DNA from: Amoebidium appalachense
Taxonomy: Eukaryota; Protista; Ichthyosporea
Direction: 5' to 3'
Assembly: GCA_963693365.1 (NCBI GenBank)
Contig: CAVNZM010000002.1
Location: 3,922,259 to 3,986,258 of the forward strand
Length of the DNA stretch: 64,000 nt
The notes below the pieces were generated by a model, which had not been told where the DNA came from, made no database searches, and saw only the letters and a list, made by a program, of their open reading frames with translations. How positions within the stretch are numbered: the first letter of the stretch is position 1; each line of letters opens with the position of its first letter. Made by a program: the position numbers and the translations under genes. This document shows positions 1-64,000 of the stretch, one piece after another.

Positions 1-27
1 ATCTTAACAGTAAATATTTAGCACCAT

Positions 28-311
28 ACCACGCAGTCTGCATTGAGTGTGAGCCTCTTTAGGGTCAGGATTGAGTTATAGGGTACCCACTAGCAGTATC
101 CATACTATAATCTTAATTTTAACACTAAAGATTAACGCATAAAACACAGTCTGCGTTGAGTGTGAGCCTCTTTAGGCTGAGGATTGAGTTGTAGGGTTGC
201 ACTAGCAGCATCCATACTATAATTTTAATTTTAACACTAAAGAATAACACATACCACACAGTCTGCGTTGAGTGTGAGCCTCTTTAGGGTGAGGATTGAG
301 TTGTAGGGCTG
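28..311. repeat. ~116-bp tandem repeat (~2.4 copies) inside the gamma-tubulin intron
   Basis: The unit cagtctgc(a/g)ttgagtgtgagcctctttagg..gaggattgagtt..cactagcag.atccatactataat recurs at ~35, ~147 and ~259. Confidence 0.85.
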
Positions 312-775
312 CACGACAATGTCGCTGCTCTCCTCCTGGTTGGGAAACACACTGTACGTCTGCACCAGCTGTTTTTTTGTTTTGTTTTTTTGTTTTTTTT
401 TTGTTTTTGTTTTTTTTGGGGGGGGGGGGGGGGGGGGGGAGGGGGGGGGGGGGGGGGGGAGGGGGGGATGTTAGTATGGGTGAATTTAGTACCTTTAAAC
501 GCCAAATGTTGTAGTGTGAGCATGGAATTTATGAAAATGTTAGACGGAACGAAGTACCAATCTATTATTAGCTAATTACATTAGATACACATAAAACAAA
601 TAAATGCATACAAAGGGCCAAAAAAAAAAAAAAAAACTAAAAGGCCATGCAAAGGGTATGCCAGGGGGGGGGGGGGGGGGGGGGGGGGGGAAGGGAAAGG
701 AATGTAACAAAAGTGTCGCCCATTCTCAAGCTGGGGGCAAATCAGCCCAGAGGGGGAGGGGGAGGGGGGACTTGC

Positions 776-4648
<3,873 letters not shown>

Positions 4649-5065
4649 GGTGCCGCATAGACCCCGCCTGGGCTGTGCGCTGTATTTGGTTCCGTGTCTG
4701 GTTGTGGTTCTCAAGATGCAGGATGTAGGAAGAAAGAGTGCGAACTACTGCGAAAAGTTGACAAACTGTATATGCGAGTGAAGATTAGCAAAAGCTTCAA
4801 TCTTTTTGAGGAGTACTCTTTCCCTAGAAAGTGCCCTGGATCGAGAAAACACAATTCACGCATGACATAAACTCGTTTTGAAACCCACACGTAACCGTAG
4901 CTACTTCAAGGAGGGAGGTTCAGAGCTCCCGGAGTTACCTGCCGACCAAAGGAACGCGCTCTTTCTTTCCTCCCTTTCCAAATTAACTACAACAGTGGCT
5001 CTAGTAAAAAATTTGGGGAGAGAGGACGAATGAGGAATTTTTTCCTCTTTTCTTTCTCTCTCTCT

Positions 5066-5107
<42 letters not shown>

Positions 5108-5933
5108 TTTTTTTCCTTTCGGCAACTCGGAGTTGTCGTCGCGATCGGCTCGGAGTGTGCTATGTTCTCCCTAGTTACACATTCAAGCATATTGATTGGT
5201 TTAGGCTTATCGTGCGCGCGATCAGTAATCACCCTGGATCCTCGCCTGTAGGCTAAGTTGAACACCCGACATGTCACGGCCCTCTTTCAGAGGGCCGTGG
5301 ACATGTGCACGGAAAAAAAATCTGCACAAGTGCATGCATTCCGAGAAAATCTAGTCGCTATTCAATAAATAGCTACAATATTGCAAATTTAGAGGGGCTA
5401 TCCTCAGTACATGGAGACGCAATATCTTTATGGTGGACATGGTGAGGTCCGGCTTCGGGGGCCAGATGCTCAGCGATCGCGGTGCGATCGGTCCGATCTA
5501 CTCTATCAGTCTCCTGGATCGTATCCTGTGACCTGTTTGTCCGCCGGCCCTGTAGCCTGGCAGGCCGCGAGCCGCACATGCACTCTTAGCACAAGAAAAG
5601 TTAGAGTTGAAAAAAAAAGATCCCATAAAGACAATATTTGAATGCTTTTGTAGTTCTTTTTTGTATCGCTTTATGTTGTAAGCATCCTGTTAATATTGCC
5701 AGCTGATGAGATCTTGAGAAGCTCGCGCCGCGTGGCTCGCGACTGCGTCATCACTCTGTTCTGGTTGGATAATGTTTTTGCCAGTGCGGTCACACGTGTC
5801 GGCCGAGTCAAAAAGCGCACTCGCTTTTCTTTTTGTTCCACACCAAGTTCTTTGTTTTCACGTTCTCTCTTCTGGTCTGTTGTACCAGAAGTTATAGGTA
5901 GCTTGTCACGTTTAGGGGAAGTATAGGGAGAGA
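4649..5933. promoter_or_regulatory. Divergent intergenic region between gamma-tubulin and Tom20-SET, with a central 17-bp palindrome (5269-5306)
   Basis: The two ATGs are head-to-head ~1.29 kb apart and the region is nearly free of CA/G-run repeats. It contains ACATGTCACGGCCCTCT-TTC-AGAGGGCCGTG(G)ACATGT. Confidence 0.5.
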
Positions 5934-8725
5934 ATGAGCAACAACAAGGGTATTGTTTACGGTGTGGGTGCCGTTGCGGCACTGGTGAGCGCCTTCTTGG
6001 TGCTCGACTATGTTCGCAGGTCCGACCCGACGTACAAGGACAAGATCAAGCAACGTAGGTACCCTGCTTGTCCAGAATTCAAGGAGATTGAACGGCGGTT
6101 TTTGCGCAAAACAGGGTGCATGTTACAGCGGTTATGGAGCAACGAAGGGGATGCCGGGCGTCAATATAGTATGAGTGGAAGTGTGACATCCCGAGGTTTT
6201 TGGGTGGTTGGTTTTTAGAGTGACACGAGCTCGGTACATTCTTCTCATCTTCCTTTCAATCTTTCAACTACCTCTAACATAGATTTCCCTTTTTATTTCC
6301 CACATTCGACCACCACACACCCCTCTCCCTTTCTCTTTCCCCATCCTCTCCCTGCCCAATCCCCCACCAACCGTTCCCCTTCTGCTCTTGCACCTCGCCC
6401 CCCCCCCCCCCTCGCCCTCCCCGCCTTCCTCTTCTCTTATCCCCCCTCCTCCCTTTCCTCTCCCCTCCCATCTTCCCCTCTTTCTGCCCCCCCTTTTCCT
6501 TCTTCCCCGCCCCCCCCTTTCCCCTTCGCTCTTCCCCCTCCCCCTTCCCCCACTAGGCCGTAAGCAGTCCAAGGCCGAGGCAGCGTCCAAGCGCAACTCG
6601 CAGGCGCAGGTAGCCGAGCAGGCCATGGCCCAGCAGGCCGAACAGGCGGAGCTGGCGGCCAAGCAGAAGCTGCTGACCCAGGAGCTGGAGCAGGGCCAGC
6701 TGGCCCTGGTGCAGAGTACGTGTGTGTGCGTGTGTGGGGGGGGGAGGGGGGGTGAGGGGTGTGCGCACGTCCGTGCGTGCTTGCAAAATGTGTGTGTGCA
6801 TGCGTGGGTGGGTGTTTTGTGTGTGTGAGTGGATGGGTGTGTTGTGTGTGTGTGTGTGTATGTCTGTGCATGTGGGTTGGTGTTTTTGTGCATGTGGGTG
6901 GGTGGGTGGATGTGCTGATGGGTGGGCTTGTGTTATCAGGGGGGCCGTGGGGGGAGGGAGGGGGGCGGAAGGGGAGGCACAGGCAGAGGGGTTCGGGGGG
7001 AGGAGTGGGTGGGTAGGTGGGTAAGTTTGTGTGGGTCTGGGTGTGAGTGTGGGGGGGGGGGGTCTGTTCGTGTATGTGAATTTTTTTGAGGTTTTATTTG
7101 GTTTTTTTTTTTTGGGGGGGGGGGGGGGGGGCCAGCTGTGTGGTAGTCGTGATGTCTGGCAGAGTTCAGCAGTGAGCTTGGATATGGGGAGGGGGGGGGG
7201 GGCGGGGGGCTGAAAAGATAAAGGTGTGGTGAAGCTTTCGATGAATGGTGCCTCAGGGTTGTGCACAGGCTAGAGGGGGGAGGGGGGAGGGAGGATGCAG
7301 ATACCTGAAGAACATTTGTAGGACATGCCGATTGACAATAGGTGACACGGGTGTAAATAACGCAAACGGCGAGAAGGAGCAGTGGGAAGGGGGGGGGGTG
7401 GCGCCGGGGGGGGGGGGGGGGGGGGGGCTGATCACGGAAGTCACGGAACATGTGGCTTGTGAATGAAGGGGTTGCCCGTTATTTGGCACGCCCAATGTGT
7501 ACATACACATGTGAATGCCTTTTTTCATGAAATTCGTTGCCCCCCTCCCCCCCCCCCCCAAAAAAAAAAAAAAAAAAAAAAAAAAAGCCTTCCGGGTGGT
7601 TCATGTTGTAATGAGGTTGTTGAATCTTTTTCATCTCGACAGGGGATTTCGAGAAGGCCGCGCTCCACTTTGCCAATGCCGTGAAGGCCAGCGACAGCCC
7701 CATGGACATTGCTCTCTTCCTCAAGCAGAACCTGGAGCCCCAGGTGTTCGAGCTCATGATGAAGAACCTGGACCCCGAGGTGTGTTTTTTTAGTTTTTAC
7801 TGTTAATTTTTTACTTTTCTGTGGTTTAACTTTGGGAGGGGGGGGGGGGGATGGCTCTGGAAAGTGCGGAATCTCAATCGTTGGTTTGTCTCTTCATGTG
7901 TGTGTGTGTGTATGTGTGTGTGTGTGAAGAGGGGGGGGGGGGGGGGGGGATGAATAAGTGGTGAGCATGATTCCACGCTAGTGGAGGTGTGTGTTTGGTG
8001 CAGGGGGAGGGAAGAGGGGGGGGGGGGGAGGGAGGAAAGAGGGGGGTTATTACGGTTGGGTCCAAACTTGGTGTTCGGTGCCCGAGGAATGCACAGGATG
8101 CACTCGCGTTACACGTGTACGTGGAGGCATCAACAGCCAGACACGCAGACCCGTGCACATATATATCCATAAACACATGTGCGAGGCATGCGACACTTGC
8201 ATACACGCACACATGCAGGCTTCACACACATGATTTTGCAGTGGGTTTGACGTCATAAGGACATATATGAACCAAACAGCGCATCCACCCACTCGCTTTC
8301 ACGAGATCATTTGCCCATGCTGACATACGGGTTACACAATATGTTTTTATTTATCATAAATGTTGCTACATCAATCTTTCATTCAACTAATGAAGTGCTG
8401 CGTGTGCTCCAGGTGTTCCGTGACAAGTACTTCGACAAGTTCCCTGGTGAGGCGTCTGGTATGGTGATCAAGGTGTGTGGTTGCTTATTCCCCCCCCCCC
8501 CCCCCGTCACGCACACACACACACACACACACTCTCTCTCTCTCTCTCTCTCCCCCCCCCCCCCCCTATCTCTGTGCACCCCCCTCTCTAGTCACCGGAG
8601 TCATTATCAACTCCTCTCTCAGACAGGTGTCTTGTAGGTGTATATCTACGGATGATATGTGTGTGCGTACTTGATGGTGGCTGTGTGAGCCGGTGGGCTT
8701 GTGCTCTTGTGCCCTCACACGTGTA

Positions 8726-8765
<40 letters not shown>

Positions 8766-9381
8766 CAGACTCAGACTCAGACTCTCCATGTGCGCCGACC
8801 TCTTCTGTTACCGTGTGTATATGTTCCACATGTATACACACGCACTCAGACATACACACTCGTACAACCTCTCACGAGTCCGTATTCCGAGGGAGAAAGG
8901 GAGGAGAAGGATAGTGGTGTGTGCCTCCCCCCTAGGGGAGTGTATGTTTGGGGGGCTGGGGTAGGGGAAGCTTCAGGAGGAAGGCTGATGTGAACACAAG
9001 AATTTTAGACGCAAAGGGCAGGTGTGCGTGTACGTGTGTGTGTGTGTGTAGTGTGTAGTGTGCATGTGCCCATGTATGTTTAGTGCACCAGTGTTTTTTT
9101 TTTTTTGAGGGGGGGGAGGGGGCAGTAATGTAACACTATGGCACATCCCACAGAACGTGGAGCAGGCAGACAAGCAGCGCGCCGTCTTTGCCCTGCGTGA
9201 CTTTGCGGAGGGAGAGGAGATCACATCAGAGCTGCCCTTCGCAAGCTCCCTGCGCCCCACAGTCATGGTATTGCATCCCTCCCCCCCCCCCTCCCCCCCC
9301 CCCAATCTGACACACACACACTCTCTCTCTCTCTCTTTCTCTTTCTCTCTCTCTCTCTCTCTCTCCCCCCCCCCCCCCCCC

Positions 9382-9412
<31 letters not shown>

Positions 9413-9995
9413 ACTGCATATTATTTGCGTGTATGTACGTTTAACATATGTCCCTCGCACTCAAACCGTTTGACACTCCCCCCCTCCCCCCTCCCCCTCG
9501 CCTTTCCCACCCTCCCTCCTACACCTTCACATGAATTGACAACCTTCCGGGATATATTCCTTTCAGCAGTAGTCGTATGTAAGCCATTGCAGTAACGACT
9601 TAATTGCGTTGAGGGAGCTTCACCAAGTTCTGCCTCCTTCACCACCCCTCCCCACCCCCAGCTCCCCCCAGGGGGGATTCGTTTTCACCATCACGAATCA
9701 GCCAATATCGCTTTATAAGAAGTGCAAACCTCTTTTATGATCGATATTCACGTTTTCGTTTTCTCTTTTCCTTTTTTCTCTTTTAGGACGGTAGCCACTG
9801 TGCGCGCTGCTTCTGCAAGGTGACGGGCAACCCCGTCCCCGCCACCACCATGGCTGGAGAGTCATACTGCTCCGAAACCTGCCGTGGTATGTCTCTCTTC
9901 CCCTCCCCCCCCCCCCTCCCCCCCCCCCCCCCCCCCCAACCAACCAACCAACCACCACCAGAAGGGACCCAGTGTAGATGTATGAGCTGTTAGTT

Positions 9996-10027
<32 letters not shown>

Positions 10028-11020
10028 CATCTCCCTTCCCCCTAACAGCCACAAAACAGGCATCCCTTCCCCCTTGTTGCCACCTTCCAATGTTAGAATA
10101 TACAGAAACATACTGATGTCCACATGAATTGTGTTTCCACCTTCTCTCGCCCGCTTCGTATTGTTGGTGTGCCAAGCTTAATCTGACCCCCCTCCCCCCG
10201 CCGCCCCTCGATATATACATACAAATACATGCCGAACGCGCCCACACACGTTCATGTACACCTGCACATGCGCTCGTGCAGACATACACTTTGCACATAC
10301 AATACACGTACATACACACACACAAATTCGCACACGTGCACACGCACACACTTACCCACACTCATGAACCACACGTCCACACACACACACACGTGCACAC
10401 GAACACACGCTTACACACACACATCTACACGTACACATCCACACGTACATACACACACACACAGACGCGGCCAACGAGGAGTACTACGGCAAGTTTGGGG
10501 ATGCCGATGCCTGGGCGCAGATTGTTGCACTTGCGGCCGAGCAGGGGCGCACTGAGCCCTTCATGGTGGCCAAGCTGCTGGCCAGGGTCTTCAGCACTAG
10601 GCTGGCCGACAGCACCGCAGACATTGCTCACCTGCACTTCGTGTACGTGCCTCTCGCACTCATGCTTGGATGGATCGGGGGGGGGGGGGGGGGGGGGGGG
10701 GGAGGGAGTGCGGCAGATACTGTGCACCTGCATTTTGTGTATGCCTGTGTGTGGGTTATGAAAGGGTGGGGGGAGGAAGGGGGGGGGGGGGGGGGGAGTG
10801 TTCTGTACAACTGGCTGATAGCACCTTAGACACATCTGAACTTGGTGTATGTGTACCCCTGTGTGTGTTTGTGGTGTGTGTGTGGAGGGGGGGGGGGGGG
10901 GGCTTGTCACGGCAGACATTGCCCTCACGTTGTGTACATGTCTGTCTGGGTAAGTGGGTGGGTGGGTGGGCGGATACGGGCTGGGGGAAAGTGTGGGTGG
11001 GGTGGTTATGTGGGGGAGAT

Positions 11021-11051
<31 letters not shown>

Positions 11052-12057
11052 CTAGTGACGGTGGGCATGCGTGTTGGCAGGAGTTTTTTGAATAGAGCAA
11101 TTTTGATACTTTGAAATGCTGTGTGCCTGAGACAAAACTGTTTGCACACGCCTATTGGTACTGTTTGCACACACTCTTTAGTCTGTTGCACACACTATTG
11201 GTACTGATTGCACACATTCTTTGGTCTGTTGCACACACTATTGGTACTGATTGCACACGACTTGTACAGGGAGCCTCTGCCCACGATGACACCTGTGATG
11301 AGGCAGGAGTCTGAACTGCTTAAAAGGGTCATCAAGATCGAATCCATCGAACAGCGTACGTGGGTGTGGGTAAGGGTGGGTGTATGTGTGGGTGGGGATG
11401 GGGGTGGGTGTATGTGGTTGCACGTGTGTGGGTGGGTGGGTGGGTGAAAAGGTTTACGCGTGTGTATGTGTACTTGTGTGGGTGGGTGGGTGTTGTGTGG
11501 GTGTATATACGTGTATGCACGTGTGTGGGTGTATATGTACGTGTGTGGGTGCGGTGTTTTGGGGGAGGTGGGGGGAGGGGGGAGGGATGGTGTGTGCGTA
11601 TGGGTGTGTGTGTGTGTGTGTGTATGGTGTGTGCATGTTTACGTGTATGTGCATTCGTCCACATGTCGTGTCGTGTGTCTATGTTGGTGTGCTGCAGGCG
11701 TTTGCCTTGTGAGTGGATGAGCAGATGCGATGCACATGCTGGCTATAGCAGAGGCGTGTATGTGATCGTGATGTGCGGGGGTGTGAGTACCTGTGTGCGG
11801 GGGGTGCGGGGGAGCGGAGGAGGGGGGGGGGGGGAGGGGAGGATGCATCCGGTGTTCGAACATTTAGGAACATAGTGCTGACGTGTGTTTTTGTGTAGTG
11901 GTGAACGATGAGAGCTACACGGCCATGGTGGGCAAGGTCAACACAAACGAGATCCCAGTGGTCGTCGACGGCCAGGTACTGCCTGCACACGGTTTTTTCT
12001 TTTGTTTTGTTTTGTTTTTCCCTCCCTCCCTGTTGAAAAATGTACTCCGTACACGCA

Positions 12058-12100
<43 letters not shown>

Positions 12101-12170
12101 GCTACCCCTTGCCCTTGCACACTTGTAACCACCCGTCGTCGAAGCTGTCACCTTGTTGCTCTTTCCTTCT

Positions 12171-12201
<31 letters not shown>

Positions 12202-12213
12202 CTCTCTCCTCCC

Positions 12214-12273
<60 letters not shown>

Positions 12274-12693
12274 CAGTATCTGAGGTGGGATATCGTTGAC
12301 GAGGTGAATGGTAGAAACTCGGGTGTTGTTGATAGCTTGAGCCCCCACCTTGAAGATTGGCTCTGCTTATTATGCATACTCTTCGTGTGTACTTGCACTC
12401 TGCATTGTGTTGTCCGTCATGAATATGTGCTTAGTGTTCTATAATGTGATTGTGTACCTTCATTTTCTGTAACACACTCTACCCTCCTCTCCCCCCCCCC
12501 CCCCCCCCCCCCCGCCCCCCTCCCCCCTCCCCAAACAGCGCGTTGCAGATGCCGTGTACCTGATTGGCTCGTACTTCAACCACTCGTGTGAGCCCAACAT
12601 GAAGCTGGTATTCAACGCCGGCAACCACAAGGTCTCATATGTGGCCACAAAGTATGAAACCTTCCCCCCCCCCCCCCCCCCCTCCCCCTTCGC

Positions 12694-12749
<56 letters not shown>

Positions 12750-13012
12750 TGTGTGTGTGTAAGGAAAGGGGACATGCAGATGCAAACGATTGTGGTCTCG
12801 GTGTTAGGGTTGGGGTGTGGTTGGGTGCATAGTTTGTGTGTGTGCATGTGTTCCTGTGCATATGTGTGTGTGTGGACTAAGGTTGCGGGCATTGTGTTTA
12901 TGTGCATGCCTGCCAGCATGTGTACATGTGTGGGTGGGCTACATGTGTTTGCACGCACATTGCATGCTTACACCAGCACACACACAAACTTATACCACTC
13001 ACACCCACACAT

Positions 13013-13047
<35 letters not shown>

Positions 13048-13438
13048 TACAGATGTGATATGTTGACATCATGTGCATGCAGCACAAAACAAACAGTAGG
13101 CAAATAAAAAGATGAGAGAGATCCACATACAATCAGAATGATTCATTAATTTCAGAATCAGGGGCTATCAATGAATGCAATGAGCGAGTGTTCACGTAAA
13201 AACGAGCAAAGTGGAAGTGGTCAAATGGATACAAAATAATAACTTTCAATATGATAGAATTTTCCATTTATTTTTTGGGTCATTACTGACATTTTGAAAT
13301 TTTAAAATCAGGGCCATTAAGAAGGGGGATGAGATCATGCGCACGTACATCGATCTTGAGGGCAAGGACGCGACACAGCGCAAGGCCGAGCTGCAGTCCC
13401 GCTACAAGTTCACCTGCGACTGCCCCCAGTGCAAGTAA
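5934..13438 (+). CDS. TOM20: Tom20 (MAS20) mitochondrial import receptor fused to a SMYD-type SET/post-SET methyltransferase domain, 423 aa
   Basis: Exons 5934-6054, 6557-6715, 7643-7779, 8413-8472, 9154-9267, 9787-9886, 10465-10642, 11270-11355, 11899-11975, 12539-12651 and 13312-13438 total 1272 nt, all GT-AG, one frame. The N-terminal TM anchor is followed by DYVRRSDPTYKDKIKQRR, QELEQGQLALVQRDFEKAALHFANAV and LKQNLEPQVFELMM (Tom20). Then come VFALRDFAEGEEI, CARC..YCSETC, YFNHSCEPN, IKKGDEIMRTY and FTCDCPQC (SET/MYND-like/post-SET). Confidence 0.9.
11140..11260. repeat. ~44-bp tandem repeat (~3 copies) just upstream of acceptor 11269
   Basis: The unit tgttgcacacactattggtactgattgcacac recurs. 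Confidence 0.8.
12407..12432 (+). repeat. Copy of the dispersed intronic element (Tom20-SET intron 9)
   Basis: GTGTTGTCCGTCATGAATATGTGCTT. Confidence 0.75.
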
Positions 13439-14126
13439 ATTTTAAATTATAAATTTGAAACTTTGTTTTGGTGGGGACTTGTCGTTGGTTGTTCCGGCTT
13501 GCTCGGCTGGTTATAGGTTATGTGTGGATTTGGGTGATGGTGTTTCTTGAATGTTTTCTCTCGCTACAGTTATATCTATTCTGTAGGGGGGAATGTTTTT
13601 GGTGGGTTGAAGGTTCACTTGAAGCAATTACTTTAGCGTGGAGTGTGGAAGTAGGGGGCCACTCGGCGCAGTGTATAGATGCTTATATCCTAGGCCTGAG
13701 CAAAAAAGAAAACTACATGCGAGCTGGCATTATGGCCGGTTACGTCTTATGTATCAGCCAGCACCCACCTTTCGGTTTCATGCTCTACACCCTTGCACAC
13801 TTTTTTTTTTTGTTTTACATGGCACTTGCCAAAGGGCGTACACGATAACAATACACTTTCTGTTATCGTTTACCATATGTGCATGGTGTGTTTACCCGCA
13901 CGCACAAAACACTAAATGCAGTTTTTGACACTTAGACCTGCTCATTTATGCATCTTGGCTTCTTGGTGGGTGATGCAGGCTGTGCCTGCGCTGTGATTTC
14001 ACCGACCAGTCTCCAACTAAACATTCATTGCACAAATCAACATTCAAATAAACCTTGCCTGCACCAATCGAAGGGGGTGAGAGTAATTACAAAGACATCC
14101 CCCCCCCCCTCCCCCCCCCCCCCCCC

Positions 14127-14175
<49 letters not shown>

Positions 14176-16146
14176 GATGCCTTATGTATGATAATCATGG
14201 GTTCTTATAGTAGCTTTGAAGTCTTTCTTGTTTAGCTCTACTCTTGTTTAAATTTTCATGTGATTGGTTAGTTCGTTGTGCCTGTTCTCCTATTTTCAAT
14301 AGTAGAGGACCGCAAACATCCTAATGCGATTTATTAATTAAAGTTTCGCGGATCGGTTTTATTAGTTGTACAGCCTGCTCTTTCAGCTAGTGCTTATGCA
14401 TGGTTTGCGCCCGTGCTTTGGGTACGCATACGATTGCCAGTCGCATATATTGAGTTGTATGTAGATCTTTCAAACTTCGTGCAGTAATTATACACGGTGC
14501 CCATCGGTGTTAGTGCAATCATGCGAGTTGTGGTAGAGAGAGAGAGAGGAGGGGGGGGGGGGGGGGAGGGGGTGACTTCTGGTATGCATATGTTCGCATG
14601 TGTATGCATGCGCGGCGCGTGTGCGGTGGACCAGGTGCTGCGAGGCGAGACAGCATATGTTTGCATGTGTGTGCGCGCGTGTGTTTTTGCACTCTTAATT
14701 TGTGCTCGCAAATGTGTGGTGGTGCTGCAGGGCGAGACGGCCCTTAAGCCTTTGCGTGCATGTGTGAAGCTCGAGGGCAGGCGTGCGGCATTTCCCCGGG
14801 AGAAGGGGGGGGGGGGGGGGGGGGGGGGGGAGGGGGGGGGGGGGGGGGGGGGGGGAGAGCTGGAGGACGGCCGGCTGGAAGTTTCACCACATCATTTCTC
14901 CTATACACAGCTACAGGACTTTTACCGATGTATGTGTATCTGATTGTGCCTCGAGTTACACGCCTACGGTTTCACTGATATAAGTAGCCGGTTACTCAGC
15001 TGCTTACCTGTCAGGCATCGCATGCATTTGCAAGCGTTTGCAAGGGTCCCGGGTAACTCTGACGTTTTGCGCATGCAGAAGCAGCAGTTATTTGAGACTC
15101 GTGTATGCCTCTTTAGCTAATCAATGATACGGAGGCTATATATTAGAGAGGCCTGCACAACTAGTCAGGACGCGCCAGCTGCACATAGTGATACAACTGA
15201 GTGCATCCTTGTTTAAAAATTAGTGCGTAATACTATACATTGCCCCAATCAATACCACCCCATGATCATGATGTAGATTCGTAGTATTTAGGTTTAGTTG
15301 GAGTTCACACGGCTTTGACCACAAATTTCCAATGTGCCTGCAAGGTTTTCGCGACATTATCACGACGCGCGCAAAAACTCAAAGTGGAAACTAGACGTCA
15401 TGCAATTTGACAAAAATACGACGAGAGGTTCGTTGGTTTGCCATGCCGCATGTGTGGATCGCTTTCCTTTTTTGGCATGGCACATGGCACATTTGCTGAT
15501 AACCACCAGATTAGTTATTAACAATATGTTGCATCTGTGTCAGGGATAGTTGTTCTTCTTGTATGCCCATCTTTCCTGCCACAAACGCAAATTACTGCAC
15601 GGTATCGATTTGCGAGCATTTGCGTCGAATCTCCACGTTTATTGATCGAGAATTGGCACGGCCAAGAACCCTGCATTCATATGCACGAATCGATGCATAA
15701 ACACACAAACAATTAATACAAAAGAATACACATCTAGACACTGGGAAAATACACCACCATGCATTTATGTTATGCCACATCTGCAGCAAAATATCTGTCA
15801 CGTCATGTACACGATGGGCTTAGCCTCAGAATAGAGAGGTAAAGCCATATCTCCCGTTTTTAATATCTCATCCGTCTTGCAGCACTGAAAATCCATAAAC
15901 CGTTTTGAAGGGGAGGGGGAGGGGGAGGGGGGGGGGGATTTCATTTCCCGAATCGCGTCTAAAACTGAGCCCACATCAGCAGCCAATGAGGGTAAAACGA
16001 CACTTAGAACTTCGCGTAAATAATAAAAACCACCGTCAACGTATTGTGTTTTCCACCTTCAAACATCGTCATTCCGACCTGCCTTTACACGGCCATGCAT
16101 ATTCTCTTTATATGGTCAAAAAGTAAAGCGATAATTTTGTAGCCAA

Positions 16147-16247
16147 TCAGTGCTTGCTGTTAACTTTGCGGAATCTTCTCGAAGGCGCAGCGGCGGAAGA
16201 TGTCTCCGATTTGACGTCTTTGGCCATAGGCACGGTTTCCAGGACCT

Positions 16248-16307
<60 letters not shown>

Positions 16308-17123
16308 GTGTGCGTGTGTGCATGTGTGTGTGCGGGCGCGTGCGCGTGCGGGCGCGCGTGTGTGAACGCGCATGTGTTCATGAGCGTGCATGTGCAGGCA
16401 TGCCCATGTATGCGGATGTGGGTATGCCAGCACAAGATGTCAGCCATGTGTTACAATGTGTCTGCGTTAATCCGTGTAGGATTAAAATCCATAGTCTTGA
16501 GTCGTAGCAGTCACAAATAAGAGTTGTACGTTGAGATTGGTGCGCGTGTGCACTGGTGTGTGTATGTGTTTCGTGTGTGTGTGCATGTTCGTATGTGTGG
16601 CAACACCCTCCCACAACAAAAGCAAAGCAATCGTGCAGACAGGGGACACTCGGACAAAAGCCATCATCGTTGGCCGCGAGAAAGGGAAGGGAAGGCGGCC
16701 GGGGGAGGGGGGGGGGGGGGGGGGGGGGGGGGTCTGAGAACCTTTCCGATGGCCTTTGTTCTTCCGTCCCTGAACACGAGCCTCATGCCAAGGTTAAGAT
16801 GCTCCGGTCTCTGCATGAAGTGAAGGCGCACACGACACCGGTCACCTGTCCGCATGTTTTCCTGGTCCATGCTCACAATACGCGCCTGAAATTTGGGATA
16901 GATGTGAGATAGACATCGGATTTGTAAACAGCAGGCGGTTTGAATGTTTTTTTTTTCCCTTTCTTTCTTTATATATATATATATATATATATATATTTTT
17001 TGGGGGGGGGGGGGGGGGAGGGGGATGATGCATTTTTTTTTTTTTTTTTTTCACTTTCTTTTATATTTTACTTTTTGTTTTTTGTTACGATTTTTTGGTG
17101 GTGGTGGAGGTGGGTGGGTGGGT

Positions 17124-17179
<56 letters not shown>

Positions 17180-18110
17180 CCGTCTGCCTGACAGATCCGC
17201 AGTGGACCATGGCCTGGTAGTTTAGGGTGATGAGTGTAGGGTGATGCAGCACCAGAAGGTCCACGTCGTATTCGATGCAGGGCCGGGGCTCTACGTCCTT
17301 GCCCAGAAGCACCATGCCCTATATTGGATAGACGGGGGTATACCGTGAGAAAAACCGAAATTTTAAAGGGCAAAAATATGGAGAGAAAGCAAGAGCAGAA
17401 GAAAAAGTTGCTCAAAAGCCTGGGTGAATGAATAAAGGGGAGATAAATACTGTGCGATGTTGAAACCGAGATACGCATGGTGATGTTATGTATCTACATG
17501 AAGGGGTGAAGTCTTTGCACCATACTACTAGGTGAGTGAAGAGAGGGGAGATACACGGTCGGAAATACTTGAAATTCACAGGGTAACAGTAACGATTTGC
17601 AGAAATACCGAGGGGTGGGAGGGGGTGGGGGCTGAGCTTGTTCCACACAGCACACCGCACATATGAAGTTTAAAGGCAAGGGATGCATAAAGAACACACG
17701 GGTCAATATGCAATACTGATGTGTGTGTGTGTGTGCGGGTGTGTGCATGTGTCTGTGTGTGCATGTCCATGTGTTATAAGAAGATTCGGGAGAAGACCAA
17801 GAGGGGGAGAAACCGAGATGGGAATAGAGGGATAGAGATAGTGAGAGAGACGAGTGAAGGGGAAGGGAGAGAGAGACAGAGAGGGAGGGAGGGAGAGAGT
17901 GTGTGTGGGTGGGTTGGGGGGGGGGGGGGGGGGGGGGGGGGGAGGGCGGGGAGTGAGAGAGTGTGTGTGAGAGGGAGGGATGAGAAATTGAAGTTTCACC
18001 TTGCGAATTTGATTGCGTTTAATCTTTTTGAGGGCAAAGCAGGCCGACTGGCCAGCACGTAGCTCATCAACCGGTAATCGACGTCGGTGGATGCTCTTGA
18101 TGGACACGGG

Positions 18111-18142
<32 letters not shown>

Positions 18143-18236
18143 TGTGTCTGTATGTGTGTGTGTGTGTGTGGTGTGTGTGTGTGTGGTGCGTGTCGTCCGT
18201 GTGTGCGCGTGTGTGCGTGTGGGCGTGTGCGCGTGC

Positions 18237-18271
<35 letters not shown>

Positions 18272-18283
18272 TGTGGGTTTGAG

Positions 18284-18321
<38 letters not shown>

Positions 18322-18818
18322 GGGACGAGGGGAGAGGGGGGGGCGGGGGGAGGAGGGGGAGGGACGCGAAGGGGCATGCATTAGTTGGTGGCAAGCATGA
18401 AAGCTAAGGCATTGAAGAAACCGCGAAAATGGAACAACCAACACAAACACAAAAACCAAAGCGATTGCGCGACAGAAGACCCTTGACCAAAGCCGTGTGT
18501 GTCTCTGTGTGTCTGTGCCTATGTGTGTGTATGAGTGTGAGTGTGTGGTGAGTGTGTGTGTGGGTAGGGGGGCGGGGGGAAGGGGGAGGGGAGGGGGGGG
18601 AGGGGGAGGGGGGTCAACATTACCTCGAAGTGTCCCGACCAATCAGGACCCAGCTGCAGTGTGTCGTTGACTTTCACAATGCCCCCAAGCAGAGTCCCAA
18701 ACACAACAGTGCCCACACCCTGATTGATTGGTTAGATATCATGCAAGTTGATATTTGAAGTGGGTTTTGGTTGGTGGATATTTGATGAGTGCTTTGACAT
18801 GGGAGCTTATATCCTCTT

Positions 18819-18849
<31 letters not shown>

Positions 18850-18962
18850 TCCTCCCCTGCACCCCCTCCCCATTCCCCCCCAAAAAAGAAGAAAGAAAGA
18901 CGCGAAAAAAAAGAAAGGAAAACCACCCACTTCTTGTGTGTACACATGCACATCCAAACGTG

Positions 18963-18993
<31 letters not shown>

Positions 18994-19255
18994 AAAGAAA
19001 AAGAAAAAAAAAGAAAGAAAAAAAGATGACACAGTCGCTAACCCCACATCATGACAAATTTACTGGAGATCCCCCCCCCCCCCCTCCCCCCTTGGTGGTG
19101 GTGGTGGTGGTGGTGAGGGGTGGGTGGGTGGGTGGGTGGGGGGGGGGGCAGAACAAAAAAACAAAAATGCGACGACACCGGAGAAGGGTGACGAGGAAAG
19201 ATGTGTCAGCATGTGTATGTTTGTTTTTAGGTGTATAGGTTTTTTTTTTTTTTTT

Positions 19256-19287
<32 letters not shown>

Positions 19288-19447
19288 TGGTCTCATACCG
19301 GCACGGTGTAAATTTCGCCGATGTGGAACTCTATGGGGTCGTCCACAGAAAATTTCTTGAGGGAGGGGGGTGCAACAGATTCAGGAACATTTTCACCAGG
19401 TCGAGGTTCAGACCACTGACATTGGAGATCTGGAAGATGGGGCACAG

Positions 19448-19494
<47 letters not shown>

Positions 19495-20723
19495 GTGTGT
19501 GTGTGTGCGTGTGCGTGTGCACGCGCGCATGTGTAATTTGGGGGTGGAGGGGGTGGAGGGGGTCATTACAAAGGACTGTCCACGTATCGATGGCGTGCAC
19601 ACATACACACACACACACACACAAACAAGCACACAAACATACGCGCACGCGCGCACAGGCACGCGCGCCGACACACACAAACACCCACCCACCCATGTTC
19701 ATTCTTTTTGTTCATTCTTCCATTCCATTCCTTTCCTTTCTTTTTTTCCTTCATTTTTTTTGGGGGGGGGGGGGGGGGGGGTCTTGCCTTTCTGAGGTGA
19801 AATTTGTTGCTGTCATGATGACATCATCAGGTCCGTTGATGACTACAGGCACCTTGCGGCAGCCGGGGGACTTGAGCATCTTGGTCAACATCTGTGCATG
19901 ATTTTAAAATTTCAGCTTAACATTTCAAACTTGATGTACTTAAAATAAGGGGAATGAAACATGGGAAAGGGGAAATGTAGTGTGTGTCGTGCACTTTAAG
20001 CTGAAGCCAAAAAAAAAAAGAAGAAGAAGAAGAAGAAGAAGAAGAAGAAGAAGAAGAAGAAGAAGAAGGTGGAAACGAAATATAGGAGAAGGGCACCCGG
20101 AGGGGGGGGGGGGGGGGGGGAGGGGGGGAGGGGGGGGAGGGGGGGAAAGGGGGGGGGGGGAGGTGGGGGGGGACAAAAGAGCGGGGAAAGACTACAATAT
20201 CTGTTGCTCAGAGAGGTGAGAATATTCAATCATGTAGGGCACAATAGAATTTTCAAATTGAAACTTAAGGTATCTATGAAACACGATCAAAGCCAAGGGG
20301 GCTGCAATGTGTGTTGGCGCGAATGTTTTCGTTGCACCGTGAAACGGACTTAAAACGAAAAAGGGGAAGGAGGGGGGGGGGGGGGGGTGTTGAAAGGTTG
20401 AAAGCAAAGGGAATACAGGGTCACGAGAACAAAGGGGTAGGTGTGCAATTCCCTCTGTCCCTGTCACACACACACTCTCTCTCTCCCCCCCCCCCCCCCC
20501 CCCCTCTCTCCCTCCCCCCCTCCTCTCTCTGTGTGTATGTGTGTGTGTGCTTGCGCGTGTGCGTCAACCTCTGTGTGCACGTGTGTGTATGTGAGTGTGC
20601 ACCCACGTGCATCTACGTTAGGTGAATACCTACTTGCGTATACGCCATGCAGAGGGTTATAAGAAAAAGGAGTTGAGGCAGTGGGGGGGAGGGGCAGGGG
20701 AAGGGGGGGAATTTTTTTTTTTT

Positions 20724-20754
<31 letters not shown>

Positions 20755-20944
20755 GGGGGAGGAGAGGCGATTGTTCAAGTGCAGATGTGGTGGTAGAGGT
20801 GGGGTTCTATGCGTTCATAAAAGGAGAGGGGGGTTTTCTGTATAACCATTAAGAAAGAGGGGAGGCTGTATCCGTTCGTTGTTTTACTTTTTCCTATATT
20901 TTTTCTTTTTTTCTTTTTTCTCCCTGTTTTTTTTTTTTTTTTTT

Positions 20945-21000
<56 letters not shown>

Positions 21001-21133
21001 CTCTAGGAGAGTTCATTTCATTTTGGGGGATCCATACGTTCATGGTAGACTCGAGCACATTTGGAGGGCACATGTCGATCTTGGTGACGACCACAAACAC
21101 CGGCACACCAAGAGCAAGCGCCAGACGGAGGTG

Positions 21134-21192
<59 letters not shown>

Positions 21193-21329
21193 GGGGGGGG
21201 GGGGAGGGGGGGAAGGGGGGGGGGGGGGGGGGGGGAGCCACCGGGAGGGAGGGGGGGGAGGGGGGGGGGGGGTGTTTAAGTGTTCCGAATCCCAATTACA
21301 TTTTGGTTGTTGCGAGTTAGCCTCCCCCC

Positions 21330-21399
<70 letters not shown>

Positions 21400-21518
21400 A
21401 AAAAAAAAAACCCATGTCCCCACGCTACCAATAAAAAATAATCACCAACACATCAGAACCTATTCGCCCAGGCAATCACCCCCTTACCCCTTACCCCCCT
21501 TTCCCCTTATCCCCTTAG

Positions 21519-21576
<58 letters not shown>

Positions 21577-22453
21577 ACCCACCCAAAACACACACACACA
21601 CACACACCACCACCACCACCACCATCACCACCAAAGACCTATATTTTAAAAAAATTAAAATAAAGGGAAAAATAAGACAAGCAATCCCAAACCCCACACC
21701 CACCCACCCCATCCTAATACAGGTACGGAGTATTGCATCCGAATGAATACCCTACTCAAGTCGTTTGGGTTTATTAGCCTCTGAGATATTGTGAAATAAA
21801 ACCCGTACCTTTTGTCATGCCGATGACACCAGCGTTAGAACCAACCTGCCGACCCATATTAGTGACCAGAGACATCCCCTCCTCTCCCCCCTCCCCCCCC
21901 TCCCCCCCTCCCCCCCCCCCCCCCCAAAAAAAAAAAAAAAAAAAAAACCCCTGTGTAAAAAAACAAAAAAAAAAACAACAACAACAACATAAACATACAG
22001 AATAAACGCACGAGAAGGTCACTGAGCCCATGAACCAGTTGACTGGGCAGAATTAGCCAATCGAAGCATTTTTGCTTTGAAGTGTGCATGATATCTGTGA
22101 AATCAGAGCAGACATACCATAAATGGGCATATGAAAACTCCTACAAACAGCATATCCGTTTCTCTTTGTGAAACATTAAACAATTAATACCATGATCATC
22201 TGTAAAAGCATTGATTGATTCGACAATATCAGCCAATGATAGCCGTTTTGCACGTGTCATTTGCATACCATCAGCATGCAGTAATCTGGGATCTGTGACG
22301 TCAGACCGTAGATGGTCGTCTTGAGATATCTCTCGTGCCCGGCAAGATCGATGAACGTGATCACCTTGGCAGACTGCGTGTGTGTTTGTGTGTGTGTGTG
22401 TGTGTGCGTGTGTGTGTGTGTGTGTGTGTGCGTGCGTGTGTGCGTGTGCGTGC

Positions 22454-22527
<74 letters not shown>

Positions 22528-23755
22528 ATGTGAAGAGTTGTGGTGAAGAAAAGTTAGACGGTGTTACAGAGTACGAAGTACGAAGGACACGTACACGCAC
22601 GCCCTTCCCCACTCCCGCTATGCCTGCAAGAAGGAGAGAAAAGACAGGAGAAAGAGGAGAAAGGGGTGGAAGGAGTTAGGAGGGGGGAGAAGGAAGCAGG
22701 CAGGCAGGCATCCACCTTTGCACAGATATCAGCCCAGTTCTGCTGGGGAGTTGCTCTGTGGTGGTCCCCGTGTCTCTCGTTGACTTGGTGGTTGACTATG
22801 GCCCCAGTGGTGTCAAAGCCCAATATCTCCTGCCCAACACTCGAGGTACGGCCTGTCTCCAACTCGTGCTGTGTGTGTGTGTGTGTGGGGTGGGGGGGGG
22901 GGGGGGGGGGGGGGGGTTTCAACAATTCTGTGTGTGGATGGGTGCAGGCAAGTGTGCATGCATGTGTGTGTCTGCAGGCAAGGGCACTGTGCGTTGGTGT
23001 GTCTGTGTGTGTGCGTTGGGAGGACAGCGGAAAAGAGGGGGCCGGGGAGGGGGGGGGGGGGGGGGGAGGACGGGCAAGAAGCGAGGGGAAGTATAGGTTG
23101 CAGACTACGAAGTACACATCCACGAGAAGCAACACAACACAGACTTTTCAGAAGCACACACACACACAACACACAAATAGGAATGTGCATCTATTTCAGT
23201 TTTTTCTTTCTTTCTTTTTTTTTTTGGGGGGGGGGGGGGGGGGGGAGGGGAAAGAGAGGGGAGGGTGGGGGGAGGGGAGGAGGGGGGAGGGGGGAGGGTG
23301 GGGGCGGAGGGGGAGGTTACCTTGTGACGGAACAGTTTTTGCCGTGAGAGCCCTCTGCCGTTATCCAGGCCACCATAGGTGAGCACCCCAAGGAAGGTGG
23401 ACTTACCGGCATCTACATTGCCTGTCACGGCTATGCGCACCTGTACGTGTGTGTGTGCGTGTACGTGTGCGTGTACGTGTGTGTGTGTGTGTACGTGTAC
23501 GTATACACGAGCGCGTGCGTGCGTGCATGCGCGCGCATGCGTATATGTGAGTGTACGTGCGCCTGTGTGTGTGCGCCTAACCGTGAGTGTGTGTATGGTT
23601 ACACACACGTGTGTGTGTGCAAAGTATGTGTATGTGCTTTTTTGTTCGCGTCCGTGCATGTCTGTCTGTGGGTGTATGAGTTTGTGTGTGTGTGTTCGTA
23701 TGTGTCAGTAAGTATGTACTAGCATGACCACCATGGGTAACGCTAGAACGTGTAG

Positions 23756-23803
<48 letters not shown>

Positions 23804-23981
23804 ACACCGCGGAGCCCTTCCCTGCCTCTTTTTTTTTGGCGTGCCTAATACGGGAAAAAGGGTGCTGGTAAAAATGTTGGTGGCCGGTGGGAGATGCAAT
23901 GACAACTGTTTGTGTTAACTGCTTCTCCCCCCCCCCCTTTTTTCCCCTTCCTAGTATGGTGGTCGCTGTGTGTCTGTGTGT

Positions 23982-24049
<68 letters not shown>

Positions 24050-24311
24050 AGGGGGGAGGGGGGGGGTTACAAGCACTGACCTCTGTGAACTCCACCTCCA
24101 CCTCCTCCTGCCTAATTAGGTATTCGGCTACTAGCCCGGTCTCTGATTCGTGCTGCCGCAACAGCTGCAAAATAAAATTCAGCACACATGGCTTTCGATT
24201 CAGTTGCCTCACTAGCATCACCCCCCCCCCCCCAAAAAAAAAAAAAAAAAAAATAAATAAATAAATAAATAAATAAAAAAATAAAAAATCCACCCTTTTC
24301 ATAACCCCCCC

Positions 24312-24344
<33 letters not shown>

Positions 24345-24473
24345 CCTCCCCTCCCCAAACACCCTGTCTAACCCCTCCACCAGAACTTCACAGAAAAGCA
24401 ACCAAAAATTTCTTCGCAAAATTCCCAAATGCCAAACACAGATATGCACTGGATTTGCCACACAACGACCCCC

Positions 24474-24504
<31 letters not shown>

Positions 24505-25079
24505 ACCATCCCCCACCACAACAACAACAAAATAAAAAAGAAAAGAAAGAAAGAAAGAAAGAAAAAAAAAAGAAAAAAGAAAAAAAAATATGCACCTACC
24601 TTCCTTTTCCTCAAGTTTCAGACCCCCCCCCCCCCCCCCCCCCCCTTTTTTTTCCCCGGGAAAAAAGAAAAAAGAAAAAGGATTTCGACACAAATATAAC
24701 GAATTTTGACTTTTCACTTACCGAAATTTGGGCCTCACACGACTTGGCCAGCGCCTTGAGGGTGGCCACCGACTGCTCCAACTGTTCGGCACTCAGCCCG
24801 GGTGGCTCCCCGTTTTCTGTTGGGAATTTCGGTGTTTTAAGTATACATGAACAAATGTATTTCTAGTATTTTTTTTGTGTTTTTCAGTGTGTATGCCAGT
24901 AATCGTGTAAGCATGAATGGGAAAACGACACCTTTGAATTTCACTAAATGCTTAGCACATCTACTTCCTACCATCCACCACAACTCACATGAATTAATTA
25001 TTATAACACACACCTTCCCTTCCCCCTTCCTCCTTCTTTGAATTTCTTACAAGCCCCCCCTCCCCCCCCCCCCCCCCAA

Positions 25080-25173
<94 letters not shown>

Positions 25174-25573
25174 TCATTATAACAACATCAACAACAATAA
25201 TAACAACGATGATATATTAATGGTGATCATTATCAATAAACACGAACACACTTCCATCTTCTCCCATCTCAATCCCAATATAGCACTCAAATACATCGAT
25301 ATCACCGAATCAGTACGATTATTCATACTGACTAGAAATACACCAGCAACCCTATTCAATACTGTAACCAATCACATCAACGGATCGGTCCGATTAGACA
25401 TACCACCAGCACCCAGTTCAATACTGTAACAAATCACATCAACGGATCGGTCCGATTAGACATACCACCAGCGCCCAGTTCGATGATTGTCTCTCTGCCC
25501 CCGTCAGCCAGCTGCATCTGCAGTTGCATTAAAAGCATCTGATGGTCCTCCTCACTGGGGTTCACGTACTTGG

Positions 25574-25635
<62 letters not shown>

Positions 25636-25656
25636 TGCGCGCGCGCGCGCGTGTTC

Positions 25657-25727
<71 letters not shown>

Positions 25728-25802
25728 CGCGTGGATGCATGCGCGTAGGTGTGTGCGTCGGTGCGAGTGAGTGTGTGCCTGTGCGTGCGTGTGCGTGTGC
25801 GC

Positions 25803-25845
<43 letters not shown>

Positions 25846-26237
25846 CCTGCGTGCGTGACGCGTGTGAAAGAAGTATTTGAAATGTATGGAAGACACTTTC
25901 TAATTTCACCCAATCTGCTTGTACACTGCTTCATATTGTCTCCCCTCTCCTCCTCCCAATAAAAAACAGACAGATACATCTTTTTAACCCATCCTTTAAG
26001 CAAAAAACACGAACGCTATAACACACACTTGCAGCAGCCCCCCCCCCTCCCCCCCCCCCTCCCCCTCCCACACACACACCACTCAACCATTCACCCACCC
26101 ACACACACACACCACCCCCCTTCCCCACAAAGCATACCCACATCCACAAACAGCTTTTTCTCACCCGGAACAACAAAAAAGACGAAAACAGAGTCGAACA
26201 AAAAATATCAAGACGAACATATATAACACAATGCAAG

Positions 26238-26279
<42 letters not shown>

Positions 26280-26282
26280 AAT

Positions 26283-26354
<72 letters not shown>

Positions 26355-26742
26355 AATAATAATAATAACTTAGTAATAATAATAATAATAATAATAACAA
26401 TAACAACAATAACAATAACAACAATAAAATCAAACAAAAAGAAGCAAGAAACACTCTTCCCGTTTCTCTTTCAAGCAAGACCAAACCCCCACAACACCAG
26501 CCATATACCTTGCCGTACACGTCCTTCAACATCATCTCCCCCATGTCAAACAGAGACGGCTCATTCTCCCCCGCCTTTTCCTTCCCCTTGTCATGATTCC
26601 TTGGCTCTTTCCCCTTTTCAATCTTCTCGTTCTGTTTCTGTTTTGTGTCCTTGACAGCAGCACTCACGGAACGGGTGGAAGTAGAGGAAGAAGGAGCAGT
26701 GGTGGTGGCGGGTTCCTCGTTGGGATCTTTGGAATCTGCCAT
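16147..26742 (-). CDS. GTPBP1: GTP-binding protein 1/2 family translational GTPase, ~625 aa
   Basis: Exons 26509-26742, 25466-25574, 24722-24816, 24081-24164, 23321-23440, 22716-22868, 22269-22373, 21809-21845, 21038-21135, 19788-19891, 19299-19448, 18624-18719, 18000-18110, 17181-17318, 16742-16885, 16147-16245. Motifs: [72 protein letters not shown]. The frame needs one extra C in the run at 19365-19370. GC donor at 19787. Confidence 0.93.
23109..23135 (-). repeat. Copy of the dispersed intronic element (GTPBP1 intron 5)
   Basis: Minus strand GTGTTGCTTCTCGTGGATGTGTACTTC. Confidence 0.65.
25361..25484. repeat. 62-bp tandem duplication spanning the GTPBP1 exon 2 donor
   Basis: actgtaac.aatcacatcaacggatcggtccgattagacataccaccagc.cccagttc.at occurs twice; a degenerate third copy lies at ~25295-25360. 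Confidence 0.9.
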
Positions 26743-28229
26743 TACCGCCTTTGTAAAGTAGAGTTGCATATTAGTGCAGGGCACAACAGGCTGGTGCACG
26801 CACACCAACACCAGGTGGAAAGAAACTATAAAAGCAAAGAGGGCCATTGCATAATTGAAGTAGGATTGGGGAAAAAAGAGAGGAAAAGGGAGGAAGACGG
26901 GGGATAAAATTTATAACAGATCTAGTTTCCACAACGTCGGTAACAGCTGCTCGTGCAGGGGTGTTACTTATGCAACATCCCAGTAAATAAGTAAATATCC
27001 TGTGTGATCTTCAAAAAACGACAAACAACAACCCCTTAACTTCTCATTACGAAATACCAATATATCCAGCGATTCCTGTAAGCAAAAAATATAGATGTTG
27101 GGGCCCCCTTTTTTTTTTCTCTTTTGAGTTTGGGAAAGGAGGGGGGTGGGGGGGAGGGGGGGGGTGGGGGTTGGAGACCCACCTTTCCTACGTTGATCTG
27201 CTTCAGAGGCCCAGTTTTGAGCGCCTGAGCCTTCGCTTGCTGCAACACCGTAGCACGCGTCATTTTCTAGGGGGAGAACACAACGCTTCTTTGATGTTTT
27301 TTATAAATCGGGTCTTTCAAAGAGTGTGTGCAATGCGGCAAGTCAAAGTCTTGACAGAGTGCGCGGATGGCTGTACAGTCGCGCAATCAAAAGACTTCAA
27401 ACCCACACAAACAGTCCGAATCACATCACAACAGCAAACACAAACGCACGGGCATCGAAAACACCGTGCTTTCGTTCAGGTCAAACCCAAGGAGCGTCGC
27501 AAAACTCAAGTTGTTTTCCTACAATACTGTGTGCACGAAGGTTTTTGTTTACCTTCAACGGTCACGGCGCGTCATCATGCAATGCTGACCCCAACAGGCT
27601 CAGACGCCCCACCAATCAGGTTGAAAAAAGCAAAACAGTAATAGCCATATATGGAAGTAACGCGTTCGCTTATCTACCGCCATCAGTTCATGGCGCCGGA
27701 AAGCGGCTTTTTACACATAGGGCGACAGAGAAACTAATAATAGCACCAAGTATTGCAAACTTCGCTTTCGTTTGCCAGGGGGCCCCGAGACTTGTTTGTT
27801 TGATGCTAGCACCAGCCCTACGGATTATAACTTATGATACAGAGAAGAGTCGAGCTTTGTTCAACTCACAATAGCATTGTGTTTGAACAGAAGCGTTTTT
27901 TTTTTTGTTTTTTTTTGGTTTTTTTTTTTTTTTGGGGGGGGGGGGCATATGGGGGGGGGGATGTTGTTATTCATACCTATCTAACTGAGCATGAGTAACT
28001 TAGTGTTCTCATAGGCCGTTCTGATTCTCATGCTAAGTCAAGTGAATCAGATAAAGGTAGATGCACGTGCGTGGGCCAGTTGTAGGTCTTACTGCTAGCC
28101 CGCACATTCGATGTGAATGATTGTGCAGTATCATGATTAGTGTGCAACGAAGAATACGTAGAATTAGTGTGGGTTTTGTTCAATAACAAGTTGGCATATA
28201 TAGTTGGACGTGCACGTGCATTATGTGAT

Positions 28230-28355
<126 letters not shown>

Positions 28356-28564
28356 ACGATGCTGTAATCATGTGCTGCCAAAACCCGCGTACACATGTGT
28401 CGTGTACACCGAGTGATGCATCCTGGTGCATCCACACACATCTCGGACCACGGTGTTCTTCATTCACTTCAGGTGCTATGTAATATTCACACCCGCACCG
28501 GCACACATGCTGAGTACTAGTGAGCCTCCACACACGCACACACACACACGTACACACACAGTGT

Positions 28565-28596
<32 letters not shown>

Positions 28597-28827
28597 CACA
28601 TACACACACACACGTGTTAAAAAAAAAAAAAAGGAACGGAAACAAAAAGAAAGAAAAGCACTCGTACGCACAACCACCTGCAAGTCAGTGTACATATGAC
28701 AGTAATTGTCACCCCTAATGCATGTCACGTACATAAAGCCCATGAGGAATTATCTTCAGGAATGTGAACTCCTGCATTCTGATCAGACTTCGAAATTTTC
28801 TACAATCCATAATACTTTTTTTTTGGT

Positions 28828-28866
<39 letters not shown>

Positions 28867-29410
28867 GGGGGGAGGGGGATATCTACCGATGATGTACACG
28901 GAAATGCCGCAACCAGTATATATTAGATTAATAATTAGTGTACAGCAGTTGTGGTTCAAGCCTTTCAAACTATAGAAGAAGTGTTATGATATTCCACTAA
29001 GTCACACCAGCTGCCGCAGCTGTAGCATCGTCGGGCCACATTATTCACCCGTGACTCCTTTGCATTATAACCCTGCATTTTATTGGTCATGCAGCCAATC
29101 GAGAGGCGAAGAATAGATCTATTCGGAATCGCTAAACGCCTATTGACCCACTGAAACCGTTACAGGGACAGCTCATTACGACGTGACCTCACTGTCACAC
29201 TGCCACTCTTGCACAGTGTTCAGTACTTAGTTGTTATTGTGTAAACTTCCTTATTTGTTCTTTTTAACCCCCCTCATACGTACACACCAGCTAGCCCCCT
29301 CCTTCACATTTTATCTTTTCCATCTTTAAGCATGACCTGATAGATGTTCTTAGGAACACTTCCATAGGGCAAACACCTAGTGCTGTAATCTCATAGTTCA
29401 AGACGCCACC

Positions 29411-30715
29411 ATGACTTCGACTTTCTATTCTATCGATTCTTCTTTCGGTGCCCTTTCTAGCGACTCAACCACCATTGAAACGGGTGGGAAAGACAAAAAT
29501 CCAAGGAAAGGCTTGAACAATGCGAGTCTTCACGCCACCGTAGATGTACTAGCGACTAAGAGAAAGAGGGAAAGAGAGAGAAACACAGCTAGGGCGGCAG
29601 AAGCCAAGAAAGCACACAAGCAATACCAAAGAAGCTCGTGGTTGACTTTCGCAGTAGTATTCACAGCCATTTTCTCTATGGAAATAGGTGCCCTGGTGCT
29701 CTGTTTTCGCGTGTCTGATAACACAGCACCTTTGTCCCTCTTGCTGGGGCTGGGAGATGAGATCAAAGCTGCATTCGACGGCATGAAAAGCGACTCAACC
29801 GGCGTTGACAAGGTGGCTAACATGAAAACACTTTTGAAACTCACACATGCCTACCCCAAAACCATTGCACGGGCTATCGAGTTGGCGCATAAAATTGAGC
29901 ACATCGTCCTTGTACCCATCGTAATCCAGACGATTATTCTTGTGGCAGTCATTATCGCTCTTTTTGTAAACAGAAACGCAAAGGTGGTGAAGTCCCGCGG
30001 CCGCCCGTTTCTCATTCATTTTTTCGTTGCCGCTGCCTTCACCATGATAAGTTCTACAGCTCTCGCGCTGAACGCCTGCCTTTTATTGGTGGATATCCCG
30101 CCAAATTTAACCCCAGCAAGCGCGCCGGCGCTGAGGGCGCTGGAAAAAGACCTGTCGTTGCATACCTTCCTGGGGTCAACCCTGTCTATCTCATTCGTGT
30201 TGGTTATGATTGCGGCGCTTGTACAGAGACAATACATGATTGCCCAATTGTTCAACAACACGGTTGGCGTGAAGGTGAAGAACGTGAGCTACTGGAAGTA
30301 TTTTTGGGTTCAGTTTATCGTCATTTTCGTGGTTGTGGCCGCTCTTTTGGTGTGGGCCTTCAAGTACAACTTCGATAGCTCGCAGCGCTGGGCCATAGGC
30401 TCCGTCTTCATCCCCATTACCGTGTACGGCGGCGTGTTCCTCTACTTTGTTGTCATCACCAAGGAAGCAACGGTGGTTTTTAGTGATTTCCAACTGAATA
30501 TTCGCTGTTTTGTGTGGATAGAAGCAATCATGTTGGCCATGGTCATTCAACATCTGATCTGGCCTGTGTCGATTCTTTCGATGTCTCACGGGTGGGCGGC
30601 GGCTATTCGTTGCGCGGCGACGGTGACTGCATTGGACATATCGGGCAGTTTGTATTTTATGAATAAGCACATGGCAGCTCTCAATGAAGCAGCTAGAGTG
30701 CCCGTTCTGTTGTGA
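29411..30715 (+). CDS. Intronless multi-pass membrane protein, class C GPCR (7tm_3)-like
   Basis: Clean 434-aa ORF with a gccaccATG context and ~8 hydrophobic segments. NRNAKVVKSRGRPFL follows TM1, LVQRQYMIAQLFNN ends TM3 and FSDFQLN precedes TM6; these resemble class C 7TM motifs (R..VK..S..F, K..RI..IF, FNE). Confidence 0.7.
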   Translation: MTSTFYSIDSSFGALSSDSTTIETGGKDKNPRKGLNNASLHATVDVLATKRKRERERNTARAAEAKKAHKQYQRSSWLTFAVVFTAIFSMEIGALVLCFRVSDNTAPLSLLLGLGDEIKAAFDGMKSDSTGVDKVANMKTLLKLTHAYPKTIARAIELAHKIEHIVLVPIVIQTIILVAVIIALFVNRNAKVVKSRGRPFLIHFFVAAAFTMISSTALALNACLLLVDIPPNLTPASAPALRALEKDLSLHTFLGSTLSISFVLVMIAALVQRQYMIAQLFNNTVGVKVKNVSYWKYFWVQFIVIFVVVAALLVWAFKYNFDSSQRWAIGSVFIPITVYGGVFLYFVVITKEATVVFSDFQLNIRCFVWIEAIMLAMVIQHLIWPVSILSMSHGWAAAIRCAATVTALDISGSLYFMNKHMAALNEAARVPVLL

Positions 30716-31540
30716 GGGGGACGACTCGTGATTTATGGGAGGTGGATACATATGTCATAAACACATTCACGCATGCAGGCGCATCGTGCAGGCGCATACA
30801 CATACACAAGTGCGGGCGCACACCGTGATACACATGTGTGCGCGCGTGTGTACCATACATACATGCAGATGCAGACACACGTGTGTGCACACGCACCGTG
30901 AGACAGACAGACAGACACACACACACACACACACAGACATGCACACCTTTGAAACACACACAAACACAGGGATGCGGGCACACACACACACACACACGGG
31001 CACACAAATGTTTTGCCCTGAGCTTGTTGGGTGTCATGCACGTCCTTTTCAAATCTACATACTGTAACATTGCACTCCCACTAGCACCAGGTGACACATA
31101 GGTCAATCGAACATACCTTTTTGACAATTTACTGGCAAACTAAATTTTGGTAAGAACTGCTCTAAATGCATGACCTTTTGCACTGACGATAGTTTATTGG
31201 AAAGATATGGCACGTGTTGATCTTTTTGGTGTTCGTTACTGGCCTATTGATAGTTTTTTTGGTGCTTATTTTACTGATCTATCAAAGATGTAGAATCTCT
31301 ATCAGCTTCATATTTGTATGAGCCTAAGTGCAATTGATAAGGGGGATAATAATAATTTAGAACTGCTCTTTGTCAGAGACATAGAAACTAGACAGCGTCT
31401 TTTGGATAATCTTTTATTTATTATAAAAATAACCACCAAACTCTTGCCACCGTATCATCACCTTGTTTGCATGCCTGTACGGAGCAGTGCAATAATCAGT
31501 GTAGCTCTGAAAAACGTGCAACTATGGATGGCCAACACAT

Positions 31541-31757
31541 CTTCATAAGGGATTCTTGATTTCGAAACGGGGAGGGGGGTAGTAGTAACGTTGGGGGGGG
31601 GGACCCACCCCCCCCTTTGGACAGGTGGGTCCCCCCCCCCCCCTCCCCCCCCCCCCCCGCGGAGGGGGGAGGAGGGGACCCACCCACCGAGTCCGGCTAG
31701 CAGGGGGAGGGGGAGGGGGGACCCACCACCCACCTGAGCAGGGTGGGTCCCCCCCCC

Positions 31758-31795
<38 letters not shown>

Positions 31796-32058
31796 AGGGG
31801 GACCCACCCACCCCATAGGCTGACATTATGTGAAGGTAATATATCAGATAACCTGATCACATAAAATACTTTAATCAGCAGCAGTTTACATACACTGGCG
31901 GCCAAAACGTAAACATTGAGGCTAACTAATAGGATTCCTTGATCACTTGCAACTCAGGCTATATGCCATACGGTCATACCCCCCCCCCCCCCCCCCCCCC
32001 TCCCCTCGGGGGGGGCACGAACGGGTGGGAAGAGAGAGAGAGAGAGTGTGTGTGTGTA

Positions 32059-32101
<43 letters not shown>

Positions 32102-32183
32102 TGTGTGACACTGTGTGCATGTGTGCGTGTGCGTGTACGGGCGCGCACGCGCGCGCGTGTCTGTGTCTGTGTGTGTGTACGTA

Positions 32184-32237
<54 letters not shown>

Positions 32238-32740
32238 CACTGTGTGTACATACGTGTGTGTGCGTGTGCGTGTACGGCCGTGCATGCGCGCGCGTGCACG
32301 TGTGTGTGTGCATGTATGTATGGGTGCGCGCGCGTGTGTGTGTCGTACGTGTATGTGTGTGTGCACGTGAGTGTGCGTGTGTATGGGGGGGGGGGGGGGG
32401 GGGGGGGGGGAGGAAGAGGAACGGGATATGCATCAGTGGCCAAAACGAATACCGTCTTTGGTGGGTGGAACTTCGGTGACTCTTTAATCATTGGGCCATG
32501 ATCACGTGCACGCAGGGGGGGAAGGGGGGGGGGGGAGGGGGGGGGGGGAGGGGGGGGGGGGGGGGGGACCCACCACCCCACTCGGCCAGGTGGGTCCCTC
32601 CTCCCCCCCGGGGGGGGGAGGAAACCCACCCACCCCTGTGGCTACCTTGGGGAGGGGGGGGAGGGGGGTACCACCAGGGGGGAAGTCGATATTTACTACT
32701 CTCCTTCCCCCCATTCTCAAATTCAAAAATCCCTAATAAT
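31541..32740. mobile_element. Putative non-autonomous foldback/MITE-like element with degenerate terminal inverted repeats and GGGACCCACC subterminal motifs
   Basis: The reverse complement of 31545-31588 (ttactactacccccctccccgtttcgaaatcaagaatccctta) resembles 32693-32736 (ttactactctccttcccccattctcaaattcaaaaatcccta). About 9 GGGACCCACC/GGTGGGTCCC motifs lie in the two arms. Confidence 0.5.
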
Positions 32741-32773
32741 GGCCAATCAGATTATAATAATAACAAATAGCTT

Positions 32774-33336
32774 TATATATATATATATATATATATCCCG
32801 TTTCACTCCCGGCCAGGCACTGCCTCAGGGGAGCTTACCGTCTCTAGACACAGATCGTACTGTATAGCACACTCAGGATTCTAATTGACCCCAACTGGCA
32901 CTATTTTTAGTTACGCCTTATCCCACAGTTCTAGCCGCAGCAACGCTAGTGGGGAAGTGAGCACAGCTCACTTTAACAACACCAGCCGGGAGCGACCCGG
33001 GACACATACACAAACATAAAGACTTGAAAGGGGAAGACCCCATGCCCAGGACGCTGACCCGAACCGTGGCCGGTGACTCGGATTGGTCTCCCAGGGCTGG
33101 GATGCCCAAGCGGCGCGCCGTCGACGTCAGAGGGCCAGTGCTGTTCATGACGTCATGTCTTGCGGCCGAATGATAACAAATTGGTGGTGCTGCTTGACGT
33201 GGTCTGGGGTGAATGGCTTCTAGGGGGCGGCCAGACAGGATCGACCCTGCGCAAGGCCTCCTAAATAGCACAACTTCCTTGACCCTGCGACTTTGAGCTT
33301 GACACGCAGAGATCTTACCATTGCACCAACCCGCCC
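32774..33336 (-). mobile_element. tRNA-derived SINE-like element ending in (TA)n
   Basis: Minus-strand head 33336-33223 has GGGCGG..CCGCCC acceptor-like pairing, an A-box TGGTGCAATGG, a B-box-like GGTCGATCC and a tRNA-Asp-like TGTCA loop. A ~430-nt GC-rich body follows, then a (TA)11 tail at 32774-32796. Confidence 0.55.
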
Positions 33337-35675
33337 GTGACAAACACACCGACCAGCCTGCCTCACCGATAAATTCGTGCCATTCATTCCACACGTGCAC
33401 ATGCGTTTAGATACTGTACTACTAAGCTGCACCGTATACGTACCACGCACACACATGCACACCAACACACCCGCACAGGGGGGAGGGCATACACAGCTTT
33501 GCAGGGATCCTGACCATGGAGATGCAATTTACGACCACACGCACCCCAAAAGGCTCCCCAGCAGATGTCGAACAAGACCCCCAACCACGAAAGGATTTAA
33601 ACGCTGTGAAGAGGAAGGAATCTTTAACAGTGCCCAACTTTGAGCGCAAGTGCTGTGGATGTGCACGCACTCTCACGGCCCAGCCGGGGTTAAAGGAGTC
33701 ACTGTCATGCCAACCCCTACCGTTGGGTTTGCCTAAAAAGGGGACGGGGGAGGGTGGTGAGGCAGAGGAGGAGGGAGGGGTGGAGATGATTGCTGTCCCT
33801 GCTTTGAGTCCAAAGAAAGCGAGGAAATGAGCGTTGCGACTGGTGTGGAATTCTATGCACAGTGAAAGGATACAAAGGAAGTTTCGGCTCATGTGGAGAA
33901 GTGCCAAATTTAAACTGGTGAATTTTGGATGGCGGCATTCGAAGGCAGGCACGGGCAAAATTTGTCCGACTACGCTACATTCCTACTGGAGGGAGACATA
34001 TTTTTTGGGCAACGTATAGCTCCCTGATCTGTTTTCTTTGTGCTTTTTCATGCCCGAATGCCCCTGTAAGCCTCCTGTTTGTTGACGTGAAGCTGTGTAC
34101 ATGCACTGATGATAAATCTTACTTGTTTGATGAGAGAACTCAAATACATTACAAATAAATGTGACCACAGATAATTGAATAACGTGTTCGTGCGCGTTTT
34201 GAGTGAACATCAGTTCTTTTGCCGACATGTACATCACGAGGGACCACACACACACACACACACAGAGTAGCACACCGATGTCCGACAGATATTGCAGTTA
34301 AATGGCTTGCATAAGGAACACAGCTGCAGTGAAGCTGGCGACTCTAAGCCCACACTTGAACGCACACATTAACCCGTGTATCACACACATTACCACGGTG
34401 CGTAAGAACTGTGTTTTGCAATATTCAGTACACCACTGGCCAATCCCGGTGGTGTCACTGACCCTGACAGTATGTAGTGTGTGTGCGTGCAATGTGTGTG
34501 ATACACAAGTTAATGTGTGCAAGCGTGTGTGTGTATGTGCGCGTGTGTGTGTGTATGTGTGTGTGTGTGTGCGCGCGTGTGTGTCACGGTGTTTGGGGGG
34601 GAAAAGGGGAGGCGCGGGGAGGGGGGGGAGGAGAGGGGGAGCGCGGGGGGGGGGGGGGGGGGGGTTCAAGATGACGAATGACATGATATGAGGTTTGTAT
34701 TTATATATTTGACAGAATTCAAGATAAAAGAACCTTTAATACATTCGTATTTGACCCTTAGTACATAGCTGGTTTTAAGTAAATCAAAATCATTCAGAAT
34801 ATAGAAAAAGTTGGTAGAAGGGGGCAGACCATATGCATTCATGATACGGTCACGTTAAATTAAGGCACGACGACCAAGCAATAGATAAACGCGAGTCTTA
34901 GCCGAGTCATAAACTAGATAAATGCTTGAGTGGGATCCGGATGTATCAATATTTCCTAATCATCCCAAGAAAAAAAATAATAAAAAAAATAAATAGATAA
35001 ATAAATAGATAAATATCTTAAAAAAAATCCTGACCGGAAAGCCGCAATATATGTAAGGAACTTCACAACCGTTACATAAAAGATGTGTGTGTGTGTGTGT
35101 GTGCTTGAATGGATGACAGATAAATATACATCACGATTCATTACACACACCTACACACCCAATATTTGGAACAGCCAACACACTCAAATTCCTTACCTGC
35201 CCATACATACACTTATTCGGCCTGATAGCGAAAAAGTACCATACCCACGGTACCAGGGTCTGAACTAGGCATTTCTACTGTATATCGTCTTTATATCGTC
35301 TTTACAACGTGGGATTCAATGATTGAGTATCGCTATATGTGAAAAAAGCCCGGTTTTTAGGCATCACTGGGCGCAAATTCGAAGAAATATTGGATATATA
35401 CCATCATGCTTGGAAGGTGTACACACCACTGCTCATTCACACCAACTCCTTCCAGGGCACAAAAAACCTTGCCTCGTATCTTTTCTTGACTGAAACCTGC
35501 CGAAAAAACCGCCGGTTTTCTTCTCCGCCAAAACGTGAAATTCAACATAAGGGGGTTTTTGGCCTCAGCGAACCATCAAGCACCACTGTGTCCCCACCGA
35601 AAAATGTGAAGTTTCAATGGGGCTCTTCTGCACCTGAAAACCCTCCGATTTTTCACCACCGAAAAGCGTGAAATT

Positions 35676-52522
<16,847 letters not shown>

Positions 52523-52651
52523 CTGGGGATATACATACACGATAGAATTGGGGCTAGAATAAGATGCGGGGAGACAAAACGAAAAAAAGAAAACAAAAAG
52601 AAAACCCCAGAAAATGATTTCTGAAACGACTCTTGTCCGGCAGTCATAACA

Positions 52652-52684
<33 letters not shown>

Positions 52685-52768
52685 CACACACACACACACA
52701 CCCAAAAAAATAAAAAAATAAAAAATAAAAAATAAAAAAAGAAAAGAAAAGAAAAGAAAAGAAAAGGA

Positions 52769-52799
<31 letters not shown>

Positions 52800-52864
52800 A
52801 AATATCCTCTCACATCCAGGCACCCACCCGCTCACCAAACTGGAACGACTGGAACCCCCCGACG

Positions 52865-52916
<52 letters not shown>

Positions 52917-54804
52917 ACACACACCACACCACCACCAAACCCCCACCAAAAAAAAAAGAAAGAAAGAAAAAGAATAATAAAAACCAACCTGCAGACAACG
53001 CCAACGACAGCCGCACCCAACAACAACACAAAAAAGAAGTGAAAAATGAACCACTTGTTTTGCACCTCCCCACCCACCATCAAGGCCCGTGCTGAATGAA
53101 CAAAATGATCTCTTGCTCACTACATTCTTTTTTTTTCTTCTTTATTATTTTCCTGACCCCCCCCCCCCCCCCCCCCCCCCCTGCCTGCCTGCCTGCCCAC
53201 CCGCCCAACCCCGCAGCTTAGTGTCACCGTTAACCTTCCATTCAAATACGCGGAGCCCTTTCATTCCTTGAACCATCCCATCAATAAGGGCAGTCTCATC
53301 ATTGTGATCCAATCCTAATAACCCAAATCCTGGGCGTGATCCTTGCCAATTGTCCAATAGAAAAACTAGGACCATCACAACTGCAACCAAAAAAGACGCC
53401 ACAAGACTGCACATGCTCGTTGTTAAATACCATAACTACTGACGAAAGTTTATGATTGCCGTGCCTGAGGACGTCCTTTGTACAGTCTCTGGCCTATGAA
53501 CACCCATACAGCTATTATGGCTCGAGTTGTACTGTATAATTGTATACCGACCATTAACGGAAGAAGGTGCGACCAGTCGACAACAAAAAATGTAAGTGCT
53601 CCATCTGCAGCAGTGTTACTGAGCAAGAAGATGCTTACCGGGCTATTAGAAAGACGCCTGCGACTCCCCACCCACCCACCCACCCACCCATCCCACACCA
53701 CCACCACCACCAACACCCACCCACCCCAATCCCCTCCCCTCCCCTCCCCCCCTTTTCTTCGTACCAGCGAATGGACCTATCCTCAACCCCATCCCCATGG
53801 CACGCACTTACCCCCCATCCTCATGTGCATCATGGTTGCCTTGGGCGTCATTTCGACTCCAGAGCGTGTTAAACATCGGTGAAACCTACGTGCCCGTGGC
53901 ACATGCTCCCTGCCCAGTTTATGTAGGTGTTGGCATGGCGCCGCCTCACAAAGGGTCGTAACAATTTGCAAGAGCACCGATGACCTCTTTATACCACTGA
54001 ATGCAAGGGAAAAAAGTGTTTGTTGTTAATTTTAAAGCTTGTCCATGAATTTTTCTTTAGACAGCGATTACGATCAACAAAGAGCCAGTTCAAAGCGCTG
54101 ATGAATGCCCAACTATACGAGTACGACCAAGCTTGTGCCAATGAAGAGGTTACAGTTGTGGGTTGGGCAACGCAACACGGACTTTTTGTGCCCTTCCCCT
54201 TATTGCTAGAGTACTTCAGACCTCACGAAACGTTTTTAGCAAAAGAAAATCCCCAGATTATTGGGTCTACCCACTGTTGCAGGTGCCCCAAACGCTGAAT
54301 CGCATGGTCCTAATGTCGTGCTTTTTTTGGCCGTCCTCTTCAAAGGAAAGTAAAGGGTAAATGTTAGATAACTACAGCTTACGTTATAGTAATATAACAA
54401 TTTTTATGTTGCTAACAATAGCTGTGATGGGCTTGAAATTACACGTAAGCACCCTCACTAACTCCTGAAATCGCTTGTTCTTGACCTAAATTTCGCCCGA
54501 ACAGATCTTTTGCATTATATAAGTTCTGGAGCAACGTGACGTCACAAAGTTCATTGACGCACCACCTTACGTAAGAATCTGAGCAAAGCGATACGCTATT
54601 GGTCAAAAAAGCATCAGTTTGACATGAAAAAAAAAAACAAAAAAAAACGAAGGGTGCTGCGGTGACGGATGATACATAGGCTCACGGTCCACAAGGAGGC
54701 TCCATTGAATATTTAAATAAGCAGCACTATATTGGTCGGGCCCTTGCACGACGATAGCAGTGAGTTGTGCCTGTCACAGATCTAGGTATACCTCCCCCCC
54801 CCTT

Positions 54805-54835
<31 letters not shown>

Positions 54836-55794
54836 GGCCCGGCCCCCCCGCCCCCCCCCCCCCCCCCACCGAGTCCCCGCCCGCCGAAGAACCCCGAGCC
54901 CACACTTTCGTGGTGTAGGTTTACCCATACACGCACACCAGCACGTAACCCGTGACAAGCCGGCATGACCGTGATGCAGCTCCATTTTCCCTTTACGTTG
55001 AACTCACAGGTTCAACCCCATTTTGGGCTTCTGCGGAGTCAGCATGCATTGTTTTCTCTGTACGTCTGTAGCACTTGTCTGCAATTTCATCCAGGATCCA
55101 TAGGGGACTGCAAAGGCAGAACGATTATGTTTGTTGAGTCCCGGGGCATGGGTGCCCGTGTAATAAAGGTCTGCTCCATTTAGTTGCCCTGACAGTCAGC
55201 GCCTGCAATTGGCATACGTGTGGGGCCAAAGTAAGAACACCACATATAAACCAGGCGGATGTGTACGCTTGATCAGTGAAAATGTTAGTGTTTCACAAAA
55301 TATATGAGCTCCGAATATTGAGTTATAACACTAGTACGAAGTGAGGCAACCCTGTAAACTAAAACAACAACGGAGTTTTGTTCAAGTTTGCCAGGGCCCA
55401 GCCCTAACGTGTACATCATAATACATATATATCTGATTATTAAATAAAGTGAAAGTCACATATCACTTCCTGCCAGGCAAGATGTTTACACAGCTATACA
55501 TACCCTGCACTTTACAGGGCAAACGATCATAATTTTAGTACTTACTCACTAACATCAGCACACCATTTTGGTTCACACAGTATAACTATTAGTTTTACCA
55601 CTTATGAAGGAACGGGCATCACTCTGCCCAGGTGTCTTTTGAACACCAACGTAAAAAACACTCACGAAAAGCAAAGAAGCTCATATAAATCACCATAGCG
55701 CAGTTCATACCTTGCAATTTTTTTTCAACCATTTATCAAAAAATGCTACACTTGAAAGGGATGCATGAATCTCAAAACAACCATCTAGCTAGGA

Positions 55795-57399
55795 TTATCG
55801 ATTAGGAGAAGGAGGTGCCCTCATCGGTCCACCAAAAAATTGCGGCGAAGGTGGTGCAAGTGGGAAAAACGGGGCCGTTGAAGGACCCCTTGGCGAGAGA
55901 GGGGCAGGTGGAAATTCTGGTGGTGCAAGCCCCAGATGGGGAGACCGCGGTGGGGCCATCTGTGGGGATGGTGGTGGTCTCAGTTGCCCAAACGAACCCG
56001 GACCTTGCAGGTGCGGAGATGGGGGAGCCAGAAACGATGTTGACTGTGTAGACAACAAACCCCCTTGTTGCTGTGCTGGGAACTCGGGTGTGTCCCCGTA
56101 CACGCCGTATGTAAGGCTGTGTGTCGAAGTCACGCTCTCTAGTGACGCCCTTCCACCCTCCGGCCTTGGAGACTGTGGAACCCTGGGTGGACCGCCGTTA
56201 TGGTTGTTCCAACCGTTCGTGTTCTCACTGTATCCAAATGGAAACTCCGAGTCTTGCATCTTGCCCCGGCGCGGCCGTTTCGGTGCTCGCGGGGAGGGGC
56301 TTCTTGGGCCACCCCCCCCCAATGCATCGGTGGGTAAGCGAAGATTCTGTCCCCATTTCTCTCCGGGAAGATTGATGCCACACGCCTCCAAAACAACCGC
56401 GAGGTCACTGTGGTTGCGCGAGCCAATTCGCAACACAGCACGGCCCTGCCTTCGTAACTCCGCCTGTGTCTGACGGAAGATGGCATCGTTAGAAACGATG
56501 GTTAACCACGTGCTCTTGGGTAGGTTGAGAGCAAGTGACTGTGCTTTCATGATGAGAAGGGAATCCGCGCTGTCTTTAACCTGCATACCCTCTATCAAAA
56601 GGAGACGCCCGTCCTGTTTGAGGCTACTTGTAGCCGCTTCTACCTCTCCCTTGCGTATGGAAGGAGAATCACGACGGTAGTAGGCGGCGACGAAGACGGA
56701 AGCTGGAAGGGAAAAAGGGAGTGATTGAAAGAAATTTGGCCAATTGTCCAAGTCTACAAGAAGGACATGCTCGCATGTTTTTGACTGTTTCAATCGTGTG
56801 GTCCACTCGTGTTCCTCGCCTTCGTCACCATCGGATTCGGGTGGCTGGGAAACGGGATTTTGGGCAGCCTTTGCCTCTGTGTTTGCTTGCGCATTCATGG
56901 TCGTAATCCCGATTTCATTGCCCAGAAGTGAATTGATGTGCTTGCTCAGGATTCGTGCGGATTGACGACGCTGAGGGGTGAAAACGCCGTTCTGTGCCCC
57001 CTGCACTGAGTCATGGTTGTCCGTTCGATTTGGCGTGTTTGAAACATCAGCCCCGACGAGTTTTCTCAGTCGCTCCAACTGCTCCGTGTCGAGGGAAATG
57101 CTGTTGCCTACACCCCACTTTTCCTTCTCACTTGGAGAGAGATTAGCTATAAAAAGCTGTGTTACCCGCCGACAAATTGTCTTGTAAAGGTCTCTTTCGA
57201 TGTGCCCCGAGAGTTGGCATGCGTTCAGAAGCTCCTTAACAGACTCAGCAACTGCTTTTTTCGCCCCTTCTTTGTTAAACTCTGCCCCCGAACGCATGTT
57301 TGTGCCTGAGCCACCAGGTAGCTCCCTGGGGATGTGTGAGTCATCTTGTGGTTCTGACTTGGTCGGCTTTCGCCGAAGAGATGCCTTTCTTGAGGACAT
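55795..57399 (-). CDS. Intronless protein with a ZNF451-type PIN-like (NYN/PIN superfamily) domain and a Pro/Ser-rich C-terminus, 534 aa
   Basis: Clean ORF. VLLVDLDNWPNFF..KDSADSLL..LTIVSNDAIF..LRRQGRAV is the PIN/NYN acidic pattern (DxxN, KDxxD, S[GN]DxxF). The C-terminus has repeated PxSP motifs. Confidence 0.8.
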   Translation of the reverse strand: MSSRKASLRRKPTKSEPQDDSHIPRELPGGSGTNMRSGAEFNKEGAKKAVAESVKELLNACQLSGHIERDLYKTICRRVTQLFIANLSPSEKEKWGVGNSISLDTEQLERLRKLVGADVSNTPNRTDNHDSVQGAQNGVFTPQRRQSARILSKHINSLLGNEIGITTMNAQANTEAKAAQNPVSQPPESDGDEGEEHEWTTRLKQSKTCEHVLLVDLDNWPNFFQSLPFSLPASVFVAAYYRRDSPSIRKGEVEAATSSLKQDGRLLLIEGMQVKDSADSLLIMKAQSLALNLPKSTWLTIVSNDAIFRQTQAELRRQGRAVLRIGSRNHSDLAVVLEACGINLPGEKWGQNLRLPTDALGGGGPRSPSPRAPKRPRRGKMQDSEFPFGYSENTNGWNNHNGGPPRVPQSPRPEGGRASLESVTSTHSLTYGVYGDTPEFPAQQQGGLLSTQSTSFLAPPSPHLQGPGSFGQLRPPPSPQMAPPRSPHLGLAPPEFPPAPLSPRGPSTAPFFPLAPPSPQFFGGPMRAPPSPNR

Positions 57400-59421
57400 T
57401 TTACCCTCTAGAACAACCTTTTGGTGGAAAAAAGTCTGTCTAGCGCTATCTATTCACAAAACGATGATTCATGGCTGATGACGAACAGAAAAACGCGATT
57501 TCTTTAATATATAGAACAATAAAACATGTGCAAAAACCAATATCTCTGACCTTTTTGGGATAATTATTGCTTGGATGAGTGTACGAGATAGCCAAAAGAA
57601 CAACTACCGAAACGAGCTGGACGTCGACGTTGACACTGTGACGAAGCCTTCAGTGTGACCGTTGGGTTGCCCTCGATACTGTCAAGCTTCGAGGTACGAC
57701 GTACGGTATTTTGCGAAGACCGAGGAGTCTCTATATTAGAGCCTCGTACCTGAAGTGCTTGGTTCTATACATTTATTTCTAGGTCCTATTATGGATCTAT
57801 AATTATTCAACTGTCTAGAGTAACCTGCCCCACACAGTACTGCTGGTTGATTGCATAGGCTCTCCAAGTACATTATCACTGTGCGCCACCACAATATATT
57901 ATCGAGGAAAGGTTAAGATACTAACGCGGTAGAGCACATTCCACTTACCTAACTACTTGAGTACTTCGCCGGCTCCAGGGGTTGCAAGGACCAGGCATTT
58001 TTAACCGTATTTTAGCATAGTACGGGAATTTTGACACCCTTGGCGGTTTTTCGAATAATTAAATGTCGTTTTAATCGTTCATTAAAATTGTAAATACGAC
58101 ATTTTCGAGTCATGATTCAACCCCTGGCCGGCTCAGTTGTTGCCAAACACGGGCTGAATTGACTCAAGTTTGCCCACAGCTCTCAGAAGCTCATAGTTTT
58201 CACACTGTTTTTTTTTTCTTCCCGAACCAACTTACAAGGTTTGAGTTCAAGAAGCCAAAACGAAGAAAGGGTAATTCTAAGCTCATATAGTTACTACACT
58301 GGTATTGCTAATAACTGCAGGGTTTTTGCAAAGTTAAGGTAACGGATTGAGCAAGCGCAGTTCCTCATACGGTAGTGCTCTCTCTCACCCTTTCTTCGCA
58401 CGTAGAGTTAGGAGGACAGGAACGTTAGGGAGTTTGGCTGTGTTATGTAGTTTAGAAAAAGGAAGGTCCTGGCCTCAATTGATTGTTTCTTCTTGGCTTG
58501 ATTCAATACGTTTATTCGGCTGAATGCTCTTTCTTCTTGGCTTGGGTGTCACGCTTTCTTTGTTTTGAATGGACTGATCTCTTGGCTATGTCTACTTCAC
58601 ACGGGATCCTGTCACACCCCTTTCGTGCCATATCTTTGCTCAGACTTATTACAGGTGCAATCTTTTTCAAAATTGCTGTTTCCTTGTAACGACTTTGGTT
58701 TGGATAGATAGCTAAGAGTTGTGTTGGTATGTGGCACTGTAAGTACGTTTTACTTCCGTTCTGTGGCGATCTACTGCCTCTGGAAGAGAGGGTGTGGTTA
58801 TCTTTGTCTTCGACTGAGAGTCTGGAGGGGGGCAAGAAGGGGGGGGGGGGGGGGGGGAGGCATGGGGTGGAATTTGGTTAGCTTTTTGGGCTCTTTAATA
58901 CTGGTCTTTTGGTGGTGTTTGTTTCTCAGTTGTCTGTCTGTCGAGCAGTCGGTGGGGTTTCAGAGGCAAGATATCTGTATAGCAGGTACAACACAGTTGA
59001 GCATCGGGTGCGACATTGTTTGCTTGCTTGTTTGTGATCAAGTGGAAAGGGGGTGTAGGGTCGGGGGACCCCCAGGAGAGGTGGGGGGGGGAGGGAGGGA
59101 GGGGGGATAGGACTGTCAAGCTGGGTTTGGGTGCCAAATGTTTGTTATTGTTCATCGTCGGTGTTGCCCTCCCACCTCTCTTCGAGCAGTGTGAGTGAAA
59201 GCACAGTGGAAGGGAGCAAGAGAACTGGGTTGATTCCTTAGACTAAGTGAGGTTGACTGGAGGTTCAAATGAGATAGTGAGAAGGGCTTGTCGGCCCACC
59301 TAACTAGCCAGTCAACCCCAACGCACTACTCCCCCTCCCCCCCCCTCCCCCCTCCTTCTCCCCCAGTTGGCAAGCGTGACTTTCTCTTTGGCTTTTTCTT
59401 ACTATGCATTCTGTTTCCATG

Positions 59422-59459
<38 letters not shown>

Positions 59460-59846
59460 TTCCCCTCCCTCCCTCCCCACTTGCCCTCCTGGGGAGGCCC
59501 GCGCTTGTTCGTGACAATCTGGTTAGAGCAAAACCCAATTTGGAGCAGTAGTTCGCAAATGCCAGCAAAAGGTTATTGGACTTTTGGTGACCGGGAACCC
59601 AGTTTGCCATATTATTTTATGCTAAACGCTGACAGAGGATTCACATACCTCTCTCCCATGCACTCCTCCCCCTCTCCTTCCCTCCCTCGCGCTCTCTCTC
59701 TCCCTCCCTCTCTCCCTCTCACCTTCACTCTCTCCCTCTCCCTCTCCCTCTCCCTCTCCCTCTCCCTTTCGCTCCCCCTCTCCCTCCACATTACACACAT
59801 GCCACAACCCCCCCCCCTCCCTGCTGTGCAGTGAACAGCCAGCAAG

Positions 59847-60409
59847 ATGCCGCACAGGGACCACACTTCGCACAAGGAGGTCAAGGATGACCGCCACAGC
59901 AAGACGGGCGTGCAGGGTGACCCCAAGAAAGGTATTTGCGCGTGTAAAACACCTGCTTTTTTTTGTTTGTTTGTTATGGTTTTTTTTTTGGTTTTTTTTT
60001 TTGGGGGGGGGGGGGGGAGTTTGCATCTCAAACATATTTCGCTCCTGGAAGACACACCGTTTCCCAATATATCGACTGTGTAAACCTGGAAGACACCTGG
60101 TTTGCTTTTTTTTTGTTTGTTAGTGTGTATCCGTGTATGTGTCTTTGTCTATGTGCCTGTTCTTTTTCTTTCTTTCTTTTTTCTTTTCTTTCTTTGGAAG
60201 AGGAGGGGGTCGGGTGGAGGGGGGGGGGGGGGGGGGGAGGGGGGTTTGGATGAATCTCAAACACATGTTTTGTTGCAGGAGGTGCTGGGGGCCACTACAC
60301 GTGGGGTAAGGCCGGAGATGAGGTCGATGCCGACTCGGGTGTGAACGACCCCAAGGACCCCAACTATGAGGGTGATGAGAAGGCCCCACTGCCTCCTGTC
60401 GTATGTGCC

Positions 60410-60453
<44 letters not shown>

Positions 60454-60981
60454 TCAATAGGCATAGGAACCCCCCTAATGATGGGCTCTGTTGAAGTGTC
60501 TTCTGCCTGCACGCTCAAATTGTTTGATTTAGGGTTTGTCATTTTTGTGACGTTCTGTAGTTTGTTCTTTGGTGCCTCCTCCATATCTCCAACCCTCTAA
60601 CGCATACATCCTCCCCCCTCCCCCCCACCCACTCACCCACCCCCCCACCCCCTCCCCCGTCCTCTTCCCTTCCCTTCTTCCCCCTTCCCGTCAGCTGGGT
60701 TTTGTGTGAGTAGGTCGAAGCTCGGGTACTGTGGATGCCATGGGTTCCCACCAAGGATAGGCTCTACTTATGATGCATGTTGTTTTTGTGTGTTCTTTCT
60801 GCCAGTCTACGTTGTGTTGTCCGTTGTGAATGTGCACTTCGTGATCTCTCTGCAATGTATTCATATGATCCCCCCCCCCCTTCCCCTCCCCCCACGAGGA
60901 AAAAAAGAAACAAACAAAGAAAGAAAGAAGAGAAAAAATTGAAAAGAAAAAGAGAGAAAGAAAGGGGGAAAACTTGATAAA

Positions 60982-61048
<67 letters not shown>

Positions 61049-61140
61049 ACGACCACCACCACCACTACCGCATATTTCTCACACACTGTGTTCGTTTTGC
61101 ATCCCGTTCCCCCCCTCCCCCCCCCCCCCCCCCCCCCCCC

Positions 61141-61179
<39 letters not shown>

Positions 61180-61620
61180 TCCCCCAGGATGCATTTTGCT
61201 GATGTTACATACTGTGTACGTTATTGTTGCATACTTGAATGTTTGCATTTGCATGTGTTCTGCACCGTGTTTCCTGTCATGTGGTTGTGCTTCGTATCGC
61301 GTTCCGCAATCTACCCCCCCACCGCCACCGCCACCGCCACCGTCGCCACCCACCCACCCACCCACCCACCCAAAAAAACGTACACACACACACACACACA
61401 CACAAGAAGCTCGAGGGCAGAAGTTTGTGTGTGATGTGTTTTGAAAAGGGGCAGGGGGGCGGGGGGTATGCCTTTGCATGTACACAGTGTTTAGAGGGCA
61501 AATCCGTGTCACATTTCTGACTTTCCTTCCTCTCTGCAGCCCGACCGACAGCTGTCGTTTGAGCAAGTGAGCAAGGAGGTTGCTGAGAAGTCGGCCACCA
61601 CTGCCCAGCCCAAGGCCTAG
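59847..61620 (+). CDS. 95-aa protein with a PDCD4-N-terminal / HABP4-Stf2-like motif and no MA3 domains
   Basis: Exons 59847-59931, 60279-60400 and 61540-61620 (288 nt, GT-AG) encode MPHRDHTSHKEVKDDRHSKTGVQGDPKKGGAGGHYTWGKAGDEVDADSGVNDPKDPNYEGDEKAPLPPVPDRQLSFEQVSKEVAEKSATTAQPKA*. A 5'-UTR acceptor is likely at 59830. Confidence 0.78.
60814..60840 (+). repeat. Copy of the dispersed intronic element (intron 2 of the 95-aa gene)
   Basis: GTGTTGTCCGTTGTGAATGTGCACTTC. Confidence 0.8.
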
Positions 61621-62832
61621 GCCACACCCACCATGTGCATGTGTACTCCCTATTAGCGTGTAACTATGGAGCAATACATGTCACATGTAAGGAGTTGTGT
61701 GCCCTTTGGATTATGGAGCTGTATAACCAGAACAAACGTAAACATGTGTGTGTGTGTTTGACGTGACCAGAGTCTTTTGGTGGGTACGTTATAGATGAGG
61801 GATGGTGGTTTGGGATTGATGTGTGCAAGAACACAGTAGTTTAAGGCTGCTATTCCACCACCCAAAAAATAACACCTTGTAGCTGTAAGGTGCACCCAAG
61901 TCATATGATTAAAGCCGTGTTTCTTTTTTCTTGTTCCTTTTTTTTTTTTTTTTTTTTAGCCCCTTGCTTCTCACAGTCAGCTTCGTGGCCTTGTGTACGA
62001 AAAATAAACTGCCCGTTGGGTTTCAACAACCAAATTGTCTTGCATGTCCCTGCGCCGTGCGCACCTGAGGTGACATTGAAACTCTGGGCGGATTGACCCC
62101 GGCCTCCCCCCCCCCCCCCCCCCCCAAACACACACACACACACACACACAAAAAAAAAAGAACCCCCACCCCTCCTCGGGACTGGGCCTCTGGCCCCCCT
62201 CCCTCTCCCCCCGAAATAATTATCATCGTTGTAGTGTTCACCTGAGCATCGAGGTCTGTGTATTCGGTGCGTGTGGGTGGGTGGGTTGTGTACCGAGTCG
62301 TGCACTTGCGCATGGCATTGCTTAGAAACATGTACATATCATGTGTGCGCACGTGTACTATGGTGGCATTGTTGCATGTTGGGATGCACTGTGTGTTCTT
62401 GTTTGGTGTCACGTTATTTGCCACCGTGTGTGACACTCTGTGTGTGTGTATGTGCGTGCACGTTTGTACGTGTGTGTGTGCGCTGCAGTGCATAACCATA
62501 ATTGATTGTACGTGCGAGTGCATGCCCTTGGTGGACACGGCAGGTGCGTCTGAGTTGACATAAAATTAAACCAAGTTAGCTGTGTGACTTCAGGCCAATT
62601 ATCATGCATATATACATACTATATATATATGGATATTCGGAAGACTATCTTACTCATTAACTAAGTCTATCTAAGCCTATCGTGACAAAGCAACAAAATA
62701 CTTACTAACAACTAAAAAAGTAGGAATATGAAAGGCTCCCTGATCACGGGCCCGCAAGAGGCCTCCTAAAGGGCAGGGGGTGAGCTCGAGATCTTGCGGG
62801 CCGGACGGGGGGGACGGGGGACGAGGGACGCG

Positions 62833-62873
<41 letters not shown>

Positions 62874-64000
62874 AAGAGGCACATGTATGATGGGCTTGAG
62901 AGCAGAAAGAAAACAGCGGCATCCAATAAAAAACCGTGCTAAGAAGCAATAATGATAGTGCGCATGCGGTAGGGTATAATGAAGTAGAAAAGTGTGTGTG
63001 TGTGCAGTTCAAGTGCATTTACGTGCTGTCTTCAGAAGGCCCAACTTTGAACATCTTCTATCTGGCGAACTGGAAATCATTCCATATGACTTTGCATTTG
63101 TGCAGCCCACAAAGTGCTCAAAGTGTTAACGTTTTAGCTGCAGCGAAATCAAGAGTCGCAATATTAGCTGCTTTCGGGCCAAGACGCGAGGGCCCACCAA
63201 ATCCTCTATGTTTCATGTGACAAAGGTTTTCTTCTTCTTATGAGGCCCCCCCACACCTGTATTATTTGACAAATCTGAAAACACCGGGAAAAGGATCATC
63301 TGTCGCGCGTGCACACACGCGGTCCACAATGTTTTATTCAACTGTTACAAACACGTTTTCACGGTTTTTTGCGCTATCTTACTAAAATGGAAATGATGAT
63401 GTGGTCCAACCACACACGTTTATCGTTTTGCTTTTGAAACTGTAGGTCGTCCCTTATGTGCATTTTACGATTATTTTAAAGCGCCTGGCTTCACGCCGAC
63501 AACATTTTAGCAAAAACAAACCAATCTCATTATCAGATATAGATATGTGCTATGCATTTAACTTATTTACAACAAAGAAAGGGTACTGGCTTTTACCTTC
63601 TAAGCACCGCTCGTCATTAGGTAATTAAGGGTGACACAGAATAACCATACACGGCGATCTTTCAATCGCATGACTGCGTATTGGCTGTTCTTTCGCTTAG
63701 TCTTAACGATCTAACCATGGTTAAGTCACATTATGCATCAAGGAAAAAACAAAGAAAACAAAAAGGAAAAAAGGAGGAGAAAAGGAAAGGAAAGAAAAGC
63801 AACCCCTTCAATCAGGTGTATATCACAAGCGCGAAGAGGGAAACCAAGAACCACATCCTCTACACCACATCAAATGATTTCGGAAATTCCACGGAAATAT
63901 CAAATTTTTAAAAAATACAATCTAAGGAATAAAATCAAGCCTCAACCTACACCCGGGCGTAACAGGCGCCGTAAACCTAGCCACGCCATTGGTTGTTGTT

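Follow-up and report, generated by a model that had tools for sequence, protein, structure and literature searches.

Textbook accounts of Tom20, drawn from yeast, Neurospora and mammals, present a short receptor. In the window analyzed here, a stretch of 64,000 nucleotides from Amoebidium appalachense, a Tom20 core was followed in the same reading frame by a SMYD-type SET domain, which raises the question of whether the two halves form one protein and what such a protein might do.

Gene Structure and Transcript

As a sequence-only reading of the locus had described, 11 exons joined at GT-AG introns (10 of 10) gave one frame of 423 aa, in which the sole stop was terminal. The exon GC3 was 0.69–0.92. 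The EukProt protein P0001 was identical in reading to this translation, and a spliced aligner fed the Ichthyophonus protein alone recovered all 10 introns as a control.

The transcript was traced in the runs X1 and X2, which represent one sample and whose RNA nature is guessed only, though their contigs skip introns. The junctions 7779/8413 and 8472/9154, proposed earlier as the places to check, both lay inside single contigs of X1 and of X2. Furthermore, a spliced contig of 1,897 nt (X2 record 5) spanned 5930–14059, starting in the Tom20 exons and reaching the 3′ UTR (13439..14067, forward strand), and X1 had a loose end of 22 A at 14067, 20 nt past the AATAAA at 14047, which placed the poly(A) site near 14067. 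The sequence-only reading had named two outcomes that would speak against it, transcripts ending after the Tom20 exons with a separate start for the SET exons, and an N-terminus unlike MAS20; the transcript continued into the SET exons, and the N-terminus matched MAS20. An annotation artefact or a pair of neighboring genes was rejected, because single contigs were spliced over the junction in two runs and the fusion recurred across species. The gene is real: Tom20 and a SMYD-type SET lie in frame on one spliced message.

All exons are on the forward strand. Exon 1 (5934..6054, aa 1–40) encodes a predicted signal-anchor helix (about aa 7–24, nt 5952–6005) and the Tom20 D-x-x-R-R-S-D-P segment, and its splice joint to exon 2 (6054>6557) was present in a contig. 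Exon 2 (6557..6715, aa 41–93) encodes a basic/Ala-Gln stalk helix and the first Tom20 core helix, and exon 3 (7643..7779, aa 94–139) the Tom20 core, with a MAS20 E value of 1e-5. The Tom20/SET junction is intron 3 (7780..8412), of phase 0 and 10 codons past F129, which was spliced in X1 and X2. Exon 4 (8413..8472, aa 140–159) carries the family-specific Y-F-x-x-F-P linker, exon 5 (9154..9267, aa 160–197) the SMYD S-sequence, and exon 6 (9787..9886, aa 198–230) a half MYND finger with C202/C205 and C225/C229. The SET-I helices of exon 7 (10465..10642, aa 231–289) are followed by further SET-I in exon 8 (11270..11355, aa 290–318), whose flanking splice joints were both found, and by a SET-I helix with predicted Tom20 contacts in exon 9 (11899..11975, aa 319–344). 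The core SET is in exon 10 (12539..12651, aa 345–381, SET E 4e-5), with NHSCEPN at nt 12578–12598. The coding part of exon 11 (13312..13438, aa 382–423 and the stop) holds Y394 (nt 13346–13348), Y413/F415 and the post-SET C417/C419/C422, and has no C-terminal TPR-like lobe.

Read-through of intron 3 would add 8 residues before a stop, and no acceptor giving a Tom20-like tail was found in this intron. No X1 or X2 contig ran across intron 3 at 98% likeness, which is no proof against a short isoform at the locus, since contigs drop rare forms.

Properties of the Two Halves

In the Pfam scan that had been suggested for the fusion, both domains exceeded their cutoffs: MAS20 matched residues 12–133 with an E value of 2.8e-18 and 66.7 bits (cutoff 27), and SET gave 1e-12 and 48.8 bits (cutoff 22.4). 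As in Tom20, a hydropathy peak of 2.13 at residues 7–25 was followed by a basic D-x-x-R-R-x-D-P segment, and the alignment to human TOM20 had an E value of 3.8e-12 over residues 4–136. A search with exon 3 among longer proteins returned P0001 only, out of 9 candidates.

For the SET half, a SMYD fold was predicted. A structure model, which the sequence-only reading had also called for, was obtained with a pLDDT of 92.8 and a pTM of 0.75, and its residues 151–423 matched SMYD2/3 at Z 22.2, with an rmsd of 2.4–2.8 Å over about 250 residues at about 20% identity. The SET is split by MYND and SET-I and closes with a post-SET zinc site (C361, C417, C419, C422), the mark of a SMYD protein. NHSCEPN (358–364), GDEIxxxY with its tyrosine (387–394) and CxCxxC (417–422) were all present as first listed; the same inventory had left out the GxG motif, which is replaced by Q167-R168-A169 with the loss of both glycines. 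By profile alignment, SMYD2 K17/R19 corresponded to K166/R168, N182 to N335 (exon 9), N206/H207/C209 to N358/H359/C361, Y240 to Y394, and Y258/F260 to Y413/F415, and the stretch K166-Q-R168-A169 (nt 9172–9183, forward strand, exon 5) aligned with K17-G-R19-G20. The mapped SMYD2 residues are cofactor contacts named in the available parts of PMC4307310 and PMC6054832. The protein has the NHSCxPN motif (N358–N364), the catalytic Tyr (Y394), the adenine-stacking Phe (F415) and the Lys/Arg (K166, R168), and Ile337 at the position of the channel Phe (SMYD2 F184). Because of Q167, A169 and Ile337, the binding of SAM or lysine may be impaired.

The MYND finger had been described as reduced by its middle Cys pair with pairs 1 and 3 kept, which was correct as far as it went; the terminal His/Cys pair is also gone, so pair-1/pair-3 is the sole remaining zinc site. 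Sphaeroforma P0005, like several fungal members, keeps all four pairs. SMYD2 can do without MYND for its activity, as far as the accessible text of PMC4307310 goes. Against the PDB, the 98-residue N-terminal SET/MYND stretch gave weak metallothionein-type matches only.

Prediction places the Tom20 helices 3–4 against SET-I, the two packing as a single unit. The complex model of residues 60–140 with 141–423 scored 0.69, compared with 0.10 for the best of 3 controls, and its runs agreed in at least 77% of contacts with a partner pLDDT of at least 84; in the benchmark, 51 of 78 solved complexes came up to the mark set for this score, as did 2 of 108 mismatched pairs. The predicted SET-I contacts of exon 3 are P113, M114, A117, L118 and M133. 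Positions 114 and 118 were V/I/L/M/F/W in 43 of 53 fused proteins each, compared with 1 of 30 short Tom20s, which are far from 30 independent cases because 28 of them apparently belong to one ascomycete-like group. Human TOM20 has Gln at both equivalent positions.

Occurrence and Origin of the Fusion

A fungal MAS20-SET fusion has already been published as the "Group 25" SET genes (PMC9692433), with 88 genes in 229 fungi and none in Ascomycota according to its Table S1. In the literature on Tom20/MAS20 with SET, SMYD or methyltransferase, this was by title the only paper concerning the fusion. The idea of MAS20-SET proteins in basidiomycetes, with which the locus was first read, proved right for fungi, but the range is wider, including chytrids, Zoopagomycota, Mucoromycota and Glomeromycota, and the publication of Group 25 (PMC9692433, as available) had been overlooked. 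The Amoebidium gene, like Group 25, has MAS20 upstream of SET in one protein, and the fusion was also found in the ichthyosporeans Ichthyophonus, Sphaeroforma and Chromosphaera. What is new here is the fusion in ichthyosporeans, on the animal side. Word-based searches, which are insensitive (4 and 5 matches), gave no further holozoan lineage.

A single origin before the split of fungi and Holozoa is likely, judging by the shared architecture, the junction intron and the profiles, as the first guess of an ancestral opisthokont fusion had it. All 17 distinct fungal loci had a GTRAG donor at F+10, with the junction intron at the same position and phase as in Amoebidium. The same fusion occurs in fungi, mostly degraded, so the common ancestor of animals and fungi likely had it. 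In the tree, short fungal Tom20s were nested among fused ones. An origin from two separate fusions, in which a SMYD gene was spliced each time onto the same old Tom20 intron, is very improbable, though one such intron may have served as the junction on both occasions. SET-only trees did not agree on one clade of fused SETs: it had a support of 95 in FastTree, but the two groups were weakly joined or left unjoined in IQ-TREE, with the clade in 204 of 400 bootstrap trees under LG+G4 and in 26% of 200 under a mixture model, where deep branches were poorly separated. Moreover, none of the SET-region introns of the Amoebidium gene was common to the 17 fungal loci; intron 1 was two codons off its fungal counterpart, and the one near residue 344 did not coincide with that of the fungi. 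These points, which suit two fusions, are opposed by the AU test, which left one clade unrejected (p 0.495), and by reciprocal best profile matches, with fungal fusions in the first 9 places for the ichthyosporean SET profile and ichthyosporean proteins in the first 6 for the fungal one. Both groups also lack the motif-I glycine (0 of 31 in the fused family, 56 of 58 in unfused SETs), carry the Y-[FY]-x-x-F-P linker (Tyr 31/31, Pro 30/31) and have identical hydrophobic interface positions.

Catalytic Residues and Possible Function

Among the seven ichthyosporean-clade proteins (28–59% identity), N358 was found in six, and H359, Y394, F415 and all four SET zinc cysteines in all. The fungal-type fused proteins kept N358 in 3 of 46 and Y394 in 28 of 46, with Phe or Trp at the catalytic Tyr position in 16, and the zinc cysteines in 34–36. 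The persistence of the catalytic residues in the ichthyosporean clade, despite losses among relatives, suggests that catalysis is under selection. The C-terminal SET/post-SET was the best-conserved part of the ichthyosporean-clade proteins, by a small margin (0.39 vs. 0.28–0.38).

The preferred reading, an active lysine methyltransferase anchored at TOM, with the Tom20 lobe in place of the gating lobe and a single-origin fusion, is given about an even chance. The protein is predicted to sit at the TOM complex, facing the cytosol from the mitochondrial outer membrane; by analogy with Tom20 biology, it would be anchored N-in/C-out and would associate with TOM. The Tom20 lobe would replace the substrate-gating C-terminal lobe missing from the Amoebidium SMYD, so the lysine to be methylated would lie on a protein retained where import takes place, the simplest candidates being presequence-bearing precursors and TOM-associated factors. 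A single fusion event, predating the divergence of fungi and Holozoa, would have used the intron that closes the Tom20 core. Basidiomycete-like fungi can apparently produce both a short and a long form from the same gene and have apparently let catalysis decay; ichthyosporeans apparently set one copy aside for catalysis and have a short Tom20 paralog as well, as seen in Chromosphaera only. A bolder version, rather doubtful, is that the ancestral animal/fungal Tom20 was a two-lobed receptor-enzyme, derived from a matrix-targeted ATXR4-like methyltransferase that traded its presequence for Tom20. The swap would have moved the enzyme to the entry gate, where a nuclear-encoded substrate would be methylated while its precursor sits in the Tom20 groove. 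The enzyme lobe would then have been lost in animals and ascomycetes, become a pseudo-enzyme under alternative splicing in other fungi, and stayed in working form in ichthyosporeans.

The SET module may instead have little or no catalytic activity and serve Tom20 as an extra receptor or scaffold lobe, binding precursors, chaperones or ribosome-associated factors at TOM, with catalytic residues that are leftover or structural. For Amoebidium this is possible though on the unlikely side; family-wide it is a serious rival, because most fungal copies lack the SAM-binding Asn (43 of 46) and a third lack the catalytic Tyr, and Tyr-to-Phe abolishes SMYD2/3 activity according to the available text of PMC4307310. 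Fungi keep the SET domain, with most zinc cysteines and the hydrophobic interface, and drop catalytic residues, so the conserved job of the family may not need catalysis, and the motif-I glycine is missing throughout. The retention of Tyr, His, Phe and nearly always Asn in the diverged ichthyosporean clade, the slightly better conservation of its SET/post-SET, and K166 and R168, whose counterparts contact SAM through their side chains in SMYD2, argue against such a lobe.

It is considerably less probable that the enzyme is active with Tom20 as a mere address label, the paralog having left import and its target being a cytosolic or outer-membrane protein with no link to translocation (e.g., a ribosomal protein or chaperone). 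In Chromosphaera, a short Tom20 (P0147) lies apart from the fused gene on another scaffold; it scored 119 bits on MAS20 compared with 64 for the fused paralog and branched outside all fused ichthyosporean Tom20 domains (92/77), and the fused domains of the clade reached merely 45–88 bits. However, this short paralog is from Chromosphaera and not Amoebidium, and the juxtamembrane D-R-R-x-D-P and the core hydrophobic positions 116 and 120 were kept in 8 of 8.

If the fusion is ancestral, the Tom20s of yeast, Neurospora and mammals are pared-down descendants of an opisthokont receptor that originally included a SMYD module. The ichthyosporean copies keep catalytic residues that most fungal copies lost and are thus the right material for a first assay, and the Amoebidium copy is a good test case for protein methylation at the mitochondrial entry gate. 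An active enzyme would connect lysine methylation at the TOM complex with protein import; an inactive one would make the module a new receptor lobe of TOM. In addition, positions 114 and 118 of the predicted interface allow a direct test of lobe coupling.

Comparison with Known Systems

The ATXR4-like standalone SMYDs of plants, algae and amoebozoans (Physcomitrium ATXR4, Cavenderia, Acanthamoeba, Phalansterium) are also short and without the C-terminal lobe, and Arabidopsis ATXR4 likewise has a pair-1/pair-3 half MYND (PMC4521844, as available). The amoebozoan members were the best unfused matches of the ichthyosporean SET profile. The ATXR4-like proteins differ from the fused ones in lacking Tom20 and keeping the motif-I Gly. 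An Arg-rich, acid-free, presequence-like segment starts 15 of 23 ATXR4-like proteins; the literature on ATXR4/AT5G06620 and on the Dictyostelium mitochondrial proteome yielded no localization of ATXR4. A sister relation of the ATXR4-like group to the fused SETs was not supported, the two being joined in only 5 of 400 bootstrap trees, and the mixture-model tree gave no support either. Four SET proteins were reported in a diplonemid mitochondrial proteome, with no family detail in the available part of the source (PMC12699882).

Compared with canonical Tom20 (PF02064; human TOM20, PDB 7vc9_M), the Amoebidium protein has the same N-terminal hydrophobic helix, D-x-x-R-R-S-D-P and helical core, but a 284-residue SMYD module in place of the short C-terminal tail, and the surface Gln104/Gln108 of human TOM20 are Met114/Leu118. 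With SMYD2/SMYD3 it shares the split SET with the MYND and SET-I insert, the post-SET zinc site and the cofactor residues; it differs in its missing C-terminal TPR-like lobe, half MYND, QRA for GxG, Ile at the F184 position and N-terminal membrane anchor. The closest likeness was to the fungal Group 25, in the architecture, fusion point, linker motif and junction donor position, as well as in the loss of the motif-I Gly and the hydrophobic Tom20 positions 114 and 118. The Amoebidium gene is nevertheless non-fungal, its closest named protein being that of Ichthyophonus hoferi (58%). It keeps N358/Y394/F415, often lost in the fungal copies, has half a MYND finger, lacks a C-terminal extension, and its read-through tail is 8 aa, without a conserved short-Tom20 tail, whereas that of the fungal loci is 42–58 aa.

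Gene structure and products of the Tom20-SET gene

The Tom20-SET gene of the window (5934..13438, forward strand) is a real and transcribed fusion. The sequence-only reading had placed Tom20 and SET in a single frame, which was borne out: 11 exons separated by GT-AG introns encode 423 aa, and the EukProt protein P0001 (423 aa), found by a search with exon 3, reads the same as this translation. The introns are skipped in contigs of the runs X1 and X2, which come from a single sample of a single study and are only guessed to be RNA; because P0001 may stem from the same material, it is not independent of them. The junctions 7779/8413 and 8472/9154, which the earlier reading had named for checking, are both crossed by one contig running from exon 1 into exon 6 (X1 record 1), and X2 record 5 (1,897 nt) covers 5930-14059. 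An AATAAA lies at 14047, followed by a loose end of 22 A at 14067. Furthermore, all 10 introns were recovered by a spliced aligner given the Ichthyophonus protein alone, and the Pfam scan placed MAS20 at 12-133 and also found SET, each above cutoff.

In the fungal loci of the metagenome scan, read-through of the donor at the Tom20/SET junction gives a conserved acidic tail of 42-58 residues, which suggests one gene with two predicted products, a short and a long Tom20. In the window, the same read-through gives 8 residues. In Chromosphaera, a short Tom20 is encoded separately and falls outside the fused ichthyosporean Tom20 domains in the tree. On these grounds, the fusion in the window appears to be constitutive. 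Of 17 distinct fungal loci (L003:655-820, L001, L005, L016, L024, L027, L040, L046, L047, L050, L062, L065, L067, L070, L071, L077 and L078), 16 carried S-S-x-[ED]-W-D-x-[VL] in the tail of the predicted short form. This resembles an Atg8-interacting motif of the kind that mitophagy receptors carry, in which W-x-x-L/I/V follows serines and acidic residues, and it would occur in the short form only. In addition, L009:702-1139 and L014:4001-4453 are intronless short Tom20 genes without a clear SET module downstream. Both nest among the fused fungal proteins, and hydrophobic residues are still present at 114 and 118 in L009; they possibly reflect a recent, separate loss of the SET module.

A tubulin gene (249-4648, reverse strand, starting at 4648), gamma-tubulin-like by its motifs, and the Tom20-SET gene are arranged head to head, with about 1.3 kb between them. 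Exon-like frames at 17088-19459 (reverse strand), which had no Pfam match, resemble a translational GTPase of the GTP-binding protein 1/2 type. Exons of a RasGEF gene lie at 36664-41588 (reverse strand), with RasGEF and RasGEF_N matches below cutoff.

Active site and predicted packing of the two lobes

The AlphaFold2 model, built on a 52-sequence alignment, had a pLDDT of 92.8 and a pTM of 0.75. Its residues 151-423 resembled SMYD2, SMYD3 and SMYD1 at Z 20-22, in agreement with the SMYD-type assignment made earlier, but the protein stops where their C-terminal lobe starts. In the profile alignment, K166, R168, N335, N358 and H359 corresponded to SMYD2 K17, R19, N182, N206 and H207; Y394, Y413 and F415 to Y240, Y258 and F260; and the four zinc cysteines to C209/262/264/267. 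The SMYD2 counterparts of the mapped residues are cofactor and catalytic positions according to PMC4307310 and PMC6054832. Unlike SMYD2, the window protein has both GxG glycines replaced and Ile at the F184 position. The reduced MYND was likewise confirmed, two of four ligand pairs being gone; since Sphaeroforma and several fungal fusions keep the full MYND, this loss is secondary.

N358 was present in 6/7 ichthyosporean-clade fusions, compared with 3/46 fungal-type fusions and 56/58 unfused proteins, and Y394 in 7/7, 28/46 and 58/58, respectively, a sharp contrast in predicted active-site retention between the two fused groups. Our best reading, with about an even chance of being right, is that the window protein is a putative active methyltransferase anchored at TOM. 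The main rival, that the SET module is a non-catalytic receptor lobe, is less likely.

Residues 60-140 were also folded against 141-423 with SAM and zinc included. The predicted complex scored 0.69 (best control 0.10), a mark that 51/78 solved complexes and 2/108 mismatched pairs reached, although this job, unlike the calibration, included ligands. The runs had at least 77% of contacts in common, and the partners' pLDDT did not fall below 84. In the prediction, Tom20 residues 107-137, with M114 at the centre, touch SET-I residues 269-328. Position 114 was large and hydrophobic in 7/8 ichthyosporean-clade and 36/45 fungal-type fusions, and position 118 in 5/8 and 38/45, compared at each position with 1/30 short Tom20s, a set mostly of one ascomycete-like group. 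Large hydrophobic residues are likewise missing from both positions in the short paralog of Chromosphaera (Lys, Ala) and in human TOM20 (Gln, Gln). Position 116 was hydrophobic in every group, fused or short. The predicted interface presumably lies mainly on the face of helix 3 opposite the presequence groove of rat Tom20.

Origin of the fusion

The ichthyosporean and fungal fusions very probably had a single origin. In the metagenome scan, 80 of 167 confirmed Tom20 loci were kept, and the spliced aligner was applied to the 22 with a SET signal downstream. The fungal intron at position 130 was present in 19 of these 22, 17 of them distinct, and in 17/17 distinct loci a GTRAG donor lay exactly 10 codons past a conserved Phe, the position at which window intron 3 begins. 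The same donor was carried by L018, which lacks the 130 intron, and was absent from nine cleanly read short, ascomycete-like loci. Window intron 2 (93, phase 1) was common to 19/20 intron-bearing loci of the aligned set; no SET-region introns were found in common between the window and the fungal loci. As every one of these loci is basidiomycete-like, a single fungal phylum underlies the intron evidence. Moreover, the ichthyosporean and fungal SET-module profiles were reciprocal best matches, and the motif-I Gly (Q167 in the window protein) occurred in 0/31 SETs of the fused family in the tree set, two being N-terminally truncated predictions, compared with 56/58 unfused ones. Against a single origin stand the unshared SET-region introns and the maximum-likelihood trees of the SET module, which joined the two fused groups in only 204/400 and 26% of 200 bootstrap trees, although a single clade of fused SETs was not rejected.

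The best unfused matches of the ichthyosporean SET profile were amoebozoan proteins grouping with Physcomitrium ATXR4. By a crude rule (first 25 residues with ≥2 Arg, ≤1 acidic residue and net charge ≥+2), 15/23 of the ATXR4-like group and 2/27 other SMYDs were presequence-like; one row without Met was dropped, and six short proteins, five also positive, were kept apart as chosen after viewing. In plants and amoebozoans, ATXR4-like SMYD proteins may be mitochondrial, and a presequence-bearing member is a lead as the source of the SET module. The SET trees did not place this group as sister of the fusion SETs, and no literature on the location of its members was found. Unfused members with presequence-like starts (P0034, P0053, P0054, P0092 and P0101) are often labelled histone methyltransferases.

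Taxonomic range and comparison with known fusions

Across 1.84 billion representatives, HMMER found 3,556 matches at E 0.001 or better, 150 of which were listed; of the 153 proteins in the working set at that stage, 57 matched a Tom20 profile. Fifty-three were aligned as fusions, leaving out P0060 and P0091 (truncated), P0147 (short Tom20) and P0140 (weak TPR match). The closest named protein was from Ichthyophonus hoferi (58%), in keeping with a window of probable ichthyosporean origin. Among 30 proteins for which names were sought, the holozoan fusions were those of Sphaeroforma arctica, Chromosphaera perkinsii and, in part, Sphaerothecum destruens, and P0003, P0004 and P0007 grouped with ichthyosporeans. 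Ten fungal fusions were named (Dimargaris, Basidiobolus, Podila, Tieghemiomyces, Ambispora, Racocetra, Polychytrium, Spiromyces, Boothiomyces and Auricularia), the remaining 36/46 fungal-type proteins being assigned on similarity alone. The MAS20+SET annotations that the earlier reading mentioned for some basidiomycete fungi do exist: the top ESM Atlas matches were MAS20+SET clusters, whose members came most often from Mucoromycota (107) and Basidiomycota (101).

No literature on a holozoan member or on the function of the fusion was found, subscription journals lying outside the coverage. One sentence of PMC9692433 describes fungal Group 25 SET genes with MAS20 upstream of SET as absent from Ascomycota and unstudied. 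The window gene belongs to this group of fungal MAS20-SET genes or works like them; it is a variant from the animal side of the opisthokonts whose active site is intact.
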